Positions 1-64,000 of a stretch of 64,000 bases of DNA are shown here, piece by piece. Source of the stretch: a virus (Duplodnaviria > Caudoviricetes); IMG/VR virus record IMGVR_UViG_3300017778_007091, positions 24,412 to 88,411 of that record; one strand, written 5' to 3'. The notes below the pieces were generated by a model that did not search any database, had not been told where the DNA came from, and saw only the letters and a list, made by a program, of their open reading frames with translations. Within the stretch, counting starts at the first letter, position 1. The number at the start of each line of letters is the position of its first letter. The position numbers and the translations under genes were made by a program.

Positions 1-1199
1 AAGAGCTCAGGTGATGTGTTCAAAATATTTGAGATGTAATTTGCATTAGAGGGATCAAGTGATGCTGTGTAGATCTTGATTCCTGTATAGCCTTCATCAG
101 ACCCAAAAGCTGCTCCTGAGCTTGAGATTACAAGCTTAAAAGTAGATGCCGATGCGTCAATCGTTGCTGCATCGTCTATAACGCTGGTGGGAGAGTAGTT
201 TTGATTATAGCTTAAAACTTGTGCCCTTGTTCCTGTTGCAAATAGGATGACACCTCTGACCAGATTAGCTGTTCCGCCACCTGCGCTTACGTTAAAGCTG
301 TCATTGTCAACAAACACTGGATAGGCATAATCTGCTGCTGTGTTAACGTCATGTTTGGCAACCAGAAACTGGACTGCGCCCTGTCGACGCAAATCAGTAA
401 AGCCGCCACTGAAGTCAGGTGTTGTGATTGCTGACGGTGAAAGTCCACCGCTTCTAGTAACTGTCGTATTTCCTGCATAACCTGCAACATCTTGAGTCAA
501 CAAGAGTGTTGTTGCAGTGACGCCTGACGCTGTGATTCCAATTGATCCTGTTCCGCTGATGCCTAAAGTCGTGGAATTGACCGATGTAATAACGTCTGCG
601 GTCATAGTTGTCAGAGAAGCCGCACCGGCGATCGTGACTTCAGCTTCGTATGGTGATCCTGATGTCCCTGTTCCGCTAGCAGGATAGGACGGTGCTCCTG
701 GCGTTGCAGCGCCGCCGGTTCTAAATGTTATCTTTAGATAGACACCTGATGCATCTTGAATGACGAAGTTGTCTCCGTTATTAAATGATCCGAAATTAAG
801 AAGGCTAAAGGTTGAAGTTGCTGCAATATTTGTGCCTGCAGCAGCTGAACCTGAGATTACGAAACCTGCACCTTTTACCGTGCCTTTTGTCTGTGTGTTA
901 ACAATGTCTGCTGCAGTCTGATTTGCTCCTGCGCCAAGAGTGCGCAGAAATGTCAGTGAATTTCCATATCTAAAGAATTCTTGCCCTGCAAAATAAGAGC
1001 TATTACGAATATCAGAGTTTCCAAAGAATCTATCAGTAAACTGTGCAAGTGATGTCACAGTTGTTGGTATAAATGCAGGACCCGCAGGAGAAGGTCCAAC
1101 GACGCCGGCAGGTGTTCCAGCCACAGCAACAGATGTAGGTGCTGATAGGTCGATTTCACTTTCAAAAAAACCTGGCGAGCGATACGTTATTTCGGCCAT
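1..1199 (-). CDS. Tail sheath protein (5' part; runs off the left edge; absent from ORF track)
   Basis: Hand translation from ATG at 1199 gives MAEITYRSPGFFESEIDLSAPT...AGVVGPSPAGPAFIPTTVTSLAQFTDRFFG...YFAGQEFFRYGNSLTFLRTLG, the typical sheath N-terminus (SPG..E.D.S; G....GP...P..V......F...FG). Frame is open to base 3. GGAG SD upstream. Follows the gp13/14/15-like genes. Confidence 0.9.
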   Translation of the reverse strand, partial: MAEITYRSPGFFESEIDLSAPTSVAVAGTPAGVVGPSPAGPAFIPTTVTSLAQFTDRFFGNSDIRNSSYFAGQEFFRYGNSLTFLRTLGAGANQTAADIVNTQTKGTVKGAGFVISGSAAAGTNIAATSTFSLLNFGSFNNGDNFVIQDASGVYLKITFRTGGAATPGAPSYPASGTGTSGSPYEAEVTIAGAASLTTMTADVITSVNSTTLGISGTGSIGITASGVTATTLLLTQDVAGYAGNTTVTRSGGLSPSAITTPDFSGGFTDLRRQGAVQFLVAKHDVNTAADYAYPVFVDNDSFNVSAGGGTANLVRGVILFATGTRAQVLSYNQNYSPTSVIDDAATIDASASTFKLVISSSGAAFGSDEGYTGIKIYTASLDPSNANYISNILNTSPEL

Positions 1200-1224
1200 T
1201 TTATCTCCACTCACGCTTCCGTTA

Positions 1225-1231
1225 TAAATAT
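1225..1231 (-). promoter_or_regulatory. Putative late-promoter motif ATATTTA upstream of sheath
   Basis: Recurrent ATAHTTA motif in intergenic gaps on the sense strand; 25 nt before the ATG. Confidence 0.5.
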
Positions 1232-1253
1232 CCCATCACTTTGAAGAAAACCT

Positions 1254-2444
1254 TCATATAGATTCATCTTCTGTAAATCTAGCTTTTCTAATAGGTAGAA
1301 TTTGCTCTCCTGCCCTAACGTCTCTGTAGATTATCCTTTCGAATTTACCTTTTCCTTCGTTAGGTATGACTGCCTTTTCATTTGATTCACCTCTCTCAAG
1401 GTGCGGCATTCCATCATCGCCTAAATGTTCAACATCTGAAAGGATAAATCTGTTGAGTTTTGCTTCGGCATGCGGTTCAACTTGTTTTTCTGCAATTTGT
1501 GTTGATACATCGTAAATACCAAAATTGACTGTGGGTGCAGATTGAAACTTTCTAAAAGGTGATCCCAGGCCTGGGTGTCGCGGTGCCAGGATGTAGGCAG
1601 GAACTTTGATGTCAAATGTGTATTTGATGATTCTCTCATCGTTTGTGTAATCATCAAAGTTGTCGCTGTTGTTGAACGGACCTTGCACAAAAGCTGTATA
1701 CTTGTATCCTTTGTTGGTCTGGATTTGAAATTCGTGTCCTTGACCGTCAAATTTCATCATTAGCGATTCGATTAATTGGTTCATCTGGCTCATATACTGC
1801 GTCCAAATGACAACATTGTAGTTGAGACCGATGAATTGCGGGTAAGGAATAGTAATAATTTCAAAAATATTATTACCGAGATTTGCATCTGCAAGAGGTG
1901 TATTAAGATTTCCCGACCCGTACTTTATTCCTGGTCCGTTACGCCTAGAAGCGAGGGTACCCGGTTCAGCAAACTGGCCTGGTGAGATGTCAGTTAACGA
2001 AAAATGTGCTCTTGATGTCACATTATCTTGATTTTTTATCGAGAGCTTATTGATAATGTTTTGATACTCACGATCTGTTGGATCGAGCCTCTTGCGGATT
2101 ACATAATCACCTGGCTGCCTAAATGATATTGCAGTTCCGCCGACTTCTTGCTCATTTTTATGTCCAATTGATGTCCTTTTAATTGCAATGAGCGGCAGTA
2201 TTAACGCATTATTTCTGTCTCTAATCGGCTTCATCCGCTTAGTCAGAGCAAATCTTTCACCTGCAGCGAATACAACGGGCACTTTTGTCGTCTGCTCATT
2301 GACCTTTACTTCAAACGCTAGACGCTTATCAAAGAGATCAAATAGCGCTCGATCAACATCTTCAATACCTGCAGATGGGATGCTAAAATTGTCGGGTACT
2401 GCAAATCCCTCATAGCCTTTTCTAAGTTGTATCTTTTCAGGCAT
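1254..2444 (-). CDS. Tail terminator / sheath stabiliser (T4 gp15-like)
   Basis: IEDVDRALF..VPVVFAAGERF..LILPLIAIKRTSI..YNVVIWT.YM.QMN.LIE pattern; lies between neck genes and sheath. Confidence 0.7.
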   Translation of the reverse strand: MPEKIQLRKGYEGFAVPDNFSIPSAGIEDVDRALFDLFDKRLAFEVKVNEQTTKVPVVFAAGERFALTKRMKPIRDRNNALILPLIAIKRTSIGHKNEQEVGGTAISFRQPGDYVIRKRLDPTDREYQNIINKLSIKNQDNVTSRAHFSLTDISPGQFAEPGTLASRRNGPGIKYGSGNLNTPLADANLGNNIFEIITIPYPQFIGLNYNVVIWTQYMSQMNQLIESLMMKFDGQGHEFQIQTNKGYKYTAFVQGPFNNSDNFDDYTNDERIIKYTFDIKVPAYILAPRHPGLGSPFRKFQSAPTVNFGIYDVSTQIAEKQVEPHAEAKLNRFILSDVEHLGDDGMPHLERGESNEKAVIPNEGKGKFERIIYRDVRAGEQILPIRKARFTEDESI

Positions 2445-2446
2445 AA

Positions 2447-3112
2447 TCAGCTCTCATCATAGAATGCTGAACCGACATTCTCTGGGTCGCCGAGTTCTGA
2501 GACTTCTGCAGGTCCTGTAATCGGCGCGTCCAGAACACCATTACGCTGCAAGTCTCTGACGTCGCCTGTAATGCCTTCCTTGTTCTCGTAGAAACCTCTT
2601 TGTTGAACAAATGTCTCTTGAACAGCATCTGCATCTGTGTATTCTTCGGACGTTGGCCCGAATACCTTCGAAATGAATTGACCTTTTCTTGACTGCTTGC
2701 CCGTAATTGTGATGTAATTTTTGTGTTCTATCTGACCAAAGATAATATCTGTTCTTGGTGCTTTAATGACTTCAAAGAATGTCTCACCATAGCTAAAGAA
2801 ATCGCCTTCATGAACATCGATTCCCTTCTCAAGAAGGTCTCTAAAGTGAAGGTAGCATTCAATCGTGTAAAATTCTTCAGATCCAAAGCGATTTGTACGC
2901 ACTTCCTGAGGTGCGTATTTCACAAGTGCGTCTATCTCGATAGGGTTTTCAAAGATCTTTTCAGCAGACTCCTCATAAACATCGTGCACTGCAGACTTGA
3001 TGTTATTAATGGAGAAATAATAAATTTTTTGTCCAACAACGTCTTTTATCAATTCTTTGCCAATATCATTGATAAAATTCATCTCTCTAGGCGTTATAAA
3101 GAGCCTTCCCAT
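2447..3112 (-). CDS. Head closure / neck protein (T4 gp14-like)
   Basis: LFITPRE..INDI.KELIK..GQKIYY pattern; synteny with the gp13-like and gp15-like genes. Confidence 0.65.
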   Translation of the reverse strand: MGRLFITPREMNFINDIGKELIKDVVGQKIYYFSINNIKSAVHDVYEESAEKIFENPIEIDALVKYAPQEVRTNRFGSEEFYTIECYLHFRDLLEKGIDVHEGDFFSYGETFFEVIKAPRTDIIFGQIEHKNYITITGKQSRKGQFISKVFGPTSEEYTDADAVQETFVQQRGFYENKEGITGDVRDLQRNGVLDAPITGPAEVSELGDPENVGSAFYDES

Positions 3113-3115
3113 CTA

Positions 3116-4291
3116 TCACCCCATGAAAATTGCTTTTCCGTTTGGAATTGGTATCTTGTTAAGCTGCTTCATAAGGTTTTCTGACCTTGTTGCAGCATTC
3201 TCTATCAGCTTGTCGTAGGTAAGAGTTTCAAGCATCTCTCTGAGTTTTGTTAAAAGATTTGCCTTGTCTTCTCTGCCTTTGGTAACAAGATCACCTCCGT
3301 TCAATGTTACTGTACCGCCTGGAATTGGGACAGTTGTGAACTTATTTCTGATCATTCCAAGCTGTTCCATGCTGAGTGCTAGTGTGTATTGTCTTATCCA
3401 CTGCAATCCCATGCTATTAATTCTCGCGTATGTCAAATTTCCAAAAGGTATGTTGGAAAGATTATTGACACCATACAATGTGTCATCTTGAAAACTAGGA
3501 TTGACAGGATCTTGAAAGTACTTAACTCTTATGAATAGTCTTTTTGCAGGTGAAGTTACCTGCGTCGGAGTTGGGAATATTCTAATCTTTGTACCGATCA
3601 CTTGGTATGAGTAATTGGAACGCCTAACTCTGTTAGAGAGGTCTAACATGCCTGCTCTTAAGACATCTTCAAATACAGGCAAAACATAGAATATTGTCTC
3701 AGGTGTGAATGACTCAAATCCGAATTCATTGTTAAGATAATTGATCGCTGATGTTGTGTCAAAGAATCTATATGCTGCTGACGGATTGAAGTGAAACACT
3801 TCCATGATGCGCATCTTAGTCTTGGGTGATGTATTTGATGATGAATTAAACATCACTGCGCCAGTTGAATCAACAAGATCTGTATAGAGGTCGTAGTCTT
3901 GAACTCCAGGAATCAGCGCAATGGATCCTGAGAACATATTGTAAGATCCTCCAATCCCAGCCTCAGATGCGTAAGGATCTGCAAATCTTGCAAGATACTC
4001 AAGGCTTTCTCTTGGGTAGACTGATTGTAAGTTTTGAGATCCGGTACTGTAGCCAAGATAAGTTAAAAGTGTTGACTTAGCTTGATACTGATTAAGGATG
4101 TTGCTATACTCAAAACAAGCTTCTTCGAGGTTTGCCCAGACCTGCTTTTTTGTCAATTCAACAGAAAGAACATCGTCACCTAACTTTCGCTTGACGAAGA
4201 CAACCATCTTGTCTGCGTCTGTTTGAAATGACGTATCTGTGTCGAATGCACCGAAAGGTGTTGGACTTGGTGTATTTACAAATGAGGACAT
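3116..4291 (-). CDS. Neck protein (T4 gp13-like)
   Basis: VKRKLG..VLSVELT..Q....LEEA..EY N-terminal motif and WIRQYTLAL..E.LG..R.KF..VP.PGG.VTLNG C-terminal motif. Confidence 0.75.
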   Translation of the reverse strand: MSSFVNTPSPTPFGAFDTDTSFQTDADKMVVFVKRKLGDDVLSVELTKKQVWANLEEACFEYSNILNQYQAKSTLLTYLGYSTGSQNLQSVYPRESLEYLARFADPYASEAGIGGSYNMFSGSIALIPGVQDYDLYTDLVDSTGAVMFNSSSNTSPKTKMRIMEVFHFNPSAAYRFFDTTSAINYLNNEFGFESFTPETIFYVLPVFEDVLRAGMLDLSNRVRRSNYSYQVIGTKIRIFPTPTQVTSPAKRLFIRVKYFQDPVNPSFQDDTLYGVNNLSNIPFGNLTYARINSMGLQWIRQYTLALSMEQLGMIRNKFTTVPIPGGTVTLNGGDLVTKGREDKANLLTKLREMLETLTYDKLIENAATRSENLMKQLNKIPIPNGKAIFMG

Positions 4292-4335
4292 GACGGCACC
4301 TAGATGTAAATATCACGATGCCACAAACGAGTAAG

Positions 4336-4503
4336 TCAAGAGCTTCTTTTAGATTTTGATATTTCTATTGCTGCTAGCTGACGTTTTGCTTTTGACTTTG
4401 ACGAATGAGTGCCTAAACGCTTTCCACCCTTCTTGGGATAAACAACCCATTTATCATTAATGTGTTTGATTATCTCACGTATGAGCTCGTGAAAAAGTTT
4501 CAA
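4336..4503 (-). CDS. Small basic protein, 55 aa (missed by ORF track; TTG start)
   Basis: Hand translation: MKLFHELIREIIKHINDKWVVYPKKGGKRLGTHSSKSKAKRQLAAIEISKSKRSS*. The TTG overlaps the upstream TGA (TTGA) and the ORF fills the otherwise empty 4292-4499 gap. Confidence 0.75.
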   Translation of the reverse strand: MKLFHELIREIIKHINDKWVVYPKKGGKRLGTHSSKSKAKRQLAAIEISKSKRSS

Positions 4504-4790
4504 CGCTTGCCTTTCTTTGAATTATTTTTAAAATTACTGTGTTGCCCAGAAAAAGCTTCTTTTTGAATCTTTACAGGCGCAGCTTCGACAACAGGCGCTT
4601 CTTCAACTTCACGTTCTTCAACATCGACTTCATCGGTTAAGACTTCGTCATTATTAGATTCGTTATTATCGACAGCCTCAGCTACGTCTAAAAGATCATT
4701 TACTGCTGTTTCAAGAGACTGGACAGCATCTTCTACGACAACAGGCGCCAGAGACTCAACTTCTTTCTGCGTAAGATAACGTATTGCCAT
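4500..4790 (-). CDS. Acidic hypothetical protein with basic C-terminal tail
   Basis: Open frame. Start moved from 4832 to ATG 4790 (MAIRY) because a GGAG SD precedes it and 4832 abuts the terminator. E/D-rich body, tail NSKKGKR. Confidence 0.7.
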   Translation of the reverse strand: MAIRYLTQKEVESLAPVVVEDAVQSLETAVNDLLDVAEAVDNNESNNDEVLTDEVDVEEREVEEAPVVEAAPVKIQKEAFSGQHSNFKNNSKKGKR

Positions 4791-4833
4791 GATTTCTCCA
4801 TATGGATTAATTATAACATAAATATCACGCAAT

Positions 4834-4862
4834 AAAAAACTCGCCGTCTCTGACGGCGAGTT
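4834..4862 (-). terminator. Rho-independent terminator
   Basis: Minus strand AACTCGCCGTC-AGA-GACGGCGAGTT (perfect 11-bp stem) running into TTTTATT, 16 nt after the stop at 4879. Confidence 0.85.
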
Positions 4863-4878
4863 GATTATAGAAGGCTAA

Positions 4879-5313
4879 TCAGCCGCCAGAGATACCTATT
4901 GATCCTGATGCTGCTGCAAGGCAGAAACTAAAACCGTCAGAGACGAGAGTCACCGAGCTATTCTGAAGTGCTGGAAAGGTAACCAAGCTGCCGAACCCGT
5001 CGGGAGTAGCGCCGGCTTGTCCGCAAAAGACCTTCTTACCGCCAACTTCTGCTGAGCCGGTGAGCTTGTGCTGGCGTGGGCTTGCATTTGCTTGTCTAAA
5101 GATGAAGACACCGCCGGGGACAGAAGCCGCGAGGGGCATCACAACGGTGATGTCGCCGTCGGCCTTGCTAAGGAGGTAAACTCCTGGTGCGTCTACAGTT
5201 GCTGGCGTTGCTGTGATTGTCTGGACAGGTGAGAATGGGGTTGTCTCGAACTGAATGCCTGTGCCGGTTGTCTGGTAAAGGCCTTCTGACTCTGTGTAAT
5301 TAACTTTGGGCAT
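4879..5313 (-). CDS. Putative head decoration / high-copy virion protein
   Basis: 144 aa, beta-rich small residues, strong AGGAGG SD, own terminator, and high GC like the MCP (39/60 GC at 5101-5160). Function is inferred. Confidence 0.45.
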   Translation of the reverse strand: MPKVNYTESEGLYQTTGTGIQFETTPFSPVQTITATPATVDAPGVYLLSKADGDITVVMPLAASVPGGVFIFRQANASPRQHKLTGSAEVGGKKVFCGQAGATPDGFGSLVTFPALQNSSVTLVSDGFSFCLAAASGSIGISGG

Positions 5314-5392
5314 GTGAACCTCCTATGCTCCGAATGCTTCCAACCCCCTGTCGGTGTCAGGTGTTCACTAGATTGGGCCTATTGGTAATTAT
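5314..5392 (-). promoter_or_regulatory. ATAATTA motif plus ~72-nt structured 5' leader able to sequester the SD
   Basis: GTGAAC/GTTCAC inverted repeat (5363-5368 with 5314-5319) brackets the leader; inner CCTG..CAGG hairpin at 5361-5347. Confidence 0.4.
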
Positions 5393-5511
5393 CAGCTCAT
5401 CTTAAAAAAATCGTCAGTGTGACTCTATTTTTGTCAGAGATCATTAGATGCATCCTTAAAGGAAAACCAAACGCTGTGTAAATAAATCAAACAGGCACAT
5501 CTGCATTCAAT

Positions 5512-6816
5512 CTATTTGTCAGATCTTTTTTCTGCCCATATTGGTAGATATTGGTAGTAACGTTCTATCTGCTCATCAAACTCAGACTTTCTAGATAGTA
5601 AGTCAGGAAAAGCGTCATAATAAGCATTCATCATTGCTTCCTTGACTTCACGATCTAATGCGAAGTTTGAACGCTCTGTTGACTGTGCGATTGTAATTCT
5701 AATGTCGTCAGGAGGAATTGGCTTGATTTCAACAGAGAAACACTTATAGAATAAAGATTCAAAAACAGATACGTAGATTGACTTACCGCCCATTTCATTG
5801 TCACCTATGTATTTCTTCATAAGCGCTAGCGTGCCAAGATAAGAGTGGAATTGATCAAGCTCGTCGGGTGTAGGGTCTACGCCAAAAAGCATCTTGAAAC
5901 CCTGTGATGTCTCGAGTATTGTGTCGTCTGAAACTTTAATGTCCATGTAGACATCAACATCTTCAACTCTACCTAACATCTCACGGGCTCGGCGGAATCC
6001 ATAGTCTGTAGAAAACGTATAGAGCGTTATTTCATCTGATTCGCCTGACTTTGAGATCTTGATCTTGTCTTTTGTCGAAGACGGTGTTGCCTTTTTTCCT
6101 GGAACGCGCGTGAGCTTAGATGTCAAAGAAGAAATAAGATAATTTTTTGCAAATCCTTTGATTCCTAACATCATGTCTGTTGCACTTGATCCATGCGAGT
6201 GAACAATTGATGAGTGAGGGACACCTTCTTCGGTAAAGCGTGCTTTGACAAAGTCGATCTGCATATTAAGTTCTGCAGTCTCTCCTGTATCTTCGTCTTT
6301 GAAATTGTAGACAAATAGAGAATTTATCTGATTGCCAACAGCGTCGGCATCAATCTGCCCTATGTAGTCAATGCTGCGGCCTTCAGGTAAATCTAAAATC
6401 TTTTGACCTTCAAGCTCTTGCAACATATTAAAGAGGCTAACATAAGTTTCACGTGGTATGTAGACATCAATGTCACCTAGCTTTTTCTTCTTTGTTGCAA
6501 AAAGCTCATCGTGTGATTCAAGATCAAAAAATACTGCTGATGAGCCTCCAAAACCTACACCTGACAGGATCTTTTCGATAACATCAGGTCGATATAGGTG
6601 TTGTTCGTTACCTAGATTTGCTGTAAATTGACTGTATCGTTGGTCTAAATTTCTAAATAATAACCGCAGATCTTTGACAAATCTATCTCTGTGCACTCTT
6701 GCGATCTCTATTTTATCTGCCTGCCGGCCACCGACTTGAACATTACCGCCTTCGTCAAGGTCACTGGTCTCTTGTAGAACATGTCTAATAAAGCTTCTTA
6801 AGGATGTCAGTATCAT
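5512..6816 (-). CDS. Pol-beta-superfamily nucleotidyltransferase-like protein with N-terminal propeptide
   Basis: GFGGSS...KLGDIDVY...MQIDFV matches the hG[GS]..DhD..hDh triad. Start moved from 6852 (inside the MCP terminator) to ATG 6816, 5 nt after an ATATTTA motif. Confidence 0.65.
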   Translation of the reverse strand: MILTSLRSFIRHVLQETSDLDEGGNVQVGGRQADKIEIARVHRDRFVKDLRLLFRNLDQRYSQFTANLGNEQHLYRPDVIEKILSGVGFGGSSAVFFDLESHDELFATKKKKLGDIDVYIPRETYVSLFNMLQELEGQKILDLPEGRSIDYIGQIDADAVGNQINSLFVYNFKDEDTGETAELNMQIDFVKARFTEEGVPHSSIVHSHGSSATDMMLGIKGFAKNYLISSLTSKLTRVPGKKATPSSTKDKIKISKSGESDEITLYTFSTDYGFRRAREMLGRVEDVDVYMDIKVSDDTILETSQGFKMLFGVDPTPDELDQFHSYLGTLALMKKYIGDNEMGGKSIYVSVFESLFYKCFSVEIKPIPPDDIRITIAQSTERSNFALDREVKEAMMNAYYDAFPDLLSRKSEFDEQIERYYQYLPIWAEKRSDK

Positions 6817-6821
6817 GTGTC

Positions 6822-6828
6822 TAAATAT
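6822..6828 (-). promoter_or_regulatory. Putative late-promoter motif ATATTTA
   Basis: Lies between the MCP terminator and the NTase ATG, 5 nt from the start codon. Confidence 0.5.
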
Positions 6829-6834
6829 AACGTC

Positions 6835-6867
6835 AAAAACAAAAACGGCCACCCCGAAGGGTGGCCG
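6835..6867 (-). terminator. Rho-independent terminator after MCP (UUCG tetraloop)
   Basis: Minus strand CGGCCACCC-TTCG-GGGTGGCCG-TTTTTGTTTTT; 9-bp GC stem with a cUUCGg loop. Confidence 0.92.
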
Positions 6868-6892
6868 CCTTGCGCCTTTATCGGCTAGAACA

Positions 6893-8824
6893 TCAGATGA
6901 TGTTCATGTCTAAACACGTGACTGTGCCGTAGAAGTCGCTGCGGACCATCTTCTTGCCGTAGCGAGTCATCACGCCCTTACGTGGGGTGAAGTCCTCTGG
7001 AGCGAAGATGGTAGGAGTGACGATGAGTGGGACGTAAGGAGCATAGACGTAGCCGGTCTCGAGGTAGCTGCCGCCCTTGTAACCGATAAGGATCTTGTTA
7101 CGGGGGAAGTAGGGGTCCTTGTAGACTGTGAAGCGGTTGCTCAGGCTGCCGATAGGTGCTGCACCGATCGAGAAGGAGGAACCGACCTGGCCCTGACCGT
7201 CGAGGCTGTAGCTAGGCTTGTAGAGGACCGAAGCCTCGAGGACGGTTGCCACATCGGGTGAAACCACGATGAAGTTGGCCGAACCACGAAGAGTCTTGCG
7301 GTGGATCTCGTTGGCGACGTCGATGATGGTCTCTGTGAGAGTCTCGTACCACTCACGGACTGTACCGGTGAAGTTAGGACCAGGTGCAGTGACGAGAGAT
7401 GAGGTGACTGTGCGAAGAATCTCGGCACCAGAGGTCTTGTTGACGAACTTGCCTGGTGAACGTGACCAGTAGTAGTTAGCGCCATTGGCCTGGGTGAGGA
7501 GGTCATTGAGGATCTCACGGTCGATCTCGAGAGCGATCTGCTCAGAGAGGATCTGAGTGAGCTCGACCTCTGCATCCAGTGAGTGGTATGCATTGAGGTC
7601 CTGAGCCAATTCTGGCGACCAACGAGCCCTGAGCTTACGAGTCGAAGCGGTGACCGCAATTGACTCAATCTTGATGTCGATCTCGGGGATGATTGGGCTG
7701 GGTGCTGACTGGAAATCAGACTCGAACGAGGGGATGACGAGAGTGTCACCGGAAGTGCCTGGAGTTGCAAATGAGTCTGCGATTGCGAACGATGCCGTGA
7801 GGAATGTTGCGTCAGATGTGCTTGCAGCTGGGAGGTAGGTTCCGGAGACGACCATGAGGATCGCCGAGGTGTTGAGTGTGATGTCAACAAGCGGATTGAC
7901 TGTGAAGGCTGCACCGTCCCAAGAACCGAGCTGATTGAGGCGGCGGATGTTGAGGATGTTTGAACCACCCTGTACTGTGTCGCCGATAGCCTTGAGGCCT
8001 GTTGAAGCTGCAGCTGTTGCTGAGAAGAGTGAGACGTCCTTGACCTGAGTTGAGTCGAAGACTTCGCCTTGACTTCCAGAGAGGCTGTCTGTACCGATGA
8101 CAAGGAATTGGAACTGGCCGTTACCGCTGAGTGTGGTGTCAGCTTCGATGAGGTTGGTGACCTGTGGGTCGAACTGGAGGAGACGACCGTCGGTTCCTGT
8201 AGCGTGAGCCTTGGCACCGTTGGTGAAAGTTGCACTGCCGGCGAAAGCACCCGAAGCGAGGAGGTCAAGTCCCGATGCGAACTTGTGAACCTTGCTGTAG
8301 GTTGTGCCGACGAGATCGTACTGACCGCCAGTTGCGAGAGATCCGCTCTGGATGCCGCGGCCGGTGGGGTTGTTGTAGATCGACTGGCCTGACTTGTAGG
8401 TGGCTGTACTTGTAGCTGAAGTACCGTTGGTGAGGCTTGCATCGCCACCAATGTCTGTTCCGTAGGTGTAGTCCAGGTAGAAGAGGAGACCGGAGGGGAG
8501 GCTCATGGGCTGGATGGAGACCAGCTCATTTGCGACCAGGCCACCGAAGACACGGCGGACGATTGGGAATGCGATTGAGGTGAAACCACGGAGGTCGCCA
8601 GAAGAAGAAAGGTTGCCACCGCCCTGTGAGAGGCTGTTGCTCTCACGGAGGACCTGTGCTGCCTGGTTCTCGAGGAGGCGTGCCATGTTGTCACGCTTGA
8701 CGCCTTCGAGGCCGCGAAGGAGGCCGGTGCGAGTCCACTTCTCAACGAGGCGGTTGCCTTCCGCGCTGTTATTGCGGTCGGAAATACCCTCTGTGAGAGT
8801 CTTAAGAGAAAATGACTTAGACAT
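6893..8824 (-). CDS. Major capsid protein (T4 gp23-like, HK97 fold)
   Basis: LVEKW..TGLL, ARLLENQ, PIVRRVF..LVANELVSIQPMSLPSGL.FYL, V.A.TRKLRARWS.ELAQDL.AYH.LDAE.EL..ILSE.I.LEIDREI and YAPYVPL...F.P..G..TRY motifs; AAGGAG SD. Confidence 0.96.
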   Translation of the reverse strand: MSKSFSLKTLTEGISDRNNSAEGNRLVEKWTRTGLLRGLEGVKRDNMARLLENQAAQVLRESNSLSQGGGNLSSSGDLRGFTSIAFPIVRRVFGGLVANELVSIQPMSLPSGLLFYLDYTYGTDIGGDASLTNGTSATSTATYKSGQSIYNNPTGRGIQSGSLATGGQYDLVGTTYSKVHKFASGLDLLASGAFAGSATFTNGAKAHATGTDGRLLQFDPQVTNLIEADTTLSGNGQFQFLVIGTDSLSGSQGEVFDSTQVKDVSLFSATAAASTGLKAIGDTVQGGSNILNIRRLNQLGSWDGAAFTVNPLVDITLNTSAILMVVSGTYLPAASTSDATFLTASFAIADSFATPGTSGDTLVIPSFESDFQSAPSPIIPEIDIKIESIAVTASTRKLRARWSPELAQDLNAYHSLDAEVELTQILSEQIALEIDREILNDLLTQANGANYYWSRSPGKFVNKTSGAEILRTVTSSLVTAPGPNFTGTVREWYETLTETIIDVANEIHRKTLRGSANFIVVSPDVATVLEASVLYKPSYSLDGQGQVGSSFSIGAAPIGSLSNRFTVYKDPYFPRNKILIGYKGGSYLETGYVYAPYVPLIVTPTIFAPEDFTPRKGVMTRYGKKMVRSDFYGTVTCLDMNII

Positions 8825-8842
8825 TTGAAATACTCCTTAAAA

Positions 8843-10216
8843 TTACTTAATTCCTGCCAGTGTTGCCCAACGATCAAGCTCGGTAGACTCATTGAGCCTT
8901 GTGCTGCTGCCTGATGTGGTGGGACGTGACGACTGGCCAGGTGAGAGTCTACGTGCTGATTCAGTCAAAGACGCAGAATTACGTCTTGGAAGAGACTCAG
9001 ATAGGCTCTTGTAAATTATCTTTGCCTCTCTAAGCGTCTTTGCGCCGTCAAGAGCTTCAACAACGGCACGTCTTTGATCTGACGTGACCTCTGATGCTTG
9101 TGTAAGCTTATTGACATAAAGCAATTTTGCATTAAAGAGATTTAGATCTGAGAGTTGCTCACGGAGCGTTTCAATGCCGTTCCTGTATTCATTGAGCTGT
9201 TGCTGGAGATCACGATTCTTGCGGACCTCATTGTTATATGCTTCCTTGATATTGGCAAATTTGTTCATGACAATTTTATCCATCTCTTGGAGTTTTCCGC
9301 CACCGAAAGCGTCAGCTGCTGCTTGTGCGGGGTTTTTGGCTTTCTTTGCCTTGGATGACTTTGCTTCACGGAGCTTGAAAAGCTCTGAGCGAAGCATGTT
9401 TTCATCAATTTCGTAAACTGCAGACTCGACTGCTCCTTCTTCAGGCGCAGGCTCAGACTCACCATCCTCGGGAGGTGCCTCTTCGTCTTCCTCAGGCTCC
9501 ATAACTTCGACTTCTTCTTCTTCTTCATCAGAGTCAGAAACTAAAACCGAATATGGGTTTTCTCTGTCAAGAGTTACGTCATTCCCGAAATCGATAACGA
9601 TTTTATCTTCATTAATCGCATCAAGATCAAGCTCGTAGATTTTTTCTTTCATTGACTTGCTCATTGTCTTGTCTCCTGATGCTGATTGTTTCGCATCTTT
9701 TGATTTGCTAGCCCTAGACATCCTTTGCATATCTAGGTCTATCTCGTGCATACTTTCTTCATCATTGCTAGTTTTATCATCTTTAATCATCTCAAGCAAT
9801 GCGATCTGATCTTCTGCACTCAGTTTATTGAAGACTTCTCGAAGGTCTTCGATCTTTGTCCTTGCGTTATTCTTTTTGGTGAAAAGATCGACGAGCGACG
9901 CCAATGCAGACTCGCTAAGCTCAACTTCATCGCTCTGCTCGTCGGCTTCTTCCATCTTTTCTTTCTTTGCCTTGCCCGGTGGGACAAGAACATCTTCGTC
10001 ACTACCATCATCGTCAGATTCGCTAAGAGCGCTCATTATGAAATCATGTGAATCACGCTCAGAAACAAGCGCAGAATCACCAATAAGCTGTGACTCTATA
10101 AACTGCTTAATCTTTGGCGTGACTGCCTCAAGAATTGCGCTCTTCGCGTTTTGTTCGGCAACTTCGCGCAATTGCTTTGCGTCTGCTATTGCCTCCTCAA
10201 ACAGCGATTTAGACAT
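8843..10216 (-). CDS. Prohead core scaffold protein (T4 gp22-like)
   Basis: Immediately upstream of MCP; acidic and coiled-coil; LFEEAIADAK.LRE.AE.NAK and L..LNL.NAKLLY.NKL motifs; many LxE sites. Confidence 0.75.
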   Translation of the reverse strand: MSKSLFEEAIADAKQLREVAEQNAKSAILEAVTPKIKQFIESQLIGDSALVSERDSHDFIMSALSESDDDGSDEDVLVPPGKAKKEKMEEADEQSDEVELSESALASLVDLFTKKNNARTKIEDLREVFNKLSAEDQIALLEMIKDDKTSNDEESMHEIDLDMQRMSRASKSKDAKQSASGDKTMSKSMKEKIYELDLDAINEDKIVIDFGNDVTLDRENPYSVLVSDSDEEEEEVEVMEPEEDEEAPPEDGESEPAPEEGAVESAVYEIDENMLRSELFKLREAKSSKAKKAKNPAQAAADAFGGGKLQEMDKIVMNKFANIKEAYNNEVRKNRDLQQQLNEYRNGIETLREQLSDLNLFNAKLLYVNKLTQASEVTSDQRRAVVEALDGAKTLREAKIIYKSLSESLPRRNSASLTESARRLSPGQSSRPTTSGSSTRLNESTELDRWATLAGIK

Positions 10217-10236
10217 TTGAACTCCTGTACGTCATT

Positions 10237-10243
10237 TAATTAT
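10237..10243 (-). promoter_or_regulatory. Putative late-promoter motif ATAATTA upstream of scaffold/MCP
   Basis: 20 nt before ATG 10216, followed by an AGGAG SD. Confidence 0.5.
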
Positions 10244-10247
10244 ATGT

Positions 10248-10808
10248 TTACTTGTCATCTTTCTGCGACATTTTAATCATGAGGTTTGCTTTAAGTAAAG
10301 ATCTCTTATCGGGATCGATTGAATCAAATATATCATTGATTCTGATTTTGTCTCCAATTGGATCAAAATCTTGTGCTTGAGACCAACCTCGTGTTGTCGC
10401 ATTAAGCATTTTGCCAGGTCCGGTCCTGTAGGCAAAGTTTGTTTTAGTCCCACCTGTCGCAGGACCATCAAAATGCTTATAAAGTGTGCTGAATGGAAAG
10501 GGTGAGATGCCTTGTTTTATTTCAATCTCATGTAAGTAGCTTTCAAATAGATCGAGACGCACCTTTGTAAGTGAGCTTCTATCATTTCGCCACTGTGCTG
10601 GGCCGCGTGCTATAGAACTCATACCTGTTTTCTTCACGATGGCATCAACAAGTTCTGGATCTTCTTCGTCATCATAATGCTTATCAACAACATCGTATGG
10701 ATACGTCGATGGTGCTGGATAAGATTGTCCCGAAGATTTTGTCTTCGTAGTACCATATCCAGCACCAGTATTGGCGTCGCCTAAGCGATTATGAACGACG
10801 CGCATCAT
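10248..10808 (-). CDS. Hypothetical head-module protein
   Basis: 186-aa ORF tiling the head operon. Confidence 0.65.
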   Translation of the reverse strand: MMRVVHNRLGDANTGAGYGTTKTKSSGQSYPAPSTYPYDVVDKHYDDEEDPELVDAIVKKTGMSSIARGPAQWRNDRSSLTKVRLDLFESYLHEIEIKQGISPFPFSTLYKHFDGPATGGTKTNFAYRTGPGKMLNATTRGWSQAQDFDPIGDKIRINDIFDSIDPDKRSLLKANLMIKMSQKDDK

Positions 10809-10814
10809 GGCGGT

Positions 10815-11396
10815 TTAAGTCACTACCTCGTCGCTTGTTGTATATGAATAGTCTCTACCTAAAGATGAGGCTAATGTCTGAGTTGCTATAGAAGTAGATG
10901 AATTATTTGGTGAGATAGTTGTTCCGCCGCCGCGACCGAACTGCTTTGTCGTTGCCGTGAAGGCATCTGGAAGCGATCCGGCAAAAGGCGCTTGGTCTCT
11001 TGCGTCAAGTGATCCGGGCCCGGGTGATGTCAAATTAGGAACGTATGCTGAAGCTGGGTTTCCAAGACCTGGAAATTCTGCCGCTGTTGGCACATTATCA
11101 TAATTTGGCGGGTCATTCTCACCGAAATTCAAATTAACTTCGGAACTGAAGCCGTAGTAGCCTGCAGTTCCCTGTATGTCTCCTGTAGGTGAAACATAGG
11201 TTGTTGATCCTACAGTGAGCTCCGCATTGCCTTGAAGCAATGCGGGCCCATAGACGTTTCGAACAGGATCGGTAGCGTAGTTAGGATCGTAGAGCGGCGA
11301 GCCAGGAAACATGCTTTCCAAATTTACTTTATTGCGATGTCCAAGGCCACCGATGGCGACGCCATCATCATCAGGTCGTGTTGTGATTGATCTCAT
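10815..11396 (-). CDS. Hypothetical head-module (probable virion) protein
   Basis: 193 aa, G/P/S/T-rich; AGGAGG SD and ATAATTA motif at 11412-11418. Confidence 0.7.
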   Translation of the reverse strand: MRSITTRPDDDGVAIGGLGHRNKVNLESMFPGSPLYDPNYATDPVRNVYGPALLQGNAELTVGSTTYVSPTGDIQGTAGYYGFSSEVNLNFGENDPPNYDNVPTAAEFPGLGNPASAYVPNLTSPGPGSLDARDQAPFAGSLPDAFTATTKQFGRGGGTTISPNNSSTSIATQTLASSLGRDYSYTTSDEVVT

Positions 11397-11424
11397 AGAT
11401 CCTCCTACAGCTAATTATCTAGTC

Positions 11425-11760
11425 TCAGAGAGTGTCGATGATCTTCTTGCGAAGAGCGATACGACGCTCCTGGACGAGAGCGAGCTGGCGCTTAAGCTTG
11501 ACTTCAGTCTCCTTGAGTGCCTTGTAACCCTCAACATCTCCTGGGCCGTTGCCGTCACCTTTAACAGGTTTCTCACTTGATGCGTGAGTACGCTTCTTAG
11601 CATGCGAGACATTGCTAGGATCTTCCCAGCCTGACTCGTCCATGTCGAGGTGCATTTCTCTAGCAGCTGCCTTGTTTGCCTTGAGCATCTCGCCTTCAAG
11701 TTTCTTCTTCTCCTCAAGCACCATTCTCTTGAGCATTGTAGGTGTAAGCTTAATTGCCAT
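11425..11760 (-). CDS. Small head protein with propeptide-like N-terminus
   Basis: MAIKLTPTMLKRMVLEE..., C-terminal coiled coil; AGGAG SD; ATATTTA motif at 11787-11793. Confidence 0.7.
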   Translation of the reverse strand: MAIKLTPTMLKRMVLEEKKKLEGEMLKANKAAAREMHLDMDESGWEDPSNVSHAKKRTHASSEKPVKGDGNGPGDVEGYKALKETEVKLKRQLALVQERRIALRKKIIDTL

Positions 11761-11811
11761 AATTAACTCCTGTGGGGTACATTTTATAAATATCTTTAAC
11801 GATCATTTTTT

Positions 11812-12282
11812 TTAAGAAGATGTTTTTTTATCTGCAAAAGCTAACATTGCCCACTTTGATGATGACTCACCAAAAACATCTGTTGGATCACTCTTTTGCA
11901 TTGCTTTAGCAGCAGTGTCTCCTGATGACGCAACCATTAGATCTTGATTTGTTGATCTTGAATGGCCTTCATCAATAATAGGCGTTCCTCTTGTTGCGGT
12001 GTCTGCCAGCATCTCTTGGAGAATTGGGTCACTTGTTATTCCTGTTAAAGACTTTTTATCTACTATAGGCTTTCTAGACGCAGTTGTCGTCTGTTGACTT
12101 CCGCGCGGTAAAAAGCTAATTTTATCGGACACATTGCTACGCTCTTGCGGCAGTTGCATCATAGCTCTTTGTGTCGTTTTAGACTCGTTTACCTGGGCGA
12201 CTGAAGTGTTTAAACCTTCAGCAAGAATTTCTATTAACGCTTCTTTTACTATAGACTTGAGATCTTCTCTTGACAACTTCAT
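11812..12282 (-). CDS. Hypothetical head protein with propeptide-like N-terminus
   Basis: MKLSREDLKSIVKEALIEILAEG...VNES; directly downstream of the protease. Confidence 0.7.
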   Translation of the reverse strand: MKLSREDLKSIVKEALIEILAEGLNTSVAQVNESKTTQRAMMQLPQERSNVSDKISFLPRGSQQTTTASRKPIVDKKSLTGITSDPILQEMLADTATRGTPIIDEGHSRSTNQDLMVASSGDTAAKAMQKSDPTDVFGESSSKWAMLAFADKKTSS

Positions 12283-12285
12283 AGA

Positions 12286-12882
12286 TTACCACCTTAGTAC
12301 ATCATTGAAGATTCTATCAACTCTGTCTGATTTATTAAAAACTCTTTTGAGATCATTAGGATTTATTGATCTTGACTCATTAATAAAAGCTCCAGGTGTT
12401 GATGGTTCTGAAACGATATCAAAACAAATTAGCTGGAAGTCTTCTTGGACAACTAGCGAACTGCCTTGTTGCTTTGTAGAGCCTACACCACGTGAAGAAA
12501 TGCCTAATGTAACGCCTGATTCTACTAAACTCTGCAGGATTTTGCCGCTAGGTGTGTCTAGGAGCTCAACGACGCCAAAGACAGTGTCACCGTCCATCTT
12601 TGCTTCTTTGATTAGATGTGATGCATTCTTAAGCTCAACAACAGATGTGTCTGGATGATCACACTCACCAAGCGCTCTATTCTCTCGGATAAACTTCTGG
12701 TAGTTGATTATCTCTCTTTCCAGAATTGACCTAGGATAGATTCTGCCATTTTGATTTAGCGTATCAGCACGTTGGATTACGCCTTTAAGCAAAATTTTCC
12801 CGCCGTTCATTGAACGTGATTCTTTTACTAGCGTCGGGCTGTATTGAAGAGCTGTCCACTCCTTGAGTAATGTCATTGACAT
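12286..12882 (-). CDS. Prohead protease (T4 gp21-like)
   Basis: GVIQRADTLNQNGRIYP, ALGECDHP, LGISSRGVGS, FDIVSEPSTPGAF motifs. Confidence 0.95.
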   Translation of the reverse strand: MSMTLLKEWTALQYSPTLVKESRSMNGGKILLKGVIQRADTLNQNGRIYPRSILEREIINYQKFIRENRALGECDHPDTSVVELKNASHLIKEAKMDGDTVFGVVELLDTPSGKILQSLVESGVTLGISSRGVGSTKQQGSSLVVQEDFQLICFDIVSEPSTPGAFINESRSINPNDLKRVFNKSDRVDRIFNDVLRW

Positions 12883-12884
12883 TT

Positions 12885-13736
12885 TTATGACTCCTTTATT
12901 TCATTAATCATTTGTGTAAGTGTCATTAGCTTGGAAATCTTGTCATCGTCAACAGATTCAAAATCAAGAGACTTGATCTTAGACTCAACAATAGCAGCTT
13001 TTTCAAGGACGAACTTGTCTTTCTCAGACTTTCTTAAAGCTTCTAGCGATGCTAAAGACTCTTTGACAATCTTTCTAGCTTTTTCTCTAATCATGATGCC
13101 ATCGTCATTCTGCATAGAAAAGACGTAATCACGAATCAGAGTTTTCTGCTCGAGCGTCAACTTGTCATCATATTTCTCGTTGAACTTCTCATTCATGATC
13201 TTGACGACAAGAGTGTCAACATCTTGTTTGTTACCTTCTTCAATCATATCATCATCTTTCTTGTCAGATGTTAGCCACTCAATCAGCCTTGACTCTAAGA
13301 TGACCGTCTCGGTTAAATTAGACCTGTCTCCTTGCGACCACTCATTAATAGTCGATTGGATAGACGCAAAAATCCTATAGTCGGGAACTTTTCTATAATA
13401 GAAATCGACATCTACGAGCTGGTGATTAATGTCTCTGATTAGCGAAGATTTTTCCTTGATGAGTTTATCATGATTAAATCTCTTCACAGCAGATTTAGAC
13501 TCATTAATGATTGCAGCTGCAACAGCGCTGTCTTTGACAGTAGATTTTGCCAATGCATTAAACAATCTAAATTCTTTATAAAGCTCAGTATTTTGATTGT
13601 AATGCTTCGACAGAATGTCAAGTGCTTGTTGTGCTCTATTCTTTTTATCTTCTATAAGATAGGCAGAAACTGCACGTACAAGTAGTTCATAGATTATTCC
13701 AACATTTCTCTTTTTATTATGATTCATTTTCATCAT
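12885..13736 (-). CDS. Hypothetical head-assembly protein (between portal and protease)
   Basis: 283-aa helical ORF (HNKKRNVGIIYELLVR...) at the position T4 uses for gp67/68 core proteins. Confidence 0.6.
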   Translation of the reverse strand: MMKMNHNKKRNVGIIYELLVRAVSAYLIEDKKNRAQQALDILSKHYNQNTELYKEFRLFNALAKSTVKDSAVAAAIINESKSAVKRFNHDKLIKEKSSLIRDINHQLVDVDFYYRKVPDYRIFASIQSTINEWSQGDRSNLTETVILESRLIEWLTSDKKDDDMIEEGNKQDVDTLVVKIMNEKFNEKYDDKLTLEQKTLIRDYVFSMQNDDGIMIREKARKIVKESLASLEALRKSEKDKFVLEKAAIVESKIKSLDFESVDDDKISKLMTLTQMINEIKES

Positions 13737-15720
13737 CCCCTGATGTATTAACTGACTCAGAGTTTCTAAATTCTGATTTTTTGACTGATCTTATGATTGA
13801 CGCTATCTCTGACATTCTAGTGTTTTGATTTTTACTTTTCTCTGCTAAATATTCGTCTAAATCGTAATCATCACTTTCGTCCATTGGATTTTTAAAAGGA
13901 TTTATAAGGTCGCTCTTTGCGCCAAATGGATGTGAGATAGAATCTGTTTGCTTGTTTGTATGTTTTGTAAGCCTTGAATGATCAACATCTTGATTTAGAG
14001 GGTTCTTGCGGCGATTCCTATTCTTGATATCTCTCTGGACATAATTTGCCCCAGGTGCTGTCTCGCCTAAAAGGCTTTTCTTTAGCGATAAATTCGCGCT
14101 AGGTCTAATTGGTCTACCTGACGTTGCAAAATCATTTAATGAGACTAAGTTATCAAAATCGTCATCGTCGTCAGACTCTTCAAGCGGAGGCGTCGGTGCT
14201 CCGCCTGGAGCTCCAATGTCTGTTGGTGGGCCTCCCATTCCTTCGCCTTCGGCACCCGTGGAAGCGCCGCCCGGAGGCTCTATTCCGATATCCTGTTCTC
14301 CTGGTGCAGGATCAGGTAGCTTGACTGCTTCAATCTTGAGAGCCATTTCCTTGTCTTTGATTAAGCCTTTTTCAATAGCTCTGATTTCTTCGTCAGTCAT
14401 CATGAAGACGTTCTTTCTGATCCATCTTTTATCAACAAGGCTTTCAACACCTGCTGCAGACTGTGCAATAGTAAATTTTGTCGTATATAGTTCAAGCTTC
14501 TGCTGTTGCGCTATTGTCGATGGATTGGTCAGTTTAAGTTCAAAATCAAGAAGATCAGAACCATCAAAACCGTGCGCGTGAAGATGAATAATTGCGATCT
14601 TGTTCAACTCAGAAAGTATCGTACGCTGAATCCTGTTGATTGAACGTGAGAACCTAATGTCTTCTTGTGATAGTGTGGCCTTTGCTCCGAGGCCCTCATC
14701 GTAACCCAAGTATGCCTTCGGGATCTTTAATGCAGCAAATAACTTTTTCTGGATGTATTGAACATCTTCAATCGCTGCGGCGTTTGCACCACCTGCAAGT
14801 GGCTCGATCTTTGTTCCAGATGCAGCGCCTCGAACTGGGAGAAAGTAGTCTTCATCAACCGACAGCGGATTATACCGAAGGTCAACTCTGCCTGTAGTTT
14901 TATCGACAACTTGATTCTTCTTAAGCTGCGTCTGAGCTTGCTCAACATAGTTAGGAATCTCTTCAGGTGGAATATTTCCAACGTCAATATAGAAGACGCG
15001 GCGATCTGGTGCTCGAACAATTCGATATACAAGCATTGCATCTTCTACAAGAATTAGCTGGCGCCAAATTCTTCTAGCAGCTTCAAGTACTGAAGTTCCG
15101 TAAGGCAAGAATGCGTCATTACCAAGAATTCTAAAATGGCTTACTTGCCAATTCTCAAGAATCTGGTTGCCTTGTGTCATCCACCTAAATCTGACTGCAA
15201 GTGGGTCATCTTTGTCGAATCCTTCTTCACGCTCGATCTCATTAACTGCAATCGGGTAAACATTGATGACGCCTTGGTCGGGAGAAACGTCATTAAACAG
15301 GAAGAAGTCGCCGTATTTACACATATTCCTGACCCAAGATGTCAGGTTGAAATTAACGTTAAGCGTATCGTAAAATAACTCATTTAGAAGCCTGTTGACG
15401 TTAGGATTTTCTGAGTAAATGTGTAGCACGTTACCCAACTCATCGGGAGCAACAGATTCTTCGGCATAAATGTCAAGAGCGCTACAGATTTCTGGTGTGT
15501 ACTCCATCTCTTGGAAGTCAGAGTATCTTGCCATTCTATCGTAGGAACCGTAAGCAGACATTGCTGAGCTGTACACGTGCGACTGTGTCTTTCTAAAGAG
15601 CTCAAATGCTGTCGTATTTTTTGCGCTAGGCTTAAAATCTTTGACTCTGCGCTTGACAACGGGACCGCTCCTAAACAGCGATGTCAATCTTGAAAATATA
15701 TTCTCTTCTTTCTTCGCCAT
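13717..15720 (-). CDS. Portal protein (T4 gp20-like) with long C-terminal extension
   Basis: YSDFQEM..PEI.SALDIYAEE, L.LVEDAMLVYRIVRAPDRRVFYIDVGN.P, EDYFLP.RG..SGT.IEPL.G, DVQY..KKLF.ALKIPK.YL, DIRFSR.I.RIQ. Confidence 0.95.
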   Translation of the reverse strand: MAKKEENIFSRLTSLFRSGPVVKRRVKDFKPSAKNTTAFELFRKTQSHVYSSAMSAYGSYDRMARYSDFQEMEYTPEICSALDIYAEESVAPDELGNVLHIYSENPNVNRLLNELFYDTLNVNFNLTSWVRNMCKYGDFFLFNDVSPDQGVINVYPIAVNEIEREEGFDKDDPLAVRFRWMTQGNQILENWQVSHFRILGNDAFLPYGTSVLEAARRIWRQLILVEDAMLVYRIVRAPDRRVFYIDVGNIPPEEIPNYVEQAQTQLKKNQVVDKTTGRVDLRYNPLSVDEDYFLPVRGAASGTKIEPLAGGANAAAIEDVQYIQKKLFAALKIPKAYLGYDEGLGAKATLSQEDIRFSRSINRIQRTILSELNKIAIIHLHAHGFDGSDLLDFELKLTNPSTIAQQQKLELYTTKFTIAQSAAGVESLVDKRWIRKNVFMMTDEEIRAIEKGLIKDKEMALKIEAVKLPDPAPGEQDIGIEPPGGASTGAEGEGMGGPPTDIGAPGGAPTPPLEESDDDDDFDNLVSLNDFATSGRPIRPSANLSLKKSLLGETAPGANYVQRDIKNRNRRKNPLNQDVDHSRLTKHTNKQTDSISHPFGAKSDLINPFKNPMDESDDYDLDEYLAEKSKNQNTRMSEIASIIRSVKKSEFRNSESVNTSGDDENES

Positions 15721-15730
15721 AATTTAGTTC

Positions 15731-17332
15731 CTATTTGTAGATCCAGGCAAACTCAGGTGGTATGTTGTACCTATTCATCGATCGAGGACCAACAAGGTCT
15801 CTCTTAGACTCAGCCTTTCGACGACTTTCGCCATTCATAACATCATTTGCAGCACCATTGAATGTCTGACTCTTGATTGACATTGCAGCTAGCATTGCTT
15901 GATTCAAGGCATTTGTGTCTTTTCCATATTCAGCTGAAGCATCAAATAACCAACAACAAATTGCCATACTCATAACGAGATCATCGTTCTCGCCTTTCAT
16001 AGCTTGGACTCGGTTGTCATTCCACACAAACGTCTTTAGTTCATCATAAAACCTAGATGAGAAAGATATAATCTGTTTGTTCCTAATAAGCTCTTCAAGT
16101 TTTGTAAGGATTAAAGATCGTGTCTTGCCGCTAGTATTAAATCCTGCCGTCGAAGTCTCACCAGGTGGAATGTAGTCTCCGATATAAACTGCATTACTCT
16201 TTTGGTAATACATCTTAGGATAATTTAAATCTCTAAGCCTGACTATGGTCGCATACCCAAAGCTGTTATTCTCTGGACAGAGAAGCGCTTTATTGTAGAG
16301 CAGTCCATATTCGCTAAGTAGATCACCAAATCGGTCAGGTGCTATTTTTCCACGGTACTCTGCGGCAATTTCGCCAGTTGTGACATCAATTATGTGAAAT
16401 GTAGAAAAGTCTTTTCCGTCGCCACGTGCGACATCTGCAGACATGACATACTTCTTTTCTGATAGTGGCCTTGACCAAATCCACACGTTTCGATCAAAGC
16501 CTTCTCTTGCAATTGGATTTCTAATCTGTGAATGTAGCCATTTCAGATCATCATCACCTAAAAATGTCTCTCCAGATGATGCAAAATCGCACAAGTATTC
16601 CTGCGCAATTTGGCGAATTGAAAGATTTCTAGTTTCTTTGTCAAACCATTCTTGATCTCGTTCAGGATGAACATCCCAATTAAGCTTAATTGGCTTGAAC
16701 TCATTAAGTCCTGCCTCAGCATCTTTGTACAACTTGTAATACTGACCACCGACGCCATTGGGCGTAGAAAGTAGAATTGCTCTACCGCCTGTTGTCAGCG
16801 TCGGGTATAGACCAGTCCAAAGAGTGTCGAAGTCTCTAACGAACGCTGCTTCGTCTACGATTAAAAGTGACAAAGCTTCAGAGCGGCCAGCGTCTTCTGA
16901 CGTTGGAATAGCCTTGATTGTAGAGCCATGGCTAAATTCAACAAGTTGTTTATTGTTAGCTGTAACAGATGGCAGCACTAACCAGGCTGGCAAATTATTA
17001 ATAATAGTTTTGGATTTCTTAATAAAGTTCTGCGCAACTTGCAATTTTGTTGCAATGATCAGAATGTTCTTGTCTTTTTGAAAGAGCGCAATCCACACTG
17101 CATAAGCAGCAACAAGCGTTGAAAGACCTAACTGTCTACCTTTCACAACAATCGTGAATCTATGATCAATAAACTCTTTGACACAATCATCTTGAAATGG
17201 GAAAGTCTTAAAAGGAATCGTTCCTTTTGTTGGATGTTGTATCTTTACGTAATTATTGAAGAAATAAGTCGGATCTCTACCACATCTTATAATTTCTGCA
17301 ACTTGGTGTGACTTGTTTGTAACAGCCATCAA
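15731..17332 (-). CDS. terL: Terminase large subunit (T4 gp17-like)
   Basis: KGRQLGLST Walker A-like, LLIVDEAAF Walker B, LSTPNG motif III, RNase H-fold SADVARG, ENNS.G, DDLVM. Confidence 0.95.
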   Translation of the reverse strand: MMAVTNKSHQVAEIIRCGRDPTYFFNNYVKIQHPTKGTIPFKTFPFQDDCVKEFIDHRFTIVVKGRQLGLSTLVAAYAVWIALFQKDKNILIIATKLQVAQNFIKKSKTIINNLPAWLVLPSVTANNKQLVEFSHGSTIKAIPTSEDAGRSEALSLLIVDEAAFVRDFDTLWTGLYPTLTTGGRAILLSTPNGVGGQYYKLYKDAEAGLNEFKPIKLNWDVHPERDQEWFDKETRNLSIRQIAQEYLCDFASSGETFLGDDDLKWLHSQIRNPIAREGFDRNVWIWSRPLSEKKYVMSADVARGDGKDFSTFHIIDVTTGEIAAEYRGKIAPDRFGDLLSEYGLLYNKALLCPENNSFGYATIVRLRDLNYPKMYYQKSNAVYIGDYIPPGETSTAGFNTSGKTRSLILTKLEELIRNKQIISFSSRFYDELKTFVWNDNRVQAMKGENDDLVMSMAICCWLFDASAEYGKDTNALNQAMLAAMSIKSQTFNGAANDVMNGESRRKAESKRDLVGPRSMNRYNIPPEFAWIYK

Positions 17333-17709
17333 TCACCAATTGTATAAACGGCTCTTCTTCGATAGTAAGCAGTCTTTTTAGGATTGTAGGGTGACATGTT
17401 CAGAAGTTCGATCTCACCTGACGAATCTCCTTTCTTGAGTTTTAAGGAGGATCCTGCTGCAGATTTGTAATCTTTCTTAACAGTGTCAATAAAGTCAGAA
17501 ATAAGCTTCTCAGAAATTCTCTCTTGTTCACGTGTCTGATCTTTCATAGGCGCATCACCTACGAAATTAACTATTGTCGTGTAAGTTACGTTAATTCTAT
17601 TTCCTGCAATAGACGACTTTATCGAGATTGTTCCTGTTTTTGACATTGACGAGCGTCCAAATGTTGTATCAAGAATCTGGCCGAGTATATTAACCTGTTC
17701 GAATGTCAT
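17329..17709 (-). CDS. Hypothetical protein
   Basis: 126-aa ORF overlapping the TerL start by 4 nt. Confidence 0.7.
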   Translation of the reverse strand: MTFEQVNILGQILDTTFGRSSMSKTGTISIKSSIAGNRINVTYTTIVNFVGDAPMKDQTREQERISEKLISDFIDTVKKDYKSAAGSSLKLKKGDSSGEIELLNMSPYNPKKTAYYRRRAVYTIGD

Positions 17710-17932
17710 ATTGTTGTTCCTTTCTTGCTCTGATTAGTGAAATTCTATCTCTTATATATTTATCAATTTCTTCTTTATTTGGGCGCCATCCTGCCTTCCA
17801 TTTTTCGCGGTCGGTTTCGGCCCATTGCATGGCACAATTTCTGCAGCACGTAAATTCAGCATAGTAAAGTTTATCAATGTTGTAGTTCAAAGAAACTTTA
17901 CAGACATCGCAAAATAGAGGCATTTTACTCAT
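17690..17932 (-). CDS. Small zinc-finger-like protein
   Basis: CDVC...CCRNC cysteine pattern; tiles between flanking genes. Confidence 0.65.
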   Translation of the reverse strand: MSKMPLFCDVCKVSLNYNIDKLYYAEFTCCRNCAMQWAETDREKWKAGWRPNKEEIDKYIRDRISLIRARKEQQYDIRTG

Positions 17933-20900
17933 GGCTGACTTTTGCTTTACCCGATGTTGTATCGATGCTTAAAACATTGTCAACGATGTCTTTGATTGCG
18001 TCGACATGTGAAATGATCATGATCTTCCTGAAGTAGTTTTTAAGGTTCTGGAGAAGACGAGCACAAGATTCTAAGTTGCTTTCGTCTAGAACACCAAATC
18101 CTTCATCAATAATAAGCATGTCAGACTTTGGTAAAGATGAAATGCTTGTCAAAGCAACTCTAATTGCTATTGAAGAAATCATCTTTTCCATGCCAGATCC
18201 TAACTCAATTATTCTCTTCCTGTCACCATAGTTTATGTAAATCTCTATTGAATTTGAATCATCACATTCAATTTCAACAGTGAAACCAGAAATTCCGGTT
18301 AGAATCTTTGAGATCTCGCTATTAATCAAAGGAAGATTTTTTGCGATTATATTTTGCGGTATACCTTTCTTTGAAAATGCATTCTCAAGAAGCGTCAAGA
18401 TTTCAAAACGTTCCAAGCTGGACTTAAGAGTTAGAATTTGTTGCTCATTATTCGCAATTTTCTCCGTGATTCTACCTAAAGTTGATGCTGCAGAAAAAGC
18501 CTCATCTTCTAATGACTTGATTCTTTCTTTAAGGTCAATACAGGTCTGGTGAGTCTCACTTATACCTGTCTCATTTTGATCTTTGAATTTTCTTAAAGAT
18601 TCTTTATACTCAAGTTGTGCAGATTGAATTAAAACATTCTTTGAGGTAAGACGCTCTGTTATGAGTTCTATCTGTGATGTTGTGTAAACACGCTTATTTT
18701 CAAGATCTTTTTCCAGAGTTACAAGCTTGTTAATTTTATCAATTTTAGCTTTGATTTCTTCTTTACTTGTCTCAGAAAGCTTTTCTTTAAGTACGTCAAG
18801 TGTTCTCTGGACTAAAGCTCTAGTGTCTTCTTCAATTTCAAGAATCTTTTTGCTATTATGGGCATCTTTGATAAAAATGCATGAAGAAAATTGATCACCG
18901 CAGGGGACTTGATCTAGGATTCCGATATTTCTTTTAATCTTCTCAAGCTCTTTATCTTTAGATTCAAGATCTTTTAGATTTATTGCATACTTCATTTCAA
19001 GATCTGCGATTGAGTCGTGCTCTTTTTGGAGTTGGTCAACACTAAAAGTACTTCTCACATCATTGATCTTCTCAATCTTGTCATCATACGTTTTGATAGA
19101 TTCCTTGTGGTCTTCTATCGTCTTTTGCAGTTGCTCGATCTCTTTTTGCAGCTTATCAATCTTTGACGAGATAGACTTGATGTCAGACTCAGTGACAATA
19201 TTCTCTGAGTCTGATGTTGACATCTTTGACAGTTTTTGTCGATTATTAGTGATTTCCTGCTTTAGAAGATCAGATTTTTCTTCTAACATCAGCTTGTCGT
19301 TGATAAGCTTATCGCATGTCTGGCGAAGTAGATCTAATCCTGCTGTTGACTTAATTGCAGACTTTAATGGGCTTAAGTCTTGTTTAACTACTTCAAGATA
19401 CTTGTCAAATATGTCAAGATCTAGAAATCTACTAAGAATCTGCTTCCGGCTGGTAGATTTTTCGTTAATGAACATATTCATTTGCCCTTGCGGGGCAAGG
19501 CATGTGTAGAAAAAATCGTCAGATGTTCCAATCAGCTTTCTAACAAGCTTCTCTGTCTCTCTGCGCTGCTCGTCATTAAGATCTTGAATTACGTCACCTG
19601 TACTCTTTTTCTTGAGTGAAAGTGTTGTATTTGCCCAGACCTCACCTTTCTTTGGATAGTTCTTTGTCGATTCTCTTGTGATTTCGTAGTCTTCGCCTGC
19701 AACTGAAAGGTTGATCTTGCTCTTGCATGATTCTTCATCAGCATTGATGATGTGCAAATTTTTCATTGCGCCACGATCTGAAGTGTTGAACAGGTTATAA
19801 ACAATTGTTCCAATTATCGATGACTTGCCTGTCCTATTCTTGCCAAAGATTCCTGTGATGCCTTGCAAATTTTCAAAGTTAATGACGTTATCTTTGCCGT
19901 AAGTAAAGACATTGTCAAACTCAATATTCTTTAAGCTCCATGACACATTTCTTGCAACTTCATCATCAAATGTAACAGAATCAAAATATTTGTCAAATTC
20001 TTGAAGTGCATGAGTGATTTTTACATCTTCAACAGCGCGCTCTTTGAGATATGACTCAATGACGCTCTTGATAGAGTCTCTGTCTCTTAGATTGGAGCTT
20101 TTAAGATTAGAGATTATTACGTCGTCTTTCTTCTCTGTTCGGGCATCAATCTTGAAAACAACTTCAGAAAAGTTCTTAAGTTTAAGAGCCATATCATGCA
20201 AGCTTCTTGCATCAATATCTGCCGTTTCAGATGGTAAATTAAACCTAACGCGAGCTGTTTCAGGAACACTTGAAAGCTTATCAATTGTTGTTAAAACATT
20301 CCCGGCCCAATCAATGTTTATGAAAGGGTAATCATTTTTAACTTCAATGAATTTAGCAGAGAACTTATTCTTATTCTTAATGTCCCAAAATAAGAAACCT
20401 TTTTCGAGGTCTTCACCGTAGTTTTGCTGGATTGTTGAACCACAGTAAGCAATTGTCTCTGCATCATTTAGAAATTGCCTGCGATGAATGTCGCCAAGCA
20501 GAGAAAAATCAAATTTTTCAAACATGTCAAGCGTAACTTCGCCCTGGATATCAAAATCACTATCAGACTTTGATCCTCTAACAGCGCCGTGGTAAAATGC
20601 GACATTGATCGAGCCTCTTACAGGCTTTATGTCAGACCAACCTTCTTCGTCAAAGGGAGAAAAGACACACCACTTGAAACCTTCAATAGGTGCATCATAA
20701 ATGCCTGACTTTTTAAAGAGCCTGATTCTTGGGTTATTAAGTGCCGAGATAACAGGCGTGATGGCATCTTGCCTATCTTTGTTAAGAAGCAAGCCGTCGT
20801 GATTACCTAAGATTATATCGACAGGGGCAATCTCTGCAAGTCCGTTGAACCACCACGTTAGAATCTCGATTAACTCTGGTGTAATTCCTTGTGTCTTAGA

Positions 20901-21041
20901 GTGGACAATGTCGCCTCCGATATAGATTACGTCAGGACCCAGCTTTTTGAGCTTATTAAAGGCATCTGCAAAAGATGCGCGATATTCACTGTGGCGAGAA
21001 AGTCCTCTAAAATGAACATCTGCGAAGTGTGCAATTTTCAT
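17925..21041 (-). CDS. Fused Mre11/SbcD nuclease - Rad50/SbcC ATPase (T4 gp47+gp46-like)
   Basis: N-terminal phosphoesterase motifs ADVH, GGDIVH, GNHD, YHG, GDIH; Walker A GKNRTGKSS; long coiled coil; signature GSGME; Walker B IIDEGFG.LD; H-loop ISH. Confidence 0.93.
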   Translation of the reverse strand: MKIAHFADVHFRGLSRHSEYRASFADAFNKLKKLGPDVIYIGGDIVHSKTQGITPELIEILTWWFNGLAEIAPVDIILGNHDGLLLNKDRQDAITPVISALNNPRIRLFKKSGIYDAPIEGFKWCVFSPFDEEGWSDIKPVRGSINVAFYHGAVRGSKSDSDFDIQGEVTLDMFEKFDFSLLGDIHRRQFLNDAETIAYCGSTIQQNYGEDLEKGFLFWDIKNKNKFSAKFIEVKNDYPFINIDWAGNVLTTIDKLSSVPETARVRFNLPSETADIDARSLHDMALKLKNFSEVVFKIDARTEKKDDVIISNLKSSNLRDRDSIKSVIESYLKERAVEDVKITHALQEFDKYFDSVTFDDEVARNVSWSLKNIEFDNVFTYGKDNVINFENLQGITGIFGKNRTGKSSIIGTIVYNLFNTSDRGAMKNLHIINADEESCKSKINLSVAGEDYEITRESTKNYPKKGEVWANTTLSLKKKSTGDVIQDLNDEQRRETEKLVRKLIGTSDDFFYTCLAPQGQMNMFINEKSTSRKQILSRFLDLDIFDKYLEVVKQDLSPLKSAIKSTAGLDLLRQTCDKLINDKLMLEEKSDLLKQEITNNRQKLSKMSTSDSENIVTESDIKSISSKIDKLQKEIEQLQKTIEDHKESIKTYDDKIEKINDVRSTFSVDQLQKEHDSIADLEMKYAINLKDLESKDKELEKIKRNIGILDQVPCGDQFSSCIFIKDAHNSKKILEIEEDTRALVQRTLDVLKEKLSETSKEEIKAKIDKINKLVTLEKDLENKRVYTTSQIELITERLTSKNVLIQSAQLEYKESLRKFKDQNETGISETHQTCIDLKERIKSLEDEAFSAASTLGRITEKIANNEQQILTLKSSLERFEILTLLENAFSKKGIPQNIIAKNLPLINSEISKILTGISGFTVEIECDDSNSIEIYINYGDRKRIIELGSGMEKMISSIAIRVALTSISSLPKSDMLIIDEGFGVLDESNLESCARLLQNLKNYFRKIMIISHVDAIKDIVDNVLSIDTTSGKAKVSHE

Positions 21042-21070
21042 ATCTTAATATTAACTTGAATTTGATCTTT

Positions 21071-21361
21071 TTACTCTGCCCTGGTAGCTAAATTAGAAGT
21101 TTCTTTCTTGAGATTACTCAAGATCTGTTCAATTTCCGGATCCTCGTAATCATCACCGAGATTGTCGTATGCTGAAATTAATCCATTGATTATTTCATAA
21201 AGGTCGTGCCTAAGAGCGCCTGGATCTTTATTTCCTTGCAAAACAATTCCATCATTTTCAGTGTTGTCAACAAGATCAAAGTTTTTCCTCACCTTGAAGA
21301 CAGCATCGTCGTTTAACACACTAATCATTTCGCGAATATATGCACGTAGTTCATTTGTCAT
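21071..21361 (-). CDS. Small acidic protein with propeptide-like N-terminus
   Basis: MTNELRAYIREM...; ATAATTA motif 5 nt upstream (21367-21373); no SD. Confidence 0.65.
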   Translation of the reverse strand: MTNELRAYIREMISVLNDDAVFKVRKNFDLVDNTENDGIVLQGNKDPGALRHDLYEIINGLISAYDNLGDDYEDPEIEQILSNLKKETSNLATRAE

Positions 21362-21372
21362 ATGACTAATTA

Positions 21373-22335
21373 TCAGATAAGTGAACCACTTTTGATATTG
21401 GCAATTTTATACTTGAACGATGCAGTCATGTCCCATTGCCTAACTGTCTCTTTTGCATGGATCAACTGGTCTGGTGTCATCTCGGCAATATCTTTTGCAC
21501 AAGATGTGTCCATGATTGAGACATTGCATCCGTAATTCGTCAGCAAGTCTGCAATTCTACCTGTCTTTTGTGTCATATCTTGGTCGAGGCAAAGAATGAC
21601 ATCGGCATCATTAGCGACAATCTTCTTAAAAAGAAGAGAATTCTCTGAGATTGACGAACCAAGAAGGCACGAGCCGTTCTCCTTCAATGCCATTAGGTCG
21701 AAGACACCCTCGACTAGATAGAGTGGTTTATCCCAGTCGATGTCAATATCATTAAAGATAATCCCAGTCTTATCAGTAGAGGCATTGACGTATCTTATCC
21801 TTGCATTTGAATCTGCGCTACGACCAAGGTAGTAGTTCAGGTCACCGCTAGAATCAAGTGAGGCGAATATTGCTCTTCTCGAAAATCTAGATTCGTTTGC
21901 AACGCCGATCCTGAAGCGCCAACAATCATATTCAGTTATTCCACGCTTAGAAAGATAACGAATTACAGATTTATAGTCAGGATTTGTAACACGAGTTAGC
22001 GTCGGCAGAGGAACAAACCCATCAGGTAGTTCAAGCTTTTCATCAACTATGATCGAATCTGCACCTAAAATCTTATCATGGAGAAAGTGCGATCTAAAGT
22101 AGTCTGCGTCTTCTCTAGACTTAAATTTCCGTAGAAGCGAAACGATAGTATTACCTTTGGCACTACAAACCCAACAATGGTATTTCCAAGTTTCTAGATT
22201 GATTGCAAGTTTTTTCTTACCAAGCGACTTGCAATTAGGGCAGCCAATTGTGATGTCATTTCCATCTCTAGAAAGTACGCCTTTACCAAAGTTTTTTTGA
22301 ATAAATGAGATTCGTTCGGTGTATGTAGAAGACAC
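21373..22335 (-). CDS. DNA primase (DnaG / T4 gp61-like)
   Basis: Zn finger CPNC..HCWVC; TOPRIM LVEGVFD and LCLDQD; GTG start. Confidence 0.9.
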   Translation of the reverse strand: MSSTYTERISFIQKNFGKGVLSRDGNDITIGCPNCKSLGKKKLAINLETWKYHCWVCSAKGNTIVSLLRKFKSREDADYFRSHFLHDKILGADSIIVDEKLELPDGFVPLPTLTRVTNPDYKSVIRYLSKRGITEYDCWRFRIGVANESRFSRRAIFASLDSSGDLNYYLGRSADSNARIRYVNASTDKTGIIFNDIDIDWDKPLYLVEGVFDLMALKENGSCLLGSSISENSLLFKKIVANDADVILCLDQDMTQKTGRIADLLTNYGCNVSIMDTSCAKDIAEMTPDQLIHAKETVRQWDMTASFKYKIANIKSGSLI

Positions 22336-22341
22336 TTCTAA

Positions 22342-22920
22342 TCATACATCATCCTCATGCAGTTTACCATCTCTCAATAAGTTGATTCCTGCACTACAAA
22401 TAACATATGCATCTGACATATCATAGCAAGAAGTCTTGACTGCGCCTGTCTTTTTCTTGGGCCAGTCAAACTCTATCTCTCCTGAGACCCAGTCGAAGAT
22501 CTTTTCTTTTGTAGTTTTAGTCTTGTCTTTGTGATTAATCTTTAATCCTACAGCAGACCTTGCTTTAGTTACATTAATCAGATCAGGTCTTATCATAAAT
22601 GTCTGGTACGCCATAAAAGTAACTGCCCCGTTAAACCTAGCAAGCGTATTGATAGTTGCTGCTGAAGAAAGACCTGGTCTGAATGCTTGAAGATCCTGTT
22701 CTATAAAGATATTCTGTATCAGATGATCAATTTTCAAGTAATCTAGATATTTTTTTACTTCAACACACTTTTCAAAGAAATCAGAGCATTTATCTAATCT
22801 GATATTGTCTAGAAGAACTAATTGTTTATCTTGATCTAGTATACAGATTCCTGTGCACGATGTAGATATATCAAGCCCCAAGAACTTAGAAGTCGTATTT
22901 GATTCTGAACATGAATTCAT
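22342..22920 (-). CDS. RuvC-like Holliday junction resolvase
   Basis: FLGLDISTSCTG..., IFIEQ, DMSDAYVI acidic tetrad pattern. Start uncertain (22920 or 22938); overlaps the upstream gene. Confidence 0.8.
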   Translation of the reverse strand: MNSCSESNTTSKFLGLDISTSCTGICILDQDKQLVLLDNIRLDKCSDFFEKCVEVKKYLDYLKIDHLIQNIFIEQDLQAFRPGLSSAATINTLARFNGAVTFMAYQTFMIRPDLINVTKARSAVGLKINHKDKTKTTKEKIFDWVSGEIEFDWPKKKTGAVKTSCYDMSDAYVICSAGINLLRDGKLHEDDV

Positions 22921-25180
22921 CTGAATCTCTTTTTGCAATAGGTTGAGCGAGGTTTGCTCTCATTATAACATTCAGATTCTCATCATGCAAATTAATTCCA
23001 GTTATGTAGACAAATCTATCTTCTCTTTCATTCGGATTTTGTGTCACAGGAAAAGATTCATACGTAGGATTTGATGAAGAGTTTATCAAGCTTCCTGGAC
23101 AAGGTACGTTAACGACCATGACAGGTGTATATTGCTCACCAGTAAGATTCATCTCAAACTTATCTTTACCAAAGAGCGCAAGAGGTGGTGATGTAATAAC
23201 TGAGACGCCTTCGTTGTAGAAAACATTGCCAACAGATGACCACTTTGCATGCTTTGTGAGCGCATCACATCTATATAGTGATCCAAATCCATCATCTTTG
23301 ATGCTAATTTTCACTTTATCGTGTGACCCACTAAGGCTTGTGTCCTGTAAAGTATAAGATGAAGGCATGATTCGTCGACCGTAACTTAAATTGGACATAT
23401 CAAAGATAACGACTTGATTTGAGCTAGTGTCTCTAAATCTTTGCGATACTGTCAAATACGGACCATTACTAGCAATAGGATCTTCAGGCGAAGCATCACC
23501 TGAACCGAACGATGCCTGGTAGTTACTTGCAAGTCCTGAGTTAAAACCGCCTGAGACGATTTGACGCATTGAGATTATTGAGTAATCAAAGTTTCCTAGA
23601 TCATTTTTAAAGAACTCAGAATTCTCACTTTCAATGTTTGTCAAATATGGTTTTTGTAGACCGTTATCATTAGGTAGTATAGTGAGATTTCTTTTGGCAA
23701 CATTAGAATACCCATAGAGAATCTCATTTGCTGTTTGATTTACGGCTACAAGAGTTTCTGATCCTGTCAGGTTGTACAATCTTGGAAATTGATTTGTCGT
23801 GTAGTCTTTCACAAAATTTTCTAAGTTCATGTAAAAGCCATTGACTCCCAATGACATGTCCGCATTGAATGGACTCTCTGTAGACTTCGTCGTCGATTGA
23901 AACGGTGTTACGAGAACCTTTCTTGAGTTTGTTATTGTGGAAAATTGAGGCGGGACATAAAATACAAGATCAGGATCACTTCCAGGAGATTGTGATGCGA
24001 AATTCTGGATGTCTACGTTTGAGATGCAACGTTTGAGGATCTTTAAATCATGCAACTCAGCCTGCAGCGGATGCCTAAATGCAAAACCGACAGGATCGGC
24101 TGTGAATCCAGAAAATTCTGGAATTCCCTCGTCTGTTGCAACATTTGCATTGAAGAATTTTGCATTAAAGTCACTACCTTCAAAGTAATTACCGACAATC
24201 AACGCGTCAGAATTCTTGTAAGTTGCAATAGAGCTTGAAGGAACAGCAAAATTTGTAATGTTACTGTCAATAATGATGCTACCCGATCCGTAGCTTCTTT
24301 GACTTGAACCCCACCTAATTGTGACGTGTTGCCACTTGTTATACTCAAGCGAGTTATCGTTAGACACAAATATCAGGTCTTTAGGGAAGGAAAGACCTGA
24401 TTCGACTGCAGGTATTGACAAAGAAGAAGGCCGAACATCGGCGCTCTGGCTAAGTTGCAAAAGCAATCTAAATTTATCAACATTCTGATTGTTATCTCTG
24501 CTTGATCCTGTGACTAGAGAAAGCGCAAACGTTGATGATAAGTGTAATATTGTGCCCGCTGTAAATTCAGATCCTGACGGGCTCAAATATCTGGGATTGA
24601 TATAGAAGTCAATTGTGAAGTCACTAGGAGGTGTGTACTGTCGACCGTCTGATGACGTGGTATTGGCATAGACGATAGCTGTCTGGTTATTAAGATTGCT
24701 TGAAGAGAAAAAATTAAGTGAGTGATAGTTTCCGCAAGAAAAATCACAAATTGAATAACCATGCCTGTAAAAAGGCATCATTACCTTTCTTATTGAAGTC
24801 TTTAGGAAGAATGGGCTACCGTTATCATTTGAGAAATTGACAGGTTGAGCATATCTTAGAGGCGAAAACTTAATGTCATTTAAAAGTGTGTTAGATTGAT
24901 CGTGAGCATAACGGATATAAGCAGATAAATCACCAGAGACATCTGGGATTCCGCTGTTGACTTTAAATGAAGCCGCCTTTAAATAACTATTGATGGAATT
25001 AATTGTTCCCTCAACAAAAGCAGATGTCACAGGTTGAACTTGCTTATTTAAAATACTAGGCCTTGAAATAAGCGGAACTGATCCTGTGACACCGAGCGAT
25101 GACGATATGAACGTTCGCTTTGGGTGTAAAGCGAGCGTTACATTTTCAATTAAGTCTGGTGTGATTGGTATTAGTGCCAT
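22886..25180 (-). CDS. Tail/baseplate structural protein with LamG-like region and tail-collar-like C-terminus
   Basis: FTIDFYINP..WQHVTIRW..LIVG..LHDLKI lectin-like pattern; C-terminal YITGINLHDENLNVIMRANLAQP..K...F.IKYDF shared with 25192..26421. Confidence 0.6.
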   Translation of the reverse strand: MALIPITPDLIENVTLALHPKRTFISSSLGVTGSVPLISRPSILNKQVQPVTSAFVEGTINSINSYLKAASFKVNSGIPDVSGDLSAYIRYAHDQSNTLLNDIKFSPLRYAQPVNFSNDNGSPFFLKTSIRKVMMPFYRHGYSICDFSCGNYHSLNFFSSSNLNNQTAIVYANTTSSDGRQYTPPSDFTIDFYINPRYLSPSGSEFTAGTILHLSSTFALSLVTGSSRDNNQNVDKFRLLLQLSQSADVRPSSLSIPAVESGLSFPKDLIFVSNDNSLEYNKWQHVTIRWGSSQRSYGSGSIIIDSNITNFAVPSSSIATYKNSDALIVGNYFEGSDFNAKFFNANVATDEGIPEFSGFTADPVGFAFRHPLQAELHDLKILKRCISNVDIQNFASQSPGSDPDLVFYVPPQFSTITNSRKVLVTPFQSTTKSTESPFNADMSLGVNGFYMNLENFVKDYTTNQFPRLYNLTGSETLVAVNQTANEILYGYSNVAKRNLTILPNDNGLQKPYLTNIESENSEFFKNDLGNFDYSIISMRQIVSGGFNSGLASNYQASFGSGDASPEDPIASNGPYLTVSQRFRDTSSNQVVIFDMSNLSYGRRIMPSSYTLQDTSLSGSHDKVKISIKDDGFGSLYRCDALTKHAKWSSVGNVFYNEGVSVITSPPLALFGKDKFEMNLTGEQYTPVMVVNVPCPGSLINSSSNPTYESFPVTQNPNEREDRFVYITGINLHDENLNVIMRANLAQPIAKRDSDEFMFRIKYDF

Positions 25181-25191
25181 GCATGTCTAGA

Positions 25192-26421
25192 TTAGAAGTC
25201 GAGCCTAACTCTAATGGTCAGATCTTTCTCATCACTTTTCTCGACTGCACGTGAGATCTTAGCAACTGCAAGTAAGTCTCCGGCTGCATTGTAGAGACCG
25301 ACTGATGTGATGAATGAGAATGTTCGCTGAGTCGTCTCCTCGCCCTCATCTATGACAACAATTCTTCCATTCTCGTCTGTGAATGTTGGATTTGTAGAGT
25401 AGTTAAATTCGTCTGCTGTTGCTCGACAGAAGACGAGTGAAGAATTAATGTTGGTGATATTCTGGAATGTAATACTAGTTTCAGATCCAGTTCCAAAACG
25501 TGTTAGGCCAAAGTGGTCAACAATATCGTCAATTGATCCTGAAACAAAGAAGTCCGGAATAAATTTTGCATTGACATTTGAGCTAGGGAAGCTTGTTCTT
25601 CCTACAATAGTTTTATTGTTAAGCACAGGAGATGTGCTTCCTGTTACTGCACTAATTGTGCCTGATGCAAGTTGTGTACCCGAGATTATCTTTTTAACGT
25701 CAAGTACGGCAATACCTGCATCATAGAACAATAGACCGACTTTATTGTTAGTATTTGTTGTGCTAACAATGTTGCCGACAGATCCACCGTAAGCAACTTC
25801 AACAGCTGATGCGGCACCTACGTCAGAATAGATCGTTTTACCGAGTGTCGATTGTGTATTGATATTAGGAATTGCCGCTGTTGTCGAAGCTGAAGCATAC
25901 ATCTGAATTGCAAAAGTTTCTTTCTTGATCTGATCTCTAAAGAACAACCTGTTAAACGACAAGAACAGCGCCTCATCAATGTAATCTGTTGCACCAGGCG
26001 TTGTGAAAGGTGAACTAAATTGAAGATCAGCATCACCTAGAAGCTTCGAAGCAAACTCTCTGTAATTTGCGATCTTCTCTCTCATCATGAGTGACGTAGA
26101 TGGAAATAACATCTTTCCTAATGAGTCATAACCTGAAAGCGAACCTGTGACTGTGTCACTTCCGCTAAAGATGCCGACAGTCATTCCAAGGACAGGATTC
26201 GCTGTTGCCAGAGTGTAGTCCTGGTCATAGGCAGTCTGGAACAGACCACCGGTGACTGCATAAACTGTCCCAATAGCGTCGGCGCTTGATGTGACAAAGA
26301 CCTGGTACTTTCTACGATTTTGAGAACCGCTCATCATATTCTCTAGGACGTCGATGAGTTGGTTTAAGTAGGATGTGCTCGTCTTAATATCAGACGGATC
26401 TAGCGTTTTAAAATATGCCAT
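25192..26421 (-). CDS. Tail/baseplate structural protein (tail-collar-like C-terminus)
   Basis: C-terminal FITSVGLYNAAGDLLAVAKISRAVEK...RVRLDF resembles the EhGL.D..G.LhA strand of tail-collar domains. Confidence 0.6.
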   Translation of the reverse strand: MAYFKTLDPSDIKTSTSYLNQLIDVLENMMSGSQNRRKYQVFVTSSADAIGTVYAVTGGLFQTAYDQDYTLATANPVLGMTVGIFSGSDTVTGSLSGYDSLGKMLFPSTSLMMREKIANYREFASKLLGDADLQFSSPFTTPGATDYIDEALFLSFNRLFFRDQIKKETFAIQMYASASTTAAIPNINTQSTLGKTIYSDVGAASAVEVAYGGSVGNIVSTTNTNNKVGLLFYDAGIAVLDVKKIISGTQLASGTISAVTGSTSPVLNNKTIVGRTSFPSSNVNAKFIPDFFVSGSIDDIVDHFGLTRFGTGSETSITFQNITNINSSLVFCRATADEFNYSTNPTFTDENGRIVVIDEGEETTQRTFSFITSVGLYNAAGDLLAVAKISRAVEKSDEKDLTIRVRLDF

Positions 26422-26436
26422 TTTTGAATTCCTATG

Positions 26437-27129
26437 TTAGGACTTAATGCGAATCTCAACGTCTTTTACGATTCCTGAATTTCTTCCGACAATTCTCATG
26501 TAGGTCCTGATATAGGCGCCAGATGAGAAGGCTGAGTATGTGTCGTATGTCGAAGTTGGAATTGAAAGAGCACGAAGTGTAAATGTTGCTGTTGGTGACC
26601 CTGAGGCTATTTCGTATCTTGCTGTGTTCAATGTAGGATTATTTGCAAGAGATTCGCTATTCACAGGTGTCTGGTTATTGATTGCCAAGAACAGGCGATT
26701 CAAGAAAACAACGTAGACGTTGTCCGTGATCTCACTAGGAATCTGTGCAGATCCTTCTTGAATTTGTTGGGAAAGGTTGACTGTCGTTGTCGACTGCCTA
26801 GACAATGTGATTATGTTTGACGTACTAGACGCGCCTGCATTGACATTTAAAACCGGCATGTAGACTTGATTTGGATTTGAAATCGAGACTAGATTGCTTT
26901 GGATGGCTAGATTTGAATTTCTCATTGCCTCAAAGATTGGAGTATTTTTCTCAATTTTTTCTCTGCCGACTGTCTGCCCGTAAAGCGGGATGAGTCCGTA
27001 GTCAATCTCATCGTCACCGAGAGAGAAACTATAGATCGAAAAGTCGCCACGAGCGAGGTATTGAGAACCCACTGTAGTTATAACAGCATCAACTTCAATG
27101 TTTGTTGTATCTTGTCTTAGAATACCCAT
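26437..27129 (-). CDS. Tail/baseplate protein (tail-collar-like N-terminus)
   Basis: VDAVITTVGSQYLARGDFSI..FSLGDDEIDY; paralogous to 34026..34979; ATAATTA motif at 27148-27154. Confidence 0.55.
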   Translation of the reverse strand: MGILRQDTTNIEVDAVITTVGSQYLARGDFSIYSFSLGDDEIDYGLIPLYGQTVGREKIEKNTPIFEAMRNSNLAIQSNLVSISNPNQVYMPVLNVNAGASSTSNIITLSRQSTTTVNLSQQIQEGSAQIPSEITDNVYVVFLNRLFLAINNQTPVNSESLANNPTLNTARYEIASGSPTATFTLRALSIPTSTYDTYSAFSSGAYIRTYMRIVGRNSGIVKDVEIRIKS

Positions 27130-27177
27130 TTTCGTAATCCTACTTTTTAATTATCTGCAACTAAAGTTCACGTTAAA

Positions 27178-28980
27178 TCAGACAATTTGTGTATAAATTT
27201 TGCCTTGTGACGCCGGAATAGCTCTCACAATCTTGTTATTTGTCATACTAATATCTATCATTTGGTCTTGTGCAAGCGTGGTCTCTAAAATGTGTATTTT
27301 GTATGAAGGCGCCGATGGATTGTAATAGATCAAATTTTGACTTTTGCCAACATTGTCAGTCACATCTGTGTAATCAGGATTGAAATAAACAGACATTTTT
27401 GTGTGGTTTGAGTCTTTTATTAAGTCTGGAAAGAAATCTTCAAGAAGAGTCAAATTTGGATATGGCTTAGGCGCTCCAGGTCTACAAACAGGTGTTACCT
27501 TTAAAACTTCAGTCAAGAGATTAACGCTAACTTCGAGTTGTGCAGAGTAATTTGAGCTCAGGCCTCTTGCATCAACTGCGACGATCGAGTAAATGTATTT
27601 TGAATTGAGATCATACTGCCTGTCTATGAAAAATGTTGAAGGATATCGTTTTTTGAATATTCGCTCTTTTGGAATTCGTTCATTTGAAACAAACGGCTCA
27701 AATGAGTCATCAAAGTCAAGTTCTGCCAGTATTTCAAATGGTTGTCGAACTGACTTTCTTCTAAAGATTTGAAATTTTTTGATGTCTCTTTGCTTGTTTA
27801 AAGGAAATCTCCAACCAATGAAAAGAGACCCGTCATTTTCAAACTTAAAGTAGACATCTTCGGGAGGCTGGGGCGGAACATTTTCAACACAGTCAACATC
27901 GACATTAGAGCCTGCTGTTGCAAATAGCATATCAACTTGGGCTATGCCTACACCTCGACCCTTTACATCTTGTGCCGAGACAAAGACTCTTACATTGTAG
28001 ACAGCCCGAACTTGATACGAATAGACACCGCCGTATCTCACTCCTGGATCTAAAATGAAGTTTTTGCCTGTCTCAAAGATAATGTCATCATAAATTTTAA
28101 GAGTCCCGTCTACCTGTTGGGAGAATTTTTGTGCGACAAATCCAACGAGCTGAAATTGAGGTGGAGGCAAAGATTCAAATGAATCTGAATCCAGTATAAC
28201 TACGTTGTTGTTGGGGATCGTGTAATCATATGAATCGGCCAAAATCCTAAACGGAGTCGCACTTTGTCTTGCCGTCTCTTGAATCTTATCGGCACTATTA
28301 AGAATTGCTGCAAACTCATCTGCAAAAATTGTTTTTTGATCCTTGACAACCTGATTAGAAATGTCTGAGATAAACAGATTATTTAAGCTAACACTTGTCC
28401 AAAATGCTCGGACATCTCTTAAAAACTGAGATTTGACTTCTTCTCTGACGTCAGATCTTGCGTATCTCACACCTGCCGACTGAATATTGCCTAATGAGTT
28501 AAAGATCAAGGACTTTGGATTTGAGACCGTAGGTGTTGAAGGAGCAGGGGGTGTGTAGATATAACCAGGAGGTTCAGGAATTTCACTGAAACTGAGTGAT
28601 GCTGAAGTTATTTGGTAACATCGACTATCAACAAGCGTATCGGCGACTTCTATTGCAGAAAAATTACAATTGAAAGGAGCATTCTCATAGATTATTTTTT
28701 CACCTCGATTCAGTCTTTGCTTGAATGGAGCAAGGCCTTGAATTTGATTTGTTGGACTCGAAGCATTAAAATCAATTTTCACATAACGAGGTACTTGATT
28801 TATTCTCGAAGCGTAGTAAGCTTGATCTGTGACACCATCAACAGGGAATGTTGAGAATCGCTCATTAACTCGCTCATCAGGAGTAAAGAAATTGTAGACA
28901 AACCTTGCATCAATAACCTCGGCATTCTTAAGACCTGCTGCAATTGCAGGCAATGACGTAAAAGTAAAATTACTTGACAT
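27178..28980 (-). CDS. Virion structural protein with FN3-like domain(s)
   Basis: PPQPPEDVYF..LFIGWRFP..IKKFQIFRR..YIYSIVAVDARGLSSNYS is a fibronectin type III signature; a second Y.YQVRAV motif lies upstream. Confidence 0.6.
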   Translation of the reverse strand: MSSNFTFTSLPAIAAGLKNAEVIDARFVYNFFTPDERVNERFSTFPVDGVTDQAYYASRINQVPRYVKIDFNASSPTNQIQGLAPFKQRLNRGEKIIYENAPFNCNFSAIEVADTLVDSRCYQITSASLSFSEIPEPPGYIYTPPAPSTPTVSNPKSLIFNSLGNIQSAGVRYARSDVREEVKSQFLRDVRAFWTSVSLNNLFISDISNQVVKDQKTIFADEFAAILNSADKIQETARQSATPFRILADSYDYTIPNNNVVILDSDSFESLPPPQFQLVGFVAQKFSQQVDGTLKIYDDIIFETGKNFILDPGVRYGGVYSYQVRAVYNVRVFVSAQDVKGRGVGIAQVDMLFATAGSNVDVDCVENVPPQPPEDVYFKFENDGSLFIGWRFPLNKQRDIKKFQIFRRKSVRQPFEILAELDFDDSFEPFVSNERIPKERIFKKRYPSTFFIDRQYDLNSKYIYSIVAVDARGLSSNYSAQLEVSVNLLTEVLKVTPVCRPGAPKPYPNLTLLEDFFPDLIKDSNHTKMSVYFNPDYTDVTDNVGKSQNLIYYNPSAPSYKIHILETTLAQDQMIDISMTNNKIVRAIPASQGKIYTQIV

Positions 28981-29006
28981 TCTTTACGCTCTCTTTACTC
29001 ATAATG

Positions 29007-32000
29007 TTACCTATTTGTAAATCTTGTTGAAACGTTGATCAATATGTCAACTATATAGTTGTCTCTTCCATGTTTAAGAAGAGATGCATCGACAGGAATT
29101 GCTACAACTTTGTCAAAAACACAACCTCCCAATGCCTGTGTTATCAAGTCGCTTTGTGAAAATCTTAGGCTGTTTTTACCCGTTGAAACATATCTTGACT
29201 CAACAAGTTCGCCAAACCGATATGAATAAATTTCTTCTGTAAGTTTTAATCTGGCATCCAAAATTTTCTGGTCTGTGATGTCTGGAAGCACAACTTGTTG
29301 TGTAATTCTTGGATCAAGTGTAAGTCCATAAAATAACTGCATGTAATTTAAAAGAGTCGTTGACTGTAGCTCATTTTTCTTAGCTTGTTCTTCGATCACG
29401 ACGCTGTTAGACAGACCAAACCCGCTTGTGCTAAAAACAAACTCACTGACCTTTGTCGCATTTAAAACTTGCTGATATGACGTATTAGTGATGTCACTAA
29501 ATTCCTGGACCTGGTGTTCAATAAATGCTGTTGCAGGATATGACTTAACAATTGTGACATTTTGACTCTCATCTCCACCGACTGTTTTGAATAAGATGGA
29601 AATGTCTAGGTAAGTTGTCTTGTCTCTGCGATATGCACCTAACCTGTCTAATAAGCCGTATGGAATTCCACAGACAACGACAAAACTATCTTCGACTATT
29701 GAAACTTCTGGATCATCTTGAATGTATCTAAAAAACCCATTAAGCGTGTTTGTATTTTTATACTGGTCTTTAGAAAAGTTCGGGTACGTAGGATCAGAAT
29801 TGAATGCAAAACTTACCTGTCTATTTAAATTCAAAATCGAGTTTGATGTGTAGTGATTTAATAGATTCTCACCAAACACAGGCACATACTCGTATGCCCT
29901 TGTTGCAGCATCATTAAGCAATGTCGAAGCTTGGCCTAGAAATTGTGTGATAAAATTGATGCCATCAGCACAAGACTGTGAATCTTGTAGGATGTCTTTC
30001 GCAATAGGCTGCACGTATTGGATATAAAAAGCAAACTGGTCAGCAGTAAGTTCACCTGTAAGTGTCAAGGATAAAGCTTTCTTTAAGCCGTCGTAATAGC
30101 TAGGTGAATAAAAGTAATCTGCAACAACGTAAGTAGCTGTTATTGATCTATCATTGTCAAATATTATGCCTTCTTCTACGTATGTGCGTGTCGTTGTTTC
30201 CAGGTAAATGTTCATCTTAAATGGGAAATTATCTATTATTGATAACCATTTATTAAAAAATAAGAACGCTCTCTTATCTCTTGAAAGTCGAAGTAAAGTT
30301 GTTGTTATTCCAGTCGATGCATTTAATGTGCTTTGTCCGCTAGACCATGCAATGCTATTAAAATTACTTGAATTTGATTCAGCATTTTTTGCTGCACTAA
30401 AGAAGTTATCCCACTGGTGATCACTTGTGTCTAAAAGATCCTCAAATAGTTTGTTCTGGAAATTCTCGGCATTACCCAGACCTGCTGTTTTTCCTAAAGC
30501 AACAGGAATGTTATTCGCAGTTGAAGTTTTTCCTAGATTTTCTTGAGCTTTTTCTACGATATCTTGTTGAGCTGGATTCTCTTGAAGATACGTAGGCATA
30601 ATATCGGATGAAAGTTTATTGATCGCTGTTTCTAGTTCTGATCTAGCTGATGAAAGAAATGCACTTCTTTGCGTTGACGAAACATAGTCATTTGAATTCC
30701 TAATACGATCTCTTAACATCATTATTCTAAAGATCTTTTTTCTTATTGACGTGCTATTCAAGCTTGACAACAACAACGCAAATCTTAGCATACTTGTAGG
30801 GCTGTTATTCGTATAAAATGATGTCTGCATCATTGAATACATTTGTGAGATATAAGCTTGATATGCAGCTAAATCTTGACCAGGAGCAAGTAGAACATTC
30901 TGGAGTCCTGCGTCAAATGAAGTTTTTGATGTTCTAGCATCGACTGCGAATTTATCTCGCCTGATTAATAGATTGGGCTTGCTATTAGCAAGAGGTAAGC
31001 CTAGAAAATATTCGTCTGCCGATTCAAATACTTGAAGCGCTGCCTGTGTTCCAATGTTAACGTCAACAGGTAAAACAACTTTGCCAGTATCATCATATCG
31101 TGTTAAGCTTGAGAGACTACCTATGCTAGTTTCGCCTGTAAGGTCAAGGCCTGCAGTAAAAAGAGAAAGCTTTCCCAGTAAATTTGCAACTGCAGGCAAA
31201 GGATCAATATTTCGAAGCGTATAGGCAACTGCCTTGCAATCAGACTTAATCAAGATGTCTGTATTTTCATCGTTTAAGTCAAGTATGCTTGAATCACTAG
31301 CACTGGATAGATCACCAAAATAAGATGTGACTGCCGTATTGAATGTGTTGATATTGAGCGGATTCACATAAAGTGGATTTTCTAGAGATCCAGAAGTTGT
31401 GAATGCATTTCCATAGAACTTCCTTGCAAAAGAATTTCTTGCAACTTGAGCCAAAGTTGTTATATTGTAGCTTTCACTAAAAAATCTGCTAGGAATCTTG
31501 AGATATGTCTCGATCCAATCTTTCTTGTTTTCAAAAGATGTGATCTTAATTGTCGGAATCGCGCCGGGGACAGGACCCGAACCGTATGAGTTATTAATAT
31601 TAGCGCTAGTTTCAAGACCAAATATGTCTGCAAGATGTGTCATGTAAGCAGATTTTGCACCATAAGCGGCAGTTATCTTGATTGCAGCGTCATTTAACGA
31701 TGTTAGCTGGTCCTTACTGTCTAACGCAAGATTTTCTTGTGTCGTCAATATCGAAGTGACGTAATTAATAATTTCATTGACATTACTGGTAGCAATTGTG
31801 TCCAGATTTCGCTGGATATTAAGAATGTCAGCTTCTGCGTTATTTGTCTGTGTTAGCTTAGTAAAGGGTATGACAGCTATGTTGATAGGCGTTGAGGAAC
31901 AAACACCTTTGTCTTTTAGATTGGTGTCGTACGATGTCTGAACAACACTGAAGAAGTCGTCTGATGTTCCTGTATCTTGAATACCTGCTGCTCTTGCGAC

Positions 32001-32078
32001 ACTTGAGACAAGATCTCTCGATCTTACAGCAGACTCTATCGTCTGTGATGTAGGTTTGATGTAAGGTCTTCCTATCAT
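29007..32078 (-). CDS. Large hypothetical virion protein (1023 aa)
   Basis: Long ORF within the baseplate/tail block; no recognisable motif. Confidence 0.6.
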   Translation of the reverse strand: MIGRPYIKPTSQTIESAVRSRDLVSSVARAAGIQDTGTSDDFFSVVQTSYDTNLKDKGVCSSTPINIAVIPFTKLTQTNNAEADILNIQRNLDTIATSNVNEIINYVTSILTTQENLALDSKDQLTSLNDAAIKITAAYGAKSAYMTHLADIFGLETSANINNSYGSGPVPGAIPTIKITSFENKKDWIETYLKIPSRFFSESYNITTLAQVARNSFARKFYGNAFTTSGSLENPLYVNPLNINTFNTAVTSYFGDLSSASDSSILDLNDENTDILIKSDCKAVAYTLRNIDPLPAVANLLGKLSLFTAGLDLTGETSIGSLSSLTRYDDTGKVVLPVDVNIGTQAALQVFESADEYFLGLPLANSKPNLLIRRDKFAVDARTSKTSFDAGLQNVLLAPGQDLAAYQAYISQMYSMMQTSFYTNNSPTSMLRFALLLSSLNSTSIRKKIFRIMMLRDRIRNSNDYVSSTQRSAFLSSARSELETAINKLSSDIMPTYLQENPAQQDIVEKAQENLGKTSTANNIPVALGKTAGLGNAENFQNKLFEDLLDTSDHQWDNFFSAAKNAESNSSNFNSIAWSSGQSTLNASTGITTTLLRLSRDKRAFLFFNKWLSIIDNFPFKMNIYLETTTRTYVEEGIIFDNDRSITATYVVADYFYSPSYYDGLKKALSLTLTGELTADQFAFYIQYVQPIAKDILQDSQSCADGINFITQFLGQASTLLNDAATRAYEYVPVFGENLLNHYTSNSILNLNRQVSFAFNSDPTYPNFSKDQYKNTNTLNGFFRYIQDDPEVSIVEDSFVVVCGIPYGLLDRLGAYRRDKTTYLDISILFKTVGGDESQNVTIVKSYPATAFIEHQVQEFSDITNTSYQQVLNATKVSEFVFSTSGFGLSNSVVIEEQAKKNELQSTTLLNYMQLFYGLTLDPRITQQVVLPDITDQKILDARLKLTEEIYSYRFGELVESRYVSTGKNSLRFSQSDLITQALGGCVFDKVVAIPVDASLLKHGRDNYIVDILINVSTRFTNR

Positions 32079-34021
32079 ACGTCGGCCTCGATTGATACTT
32101 TATTCTCACCTTTTGTCTCAGCAGTGACTATGACTTTCTTCACGCTTAAACCAATTACAATAGAAAAATTGGCTCTATTTAAGTCGACAATTGAGTTAGA
32201 AATCATTTTAATATTGTTTGAATCACTAGCATCATAAATAGAAAAATTGACAACATCATCTAGATTTGTTGCTGACCATGAAATAATCTTGTCATCAATT
32301 CGGGTTTTAACGCTTAGAAACTGCATTTTAGGTGTGCTGTATGTAGGAGTTGCTAAAATAGTCTTAAATTTTCCAGTTCTGCCACTCTCAATTCCTGCTT
32401 GTGAGCTCGATAGTGACTTACCATATTTAAGAGTTCCAAAATACAACGCATTCCTGTTAAAGAATTTCTGTGTGAAGTTTTGCTTTTTTGCAAATGCTGT
32501 CAAGCCTAATGCTTTTGCGGCAGTCATCGGATCACCTAACGCTCCTGCGCCGCCTGTGGTGTAAAAATCTCTTGATGATGCAATATCTTCAATAATCTCT
32601 GCCGCGGGCTTAATAACAACTTCAAAAATAAAGACACAATTGACATCTTCTACGTAATTGACTTTGATCACACCTGTCTTAAACAGGCCTATGGCTTCTT
32701 CAACGCATGTTATTAGATTGATCTTACTCACAAGAATGCCAACAAGCGGATCTAATTGTGTTGAAAGATTTTTGATCTCATTTGGAAAGATGTTGTCTAT
32801 GTTCAGCGTCTTTAAATCATCTAATAACGATTGCGTTGAAGTCATTTTGTTATAATCAACTTGAACTTCAAATTTTCTTATTGACGATAAGTCACCTGGA
32901 TCTTGTTCTACTTCTGAAACTCTTAAATTAATAGTCGTGTCCAGCAAAATAGGATTTAGGATGTAAGATGCTGCTGCAGTTTTTGTTGTCCCGTCCTTGA
33001 ATTGAAGAGAAGCTTTGTACTCAAATGTGTCATATCTGGCCTTATCTGTGTCGGTCAGCGTTACACTTGTGTCTTGGATTGGTGACTGTGAAACTTGCTG
33101 GAAAGTCTTTTGAAGTTTAGTGACATTTCTTCGAAGCAACTTAATAAAGATCACACCCGACGGTATTGACACAATCTTAAATTTTGCAGTAGTTCCTGTG
33201 TGTTGTGTTGGATACAAGATACATTGATCGTTATAGATCAAATTTTCATTAAGCACAGTTGAAAGATACGCAGCGTTTGAGACGTTTTTATAAAATGAGA
33301 CAGGAGAAATTTTGATATTTTTCTTGAAGCCAATCGGGTTGAGAATGTCAAATCTTGCAACTCCGTCGTTGTCAACTACGGCTGATGACGTCTTTGTGTT
33401 GGTGACTTTAAATCCCACATTATCAACAGCATCATTTGTCTGAATTAGAAATTTTGTAATTCTCTTGTCTTTCGGCGTTATTGCAACTCTAGTTTTATTT
33501 CTAAAGACTGGTGCCGTTCCAATTGAAAAATCTGTCTTAGGCATTGCATATGTGATTGCAATCGGGTCGCTGTTAAAATTGATGACTTGACCAAAGATTG
33601 GAACGTTGCCGTTGATTTTTACTATCGAGGCAAAAAGATCCTGCGAGCCAGGATTCTTCATTTCAAAATCAACAAATCCTTTTTGAATATCCTGTTTCTG
33701 GATTGGAACCTTGACAAGTGTTTGTATCTTTTTCCTAAAGAGCTTAGCACGTGTCAGATCGTATTTGCTGATTGTTTGTGCGAAATTCTCGCTACTGTTA
33801 ATAGCGACATTCTTAAACATGTTTGGCCTGTTTTCGTAAGGTGAGTCTCTTGTGACTCTAATTTCGAAAACATCGCTTAGCGCAGCCTTTCTATCATTGA
33901 CAATAATATTTGCACGGTACTTGAAATAGTATGAACCATCACTTTTTCTGTGATCATAAATGACGAAAGGATCACTTGAAAAAGTGATCGGGCTTACCTT
34001 TTGTACTACTATCTTGGCCAT
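32075..34021 (-). CDS. Hypothetical virion protein (beta-sandwich-like)
   Basis: 648 aa; beta-rich pattern, TFEYKASLQF Ig/FN3-like strand; 4-nt overlap with the next gene. Confidence 0.55.
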   Translation of the reverse strand: MAKIVVQKVSPITFSSDPFVIYDHRKSDGSYYFKYRANIIVNDRKAALSDVFEIRVTRDSPYENRPNMFKNVAINSSENFAQTISKYDLTRAKLFRKKIQTLVKVPIQKQDIQKGFVDFEMKNPGSQDLFASIVKINGNVPIFGQVINFNSDPIAITYAMPKTDFSIGTAPVFRNKTRVAITPKDKRITKFLIQTNDAVDNVGFKVTNTKTSSAVVDNDGVARFDILNPIGFKKNIKISPVSFYKNVSNAAYLSTVLNENLIYNDQCILYPTQHTGTTAKFKIVSIPSGVIFIKLLRRNVTKLQKTFQQVSQSPIQDTSVTLTDTDKARYDTFEYKASLQFKDGTTKTAAASYILNPILLDTTINLRVSEVEQDPGDLSSIRKFEVQVDYNKMTSTQSLLDDLKTLNIDNIFPNEIKNLSTQLDPLVGILVSKINLITCVEEAIGLFKTGVIKVNYVEDVNCVFIFEVVIKPAAEIIEDIASSRDFYTTGGAGALGDPMTAAKALGLTAFAKKQNFTQKFFNRNALYFGTLKYGKSLSSSQAGIESGRTGKFKTILATPTYSTPKMQFLSVKTRIDDKIISWSATNLDDVVNFSIYDASDSNNIKMISNSIVDLNRANFSIVIGLSVKKVIVTAETKGENKVSIEADV

Positions 34022-34025
34022 CGAA

Positions 34026-34979
34026 TCACTCGATTACTAGTGTGAAGATATTGATAAAGTTTGTTGCGCCGTATGAATCAACAAAGTTTTTTCCCAAAAA
34101 GACGATACGTTTTGATACATTATTTTGATCACGATGGTCACCAAAGTCAACCATGTCAAGTTTTTTGAGATTTTCACCTATTTCAAAAGCCTGGATACAG
34201 ATATCATTAGTCTGTGAAGTGTTAGTAAATCTAACTTCTTCATTTGGGCAAACAGGTTGGTCAGGAACTCTTCCAACAAGATCATTCATGACATCTTTGT
34301 AGGTGTATTCTTCAACTTGCCTAACGTCTGTGTAATCGCCTAGAATGACATCACCGTCTTGCGTCTTTGCAATGGGCGGCATGAACATAAAGTTAACTGA
34401 GTTTGAGAATCGCTTGCTTGTAAAAACAGATGCTGCTTGATCGACTGTTGTGACAAGATCATCACCGACTATTGGTCCCCTATTGCCGTAATTGAATGTG
34501 ATTGAATTTGTTGAAATGTCAAAAGTCTCAGAGTCATCAATAGGATCTCGTGATGCAATGATCATTTGCTTTCTAAAGTTTTGTGTGGTATTTTTGATAA
34601 TACCGTTGGCAAGAGCAGCATATTCAGGAGTGTAGGCATTAGGCAAGATGCTACCATCTGCCGTAATATTTCCACCGACTGCATAAACTCGATTTTCCTG
34701 GCCATTATATGACACAGACGTTGCCGCAAATGGGATTACTGCACCATTGTCATCTTTCTCAATTGTTATTTGATCAAAAGCTAGAGAAGTTGCCTCAAAA
34801 TAAAGTCTATTGACAGCTTCATCAAAAGATCCTGAGACTGAAGATTTATCGTAGAATGTGCTATTGTCTGTAAATGAAGCATAAGCAACCTTAAGGTCAC
34901 CTGACCCTATTTGACGCTTTCCTTCTCGTGTAACAATCACGTCCATAATGCGTGATTTGTTGTCTAGTATTCCTGCCAT
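34026..34979 (-). CDS. Tail/baseplate protein, paralog of 26437..27129
   Basis: MAGILDNKSRIMDVIVTREGKRQIGSGDLKVAYASFTD versus MGILRQDTTNIEVDAVITTVGSQYLARGDFSIYSFSLGD; ATACTTA motif 5 nt upstream (34985-34991). Confidence 0.55.
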   Translation of the reverse strand: MAGILDNKSRIMDVIVTREGKRQIGSGDLKVAYASFTDNSTFYDKSSVSGSFDEAVNRLYFEATSLAFDQITIEKDDNGAVIPFAATSVSYNGQENRVYAVGGNITADGSILPNAYTPEYAALANGIIKNTTQNFRKQMIIASRDPIDDSETFDISTNSITFNYGNRGPIVGDDLVTTVDQAASVFTSKRFSNSVNFMFMPPIAKTQDGDVILGDYTDVRQVEEYTYKDVMNDLVGRVPDQPVCPNEEVRFTNTSQTNDICIQAFEIGENLKKLDMVDFGDHRDQNNVSKRIVFLGKNFVDSYGATNFINIFTLVIE

Positions 34980-34999
34980 GTCTATAAGTATTTTCCTTA

Positions 35000-37507
35000 T
35001 TAGCTGGTCGAAAGCAATGTTGAAGGCTTATCAAGAATGACAGTCTCAACTTCAAATGGGGGATTCGCTGTGAAGACAATCGGTGACCTGTTTCTAGCAA
35101 CACCGTCATCAAAGTAAGGTAAAGATGCTGTGCTTTCTGTACTTAAGTTACAAATTCGTGTGCCTAAAGGATCAACAACGACTTCAGATGATTGTGATGT
35201 ATAGATCGAAACAACGGGAGATGAGTAGCTGCTTGATCCAAAAGTTTTAATAAAGTCAGGTATTGGGAAGTTTCTAGACTTATAAATCGTCTCTTTTCCT
35301 TTTGAGTCGATTCTTTGCTCAAGCATGTCTCTAAACTGGCCGTATCGATCATGTCTAAATGTTGCAACAAGATTTTTCGTAGTTAACTTCTTGAGCGCAG
35401 GAGTTAGTCCGATTGTGCTTAGTGTATTTACATCTAAAACAGCATTTTCATTACCAAAGCTAAAGTTTTGCATTGTTACAAACTTTTCTAATGCAAAATT
35501 GTCTCCTGCAAGTCCTGACGTTGCCGTATGAACTACTTGTCGAGGATTTGCCGGGTCTCCCATAGTTCCTGTTATGTAATTGTCAATATAAGATCCTGAG
35601 TATGACAAGCGCTCGCTAATCTGTAGCTGGTCAACTATTACTTCATGGACATCTTCATGTATTGACTTTGATGTAAGATTCTGGTTAAGGTAGTCTAACT
35701 TTTCAATTCCATCCTTAAGAAGCGTTCCATAAAATATCACTCTTGCTTCTTTTTGACTATCTGCGCCATAAATTCCAAGTGCAGGCCCGATGCCCTCGCT
35801 TATACTTGTGCTTCCGTAGCCTGGAGGAAGATTAGTACGAGACTGAGCGTTTAGAGCGCCCCGGCCAAGAGTTGTAAAGAATCCTGTATCAATTCCAAAG
35901 ATAATCTCATCTTCTGGAAGCAAAATATAAGGAGTTTCAACATAAGTTTCAGTTTCAGAAGTTACTTTATAGTAATAGCCAGGAACAGCAGAATTTTCAA
36001 AATACACACTGCCCTGCCTTACAGGGTTTATTTCTTCATCAATTTTAGGCCTTAAAATTGCTCGTGAGTCATATTGAAAATCTGTGTAGTCTATTTTCGC
36101 TTCAGGTGAAGCGTCAGCATCAGTCTTTATTAGGTAATTAATATCTCTTTCGGCGCGGGCAGTAGATTTATAATCCCACGTGCCTGTTCTGTCTATATTT
36201 TTAGTTCCTCCGGTCCAAAAATTTTGAACCCACGTATTGAAAAATTGACTTTTTCTTTCAATTGATGCCGCAGACACATTCGTAAACATCCGCTTGTATT
36301 GCTTAGGCCTGAACGTTAGAGAAATATTCTTATTTAAGGCTTTTATCTGATTTGTATCTGTTCTTGACATGTTAAAATCAAATTCGCCACCATTTTCATG
36401 TATCGGAACTGGATTGCCTGCGAGCTTAAGTGGAAGCGAATTTGCGTTATAGAAACAAAAAGATTGATTGCCAATTAACGATCTAAAACTGCTAGAGACG
36501 TCTTGAATGCTGTCCTTAATACAGTTTGCACGATTTTGCCTGTACATAAAGAAAACATGATTATCAATATCACGCCCAAACCCTTCAGGAAATGAAGACG
36601 CACCCCAGTTTATTGCTGCACCCTGAACTCTAGTTGCAACAACAGAAAAATGAACTTCAACTCTTTCAAGAACGAACGGGTGTTGAATATAGTCACTCAA
36701 TCTTAAGCACTGGCTTGATGTTGCATGATATCTTGGAGTATTTGGTGCGCCATAGACAGATGTTGGATAACCGATTTTATCATAGCCATTATTGTCCATT
36801 GTATCTGCAAAGTAAAGTGACCCTGACGAACTGATGCCTGGTGAATGTGAAAATTGCCTAAAGATATATTGCTGACCCGCTGCTATCTCAGCGCTAGCGC
36901 CGGCTTCAATAAACGATGAAGATAAATCCAGAACTGCGCCTGTTGCTGGATCTGTTACGCCAAGCTCATCCCATGTCTTGGTATTAAAATTGTAATAATA
37001 GAAACCAGGATGTGGATTACCAGCGGTAAACTCAGTTCCAACGCGAGAAAGAGCGATAGATTCTTTAGGAGTAATGTCAATGTTTATTGCTATTTGTTCA
37101 TTTGTCTTCGAAGTAAAACCTGGACATGATAGTTTTTCAAATCCAAAGTATGTGTCGCTTGATGTTGAAAAAAATGCGCTAGGATTTCTTGATTCATTAA
37201 ACGGTTTAAACGTGTCTTCTTCGAATTTTGTCAAAAATTGTGATGCAGGTGAGGGTGTCTTGACTATGCTGATCGTTCCCGTTAAAAACCCCGAGGCTTT
37301 TGCAAGAGACCCAGTGATGTTGTAGGGCATCAAGACGTTTTGATCAACAAATACCTGCGTTGTTGAATCATCAAACACACTTGGGTCGTTACCTAGCATT
37401 CTCTGGTCACTAGATCTTAAGATTGTCGGGTAAGCTCCTTGTCTATCATCATTAATCTGAAGCTGGACTTTAGGAGATATATTAAGGATTCTTGCGCTTT
37501 TGCTCAT
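35000..37507 (-). CDS. Hypothetical virion protein (835 aa)
   Basis: Long ORF in the baseplate block, coupled to neighbours by short overlaps. Confidence 0.6.
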   Translation of the reverse strand: MSKSARILNISPKVQLQINDDRQGAYPTILRSSDQRMLGNDPSVFDDSTTQVFVDQNVLMPYNITGSLAKASGFLTGTISIVKTPSPASQFLTKFEEDTFKPFNESRNPSAFFSTSSDTYFGFEKLSCPGFTSKTNEQIAINIDITPKESIALSRVGTEFTAGNPHPGFYYYNFNTKTWDELGVTDPATGAVLDLSSSFIEAGASAEIAAGQQYIFRQFSHSPGISSSGSLYFADTMDNNGYDKIGYPTSVYGAPNTPRYHATSSQCLRLSDYIQHPFVLERVEVHFSVVATRVQGAAINWGASSFPEGFGRDIDNHVFFMYRQNRANCIKDSIQDVSSSFRSLIGNQSFCFYNANSLPLKLAGNPVPIHENGGEFDFNMSRTDTNQIKALNKNISLTFRPKQYKRMFTNVSAASIERKSQFFNTWVQNFWTGGTKNIDRTGTWDYKSTARAERDINYLIKTDADASPEAKIDYTDFQYDSRAILRPKIDEEINPVRQGSVYFENSAVPGYYYKVTSETETYVETPYILLPEDEIIFGIDTGFFTTLGRGALNAQSRTNLPPGYGSTSISEGIGPALGIYGADSQKEARVIFYGTLLKDGIEKLDYLNQNLTSKSIHEDVHEVIVDQLQISERLSYSGSYIDNYITGTMGDPANPRQVVHTATSGLAGDNFALEKFVTMQNFSFGNENAVLDVNTLSTIGLTPALKKLTTKNLVATFRHDRYGQFRDMLEQRIDSKGKETIYKSRNFPIPDFIKTFGSSSYSSPVVSIYTSQSSEVVVDPLGTRICNLSTESTASLPYFDDGVARNRSPIVFTANPPFEVETVILDKPSTLLSTS

Positions 37508-38223
37508 CTTAGAAAGCCGCCGTATGCAATAGAGTCTGTGACGTAAATCGAACCATAGTTGTCATATCCTGTTGAAGAAAGCTTGTCACCAGGTCCAATG
37601 TAAGTATAGTCAATTTTCATTGAAAATTTATTGACAATATTGACATCTACAAAAGGTTCAAAGACTTTATCTTCACCTCTATAACCTTCAACAGCAACAT
37701 TCAAGAATTGATCTGTCGCATCTAAAAAGTTAGATTGGTTGCTGTTGTTAATGTTGTAAAACCATCCGAGAGTTGTGAGAGATCCTCTTATACCTCTTGC
37801 GTTAAAAGGCATCCCGGTCGGTAGTAATGATCTTTTTCCTGTATCGCTAAAGATTTCAATCTGCCCATCTTGTGCTGCTCTTCCAAAAAATGGATCATCT
37901 TCCGACTGTACAAGACCTGCTGTGAGAATACCTGCTGCAGTCGCTGGGATGAGTTGATCTTCAAAGGGTTTAAACCCGTCAAGATTCATTCCTTGACCAA
38001 AGTTTAGTTGCAGATTTTCGTGGTCAACTATCTCACTATCACCCGTTATGATGCCTTTTGAGCTCACATATGGAATATTAGACTGCAGATAGTAACGTGT
38101 TAGATTGACTTCTACACCTTGACGATACTGGTCGAAATTAATCGTCGCGCTGCTTGGCGCAGTTGTTATAGGATTGATAGGGTTTTCTATTAATCCTATT
38201 GATCTATCAATAAAAGGTTTCAT
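37504..38223 (-). CDS. Hypothetical virion protein
   Basis: 239-aa ORF with 1-nt (TAATG) and 4-nt overlaps with its neighbours. Confidence 0.6.
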   Translation of the reverse strand: MKPFIDRSIGLIENPINPITTAPSSATINFDQYRQGVEVNLTRYYLQSNIPYVSSKGIITGDSEIVDHENLQLNFGQGMNLDGFKPFEDQLIPATAAGILTAGLVQSEDDPFFGRAAQDGQIEIFSDTGKRSLLPTGMPFNARGIRGSLTTLGWFYNINNSNQSNFLDATDQFLNVAVEGYRGEDKVFEPFVDVNIVNKFSMKIDYTYIGPGDKLSSTGYDNYGSIYVTDSIAYGGFLR

Positions 38224-41200
38224 TAGTACCTCTTGAGAACTGCATTGAGGGCTGTGAGGTAAAGTGACATATTTGTCTGTGGACGCTCATTCAAGAGATA
38301 CATCCTGTCGACAGGATATCTGTATCTGTTTCTCTCAAGAACGTGAGATTCAATAACGTAATTAATGCCTAAGAATCGTGTTTTTCTTGGCAAGAGCTGT
38401 TCAATAAGCATCGTTAGAGAAGAGTCAAACCACTTAAAGAGTTCTAAGCAACGACGAGAGTCAACAGGACTTAGCAGCCTCTCAAAATAGACTTTTGAGA
38501 GTTTTTCAAGATCTGGGTAGATTTCATCATAGACAAGCGATGTCTGGCCGAGTGCATCATCAAGGAATTGAGTGTCACCAAGCAGACCAATAATATCTTC
38601 ATTTAGAGCTTTGTAAGGTGAATATTCTATTGAAAGCCTATTATCATCGTTAATTGCATACTCAGGGCCGAGCTCATAGACAGGTGCTGGAGCAGCAACA
38701 TCATCTGTCATGCTGTAGTCTGAAAGACTTCTAACTCTTACCTTGTCATCCGTCTGGAGCAGGTCAATGTTAGGTGAAATCCTGTTTATTTGAAATAGGT
38801 CATTCTTCAGAATAAGCTTATTATTTTCAAAACCTGAACCTGTTAGGTGTAGGTTATTTTGTGAGAAATCAAAGAGGACAAAGCCGCCTGTCACACTTGA
38901 ACCTGTTGTACCTTGATCTGCAGTTGCATCGATTCGTAGTCGTTCAAATGTTCCTGTCGACTCTGTGTCAAAATTGAAGTTAAATCGTGGATCTTCGACG
39001 CCTCTTGACGCGTAATTTCTTAAATGTTCAAGAGACTCTGTTTCTGTCAAATCTTTAGACCAAAATCTGACTTGTGAAAATTGTCCATCAAATGTGGTCA
39101 CAAGATCACTTCCGTAAGCATTCAAGAAGAGTGGTGATGCAGTGTCTAAACTCTGTGATCCGATCACTAAAAATGAACCCGACTTATTGTAATTAGCCGA
39201 TATATTCTGGAATGCGTCATTGGCTGAGTTACCTGTTATAGTTTCAGAGAAATATGAGGCAGTCGTAAAGTAGCTGAATGATGTCTTATCTTCGAGATAA
39301 CCACAGCGTAAGAAATAAGATGAAGACAAACTTGATGTCAAGTCGCCTCTTGTTCTTCCTGCAGCTATGTACCACTTTTCGCCATTGAAGAGATTTATGT
39401 CATTAATTGTTAAATCAAGCCTGCTTGCTGCTGCTTCTGTACTGGGCCTCGTGTATAAGTGAAGATCTCCTAAATTTGTTTGCTCATCGTGTTTATAAAC
39501 AACATTCAATAAGCAAGCTTGCGACGCAAGTGTTAGTGAAATTGATCCTGTTGACTGCAATCTTATGAGGCTCTGCTCGTTTCTATGTGTTAAATTAGGT
39601 TTGAATTTAACTAATGTCTCAATAGAAAATGATCCTGAGGTCATTAGACCGTCATTTTGATTGTTAGAGACACTTGAAGTTCCAACCAGGACAAAGTTGC
39701 CTGCAATATTAGGCACGCCAGGCTCTACACGAGATCCAGAAAGATATCCTGAAGTGAAATGAGGTACATTGCTAAAGAACCCTTGTGAGTCTTGTGCGCC
39801 TGGTGACGAAGTTAAACTACCTGACATGTCAACTAGGGCGGACGTTTCTTGTGTTTGCTGTCGTAGATTTTTGAGATTTTTTACAGAAGGGCCGCCAAAC
39901 TCCCTAATATTGAAAAAGCTTTCAGGTATAATTCCAGTTGATAAAAATGCTGATCTGATTGCTGTCCTTGTGCCTTTTGTGGTGATGAAATCACTTAAAT
40001 TAGCTAAGATTCTTCTCCATATCTGGTGTCTAACTTCTTTTAGTGACAATTTTGAGTATGAATAATTGTCTTCGAGACCTTGACCATAAAAGAACTGATC
40101 AGGCGTTGTGTTAGTAAACATGTCAGGAAGGTCAAAACCATAATATCTCGAGATGTACGGTAGAAACTTATTAATACCAAGACCTTCGTCAGAAAGATCA
40201 ACCATATTGATATTAGAGAAGTAGTCCATGAAAAGCTTGATTTCATCAAAGAATTTTGCATAGATCAATAAGAATGCAAGCATCTCTTGTGGTTTATTGA
40301 GTCTTCCTGTTCCAGGTATAGAGTCTGCTGTATATGGATTTCCAAGATTTTGATCAATTGAGTTAAATCCTTGCGATTGCGCGCCTACAACAAAGTAGTG
40401 AGGAGGTATCAGCTTCAATATGAAATTAGGATTGTCATTATCAAATGATGCTGCATCGCTTAAAAGACTTGAATTTAATTGACTTACTTGATCGTGATTT
40501 GCAAAAAGTATAGGTGAAAGATCAATGTTCTCATATGTTATAGGTTGAATAATTGACCCTGTACTTCTTAGATTGACATTGAAATTATTGATATAGGAGT
40601 GAAGCTGGTTACCAGAGTAGTCAAGAACAACTGAGTTTCCTGGATAAGAACCTGATGGTTCATTAAACCTAAAGTATAGAGCAAGCCCTTCAGAACCTGA
40701 ATAGATTTCTGTTTTTTGATATTTTGAGATGTAGTCAGCCGTTACTTGCTTTTTGTGATATCGGAATTCATCGATTGAACCAGAAAAGGTCTGACGTGGT
40801 GTAAATTGATAATCTATGCTTGCGTGAGTTGAGCCAGAACCAATGTGCAGAGACTGACCGTTAAAAATTAAGCTACCAAAATCCTGTGAATCTGATGACG
40901 TGTACATCAATAGCGAATTGATATAGACGGCGGCTTTCTTTGCACCATCTTCATCTATGGTCTGAACACATATGTGATTAAAGGCACCTTTATCAATAGA
41001 TCCTGACGCTACGATGTATGCGTCATTATTTCCAGAAGATATAAGAAAGACGCCAGTCGCAACTGTTGTACTTGACGACTGCGAGATTGCAAAAGTAATT
41101 CCTGCGACGCTTGAGAGACGCTGGAATACAACTTGATTGTCATTCACGTCACTAGGTAGAAATAATTGCATTTCAAATGCAATGCCTGATCCATTAGGAT

Positions 41201-41690
41201 CAAGTACGGACTTTCCATAATCTGTAGTGTTTAACGTAGGAAAATTAAGTGATTTTCCATCTCGAACAGTTACGTATGATCCTGCATAAGGAGAGTTAGA
41301 ACCAGAGAAATTTAAGTAACCTACGTTTTTTGGAAATAAATCATAAACGTATTTTTCGTAACCTGTCAGCTTGTCTAGAAATAGTTCAATTGAAGATCTT
41401 TCTTTATCAAATGGGAAATCATTAATTATTGAATTAAATGAAGCATCAACTTTAGCTCGTGCTGAGTTAAAGAACGTATGATTCTCGTAACTTGAATAGT
41501 CGATGTTCAATTCTTGAGTTGATTTAAGCCCTGTTCCGTCTGGGTCGTATCTAAAAGAATCCGGACTAAGTGTGTTAGTCTTTTCAAGACTGTCATTGAA
41601 GATATTTTTAACAACAACTTTTGGCTTGCTGCTAGCCCCAAGTGAGCTTTGTGATTTAAAACTCGGCCTGTTACCAGTTATTGATCTCAT
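38223..41690 (-). CDS. Baseplate wedge protein (T4 gp7 / P2 gpI-like) with two LamG-like domains
   Basis: LP...YGFDL..WRRILANL....TKGTRTAIR wedge motif; lectin-like segments FEMQLF..FNHICV..F.GSIDEFR and FSIETLVK..WYIAA..FDGQFSQVRFW. Confidence 0.65.
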   Translation of the reverse strand: MRSITGNRPSFKSQSSLGASSKPKVVVKNIFNDSLEKTNTLSPDSFRYDPDGTGLKSTQELNIDYSSYENHTFFNSARAKVDASFNSIINDFPFDKERSSIELFLDKLTGYEKYVYDLFPKNVGYLNFSGSNSPYAGSYVTVRDGKSLNFPTLNTTDYGKSVLDPNGSGIAFEMQLFLPSDVNDNQVVFQRLSSVAGITFAISQSSSTTVATGVFLISSGNNDAYIVASGSIDKGAFNHICVQTIDEDGAKKAAVYINSLLMYTSSDSQDFGSLIFNGQSLHIGSGSTHASIDYQFTPRQTFSGSIDEFRYHKKQVTADYISKYQKTEIYSGSEGLALYFRFNEPSGSYPGNSVVLDYSGNQLHSYINNFNVNLRSTGSIIQPITYENIDLSPILFANHDQVSQLNSSLLSDAASFDNDNPNFILKLIPPHYFVVGAQSQGFNSIDQNLGNPYTADSIPGTGRLNKPQEMLAFLLIYAKFFDEIKLFMDYFSNINMVDLSDEGLGINKFLPYISRYYGFDLPDMFTNTTPDQFFYGQGLEDNYSYSKLSLKEVRHQIWRRILANLSDFITTKGTRTAIRSAFLSTGIIPESFFNIREFGGPSVKNLKNLRQQTQETSALVDMSGSLTSSPGAQDSQGFFSNVPHFTSGYLSGSRVEPGVPNIAGNFVLVGTSSVSNNQNDGLMTSGSFSIETLVKFKPNLTHRNEQSLIRLQSTGSISLTLASQACLLNVVYKHDEQTNLGDLHLYTRPSTEAAASRLDLTINDINLFNGEKWYIAAGRTRGDLTSSLSSSYFLRCGYLEDKTSFSYFTTASYFSETITGNSANDAFQNISANYNKSGSFLVIGSQSLDTASPLFLNAYGSDLVTTFDGQFSQVRFWSKDLTETESLEHLRNYASRGVEDPRFNFNFDTESTGTFERLRIDATADQGTTGSSVTGGFVLFDFSQNNLHLTGSGFENNKLILKNDLFQINRISPNIDLLQTDDKVRVRSLSDYSMTDDVAAPAPVYELGPEYAINDDNRLSIEYSPYKALNEDIIGLLGDTQFLDDALGQTSLVYDEIYPDLEKLSKVYFERLLSPVDSRRCLELFKWFDSSLTMLIEQLLPRKTRFLGINYVIESHVLERNRYRYPVDRMYLLNERPQTNMSLYLTALNAVLKRY

Positions 41691-41693
41691 TTA

Positions 41694-43196
41694 TCACTCA
41701 ACCCTAAATTTTGCTGCGACATCGTTAATCAAAACGCTAAGACCATTATTTACAATCATGAAATCAAATGTGTAAGTTCTACCTCGTGGCAGAGATGACA
41801 TGTAGAAATCGAAATAGTGTGTTTGTGCGTCATTAGACGTCTTTGTTCCGTTGGAATGAAACGGAATAATAACTTCATCACTTTCAAAATCTCTCACTCT
41901 GTAATGACACTCATCAACGACAATTCCCGTGTTCTCAAGCGGAAGCTTCCTATAGACAGGAGAAAGATTGAAATCTTCAATAAACATTCTAAACCGGAAA
42001 ACTTCAGAGCTCTTATATGAAGGTCTCATATTCGTTATGTTAACAAAATATCTTTCAGGTGTCTGTACGAATGACGTTCTATTGACCTTCTTGATCTCAA
42101 GTGATCCCGTGTAATAACCTACTTTGCCATCCAGTGATGACCATATTTCTGTGAAAGTTATTGAACTTGAACCTATAAGTGAAGCTGTCAAATTTGTGTT
42201 AAAAGAGCTTACTGCAAAAGATGATGTATAGATTCCTGTTTGAAAATTATCACCTAGCTTTAGTTGTGATCCAGAGAATTCTTGACTAAAAGATCCCGAT
42301 ACAAGTCTTAGCTTTAGACAATTGTCACCTTGAACCTGTGTTGCTGACGTTCCAGATAGAATGTTTCCTGGTGCGCCTCTTTGGAAGTTATTTAGGAATA
42401 TTGATCCTGTTAAGTCAAAATAGAACAACGAGTGGTCGTCATTAATGTTATCATTATAAGTAACAACAAGTTGTGGTCTCTTAGCTGTATTTGTCGTGTT
42501 TCTAGATGCAAATCTCTTGACGAAGCGTGTTTGTGTATCAGTCTCTTGAGACCCGCTAAAAGAAATTCTAAAACCGCAGTCAGGTATTAAATTTGCCAAA
42601 GTTCCAGAGATTATTTTTGTAACATCGACATCAAGATCTTCAGTTCCTAGCGGAAAAGATTGTGTAGCATACAAGTTCACAATTCCATTTCCGTCATTTA
42701 GATTACCTGATGAGATTATATCGATGTTGTTGCTACCTAACAAGCCTTGTGCATTTGCACCTGACATATTCCAGATTGAAGGTGTCGTAATCACTGAGGC
42801 TGTTATGAAATTGCAGACGTCAAGATCTTCAAACTTTATGACGTCTCTGCCACGGCCTTCATCAAATGACTTAGATAGTGGAAAAACTATCAAAGTAAAG
42901 TTGCTAGGTGTAGTTTGACCGCCGTAAATATCGTAGAGTTTTAGCCTACAATTGAATGACGGGTCTGAGGTGTCAAGTATGGTACCTGTCAATTCTCTAA
43001 TTTGATTTAAGTCAAATTGAATAAGACCTCTTGACAATTCAATTGGCGTTGTTTCACCTTGAATAGAATTTTCGTCATAAAGCTTGAAAATGTCTACAGA
43101 CCCTGCTGCGCCAACGTTAGAGTCAACAACTCTAAATTGACCAACTATCTTATTGGTGATATAGGAATCTTTGGTAGGCTGTATGACTCTATACAT
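41694..43196 (-). CDS. Baseplate-associated protein (DNRLRE-like domain)
   Basis: KDSYI...SRGLIQFDL...CRLKLY...FASR..T..KRPQLVVTY pattern. Confidence 0.5.
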   Translation of the reverse strand: MYRVIQPTKDSYITNKIVGQFRVVDSNVGAAGSVDIFKLYDENSIQGETTPIELSRGLIQFDLNQIRELTGTILDTSDPSFNCRLKLYDIYGGQTTPSNFTLIVFPLSKSFDEGRGRDVIKFEDLDVCNFITASVITTPSIWNMSGANAQGLLGSNNIDIISSGNLNDGNGIVNLYATQSFPLGTEDLDVDVTKIISGTLANLIPDCGFRISFSGSQETDTQTRFVKRFASRNTTNTAKRPQLVVTYNDNINDDHSLFYFDLTGSIFLNNFQRGAPGNILSGTSATQVQGDNCLKLRLVSGSFSQEFSGSQLKLGDNFQTGIYTSSFAVSSFNTNLTASLIGSSSITFTEIWSSLDGKVGYYTGSLEIKKVNRTSFVQTPERYFVNITNMRPSYKSSEVFRFRMFIEDFNLSPVYRKLPLENTGIVVDECHYRVRDFESDEVIIPFHSNGTKTSNDAQTHYFDFYMSSLPRGRTYTFDFMIVNNGLSVLINDVAAKFRVE

Positions 43197-43204
43197 GTTG
43201 ATCC

Positions 43205-45055
43205 TTAAACTGCATTTCCAATGACGTCAAATGATGGATATTTTAACTCAAAAATTCCACCTACAGGAGGATTTATTAGTCCTCTTCTCGTATTATTTGC
43301 GAGATTATAAGACACTTGACTGTAAGTTCTTTCATCGACTGTGTCTATTATGTTATTAAACTCATAGCGATCAAGTGATATGACGCCGTCTTGATTAAGT
43401 ATGATGTTAATCAAGTCACTTACGACAATGGGTTGGTCTATTTGAAAGTTACCTGTTTTTAAATATTCAGAAAGCTTGTTGTTCAATGTCGTCAAGGTAG
43501 TTGTTTTATCAACATTGGTGTCTAGAACGACTGTGTACTTGAAAGTAAAATTAACAATAGCAGTATCAAGAATGTCTATTGCATCAGAAGTTAATCTAAA
43601 TTCATTTAGATACTTGGCAAGATTTTTCTTAAGAGTGTCAGGTGAAATTACTAGATATCCGCTCGAATCTCTGCTAACTATATAGAGTAATGATGATAAA
43701 GGATTTGTTGGATTTGACCTTGTTGCAGCTCTAAAAACTCTTCCTAAATTTGAAGGCATAGTATAGACTCTAGCAACAAGGTCGCTCTTAGTCACTAATC
43801 TTGATTGAGCATTTCTAAAGTTCAATGCTATATTTCTAAATTCATTAAGCGTGGGGATGTCTTCACCGCCTGACGCTTGTTGTGGATTTGTGATCTCAAG
43901 ACTTGTTCTGATTTGTGCAACTTTTGTAGGCGGAACTCCAACATTGAATTCTGTTGTCAGTGAATACACTGTTCTTATTGTATTTGCTGCAACATTGTGA
44001 TTCAATCCGCCTCCGGCTCTATAGCGAACTGTTACGACAGTATTGACAGGAGAAACCCCTAGGCTTTTTGTTTCAAGAAGCGCATTTGGATCTATTGCAA
44101 CTCTCGTGAAAGTCTTTCTGTCACCATAAAGTGTAAGTGAGACTTCACTCGGATCAGGTAAAATATCGTCATCTAGCGTATCAGCACGTCCCGAACCAAA
44201 TGTTATAGTAGTTATCGCAGTGTTGAGCGTCGTGTTTGAAATAAACCTGTAAGGAGCGGGTATGACATAGAGGCTATCGGTAACTTTATCAGAATCTTGA
44301 TTTGTGTTTTGAACTCTTTTGTAGGCAACATCATGATTTAATGAATCAACTTCATAGTACTCATTGAGATCCGAATCAATGACTCTTACAATCTCCGAAA
44401 CATTTGATTTTGAAAGAGTTAACGCTCTAAAAGGTTGAAAAGTATCTGATATATTAAAAGTTTCTGTTGTAGTTTCGCCTGACGTTATAATTCCTGTTTT
44501 TGTTATGCCGTAGTAAGAAGGGTTTCCTGAGATATCTGTTGAATAAATTGCAATATCTGCATCGAGGTCTCCGTTACTTTTTTCTTCGGCAAAATCAACA
44601 TCTTCAAGAAGTTCAAATATAATACCCGATGATGACTGAAATTTTGAACCAGCCTTGATTGTTGGTAGGTAATTTTTGCGAGGTTGGTAAATACCACTCA
44701 CAACTTCAGCTTCTACTCTAATGTAAAGATTGACATTTGCAAGTGCAGGAGCTGCTCCTGTGATCTTTACTCCAGCCTGTCTTATCATTCTTTCAATGTT
44801 ATTAGGCTCGACTGCAGTCACAAGATTGGTTTCATTAAACTGGTGATCGAGATAAAATGACATCGTGTCGCCGACGTAGGCTGCTAAGTCAACAAACATT
44901 CCGCCAACAGAAGCGTCACTAAAATCTTTTAACTGCTCTGGGTAATAAGTTTGAGCATACTGTAAAAGTGCGCCTCTAAAACCATCAAAATCTTTATTTA
45001 GATAATCTCTTGTTTTTTTCTGAAGTAAGCTTTTCTTAACGTTTATTGATGACAT
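43205..45055 (-). CDS. Baseplate wedge subunit (T4 gp6 / baseplate J-like)
   Basis: YLNKDFD.FR..L..YA..YYP....DFSDASVG.MFVDLAAYVGD.MSFYLD.QFNE; GGED.....E.R..A..NF.AQ.RLVT..D..AR. Confidence 0.9.
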   Translation of the reverse strand: MSSINVKKSLLQKKTRDYLNKDFDGFRGALLQYAQTYYPEQLKDFSDASVGGMFVDLAAYVGDTMSFYLDHQFNETNLVTAVEPNNIERMIRQAGVKITGAAPALANVNLYIRVEAEVVSGIYQPRKNYLPTIKAGSKFQSSSGIIFELLEDVDFAEEKSNGDLDADIAIYSTDISGNPSYYGITKTGIITSGETTTETFNISDTFQPFRALTLSKSNVSEIVRVIDSDLNEYYEVDSLNHDVAYKRVQNTNQDSDKVTDSLYVIPAPYRFISNTTLNTAITTITFGSGRADTLDDDILPDPSEVSLTLYGDRKTFTRVAIDPNALLETKSLGVSPVNTVVTVRYRAGGGLNHNVAANTIRTVYSLTTEFNVGVPPTKVAQIRTSLEITNPQQASGGEDIPTLNEFRNIALNFRNAQSRLVTKSDLVARVYTMPSNLGRVFRAATRSNPTNPLSSLLYIVSRDSSGYLVISPDTLKKNLAKYLNEFRLTSDAIDILDTAIVNFTFKYTVVLDTNVDKTTTLTTLNNKLSEYLKTGNFQIDQPIVVSDLINIILNQDGVISLDRYEFNNIIDTVDERTYSQVSYNLANNTRRGLINPPVGGIFELKYPSFDVIGNAV

Positions 45056-45059
45056 GTCA

Positions 45060-45560
45060 TTATCCTAGATTAGTCATTTGAATTTCAAGACGGCGCCTGT
45101 CAATTCCTAACTTTGCAATAGAAAAAGTAACAACCAGCGTAATCTGGCTTGTGCCATTGTTAAGTGCAGGAGACGAGAGAACATCAACTGAATCGATGCT
45201 TATGTAAGGCATGTACTTACCTGTTGTTAGACTAATCAACCTCGTCGCTTCTTGAATCCAGTCTTCTCTCGCGGTTCTCTCTGATAATAGAGACTTAAGG
45301 TTAGCGCCAAAATCAAACTTAGCCAATCGATCGCCGTGATTTGTATACAGCATATTCTTAAAGTTGTCTACAACTTGTATTGAAATATCTGTAGTCTGGT
45401 TAAACAGTGTCCCATTCAATTTAGGCGGCGCTAGCGGTGTAGTAATGCCATAGACAATAGGAGAGTCTGTTTTAACATCATCAATTCTTTGATTGATGAC
45501 GCTACTTCCCTTGAATTTTCTTGTAGTGACTTCGGGTGTTGTTGTTTGTGATGCCATCAA
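45060..45560 (-). CDS. Baseplate wedge / sheath initiator (T4 gp25-like)
   Basis: DNFKNMLYTNHGDR...DFGANL..LL.E...KYMPYISI; ATAATTA motif at 45564-45570. Confidence 0.88.
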   Translation of the reverse strand: MMASQTTTPEVTTRKFKGSSVINQRIDDVKTDSPIVYGITTPLAPPKLNGTLFNQTTDISIQVVDNFKNMLYTNHGDRLAKFDFGANLKSLLSERTAREDWIQEATRLISLTTGKYMPYISIDSVDVLSSPALNNGTSQITLVVTFSIAKLGIDRRRLEIQMTNLG

Positions 45561-45596
45561 ATCTAATTATATTGTCACTAAGGTGACCTAGTTCGG

Positions 45597-45944
45597 CTAT
45601 TTCACAAAACCCGAGTTTCTTAGTACAAATGATGCAGGTATGTTGCCTGATGCAACAACAGCAGCAATTGCAGTATTTAATTCAACGTCGGGAACCAATA
45701 TTTTTCCTTCAATATTGTCAGCAACTGTGCTGGCACCTAACGCAGCTCCTGCATCTGATCCGACAATTAGGACTTTAACCTCAGCATTTTCTTGAAAATG
45801 CTCTATCACAGATTCAGCTATTACCTTAAATAACTTTTCTTTCATTTCTGAGCTATTAGATGTATAAGGTAGTCCAAGTATAGCTGATGCTTTTTGGTCC
45901 ATTTTCTCTACAAGCTTCGCTGGGTCAAGAGCCATATCAGTCAC
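45597..45944 (-). CDS. Hypothetical protein between spike and gp25-like genes
   Basis: 115-aa ORF with an 8-nt overlap with the spike gene; position suggests a spike/hub accessory. Confidence 0.6.
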   Translation of the reverse strand: MTDMALDPAKLVEKMDQKASAILGLPYTSNSSEMKEKLFKVIAESVIEHFQENAEVKVLIVGSDAGAALGASTVADNIEGKILVPDVELNTAIAAVVASGNIPASFVLRNSGFVK

Positions 45945-47115
45945 TCCTAGCTATTTTAGAGCTGAATTGTTTGTTGGACAGTAGGGTAATCAAACTTGCT
46001 GTGTTTGGCAGAGTTATTCCTAGCGCTCCAAACGCAGTTTGAATTTCTATTAATGAGTTAGCAAGTTGCTGCTGGAAGCTTAGAGATGTCTCAATGATTA
46101 TGTCAGTTGCGCCTGCGCCCGTGTTATTCGTCGATGTGATTTTGCTACCATCAATTATGATGCCAACATTGCCTGCGGTAATTTTAAGATCTTCTCTTGA
46201 TTGTATCCTGATTTTGTTGGATTTAGCGACAACTGTCGGTCCTGTTCCGAGATTTGTCCCTACATTGATTCCAAACTTTTGATCTGGATCATCTTGCATT
46301 GAGATGTGAATTCTTGATAGGTCATTTATAAAGTCTAAATCACCTTCATTTAAATTCTGGTTTTGAGTTGCTTTATCTGTTTCGTTGTATGCTCTTGTGT
46401 TGGTAAATGTCGCGGCAGGTTTTGTATCCTGTGTTTGGCCTCTACCTACAACCAAATCAATTAGGCCAGCTCCGGTTAACTTTTTTCCTGTTGTTGAAGC
46501 ACTTCCTAACACAATAAGCGAATTATTAGATCCCTGAATACTGAGGTCTGGTCCTACGGGTGCATATCTTGGTACAGCTTCACCTTGAAATTCTGTCTTA
46601 TAAGACGTTGAATTTTCTACTACGTCTTTGTAACTTGTTGCCCCGCGCGTATTTTCGTTAAAGCTGCGTGCTAGCGGTGCTTCGCCTTTGACATTGACAA
46701 ACGATTTATTGTTAATGCCTCTATCATTGTGTGTGAAGTTAGGATCTTCTGCAATAAGGTCTGCAGGCTTTCTAGAAACCCAAAATCCAAACTGTCTATT
46801 ATTTAATGCCCACACCTGCTCACCTGGCTTGACAGGCATGTGCAGATGAGAGAAAAATGGGTAAAAGACATACGTTCCGCTATTGCCCTTAAAGTCTTTG
46901 TATCTTCCTAAGATAGAACCTCGAGGCATAGTCGTAAGAATTTGAGGATTAACTATGGGAATCGTCAATCCTGAGTATTTTTCAAGAATAGAAGAGTATT
47001 CACTGCTTTCTGTTATAGGATTGTCAAAATATTCAACAACATCAACAGTGAACATCTTAGACATAATTGCGTGTTCATCCATGATATTGGCAATTACGTC
47101 AAGAATGTCGTTCAT
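45937..47115 (-). CDS. Baseplate central spike/hub (gp5 / VgrG-like)
   Basis: YPFFSHLHMPVKPGEQVW OB-fold pattern, GPDLSIQGSNNSLIVLG, C-terminal beta-helix-like V.A.S.KIRI.SREDLKI. Confidence 0.6.
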   Translation of the reverse strand: MNDILDVIANIMDEHAIMSKMFTVDVVEYFDNPITESSEYSSILEKYSGLTIPIVNPQILTTMPRGSILGRYKDFKGNSGTYVFYPFFSHLHMPVKPGEQVWALNNRQFGFWVSRKPADLIAEDPNFTHNDRGINNKSFVNVKGEAPLARSFNENTRGATSYKDVVENSTSYKTEFQGEAVPRYAPVGPDLSIQGSNNSLIVLGSASTTGKKLTGAGLIDLVVGRGQTQDTKPAATFTNTRAYNETDKATQNQNLNEGDLDFINDLSRIHISMQDDPDQKFGINVGTNLGTGPTVVAKSNKIRIQSREDLKITAGNVGIIIDGSKITSTNNTGAGATDIIIETSLSFQQQLANSLIEIQTAFGALGITLPNTASLITLLSNKQFSSKIARSD

Positions 47116-47117
47116 TC

Positions 47118-47498
47118 TTAGTCCTCTACATTATTTATCTTATCAAAGATCGAATCAGTGTCTATTGATTTCTCATCTTCTCTAGCAACAAGTTCAGCAA
47201 GTTTCAATATTTGATCATTAGCTTTCGACATTCTTTCAAGGTATTTGGCAATGACAGGACCTAGAATATTGTGGTTAGCTGCATTTCCCTTTACTTGCAT
47301 TAATGTGTCTGTGAAAAGAATTGCTGCATTTTGCCTGTCCTCGACAGCATTCTCATATATTTCACGCCAGAGAACTTTCTTTTTGTCATCAAGCTCATTG
47401 ATTGACGACAAAAGTTCAGTGAATTGCTTGACCTTCTTTTCTTTTTCTTTTATCTTATCGAGTTCGTCAGTGTACTTCTCGACTGTTGTTTTTGCCAT
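47118..47498 (-). CDS. Helical protein, possible terminase small subunit
   Basis: Two-helix pattern IYENAVEDRQNA..L...L...G....KYLERM.KANDQILKLAEL, reminiscent of the T4 gp16 oligomerisation core; no other TerS candidate lies next to TerL. Confidence 0.35.
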   Translation of the reverse strand: MAKTTVEKYTDELDKIKEKEKKVKQFTELLSSINELDDKKKVLWREIYENAVEDRQNAAILFTDTLMQVKGNAANHNILGPVIAKYLERMSKANDQILKLAELVAREDEKSIDTDSIFDKINNVED

Positions 47499-47506
47499 TT
47501 AGTCTC

Positions 47507-48223
47507 CTAGAAGATAGTTGACCTACTAATTTCCCTGTAGTGCTTTCTAATTGCTGACATTGACAACGAAAGCTGCTTTGGTGTCAAGTTGGTCATATCT
47601 CTCACATAGACAAAAATTGCTCTCTTGTTAAGGCTTTCTAGATTATCAATATTATCAAATAACTTGATAATGGAGTCCATGCAAATTTTATCATTCTCAC
47701 ATACAAGGCGATTTTTGACTTTTTCAAGTATTGTATTGATATTTAAAATTGTTTCGTTATAATCTGACTCTGCATTTACTAGAGGGTCATGTTTTCCCAA
47801 GGTGAAAGGAATCATCTCTATCTCTGTGATGACTCCTTTTTCTTCTATACTAATATGACGATTATTTTGCTTTAGACGCTGGCGACTCTTGACAATGATC
47901 CAGTTTTTAGCAACAACATTAAAATAAGAAAATGCTTTTGTCCCACGAGACGCATCAAACTTTTTAAGTGTTTCGTATAGAAATGTTATACAATCACTTT
48001 TAAAGTCATCAGATGCTATAACTAGTGGATTTCCATGGATATAAATGAGATTTTCTACAAGCTTGTTAAAAGCAGGTAGGATCTCTTTTACATAAATGTC
48101 TTCTTTGGCTTTTTGATTTATCTCTGATTGAAAGCTTATGATCGCTGTGTGCGTTCCTGAATGGAAGTAGTACTTTAGATCATTCGCCTTTGAGACCTTC
48201 TTCTTTAGTGTCTTGCTTGTCAT
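47507..48223 (-). CDS. Phage sigma70-family (late) sigma factor
   Basis: Region-2-like LKKFDASRGTKAFSYFNVVAKN (cf. FD..RG..F.TYA...I.N); basic C-terminal helix-turn-helix-like segment. Confidence 0.7.
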   Translation of the reverse strand: MTSKTLKKKVSKANDLKYYFHSGTHTAIISFQSEINQKAKEDIYVKEILPAFNKLVENLIYIHGNPLVIASDDFKSDCITFLYETLKKFDASRGTKAFSYFNVVAKNWIIVKSRQRLKQNNRHISIEEKGVITEIEMIPFTLGKHDPLVNAESDYNETILNINTILEKVKNRLVCENDKICMDSIIKLFDNIDNLESLNKRAIFVYVRDMTNLTPKQLSLSMSAIRKHYREISRSTIF

Positions 48224-48512
48224 TGTCGCTCACGTTTTCTATGCTTTTAGTTAGGCTACTGGCGACAACCAGAATTGAGTCGCGAGAGTCTTGAATATCC
48301 TTAATTACTTGTCTTACTTCAAGAGAATCAAAGAATACGGGTTTTTCGAGTACTTGTGACATACTTGCATACCGCTCATCTAATATGTCAAGACAATTCT
48401 CAATTGAATCTTGAACGCTTAGAATCATCTTTCCAAATTCATAGCATTTTAAGCCAAAATAAATAGTTGATGTCATAAATATGACGACAAGTATGACTAG
48501 TATGATTGTCAT
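48180..48512 (-). CDS. Small membrane-anchored coiled-coil protein
   Basis: Hydrophobic N-terminus IILVILVVIFMTSTIYFGL followed by a heptad pattern; overlaps the sigma gene by 44 nt. Confidence 0.6.
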   Translation of the reverse strand: MTIILVILVVIFMTSTIYFGLKCYEFGKMILSVQDSIENCLDILDERYASMSQVLEKPVFFDSLEVRQVIKDIQDSRDSILVVASSLTKSIENVSDNDKQDTKEEGLKGE

Positions 48513-49672
48513 CTTAAAATTTCTCTAAAACATTCTTGATAATCTTTTTCAATTGAACTTCTTGAAAATTTTTCTTTACATTTTTCTGAAAGAGATGTGG
48601 ACCATTCTTTAGGAACTAGATAGCTTGATCTAAATTTGCTGAGACGTTTCTTAAAATCTGATTCAATCGGGTCTGCCCACTTTGCATTTTCAACAAAAAT
48701 CCTTTTATCGATCTTTGCTTCAGGAAGTTCTATCATCTTATAATCAACTGCAATAAATTTGCCAAGATTCATAAAGTCAAGATGACCTGACCAGTTAGTC
48801 GTGATCACTGGAAGTTTTGCAATCGTTGCATCTAGAATTGGAATCCCAAATCCTTCTCCCCGTGTCAGGTTGATAAAACACTTGATTGAAGGATGACGAT
48901 ACAAAGAAGCAATTTCATGAGATGACATTGCACCATGAACAACATGAATTCTTGGAAACTGTGACTTCCTAAACGTCGAAATGGCCTTATCAATAGTCGA
49001 ATAGACATTGACTCTGTCAATCTCAGTTCCTCTACCAATATTGGTCTTTAAAATTAAACCAACGTCTTTGTCATTTTGAAATGTCTCACAGAACCACTTG
49101 ATCGTATTGATGATGTTCTTCCTGTCTGTGTCATTGGAAAGTGATGTAAGCTGTGATACAACTAAGAAATTAAAGCTTGTGTCAAATTTCAAATTTGTGA
49201 CGCTCTCAAGCGGCTCTAGATCAAGTTCTTCCTGGTACCATTCTCCAATAACAACAACGGGTGTGGTAAGAGTGCCCGAATTCTCGAATGTTTTCTTAAC
49301 ATGCACACTTGGAACAATTACAAGATCCATCTTGTTTATTGCTTCGACCCAAGATTTATTGCAAATATCTGTCTCGACACCTGCTGTAACACCTACATTG
49401 AATTTTGCAAGTGTCGTTGACCACTCGTCAGGCAACTGGACCTGGACTGAGACGTCGTAACCCTCTTGAGTTGCAGTTGAGGCATTCATTATTTTTCCGA
49501 CTAATCCATCAAGGTCTTCTGGATTTATATACCAGGTTGTGTTACCCCACTGGACAACTTGTGTCTTAATCTGGATATCTTCTTGTGAAGAAAGAAACTT
49601 AAAAATCTGTCGTGAATGTTCGCCATAACCAGAAATGCTAAGGAGCGGTGCTCTTATAATGACACTCTTCAT
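48509..49672 (-). CDS. Glycosyltransferase, GT-B fold (GT4-like)
   Basis: SGYGEHSRQI N-terminus; FINLTRGEGFGIPILDA..AKLPVITTNWSGH. Start set at ATG 49672 (TAATG overlap). Confidence 0.85.
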   Translation of the reverse strand: MKSVIIRAPLLSISGYGEHSRQIFKFLSSQEDIQIKTQVVQWGNTTWYINPEDLDGLVGKIMNASTATQEGYDVSVQVQLPDEWSTTLAKFNVGVTAGVETDICNKSWVEAINKMDLVIVPSVHVKKTFENSGTLTTPVVVIGEWYQEELDLEPLESVTNLKFDTSFNFLVVSQLTSLSNDTDRKNIINTIKWFCETFQNDKDVGLILKTNIGRGTEIDRVNVYSTIDKAISTFRKSQFPRIHVVHGAMSSHEIASLYRHPSIKCFINLTRGEGFGIPILDATIAKLPVITTNWSGHLDFMNLGKFIAVDYKMIELPEAKIDKRIFVENAKWADPIESDFKKRLSKFRSSYLVPKEWSTSLSEKCKEKFSRSSIEKDYQECFREILR

Positions 49673-50919
49673 TAGAAACTCTTGACCTCCCAATTTTTCC
49701 TTCTAGACTTCCAGTTCTCAATGATGTTAAGCGCAGTTTTGTCCCAATCATCAATAGTTTTTTGATAATTGAAAGCAGTTGTAGCATAATCTCTAACTTT
49801 TTTCCTAAGAATCTCTCTGTCTTGATCAGGAGTCTCAAAGAATTTTAGAATTCCATTAGCTACGCTCTCACAACTGACATAGTCTTCATAGATGTATGGG
49901 ACGACTTGACTTCCGACAAGAGTTTTCATGTCTATGTCAAGAGCAACTCCATTTTCTGTGCCGTCGCTATAGTCTATGACCTGACGTGTGAGACCACCTG
50001 TCTTTGCTGCTATGATTGGAGTGCCTGCATTCATTGACTCAAGTGTCCCAAGACCAAATCCCTCAGCAAAACTAATATTCATGCAGAAGTCTGAGATATT
50101 ATAGATAACATTCATCTTTTCGAATTCTATTCTGTCTGTTGAAAAGAAGACATTATCGTTGATACCTAACATCTCAGTTACGGCATAAAGATTTGGGCCC
50201 TCACTGTCTACTGGATCTGTGTGCATAATCAACGTAGCCTTTTTATGGCCGTGTTTTTCTTGCATTCTATCAAGAAAAATCTTCCAAGACAGAAGAACGT
50301 CACTTGAACGCTTTCTCTTTGCATTTCTATTGACCCAACACCCTACAAAGTGATCTTGCCTTGCAGGTCCTAAAATGCTAGCCTTGTAATTCTGTCTAAC
50401 ATGTTTATCAAATGGAAAGAAGAGTGTGTCAGGCAATGCGTGAGGTATGTAATTAACACTGTCTGGATATTGATCCTTAATCAACTCATAAGTCATATGT
50501 GAGTGGCAATTTATTAGATCTACAGACTTGTAGAAAGCATCATTGTATGCTGGAAATGGTCCATTATCCCAAACATGCCACCAAGCAATAGGGCACATCT
50601 GGTGAATTTCATCTTCCATCTCAAACAGCCAAGTAAAAAATCTTGGGTCTGTGAAAATCAAGATGAGATCAGGCTTCTCTGCTGCAAGCGTTACTCTAAT
50701 CAAATCTCTATTACCAAATCCGTCAATAGGCTTGATAATAAAGTCTTCATTGATAACAACAGTTCGATAGTCTGTGTGCTTCATTGCTGCACCAAACTGC
50801 CTAAATGACCAGTGACCTTTCTTGAGAAGACCTGTCAAAAGGTGCCTTGTCTGTGTTCCTACACCACTTGTTGAAAGTGCGTGATCAGATAATACCAAAA
50901 CTTTATATTTCTTGTTCAT
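49672..50919 (-). CDS. Glycosyltransferase, GT-B fold (GT4-like)
   Basis: SDH....SGVGTQ; N..RKR; YNISD..MNISFAEGFGLGTLESM.AGTPII...TGGL. Confidence 0.88.
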   Translation of the reverse strand: MNKKYKVLVLSDHALSTSGVGTQTRHLLTGLLKKGHWSFRQFGAAMKHTDYRTVVINEDFIIKPIDGFGNRDLIRVTLAAEKPDLILIFTDPRFFTWLFEMEDEIHQMCPIAWWHVWDNGPFPAYNDAFYKSVDLINCHSHMTYELIKDQYPDSVNYIPHALPDTLFFPFDKHVRQNYKASILGPARQDHFVGCWVNRNAKRKRSSDVLLSWKIFLDRMQEKHGHKKATLIMHTDPVDSEGPNLYAVTEMLGINDNVFFSTDRIEFEKMNVIYNISDFCMNISFAEGFGLGTLESMNAGTPIIAAKTGGLTRQVIDYSDGTENGVALDIDMKTLVGSQVVPYIYEDYVSCESVANGILKFFETPDQDREILRKKVRDYATTAFNYQKTIDDWDKTALNIIENWKSRRKNWEVKSF

Positions 50920-50942
50920 GCTGATTAATCATATACAATTTT

Positions 50943-51752
50943 TCACTTGGTAAAAGGCTCAAATTCACCTGAGCCTTTGCAATATTCTGTATTTTTAAAA
51001 TCACAAAACTTGCATGCAGACCTATTTTGGAATGCTTTTCCTGCCTTGACACCATTGATCATTGAATTGACAAGCTTGTCTGATTTTTCTAGTGTTTTAA
51101 GGCCTGCAGAGACTTCAATATACTCGCATGCCTTGTCTGGCTTTAATGCACGTTTCAATAAAACAAATCCGCACTTGATGTCTTTTGGATCAACTTGAAA
51201 TTTCTGAGAACAAAAGTTCTTATAAAGAACAGGTTGCGCCTGGACAAGCTCGTTCCTTCGTTTATCAGCATTCCATCCGCGTGGTCCTGACGTTTTCCAG
51301 TCGAGAATCCATAGGCACCATTGACCACGCTTATTTTTGGCTTTGATCATGGCATCAACAAAGCCCTTGAACTTTATATCGTGCCCTACGATCTCTTCGT
51401 AAAGCTCATGTTCTGCAGAAATGCATGTCCACTCAGGAAATGTCTCATCCATAAATTTAGGGACATCTTCAAGGATCTGCTTGCCTTCCTTGACCCAAGA
51501 ATCAACGTTGGCCAATGACTTTTCTTCCCAAACTTTTCGAATCTCTGCTTCGAGACGATCAGGATTCATTATCCTATTTTTAAGATAATCTTCACACTCG
51601 GCATGAACTGCCGTGCCAAATTCTAGATTTTCACTAGGCTTTGAAAGATTAATCTTGTCTATATAAAGAAGCTTATGTCTCCATCCGCACTCATGGTAGT
51701 TTTTAAGTTCAGAAAATGAGATGTGTGGTTTGCCAGTTGGAAATGTAATCAC
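50943..51752 (-). CDS. PD-(D/E)XK Cas4/AddB-like nuclease with predicted Fe-S cluster
   Basis: ISFSEL..Y..C, FGTAVH, FKGFVD, ILDWKT motifs; 1+3 Cys (C12; CKFC.....YC); GTG start. Confidence 0.85.
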   Translation of the reverse strand: MITFPTGKPHISFSELKNYHECGWRHKLLYIDKINLSKPSENLEFGTAVHAECEDYLKNRIMNPDRLEAEIRKVWEEKSLANVDSWVKEGKQILEDVPKFMDETFPEWTCISAEHELYEEIVGHDIKFKGFVDAMIKAKNKRGQWCLWILDWKTSGPRGWNADKRRNELVQAQPVLYKNFCSQKFQVDPKDIKCGFVLLKRALKPDKACEYIEVSAGLKTLEKSDKLVNSMINGVKAGKAFQNRSACKFCDFKNTEYCKGSGEFEPFTK

Positions 51753-51764
51753 ATATGAATTATA

Positions 51765-52745
51765 TTATAATTTTTCTGTCTTTACTAGATTATTAAAGTC
51801 AGATTCATACATGAGTCTTGCGAGACCCTTAAATGTAGTCTTCGGTTTCCATTCAAGTTTCTCTTTCGCTTTCGAGTAGTCACCCTCAAGCCAAGGAACC
51901 TCATGAGGCCGCTTCAACCTATCATCGATCACAAGATGTTTGTCTACGTCAAGACCCGCAATTTCGAAAACCTCATTCAAGAATTCACGAACTGTGTGTG
52001 TCTCACCTGTCGCTACCACATAGTCGTCAGGTCTGTCCTGTTGTAGCATAAGCCACATCGCCTCAACATAATCTTTAGCATAACCCCAGTCACGGAGCGC
52101 ATCGAGATTTCCGAGTGCGATCTTTTCTTGTAAGCCAAGCTTGATCTTGGCAGCAGCCAGCGTGATCTTTCTGGTGACAAATGTCTCGCCGCGGCGTGGA
52201 CTTTCATGATTGAAGAGAATGCCTGCGGAGGCATGAATTCCGTAACTTTCTCGATAGTTACGTGTAAGTCCGTGAGCAAAAACCTTGGCACAGGCATAAG
52301 GAGATGCAGGCATGAGCCTTGTCTCCTCGTTCTGCGGGTGCTCAGGATTGTCACCATACATTTCGGAAGATGATGCCTGGTAAAATCGACACTGGGGCTG
52401 CATGGTTCGAATACATTCAAGAAGTCGGAGAGGGCCCATTGCAACGGCATCTACGGTTTCTTCGGGAACATCAAAAGATACACGAACATGTGATTGAGCA
52501 GCAAGATTGTAGACTTCATCAATTTTTTGGCTATTGAAAAGACGATACATCGATCCTGTATCGTTCATTGATCCATAAACTAATTGAAATCTTGGGTGTG
52601 CAAGAATGTGATCGATTCTATCTGTTGACAAAAGAGATGTCCTTCGTTTCATTCCAAGAACATTATAGCCTTTGTCCAGCAGAAGCTCAACAAGATAACT
52701 TCCATCTTGTCCTGTTGCTCCTGTTATGAATGCTGTTTTTCTCAT
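51765..52745 (-). CDS. gmd: GDP-mannose 4,6-dehydratase
   Basis: [84 protein letters not shown]. Confidence 0.97.
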
Positions 52746-52771
52746 TTATTGACCGATTTTAAATCATACAT

Positions 52772-53482
52772 TTAGAATGTTAAGAAGAGACTGCCGAAAG
52801 GATTACTTTTTATAAATTTAGAAATATCTTTTTCATTTGAAGCCAAATTGAAGTATTTCTCAAATCTTTCTAAGTTATGGTCTTTCCACCACCCATAGTG
52901 AAATGAGATTAATAAACTGTAACCGTTAGATTTGCATATCTCAAAAAGGTCTGGAATAATATTTTCTTCTCCGCCTTCAATATCAACTTTTATGAAAGAT
53001 ACATCTTTCAAGTCTTTAAGGAGGTCGTGAATCGATACAGTAAGTACTTCAAAATCTTTGTTATCTGTTGTGTTCTCTTTTAATTGACTAGTTGAATCAC
53101 CTAGAACTGCTTTGATTTTACTGTTGCAGCCAAAGTATAAATTGACATTTGATTTTGAAAAGACAGGGTTTTCTACTATTTTGACATTATTGCAATTAGA
53201 TGATTCTAAATTAGCCTTTAACGCACTAATTGCCATCCTATCTGCTTCTACTGCAATAACATTTTTAAAATTCTTAGACAGCCATATAGAAGTAGGTCCT
53301 ATCCATGCACCAATATCAATCGCTGTTTTAGTTTTATCTTTAACAGATTCAAATATTTCAAATGTTTCTTTTTCCCAACTACCACTTGATAATGCTCCCA
53401 TAAACCAGTCATAATTGACTATTTGAGAATTAGCAACAGTATCAAAAGTGAAGTCTACACCATGAATTGTAAAATTGTCCAA
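52772..53482 (-). CDS. FkbM-family SAM methyltransferase
   Basis: TAIDIGAWIGPTS, VIAVEAD, FIKVDIEGGE; TTG start; very AT-rich. Confidence 0.88.
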   Translation of the reverse strand: MDNFTIHGVDFTFDTVANSQIVNYDWFMGALSSGSWEKETFEIFESVKDKTKTAIDIGAWIGPTSIWLSKNFKNVIAVEADRMAISALKANLESSNCNNVKIVENPVFSKSNVNLYFGCNSKIKAVLGDSTSQLKENTTDNKDFEVLTVSIHDLLKDLKDVSFIKVDIEGGEENIIPDLFEICKSNGYSLLISFHYGWWKDHNLERFEKYFNLASNEKDISKFIKSNPFGSLFLTF

Positions 53483-53493
53483 TTTGAATCTCT

Positions 53494-54033
53494 TTAATTA
53501 GGGTTTTTTATTGCTTCAACATTGAGGCTCATTAAAAGACCTGTTTCTTTTTGCATATGAGGAATATATGATTGACTATAATCATCAACACTAGAATGTT
53601 CAGTTTCTCTCCAATCATATCTTCTTATGTTGATAAAACCAGACAAACTTAACAAATTTGAAAGACTTTCAAATGTAAATATCATCTTATGATAATCGTA
53701 TTCATTTCTTTGGCCACCACAGACAAGGCCAAGAACTTGATTAACATCTTTGTTAATTTGATAAATATTAACAACCGCATCAAAGTCAGGGACTGCTATT
53801 CTTATTTTACCACCTGGTTTTAGTTTTTTATTCCATTGTTCTAATACTTTTAGAACTTCATGGCGCCCAAAATGTTCTAAACAGTGGCATGCATAAATAA
53901 GATCTGCAGTGTTATCTTCTTGTGTCTCAAGTATCGCAATATTATCAATAATATCGACTGATTTGTTCATGACAGCGTCAATATTAACAAACCCTTCAAG
54001 GCGCTTTGTTCCACAACCAAGATGATATTTCAT
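53494..54033 (-). CDS. Class I SAM methyltransferase (Methyltransf_11-like)
   Basis: HLGCG....GFVNID, ADLIYACHCLEHF, LKPGGKIRIAVPD. Confidence 0.85.
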   Translation of the reverse strand: MKYHLGCGTKRLEGFVNIDAVMNKSVDIIDNIAILETQEDNTADLIYACHCLEHFGRHEVLKVLEQWNKKLKPGGKIRIAVPDFDAVVNIYQINKDVNQVLGLVCGGQRNEYDYHKMIFTFESLSNLLSLSGFINIRRYDWRETEHSSVDDYSQSYIPHMQKETGLLMSLNVEAIKNPN

Positions 54034-54040
54034 ATTTGAA

Positions 54041-54970
54041 TTATATGCCGCGAACGTCAGGATATCTATCTACAAATGACTTTATTGTCGCTCTAAGGCC
54101 ATCACGAAGCGGTGTGTACTCATCCGTCCAGCCAAGAGATCTAAGCTTCTGGTTCGATGAGGGTTTCTCATACTGACCATCAGGCTTTAACGCATCAAAC
54201 TTCACGTGTCCCTCAAATCCTATTTCTTCTCCGATCATCAGAGAAAGATTTTCGATAGAGACACAATCAGGATTGCCGATGTTGACAGGATCGTCACCGT
54301 CATAGTTTTCTGCGAGCCACAGGATGATCTTTGCTGCGTCTCTAGCAAAAGTGAACTCTCTAATTGGACGTCCAGACCCCCAGACGATGACCTCATTTCT
54401 GCCTTCAAGCATCGCCTCATGAAACTTGCGTATAAGTGAAGGAATGACATGTCCGCTGTTAAGATCGTAGTTGTCATTAATGCCGTAAAGATTATTAGGG
54501 ATGACTGAGATGAAGTTGCAACCGAACTGCTGACGATATGCCTTGCTCTGGACTTCCAACATGCGCTTCGCGTATGCATAACCAAAATTCGAATGATGAG
54601 GTGGGCCCATGTGAAGCTGGTCCTCAGTGAGAGGATACTTCACGTAGGGCGCGTCTGGATAGATGCAGGTCGAGAGCACAGAGACAAGCTTTAGCTTCTT
54701 CTCTCTACAGGCATCGAGCACATTCATGTTCATCTTGACATTGTCATCGAAGAAGTCAGCAACATAGTCGGTGTTGGCCTTCACGCCTCCGACTCTTGCA
54801 GCGCAATGAATGACAGCGTCTACTCGTCTATCTTCCAGAGTGAGGATAGCATGATTCGAATCTGTGAGATCACATTCCTTCGAGCTGAGTCCGACGGAGT
54901 CAGGAGACAGGGCAAGAATCTCACTTCCAAGCAGGCCAGATGAGCCTGTTACTAGAAAATTCTTTATCAA
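54041..54970 (-). CDS. fcl: GDP-L-fucose synthase (GDP-4-keto-6-deoxymannose epimerase/reductase)
   Basis: LVTGSSGLLG, VIHCAARVGGVKAN, STCIYP, YAYAKR, PNNLYG.NDNY, HVIPSLIRKF, WGSG.P.REF, KPDG; TTG start. Confidence 0.96.
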   Translation of the reverse strand: MIKNFLVTGSSGLLGSEILALSPDSVGLSSKECDLTDSNHAILTLEDRRVDAVIHCAARVGGVKANTDYVADFFDDNVKMNMNVLDACREKKLKLVSVLSTCIYPDAPYVKYPLTEDQLHMGPPHHSNFGYAYAKRMLEVQSKAYRQQFGCNFISVIPNNLYGINDNYDLNSGHVIPSLIRKFHEAMLEGRNEVIVWGSGRPIREFTFARDAAKIILWLAENYDGDDPVNIGNPDCVSIENLSLMIGEEIGFEGHVKFDALKPDGQYEKPSSNQKLRSLGWTDEYTPLRDGLRATIKSFVDRYPDVRGI

Positions 54971-54973
54971 TTT

Positions 54974-56380
54974 TCACTCCCAGGGACGCTTAATATGCCT
55001 TCCCCACCCTATGTGCCTCACATAACCTTTAGGATCTTGCGTAATAGACGCATAAATGCCTGCTTTCTGGTAAAGCTTATTAATATTATACTCAGACTCA
55101 TTGACATAGGCTGAAAGTGGCGAAAACATGAGCGCATGATTTGTGCTTCTAAGGCCAGGATTAAATGTGAAACCGCCCCATGAGTAATTTCCATATCTAA
55201 AGTCTCTACTCATCTCTTTGCCATATTTTCCATTTACAACAGGATGGTCATTAGTGTCGTTATGTGCCCTTAACCAGACTGTGAATATCTTAGGGTCATT
55301 ATTGAGTAACTCAAACGATGCTTCGATGAATCCTTTTTTATAGAATTCCCAATCTTCTTCGCAATGAAATATGAAGTCTGTCTTTACTTTAGAGTAAGCT
55401 CTATCAATTGAAGCAGCTTGACCTATATTTTTTTCGTTATACAATAGTGTTACTTTATCTCTAGGAAGAATATCATAACAAAAATCATTGATACCGTTTT
55501 TTCCAGAGTCTTCAACTATGATGAATTCTTCAATGGGGTATGTATTAAAAATCAAAAAAGACTCTAATGTCTGTCTAAGAAGATCGGGCCTATTACATGA
55601 TGTAATTACGACAGTAACTTTATTGCACAGATTCAAATTTTGACATGAAAGATCTGTATCTTGAACTTCATTTACATCATATTTTTTAAAATAATCAAGA
55701 TCTCTTTTTAAGCCAACATGATCAAACCAATTATTGACATCGCCTCTAGTCATTTTTACATTAGAAAAATATTCCCATGATTGAATTGCATAGTGATTAA
55801 TCCATGCATCGTCACAAGTGATAGTTTTACCCGCAACATTGCATTGATGAACGTCAAACGCTTTTAAATCACTTGTCTTTACTATGAATTTCATCCCATA
55901 ATAGCTAACTGTTGGCCCATTATCCATTTTTGCTCTATTCGTAAATGATTGGACAACGCTTCTTGGTTGATAAACATGCCCAGACGAACCAAAATGCTTC
56001 CATTTAACTATGATCTGCGATGCATCTTCATTTTTTTGAAGTAAATCTTTGACATTTAAGCTCTTTTCATAGATAAAGAATTCATCTAAATCAAATACTG
56101 CCAGCCATTTACAGACTTTTCTTGCTTCTGTTAGGTAATCTTGATATATTGATATCTGGCGGCCGACGTTTTTTGTATTCAAATCATTGTTGTATAAAGT
56201 TACTTTTCCTTCATCAATGAAAGTCTCAATAAGTGGAAAAAAATTATCTGTGCTACCATCGTTTATCAAATAAATATGATCAAATCCATGAGAAAGGTAA
56301 TGTGTAATCCACTCTCTTAAGACGTGTGATTCATTCTTAAAAACTGCAGCAACTGCAATTTCAAATTTATTATGACTCAT
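54974..56380 (-). CDS. Two-domain glycosyltransferase (GT92/GT2_4-like + GT2-like)
   Basis: N-terminal AVFKNE...REWI.HY...GFDHIYL.NDGSTD..WL..FDLDEF; C-terminal VITSCNRPDLL..TLESF..IFHCEEDWEF. Confidence 0.85.
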   Translation of the reverse strand: MSHNKFEIAVAAVFKNESHVLREWITHYLSHGFDHIYLINDGSTDNFFPLIETFIDEGKVTLYNNDLNTKNVGRQISIYQDYLTEARKVCKWLAVFDLDEFFIYEKSLNVKDLLQKNEDASQIIVKWKHFGSSGHVYQPRSVVQSFTNRAKMDNGPTVSYYGMKFIVKTSDLKAFDVHQCNVAGKTITCDDAWINHYAIQSWEYFSNVKMTRGDVNNWFDHVGLKRDLDYFKKYDVNEVQDTDLSCQNLNLCNKVTVVITSCNRPDLLRQTLESFLIFNTYPIEEFIIVEDSGKNGINDFCYDILPRDKVTLLYNEKNIGQAASIDRAYSKVKTDFIFHCEEDWEFYKKGFIEASFELLNNDPKIFTVWLRAHNDTNDHPVVNGKYGKEMSRDFRYGNYSWGGFTFNPGLRSTNHALMFSPLSAYVNESEYNINKLYQKAGIYASITQDPKGYVRHIGWGRHIKRPWE

Positions 56381-57099
56381 TTAATGCCCTCGAATCTAGG
56401 AAATTCTTGCATACTCTTATGCAGATGTAAAGCAACTGTTGAGAATTTTTCTTTAATATGATCCCATCTCTCCGGTGTTGCATATCCGGGATGGAGTGTA
56501 TTAACTTCATTTTTAACATTGATAAAGAATCTATTGAGATGTGATTCATCATGCCACAAGGCAACAATGTTATTATTAACATCAGTTTCAACTTGTTGCT
56601 TAAGGATGTTAATCATATTTGCAAACTCTTGAGATTTTGCACCCCAAAGACACCCCTGCCAATAAGTCGTTAGGTCATCATTCATAGTGACATGAGCAGT
56701 ACTTGCTTCATTTCTTTCAAAGGTCGCTTTGTGCGGTTCAAATACAAAACCTGGGTGCTGGACCCCGAAATACTTCTTATTCCTAAAAAGATCACTTTCT
56801 GTTGTATCTTTCATCCAGAGCAAATCAGCATCTGCAAATACACAATTTTCTGATTTGCAGATTTCATCAATAGCATTATGGATGAAATTGAATCGAAGAA
56901 GTGTGATGAATGGCCATTGCATGTGATCTATTTTATAGACCTGCATGTCATTAGGCCAATTTGCATATTCGACATTATCTGTAAATACGTGAAATCTATT
57001 GTCTTCGCCACGAAGAAAATGAGACTTCATAGAAGCGTAATAGTTTGGTAGAAAATTAATATAATTTCCTGTGCCTATAAAGATGATTGAATTGCTCAA
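56377..57099 (-). CDS. GT6-family glycosyltransferase (ABO A/B transferase / alpha-1,3-Gal(NAc)T homolog)
   Basis: IGTGNY, FHVFTD, WPFITLLRF, VFADAD (DXD), FERNE.S.A, YWQGCLWG, ALWHDESHLNR. Likely TTG start at 57099 overlapping the GT11 stop; the track gives 57120. Confidence 0.92.
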   Translation of the reverse strand: MSNSIIFIGTGNYINFLPNYYASMKSHFLRGEDNRFHVFTDNVEYANWPNDMQVYKIDHMQWPFITLLRFNFIHNAIDEICKSENCVFADADLLWMKDTTESDLFRNKKYFGVQHPGFVFEPHKATFERNEASTAHVTMNDDLTTYWQGCLWGAKSQEFANMINILKQQVETDVNNNIVALWHDESHLNRFFINVKNEVNTLHPGYATPERWDHIKEKFSTVALHLHKSMQEFPRFEGIK

Positions 57100-57854
57100 A
57101 CTACTGCCCATCCATTGCAATAAACATCGACCCAGTCTTCAGGACCTTTAGGCCCAAACCATGTTTTAGGTGCAATTGTCATTTCACTTGACGACAACTT
57201 TGATCCCCACCAGCTAAATGATGAATTAGCTATAATGTGGTAATTACACAGAGTCATCATACAAAGTTCAACCACGTCTGTCTTATTTTCTACAAAATGA
57301 CAATCTTGAAAAATTCTATTATTTTTGCACCAATCAATATCGTCAGAAAATACTATGAACTTACAATTAGGAGATTTTTCTCTAACTAAATTAATACTTT
57401 TTGTGTAGTAATCATCACCTACATAGGGATGAGTATCATAAAACTTTAGATAGTCCCCGCGTCTAACGTGTATTGCACAGACATTATTACCGTACGCTTT
57501 GATCGCGTCTTGGGCAACACTTAGAATATCATTCTTAAATGTGAAATTTTTGCGGATTAAACTATCCTTACCAAGGAAGTATTTTTCTGATTGAAAGTAA
57601 CCTTTAATTGCACAATAATCAGGCAATTCGAACACATTTTTGTCAAATAGAAATGATCTTTCTTCGTAGATAAATTTTGCTTCTATGCTGTTAGAAAATT
57701 CACAGTCTTCTAAAGAAAAAACATCAAGTATTTGTGCACCTGTTGGGAATACAGCTTTTGTCTTTAGCACATCTGCTATTGACAAAGTTGCTGCAACTTG
57801 AAACATTTGGTTTCCTAGCCTTCCATAGCTGCCAAGCAATGGATAACTAATCAT
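57096..57854 (-). CDS. GT11 alpha-1,2-fucosyltransferase
   Basis: GRLGNQMFQ, GYFQSEKYF, AIHVRRGDY, VFSDDIDWC, CNYHIIANSSFSWWG, P..WF. Confidence 0.95.
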   Translation of the reverse strand: MISYPLLGSYGRLGNQMFQVAATLSIADVLKTKAVFPTGAQILDVFSLEDCEFSNSIEAKFIYEERSFLFDKNVFELPDYCAIKGYFQSEKYFLGKDSLIRKNFTFKNDILSVAQDAIKAYGNNVCAIHVRRGDYLKFYDTHPYVGDDYYTKSINLVREKSPNCKFIVFSDDIDWCKNNRIFQDCHFVENKTDVVELCMMTLCNYHIIANSSFSWWGSKLSSSEMTIAPKTWFGPKGPEDWVDVYCNGWAVV

Positions 57855-58594
57855 AACTCACCATAAGCAGTTCTTGATCTTACAAGTTGATCAACTCTAT
57901 TCTGGTCAACTGCGTTAATCACGTCATCGCTTATAGGATTCCACCTGTTGTAGACGTACAGGATGTTTGGTATGTAGATAAATCTTCCTGATGCCATCTC
58001 GAGCATTGGAATCATAAAAGCAACATCCCATGCTGTCTTAAAATAATATCCATCCTCATCACGCAAATCTTCATCCTTGATAGAATACCAGAGCCTACTC
58101 TTGAATGTTCTAAGATGACTTGAGATAAACTTGTACGATCTATATGAATTGTCTCTAACGACTTCAGGCGGGAAATTTCTAGGAAATGAAATTTCTCCTG
58201 TTGGCCAGTGGATAAAGCTTCCGTATGTAAGTAGAGCATTGCTCTGACTATATGCTTGATCTACCAGACTTAGCGAGTACTCACAGAAAAGATAGTCATC
58301 ACCATCAATTATCATCAAGACAGATTCAGGATCACTTTTTGCATCAAGCTTATTGAATCCCTCAACAATGTTGTGTAGCGCTTTTTTATTAGACACATTG
58401 TGAATTACACTAAATCTTGAATCTTTAAAGTGTGCAATAAACTCATCAATCTTTTCACCAGTTTTGTCTGTTGATGCATCATTGTAGATGATGCACTCAA
58501 AATTAGTGTGGACTTGTGACTTGATTGATAGGAGGCAGCGCTGTATCCAATTTTCTGTGTTATATGTCGGAACAACAATTTTAAATTTAGTCAT
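57851..58594 (-). CDS. GT2-family glycosyltransferase
   Basis: IVVPTYN...I.RCL.SI..Q, NDASTD, IDGDD. Confidence 0.9.
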   Translation of the reverse strand: MTKFKIVVPTYNTENWIQRCLLSIKSQVHTNFECIIYNDASTDKTGEKIDEFIAHFKDSRFSVIHNVSNKKALHNIVEGFNKLDAKSDPESVLMIIDGDDYLFCEYSLSLVDQAYSQSNALLTYGSFIHWPTGEISFPRNFPPEVVRDNSYRSYKFISSHLRTFKSRLWYSIKDEDLRDEDGYYFKTAWDVAFMIPMLEMASGRFIYIPNILYVYNRWNPISDDVINAVDQNRVDQLVRSRTAYGEL

Positions 58595-59325
58595 TAAATC
58601 AGCTCTTGATTAGTTGATGTATTTCTTCTATAACAATACTGCTGCTCTGCAAGTATTGTTGTTTGGCCAAACATTGCTGTTAGCCTGAAGTTAAAGTCAC
58701 TATCTTCACTTACGAGAACTCTCAGTCCTGCATTTGGTGGGTTAAATCTAATGCCCATCTCCCAAATTTGACGATAGAATAAAGCAGTTACTCCAGCTGT
58801 CTCAAAATTACCCGTATCATAGTGATTTATACCTGGAGTTTTTGATCCCTTGATGACAAGTTCTTTAACAGCATCTGCTGGAATAACAGATAATTCGTTA
58901 TTAGATTTGTGACTTATAGAAAAATTTTCGATATCTTCTTCCGACCAGCAATGATAAAAACCGCAGAGATTATGTAGAGAATTTGTCGCAATTAGACATT
59001 TAACTTGTCTTTCAATTCTTTCTGGTAATGAAATATCATCAGCATCATGAGAAGTACATAAAACAGCTTTTGAAGTTCTTATTGCCTCATTAAGGCAATG
59101 CCATTTACCCATATTTGTATTGAACGTTATTCCTCTTACTCTAGAATCTCTTTGCTTAAGAGATTCAATAATCTCATCAACACGTTGATCTTTTGAAGAA
59201 CAATCATTTATGATACAAATATCTAGATTTTTATACGATTGTGAAATTATACTTTCCACAGAAGATTCAAGAAATTTTCCGTGATTATAACAGGAAATTG
59301 CAACAAGAACTTTTGGGTCAAGCAT
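58594..59325 (-). CDS. GT2-family glycosyltransferase
   Basis: VAISCYNH.KFL..SVESI..Q.Y.N, NDCS, HDADDISLPERIERQV, EDSDF. Confidence 0.9.
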   Translation of the reverse strand: MLDPKVLVAISCYNHGKFLESSVESIISQSYKNLDICIINDCSSKDQRVDEIIESLKQRDSRVRGITFNTNMGKWHCLNEAIRTSKAVLCTSHDADDISLPERIERQVKCLIATNSLHNLCGFYHCWSEEDIENFSISHKSNNELSVIPADAVKELVIKGSKTPGINHYDTGNFETAGVTALFYRQIWEMGIRFNPPNAGLRVLVSEDSDFNFRLTAMFGQTTILAEQQYCYRRNTSTNQELI

Positions 59326-59328
59326 AAT

Positions 59329-60336
59329 TCAAATATTATTCTTCTTTCGCCAAGTTTTCATTATTTTTGGATGCTTATCACAATAAAACCAGGGCGTAGG
59401 CGTACTGAAGTTGACCTTTCTATGACAGATCCACCCGCCCATCTCCTTTTCAAGTTTTATTGCAACTTCATCAATGTCATTTTCATTGACTTCTGCCCAG
59501 GGCTTATCAAAGAATACGTTGTTTTCTGGTGTGTCATTCGGATCAGTGTTGAAAATTGAAGGCCAGTGCTTTCTCCAGTAGTCTCTATAAGAAACAACCT
59601 TACGCCTAATTGACCACCATGAATAATGATAAACACCTGGGTAATGATCAATATACATGATCATCAACTCGCCAAACTTATCAGAGATATCGCGTGTTTT
59701 ATAGTGAAGTGCTGCGTGTCTAAGATTCTCAAATTCAGGTGTCCATGTCATAGCCCATGGGACACGTTCTAATGAACTTTCGTAGATGTAATCATCTCCG
59801 TCTGATCCTTTCGAGTACATATTGCCTTTTTCATCATATGCACGCTGGTCTTTTGGAATGCCATGAATAATATCGGGATTATTTCTAGAGATTCTCCACT
59901 TCCACGTGTTAACATCAATTCTACACTTGCCTTTTGGACCCCAATATTCAAGAACAGGAAGCGCTACAAGATTCATGTCTTGTGGTAAAGCATCGCATAA
60001 GTTATGAATCTTTTGATAATCATTTTCATGCACAATTTCATCAACATCAAACTGCCAAAGAAAATCACCTGTTGAGATTTTTCTTCCTAACGTTTTTAGG
60101 TGAGAGCCTGAGTAGATTTTTAGTCTTTCATCTTCGGTCTTTTGTGCAGAATGAACCTTGAGTTTAGGTTCTTTAGCTGACCACTCAACTAATGACTCAT
60201 ATGTCCCATCACTAGAGTTATCATCGATAACAACAACCTCATTACAAAAGTCTAAATGTGACTGAATTGACTCACGCCAAGGAAAGTTCTGCGATTCACA
60301 GTTAAAGGTAAGAGTATATCCTGAAATGTTAGGCAT
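59329..60336 (-). CDS. GT2-like glycosyltransferase
   Basis: ISGY....N.....FPWRESI.S.L.FC.EVVVIDD.SSDGT; WQFDVDEIV. Confidence 0.8.
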   Translation of the reverse strand: MPNISGYTLTFNCESQNFPWRESIQSHLDFCNEVVVIDDNSSDGTYESLVEWSAKEPKLKVHSAQKTEDERLKIYSGSHLKTLGRKISTGDFLWQFDVDEIVHENDYQKIHNLCDALPQDMNLVALPVLEYWGPKGKCRIDVNTWKWRISRNNPDIIHGIPKDQRAYDEKGNMYSKGSDGDDYIYESSLERVPWAMTWTPEFENLRHAALHYKTRDISDKFGELMIMYIDHYPGVYHYSWWSIRRKVVSYRDYWRKHWPSIFNTDPNDTPENNVFFDKPWAEVNENDIDEVAIKLEKEMGGWICHRKVNFSTPTPWFYCDKHPKIMKTWRKKNNI

Positions 60337-61849
60337 TTTTAATCCGATATTTTCTAGTTGTAGGCAATACTTGTGTGACTTGGTCGAGATAAGTTAGATA
60401 TTTTTCTCTCATGATCTCACTAAGCTGTGCATTCTTATGCAAGTCCTCAGCATCTTGACCAAAGAAAGTCCCTAATTGAATTTTATCATTAGTCTCAGAA
60501 TTGATCACGTCTAGACGATCATTTTCATATTTTAGTGTGACATGCGGATAATTTCTAATTAAAGCAATCTTCCATGGCGCTTGCGTCATATCAATTGTTT
60601 GAAGTTCGTCTTTATATGTGATAAGAGGCATTGCAAGATTCTGGTGGCTCTTATGCAGATTTGAGACAACGACATTGATCAAATTTGCATGATTGTCGTC
60701 AATAACTTCATCTGGCTTGCTCAGCCAGATTAGATCAGACTTACATGAATCTCTTGCAATTTTCCAACATGCGTCAAGGTCTCTTGATTGAGATTTTATC
60801 AAGCATAACTTTGAATTATCTTTTGCAATTTCATTAAGCGCAAGTGTTGTGTCATCATTTGATCCAGCATCAACTACAACAACTTTCTCAAATACATCTA
60901 GCATGGTCTCAATTGATTCAACAAATGGCTCATTTAGAGACATGGAATCTTGTGTCACAATGCAGCCAGAGATTCCCAGATTTCTTCTATAGTATTTTTC
61001 GATGATAGACCAAAATACCCTTGGACGTGCTTTCAAATAATCACAGACGTCATCTGGTGATCCCTGCCACCATTTTTCGTTTGAGTGCTGGACATTGTCA
61101 TTGACTATGACATCGCAACCTAATAGCTTAGCTTCAATAACCATTCTTGGGCAAGTGTCGCCTCCAAGCGGAAGATAAACAAATCCCTCAGCGCTTGCTA
61201 ATTTCGAAAGAAGATCAGCATACGGAAGATTCCATACGACTTCAAAATTCTTATTGTTGTCTTGGCACCACTTGACAGCAGAATTCTTACCTTTGATCCA
61301 TGAATCAGAGCCAAGGACAACCCATCCGGATCGATCATCATTTCCACTCTTCATAATCTCGAAAGTATTAAAAAAGTCCTGATCGAATACAGAAGAAAGG
61401 ACAGTCTGGTTTCTAAATTTCAAGTAAGGAAAGTAACTATGGTATCTGTCTCTTTGCCCTTCAGACATCCAGAAGATGTGATCTGCTCCGTAATAAAAGG
61501 CTGAGACGTACTTTCCAATGACGCTATCAGCACAATCACAATCTTTTCCAGCTGAAGCTTTGTGTTTTTCTATAGACCTGTAATTGCAGAACTTGTAGTC
61601 ATATTCAAGGACAGAATAATTGACATTACCAACAATGGCAGGTATCAGATTGAAATTGATGCTTGCAAAGTTTCCAAATATCCAGTAGTCATTTTGATGC
61701 TCTTTAATGAACTCAACAGTTACATGACTTGACTTGATCTTTTTAATAGCGATTTTTGAGCTATCAATTAAGGCCTTTGTTGTAAGCTCTGCACCGCCTT
61801 CATAATCTTCTGCAAATAAGTCAGCGACAAAAATAATTTGTGTATTCAT
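60329..61849 (-). CDS. Two-domain glycosyltransferase (GT-B-like + degenerate GT2-like)
   Basis: N-terminal GGAEL..., FVYLP.GGDTCPRMVIEAKLLGC; C-terminal ISGCIV...EPFVESI..ML...EKVVVVDAGSND resembles 59329..60336. Confidence 0.75.
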   Translation of the reverse strand: MNTQIIFVADLFAEDYEGGAELTTKALIDSSKIAIKKIKSSHVTVEFIKEHQNDYWIFGNFASINFNLIPAIVGNVNYSVLEYDYKFCNYRSIEKHKASAGKDCDCADSVIGKYVSAFYYGADHIFWMSEGQRDRYHSYFPYLKFRNQTVLSSVFDQDFFNTFEIMKSGNDDRSGWVVLGSDSWIKGKNSAVKWCQDNNKNFEVVWNLPYADLLSKLASAEGFVYLPLGGDTCPRMVIEAKLLGCDVIVNDNVQHSNEKWWQGSPDDVCDYLKARPRVFWSIIEKYYRRNLGISGCIVTQDSMSLNEPFVESIETMLDVFEKVVVVDAGSNDDTTLALNEIAKDNSKLCLIKSQSRDLDACWKIARDSCKSDLIWLSKPDEVIDDNHANLINVVVSNLHKSHQNLAMPLITYKDELQTIDMTQAPWKIALIRNYPHVTLKYENDRLDVINSETNDKIQLGTFFGQDAEDLHKNAQLSEIMREKYLTYLDQVTQVLPTTRKYRIKNA

Positions 61850-61891
61850 GCGACAATAATAACATTCTTGCGCAGATTATAAAAATGTTGT

Positions 61892-62092
61892 TTACCTTGT
61901 TGTTCCAACTCTTCCGATCTTGCCGTCGGAGAGGATCTTCTTGATGTCCTTTCCTAGATCGAGCACGCCCTGCTTGAACGGCTCGATGAACACGTAGGCC
62001 GCGGCAACGATGGCGATGACGATCACGCTGATGAGCAGCATGTACTCGACGGTGGACTGGCCTTCCTCATCTTTCAAAAGTTCTTTGATCAT
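61892..62092 (-). CDS. flp: Flp/Fap type IVb (Tad) pilin
   Basis: 66 aa; leader ..KDEEG|QSTVEY with G(-1), E(+5), Y(+6) Flp motif and hydrophobic helix MLLISVIVIAIVAAAYVFI; AAGGGG SD; 36/60 GC at 61981-62040. Confidence 0.9.
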   Translation of the reverse strand: MIKELLKDEEGQSTVEYMLLISVIVIAIVAAAYVFIEPFKQGVLDLGKDIKKILSDGKIGRVGTTR

Positions 62093-62165
62093 TTAGAATC
62101 CCCTTGTTGCTGGATGATAGAAAACTCTGCTATTGAACCAGCGAATGAAGAAACTCTAGAAAACA

Positions 62166-62915
62166 TTAGACACCGTACCTGCTGCGACCAGCCTGGAAGT
62201 TAGTTGAGACCTGCCCTGCTGAGAGAGCCGTGTTGTAGACATGGAAGGCACCGAGTCTCATGTTGGAGAAAGTTCCGTCTCCTAAGTTTGTTCCGTCCGC
62301 GTGGGCGATGGCGTAGTGTAGTGGTAGGCTGCCTCCATCGTTGTAGGGAGTCGAACGTGTTATAGTGGAGGATGTAACGGCAAGCGCACCGTTGACATAA
62401 CCTCTCAGGACCGATCCATCGAACGTGAAACCTGCGTAGTACCAGGCGCTTAGTGGGGTCGATATGGTCGATGAAAATCCTGCCTGGTTGCTCCAGACAG
62501 AGAACTTCATTGTCCCAGCGACCATCTCAATCTGTGAGTCGTGCCAGGCAGAATTTGGGGTCGTCTGACCCAGCTCCTGGAGAATAACGCCGTTGTCTAT
62601 GGGATACACCCAGGCGAATATGGAGGTCACCGTTGATGTGTTCGCGGGAGAAAGCTTTGAGTTGAGGCTGGTGTTGGTCACCAGGTACTGGTTGGTGCCG
62701 TTGAACGTGAGGTAGCCAGATGCGTATGTCGGTGTGTTGAAGAGAGTTGCGTTGCTGTTAGACTGAAGATCTGTGACTGTGCTACCAGCCCCAGAGTATG
62801 ATGAAGCGTTTCCGATGTCATAGTTGAGAATGAGACCCGTTGAAACGATGCTACTTCCGCTCGTGAAAGGGCGTGTTGAGATGGGCCCCGCAAAATTTGA
62901 GAACTTTCCGTACAT
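62166..62915 (-). CDS. LamG / concanavalin-A-like lectin protein (probable fibre-tip adhesin)
   Basis: IVSTGLILNYD....SY.G.G.T.TDL, L.FNGTNQY, SI.AWV, WYYAGFTFDG..L..YVNG, AFHVYN.ALSA.QV..NF.A...RYG. Confidence 0.85.
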   Translation of the reverse strand: MYGKFSNFAGPISTRPFTSGSSIVSTGLILNYDIGNASSYSGAGSTVTDLQSNSNATLFNTPTYASGYLTFNGTNQYLVTNTSLNSKLSPANTSTVTSIFAWVYPIDNGVILQELGQTTPNSAWHDSQIEMVAGTMKFSVWSNQAGFSSTISTPLSAWYYAGFTFDGSVLRGYVNGALAVTSSTITRSTPYNDGGSLPLHYAIAHADGTNLGDGTFSNMRLGAFHVYNTALSAGQVSTNFQAGRSRYGV

Positions 62916-62919
62916 CAGA

Positions 62920-64000
62920 TCAACCGTATGTGCTCATCTGGCCGAGGACTGTCCAGATTGAGCCCGACCTGATGAGGCTGAATCCGAAGACATCCTGCTG
63001 GTTTGCATTCCCAGTGGGTGTCGTCTTGTTCGCCCAGAGAATAGAACCTGATGTGCTATTGACCTGTATTCCATCAACAATTCTTGGAGTAGCGCTCTGT
63101 GAGAAGATAACTGTAGTCGTAATGACTCTATTGTTGTTAGTAGTTGGAACATTAGTAAAGTTGGCAAGAATATTTCCTGCTGGAGAATTGACATAGAAGA
63201 TGCTATTGTATGTTGTGTCAAATGTAACAGTTCCTGTTCCGCCTACAGAAGTCTGTAAACGCTCTACAGTAGAGCCTAACGAAGTTGAACCTGAAATAAC
63301 TAGACTTCCAGAGACTTCAGCATTTCCATTTTCTCCAACAGAGAACTGTTCTGCTCCTCCACCGTCCTGGACTATGAACTTATGACCCTCTGCGCTTTTG
63401 TCAATGTCGAGCTTTGCAATGATGTTTCCGCTGGAGATCAGCGTCATCACGTTTGCACTCGGAGAACCGGGCGCGCCGATGATATTGCCTGTTGTTATCG
63501 CAAGATCATTGTTCACGGTCGTGCGGCCTGTTGAAGCTCCGAAGCTCACAGATGTCGCTGCACCGCCGATATTCACAGTCGTTGCGACTGTGTTGTAGAG
63601 CGTTGCTGTCGTCTTTGTTGTTAATATGTCAGCCTGCGATGGTCCACCAATTGTGAGATTCTCGTCTATGAAGGTGAATGACCCTGTTAGATTACCAAGA
63701 ATTCTTGTTGATCCACCTGACTTTCCAATGCTAAGTGTGTTCGCTGTCTGAGCAAAGTTGACCGTTGTTGCCGATCCGGTGATCAGGTTAAATGTTGTCG
63801 CGGTGGTTGTAATATCACCACCACTCACTGCAAGATCTCCAGCGACAAAGATGCTTCCGGAAGTTAGGATGCTGCCTGAGACGAATAGGGCATTGTTCGC
63901 TACATCGCCCTGGAGCTGTAGTATTATTTGATTTCCTACGGTACCTGAGTGTTGTACCTCGAAGTAGCTTCCTGTCTTATGACCGTTGTTGTTGCCGCTG
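62920..64000 (-). CDS. Tail fibre-like protein (5'-truncated at the window edge)
   Basis: The frame of the track ORF stays open by hand translation to 63999 (SGNNNGHKTGSYF...LAVSGGDIT). T/G/S-rich beta repeats; C-terminal WAN..TPTG...QDVF.FSLIR.G..W.VLG domain. Confidence 0.75.
   Translation of the reverse strand, partial: SGNNNGHKTGSYFEVQHSGTVGNQIILQLQGDVANNALFVSGSILTSGSIFVAGDLAVSGGDITTTATTFNLITGSATTVNFAQTANTLSIGKSGGSTRILGNLTGSFTFIDENLTIGGPSQADILTTKTTATLYNTVATTVNIGGAATSVSFGASTGRTTVNNDLAITTGNIIGAPGSPSANVMTLISSGNIIAKLDIDKSAEGHKFIVQDGGGAEQFSVGENGNAEVSGSLVISGSTSLGSTVERLQTSVGGTGTVTFDTTYNSIFYVNSPAGNILANFTNVPTTNNNRVITTTVIFSQSATPRIVDGIQVNSTSGSILWANKTTPTGNANQQDVFGFSLIRSGSIWTVLGQMSTYG

Follow-up and report, generated by a model that had tools for sequence, protein, structure and literature searches.

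Gene organisation around flp

The window analysed here is a 64,000-nt stretch of viral DNA that comprises bases 24412–88411 of the 88,411-base IMG/VR record IMGVR_UViG_3300017778_007091, which is 24% complete by CheckV. All genes of the record lie on one strand, and they include genes for a large terminase, portal, major head protein, adaptor, baseplate wedge, fibre-like proteins and a LamG lectin. A tRNA scan of the window found none. Within this one-strand array, a short gene that we call flp lies between fibre/lectin genes and an array of GT2 glycosyltransferase genes (Table 1). This locus is best explained as a set of late genes, running from tail fibre and lectin through flp to the glycosyltransferases.

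Table 1. Features at the flp locus (window coordinates)
Feature	Position	Strand	Remarks
Tail-fibre-like gene	62920..63999	(-)	Open at contig end; PHROG: virion structural, short tail fibre
LamG/ConA-like lectin gene, 249 aa	62166..62915	(-)	Laminin_G_3 6.9e-09; phrog_8510 virion structural protein; upstream of flp
Spacer, 73 bases	62093..62165	(-)	Both junctions match L011: LamG-stop/PA14-start and PA14-end/flp-ATG
Shine-Dalgarno-like AAGGGGA	62099..62105	(-)	Six bases before flp ATG; read from sequence
flp prepilin gene	61892..62092	(-)	66 codons + stop, ATG start (ORF, translation)
Leader, residues 1–11	62060–62092	(-)	Acidic; ends ...DEEG
Predicted mature pilin, Q12–R66	61895–62059	(-)
GT506, first gene of glycosyltransferase array, 506 aa	60329..61849	(-)	42 bases after flp; weak GT2 match

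A PA14/GLEYA/F5_F8 lectin gene precedes flp in related phages and is missing from the window. In these relatives the flp ATG comes directly after the stop codon of the lectin gene, which suggests that flp is co-transcribed with late receptor-binding-type genes. To judge from its junctions, the spacer between the LamG lectin gene and flp in the window looks like what remained when the PA14/GLEYA lectin gene was lost, and the ribosome-binding region of flp in the window corresponds to the 3' end of that gene in relatives.

The LamG lectin is 91–93% identical to its counterparts in three related contigs (L005, L011 and L017; proportion of synonymous differences, pS, 0.30–0.40). The tail-fibre-like protein is 42–59% identical in relatives and GT506 about 47–50% (pS 0.74–0.78). 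With the lectin conserved and the GT506 flank diverged, the lectin–flp cassette has either been exchanged among phages or been far more constrained than its flanks. The GT2-type array after flp is long (54041–61849); GT2 domains occur in the three genes that follow GT506, and over one region GT506 and the gene after it are 28% identical.

Three arrangements of the locus were found among the phage contigs. In arrangement A, present in the window and seven other contigs, the order is fibre, LamG and/or PA14 lectin, flp, GT506, and proteins of 335 and 243 aa. In arrangement A', present in several contigs, PA14 and flp are followed by genes for 98, 82 and 131 aa, and in arrangement B, also in several contigs, flp lies between the 82-aa gene and an HNH endonuclease gene. 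An obligatory link between flp and the glycosyltransferases was considered and rejected, since the adjacency occurs in eight contigs and is absent from the two other arrangements.

Downstream of flp, arrangement B has the gene for an HNH endonuclease (Pfam HNH, 6e-07; L001 10233–10598, L012 7341–7700 and L020 6226–6585), which adjoins flp directly or, in L012, lies ~1.1 kb away. It may be a homing-type element that helps to move the small gene between phage positions. The 82-aa gene (L001 9753–9998; equivalents in L002–L004, L007, L012, L014 and L017–L026) is situated either immediately upstream of flp or within ~5 kb downstream of it. Pfam gave no match for it, and the 88-kb record does not contain it.

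The flp product as a class III prepilin

The earlier note on this DNA had described a complete prepilin with a class III signal and its own Shine-Dalgarno sequence, and both descriptions hold. The ORF of 66 aa is intact, AAGGGGA stands six bases 5' of the ATG, and the predicted processing site ...DEEG|QSTVEY has G11 in position -1, E16 in position +5 and Y17 in position +6; a hydrophobic segment of ~20 residues comes next. An alignment of 51 family sequences shows no variation at G11 or E16 and at least 90% conservation at Y17. The AlphaFold2 model, for which this alignment was the input, is all-helical (helices 2–34 and 36–56) with a mean pLDDT of 83.6, and in size and predicted fold the product thus falls within the Flp range (50–80 aa, all-helical).

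Profile searches place the protein less firmly. A check against PF04964 had been proposed in the earlier note, and here the threshold was missed: Flp_Fap scored 14.1 bits against a cut-off of 32.2. The other best Pfam scores of the window protein were Flp1_like (17.3 bits), Class_IIIsignal (17.1 bits) and DUF4244 (16.0 bits), all below the curated cut-offs. Among the 51 family members only four matched Flp_Fap at E<=0.01, while 30 matched Class_IIIsignal and 21 Flp1_like, the window protein being below the cut-off for both. A family profile compared with 177,635 PDB sequences ranked both solved Tad pilins, PilA (8u1k) and Flp (8u2b), first, at E-values of 0.17 and 0.64 that are not significant. 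Foldseek found no match for the flp model in the PDB, as is expected for a helical hairpin of 66 residues, and searches of PHROGs and NCBIfam with the flp product gave nothing useful.

Because the Pfam threshold was missed, membership in the Flp family rests on the motif, the fold and the context of homologues. Linkage to Tad genes (A24, CpaF-type ATPase, secretin) is found for cellular homologues and not for the phage copy. With moderate confidence in the overall explanation, in which supply of the product to a host machine is included, we take the gene to encode a genuine Flp-type (Tad, type IVc) prepilin, homologous to the product of a highly conserved flp gene that is usually an orphan and under sigma-54 control in a freshwater Myxococcota-type lineage.

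Absence of Tad machinery from the phage records

The observation that the window holds no other tad genes or prepilin peptidase was borne out and extends to the whole 88,411-base record, a search of which gave no A24 prepilin peptidase. Six Tad proteins of cellular loci (A24, secretin, TadZ, CpaF, TadB/C and CpaB-like proteins) served as tblastn queries and had no match in this record or in any of 26 loci of related phages, and five related viral records (63–132 kb) contained no A24 peptidase and no significant T2SSE match. All of these phage records are fragments, 21–40% complete, and the absence of machinery applies to those fragments. A phage pilin gene that is intact and very strongly conserved, and that is not accompanied by the machinery, most likely feeds a genuine subunit into a host Tad machine.

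Conservation of flp across large freshwater phages

At least 24 phage contigs, independent of one another and drawn from different samples, carry flp in the same or a related gene order and with 84–100% amino acid identity. A word-based search returned 576 proteins, the best 120 of which are 89–98% identical. Nine of the places found came with DNA (stretches of up to 20.2 kb, the longest from a 310-kb contig), and all nine look like phage genome; three further places listed without DNA have the same gene sets. The 20 kb from the 310-kb contig (L001) encode an RNA ligase, adenylosuccinate lyase, a tRNA synthetase and ClpP. IMG/VR yielded 17 additional flp loci at 84–100% identity. No deposited phage genome matched the 9 kb around flp by megablast, and a search of the literature on phage-encoded Flp or other pilins turned up no description of an Flp pilin borne by a phage. 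A paper on 'moraphages', which are large aquatic phages, was followed as a lead and set aside, as it mentions no pilins and predicts Bacteroidota hosts.

In the mature pilin 38 of 55 positions are invariant across 24 phage copies, and over the same part the mean pS is 0.66 against a proportion of nonsynonymous differences (pN) of 0.056. Compared with the relatives for which the major capsid protein was also analysed, flp gives pS of 0.31–0.60 and pN of 0.02–0.06; the capsid protein, 69–76% identical, gives pS of 0.48–0.57 and pN of 0.18–0.22. The silent divergence of flp is therefore about that of the capsid gene, and the constraint estimated at the protein level is about five to ten times tighter. 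Synonymous sites near saturation in a gene whose protein is almost unchanged indicate long residence in phages and no recent capture, and the same gene order on many independent contigs argues against an assembly artefact. The explanation that we judge somewhat better than evenly likely as a whole thus includes a family of very large freshwater phages that has long held flp under very strong purifying selection.

A tree of 51 sequences, based on few columns, clusters the phage copies (3 changes, against 11.8 with shuffled labels), with one cellular copy (L042) inside the cluster. Neither a single origin nor a donor was accepted from this tree, given the few columns and the position of L042 among the phage copies.

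Base composition of flp

The C/G-ending codons of flp had been put forward as a sign of capture from a host. flp is indeed richer in such codons than the adjacent glycosyltransferase gene (GC 0.52 and GC3 0.75 in flp; GC 0.38 and GC3 0.34 downstream), but as a mark of capture the bias fails: the major capsid gene shares it (GC3 0.66 here, 0.70–0.79 in relatives), and flp GC3 ranges from 0.21 to 0.82 across 24 phage copies, with some phages at 0.21–0.29. Cellular versions of flp have GC3 of 0.82–0.97. Strong expression or adaptation to the codon usage of a GC-rich host is the more likely source of the high GC3, rather than capture.

A few other genes of the window have GC3 far above the background of 0.2–0.4 (6893–8824, 4879–5313, 11425–11760, 54041–54970 and 62166–62915). 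The gene for the major head protein is one of them, at the GC3 given above, and together with the values for the capsid genes of relatives the pattern suggests codon selection towards a GC-rich host.

Cellular homologues and the probable host

Scanning of species-representative genomes gave 77 loci whose products are 37–83% identical to the phage pilin. Nearly all belong to metagenome-assembled genomes (MAGs), many recovered from lakes, that carry the labels Myxococcota, Deltaproteobacteria or unclassified proteobacteria; homologues of 60–83% identity come from freshwater MAGs of Myxococcota type. The GC content of the loci is 57–73%, with a few at 49%. The gene is present in 16 of 301 sampled genomes of the Myxococcota phylum; two Myxococcus genomes contained no significant homologue of the flp product (best E 0.36). 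An exact look-up of the L072 protein returned no record.

In five cellular genomes (5–10 Mb) the closest copy is 65–75% identical and usually an orphan. Both cellular types whose neighbourhoods were looked up have an aldehyde dehydrogenase gene before flp and, after it, a metallophosphatase gene on the opposite strand. Four genomes with an orphan closest copy also contain a paralogue, 41–44% identical, next to genes for an A24 peptidase and a CpaF-type ATPase, and the fifth (L111) has a 70%-identical copy at the head of a complete Tad locus (flp, A24, flp, secretin, ParA-like, T2SSE, T2SSF).

Some of the high-GC cellular proteins (P0198, P0209, P0234 and P0264, 286–373 aa) carry the same pilin N-terminus fused to long C-terminal regions, one of them with a weak Peptidase_C39-like match. 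MAG contigs of 63–73% GC (L034, L035, L040, L043, L045 and others) that bear a Myxococcota-type flp have NCBI names such as Klebsiella pneumoniae or Enterobacterales, and are probably mislabelled bins.

The earlier prediction of a high-GC, Tad-bearing host agrees with these results, the nearest cellular relatives being Tad-bearing bacteria of 57–73% GC whose MAGs are assigned to Myxococcota or Deltaproteobacteria. L042, which at 83% identity is the closest cellular type, comes from the same sample as a phage contig (L012), and the 82-aa gene has homologues in four of the cellular genomes described above (56–65% identical) and in Myxococcus (45%). The nearest homologues, the co-occurrence in one sample, the GC3 bias of the strongly expressed phage genes and the homologues of the 82-aa gene all point to the host, which, on gene similarity and co-occurrence, is probably a freshwater Myxococcota-type lineage. 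The GC content of the phages (35–57%) is well below that of most candidate hosts (57–73%).

The N-terminus of the mature pilin is identical in phage and cellular copies. The phage-typical residues E/D37-P38, D56 and V62 are in the minority among cellular copies, L042 being one that has them, and every majority residue in the mature part of the phage pilin also occurs among the 22 cellular copies with which it was compared. The phage product retains G-1, E+5 and Y+6 and shows neither truncations nor insertions.

A sigma-54 motif at cellular but not phage copies

A perfect sigma-54 consensus, TGGCAC-N5-TTGC, lies ~30–90 bases upstream of cellular, mostly orphan, flp in about 30 distinct loci (examples within L027–L066 and L104–L106; L029 7955–7969). 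The closest cellular type, L042, is without a perfect motif. The perfect motif is absent from all 26 phage loci, and in the window nothing near flp comes within two mismatches of the consensus. Lacking the motif, the phage copy is uncoupled from sigma-54 control.

A proposed role for the phage pilin, and alternatives

The explanation towards which we lean, with a confidence a little above even, is that the phage supplies an authentic Flp subunit to the host Tad machine outside host control. We infer the processing, polymerisation and timing of the phage pilin, its benefit and its host, along the following lines. The prepilin would be made during infection independently of host sigma-54 control and would insert in the inner membrane; a host A24 (TadV-type) peptidase would cleave it after G11; and the host Tad machine would polymerise it as an authentic, not defective, subunit. 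The outcome would be that piliation of the infected cell is sustained or forced. The phage might benefit if a Tad- or Kil-like adhesion or predation pilus were kept working while host gene expression fails, or, alternatively, through control of receptor display.

A more specific version, which we consider possible but rather unlikely, has predatory freshwater Myxococcota as hosts of the giant phages, which would bring with them 'auxiliary predation genes', namely the one for the major subunit of a Tad/Kil-like contact pilus of the host and, in relatives, a linked one for a second small host envelope protein. Expressed by the phage outside sigma-54 control, these would let the infected cell go on adhering to or killing prey and thereby feed a long and costly infection.

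The earlier note had instead proposed that the pilin jams or re-skins host pili. As a poison subunit it would block assembly or retraction, or alter the pilus surface, and rival pilus-dependent phages could then not adsorb. Phages use Tad pili as receptors, and phages that block type IV pili and thereby exclude rivals are known. The position of flp directly after lectin and fibre genes, and phage-typical residues that only a minority of cellular copies share, would fit such a role. Every majority residue of the mature phage pilin occurs in cellular copies, however, and the motif is intact and the protein neither truncated nor interrupted by insertions; with no phage-specific majority residue and the residues for processing and assembly preserved, an authentic subunit is favoured over a jamming one. 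The very strong purifying selection over the whole mature part also fits a working subunit better, and the excluders Tip, Aqs1 and PfsE target the ATPase or platform, not the fibre. We therefore regard a poison subunit as distinctly unlikely and do not favour it.

The pilin pool could alternatively act as a signal, with pilin, processed or unprocessed, building up in the inner membrane and working on a level sensor to reset sigma-54-dependent pilus and surface programmes of the host. Sigma-54 promoters are the class through which pilin is autoregulated in Pseudomonas (PilS-PilR), the perfect motif stands at the cellular gene in the loci described above, and the invariant N-terminal segment is the part that such sensors recognise. 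The analysis identified no sensor or enhancer-binding protein, however, and the C-terminal half is strongly conserved too, which a membrane signal alone would not require; we hold this possibility to be improbable.

To a role intrinsic to the phage, as a small membrane protein in lysis timing or entry or as a virion-associated hydrophobic protein, we likewise give little credence. The location of flp beside receptor-binding-type genes would also fit such a role: the gene lies inside a structural super-module, between fibre/lectin and baseplate genes, its GC3 reaches that of the capsid gene, and in relatives its ATG directly follows the lectin stop. In other phages, nevertheless, the genes around flp are non-structural (RNA ligase, adenylosuccinate lyase, HNH, thioredoxin), the leader of the prepilin and its cleavage motif are preserved in full, and full-length homology of up to 83% to cellular genes, one of which heads a Tad locus, is hard to reconcile with this role.

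That flp is an artefact of an assembly in which host DNA was joined to phage DNA, or was captured recently and has no function, as its location in a GC-richer stretch 1.9 kb from the contig end might suggest, is scarcely credible and is refuted by the synteny across contigs and the near-saturated synonymous sites, to which the GC3 values add (0.82–0.97 in cells, against 0.75 here and 0.21 in some phages).

If supply of an authentic subunit is indeed the role of the phage gene, then it offers a lead to the host (Tad-bearing freshwater Myxococcota) of giant phages that form an abundant, uncultured group, and would represent a phage that takes over a secretion-type nanomachine by substrate supply. 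Across phages whose genomes have drifted from ~35% to 57% GC, the pilin has been kept more strictly than the phage's own capsid protein.

Comparison with known systems

The phage pilin resembles the Flp/Fap pilins (Caulobacter PilA, 8u1k; Flp, 8u2b; PF04964) in being a short prepilin with a class III leader, G-1/E+5/Y+6 and a hydrophobic N-terminal helix that precedes a second helix, and its cellular homologues adjoin A24, CpaF, secretin and TadB/C genes. It differs in that it falls below the PF04964 cut-off, its PDB matches are not significant and it is borne by phages without the machinery.

KilP (mxan_5121) is the orphan major Flp pilin of the Kil predation pilus of Myxococcus xanthus (PMC12075869); we located its gene via a published primer. 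Like the phage pilin's cellular homologues, which are mostly orphans too, this Flp pilin, part of a Tad-like system in Myxococcota, has its gene outside the machinery clusters and is conserved in its lineage. It differs in length (85–97 aa) and in its C-terminus. Orthology was rejected, as BLASTP aligns 15 residues at the cleavage site, with the best E-value in the two Myxococcus genomes being the 0.36 given above; by sequence comparison KilP is an analogue in organisation, not an orthologue, of the phage pilin.

Cyanophage psbA is a phage copy of the gene for a high-turnover host protein. It shares with flp a host derivation, strong purifying selection, phage signals and, presumably, the sustaining of a host function; the flp product differs in being the subunit of a secreted fibre that needs a multi-protein host machine.

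The phage proteins Tip, Aqs1 and PfsE act on host type IV pili in superinfection exclusion by inhibiting the ATPase or platform, and, like flp, their genes are aimed at the pilus system of the host. They are not known to be pilins, whereas phage flp encodes a full pilin within the natural variation of its hosts. Phage interference with pili inhibits the machinery in the known cases; in the case of flp, by contrast, the phage would supply the fibre subunit itself.
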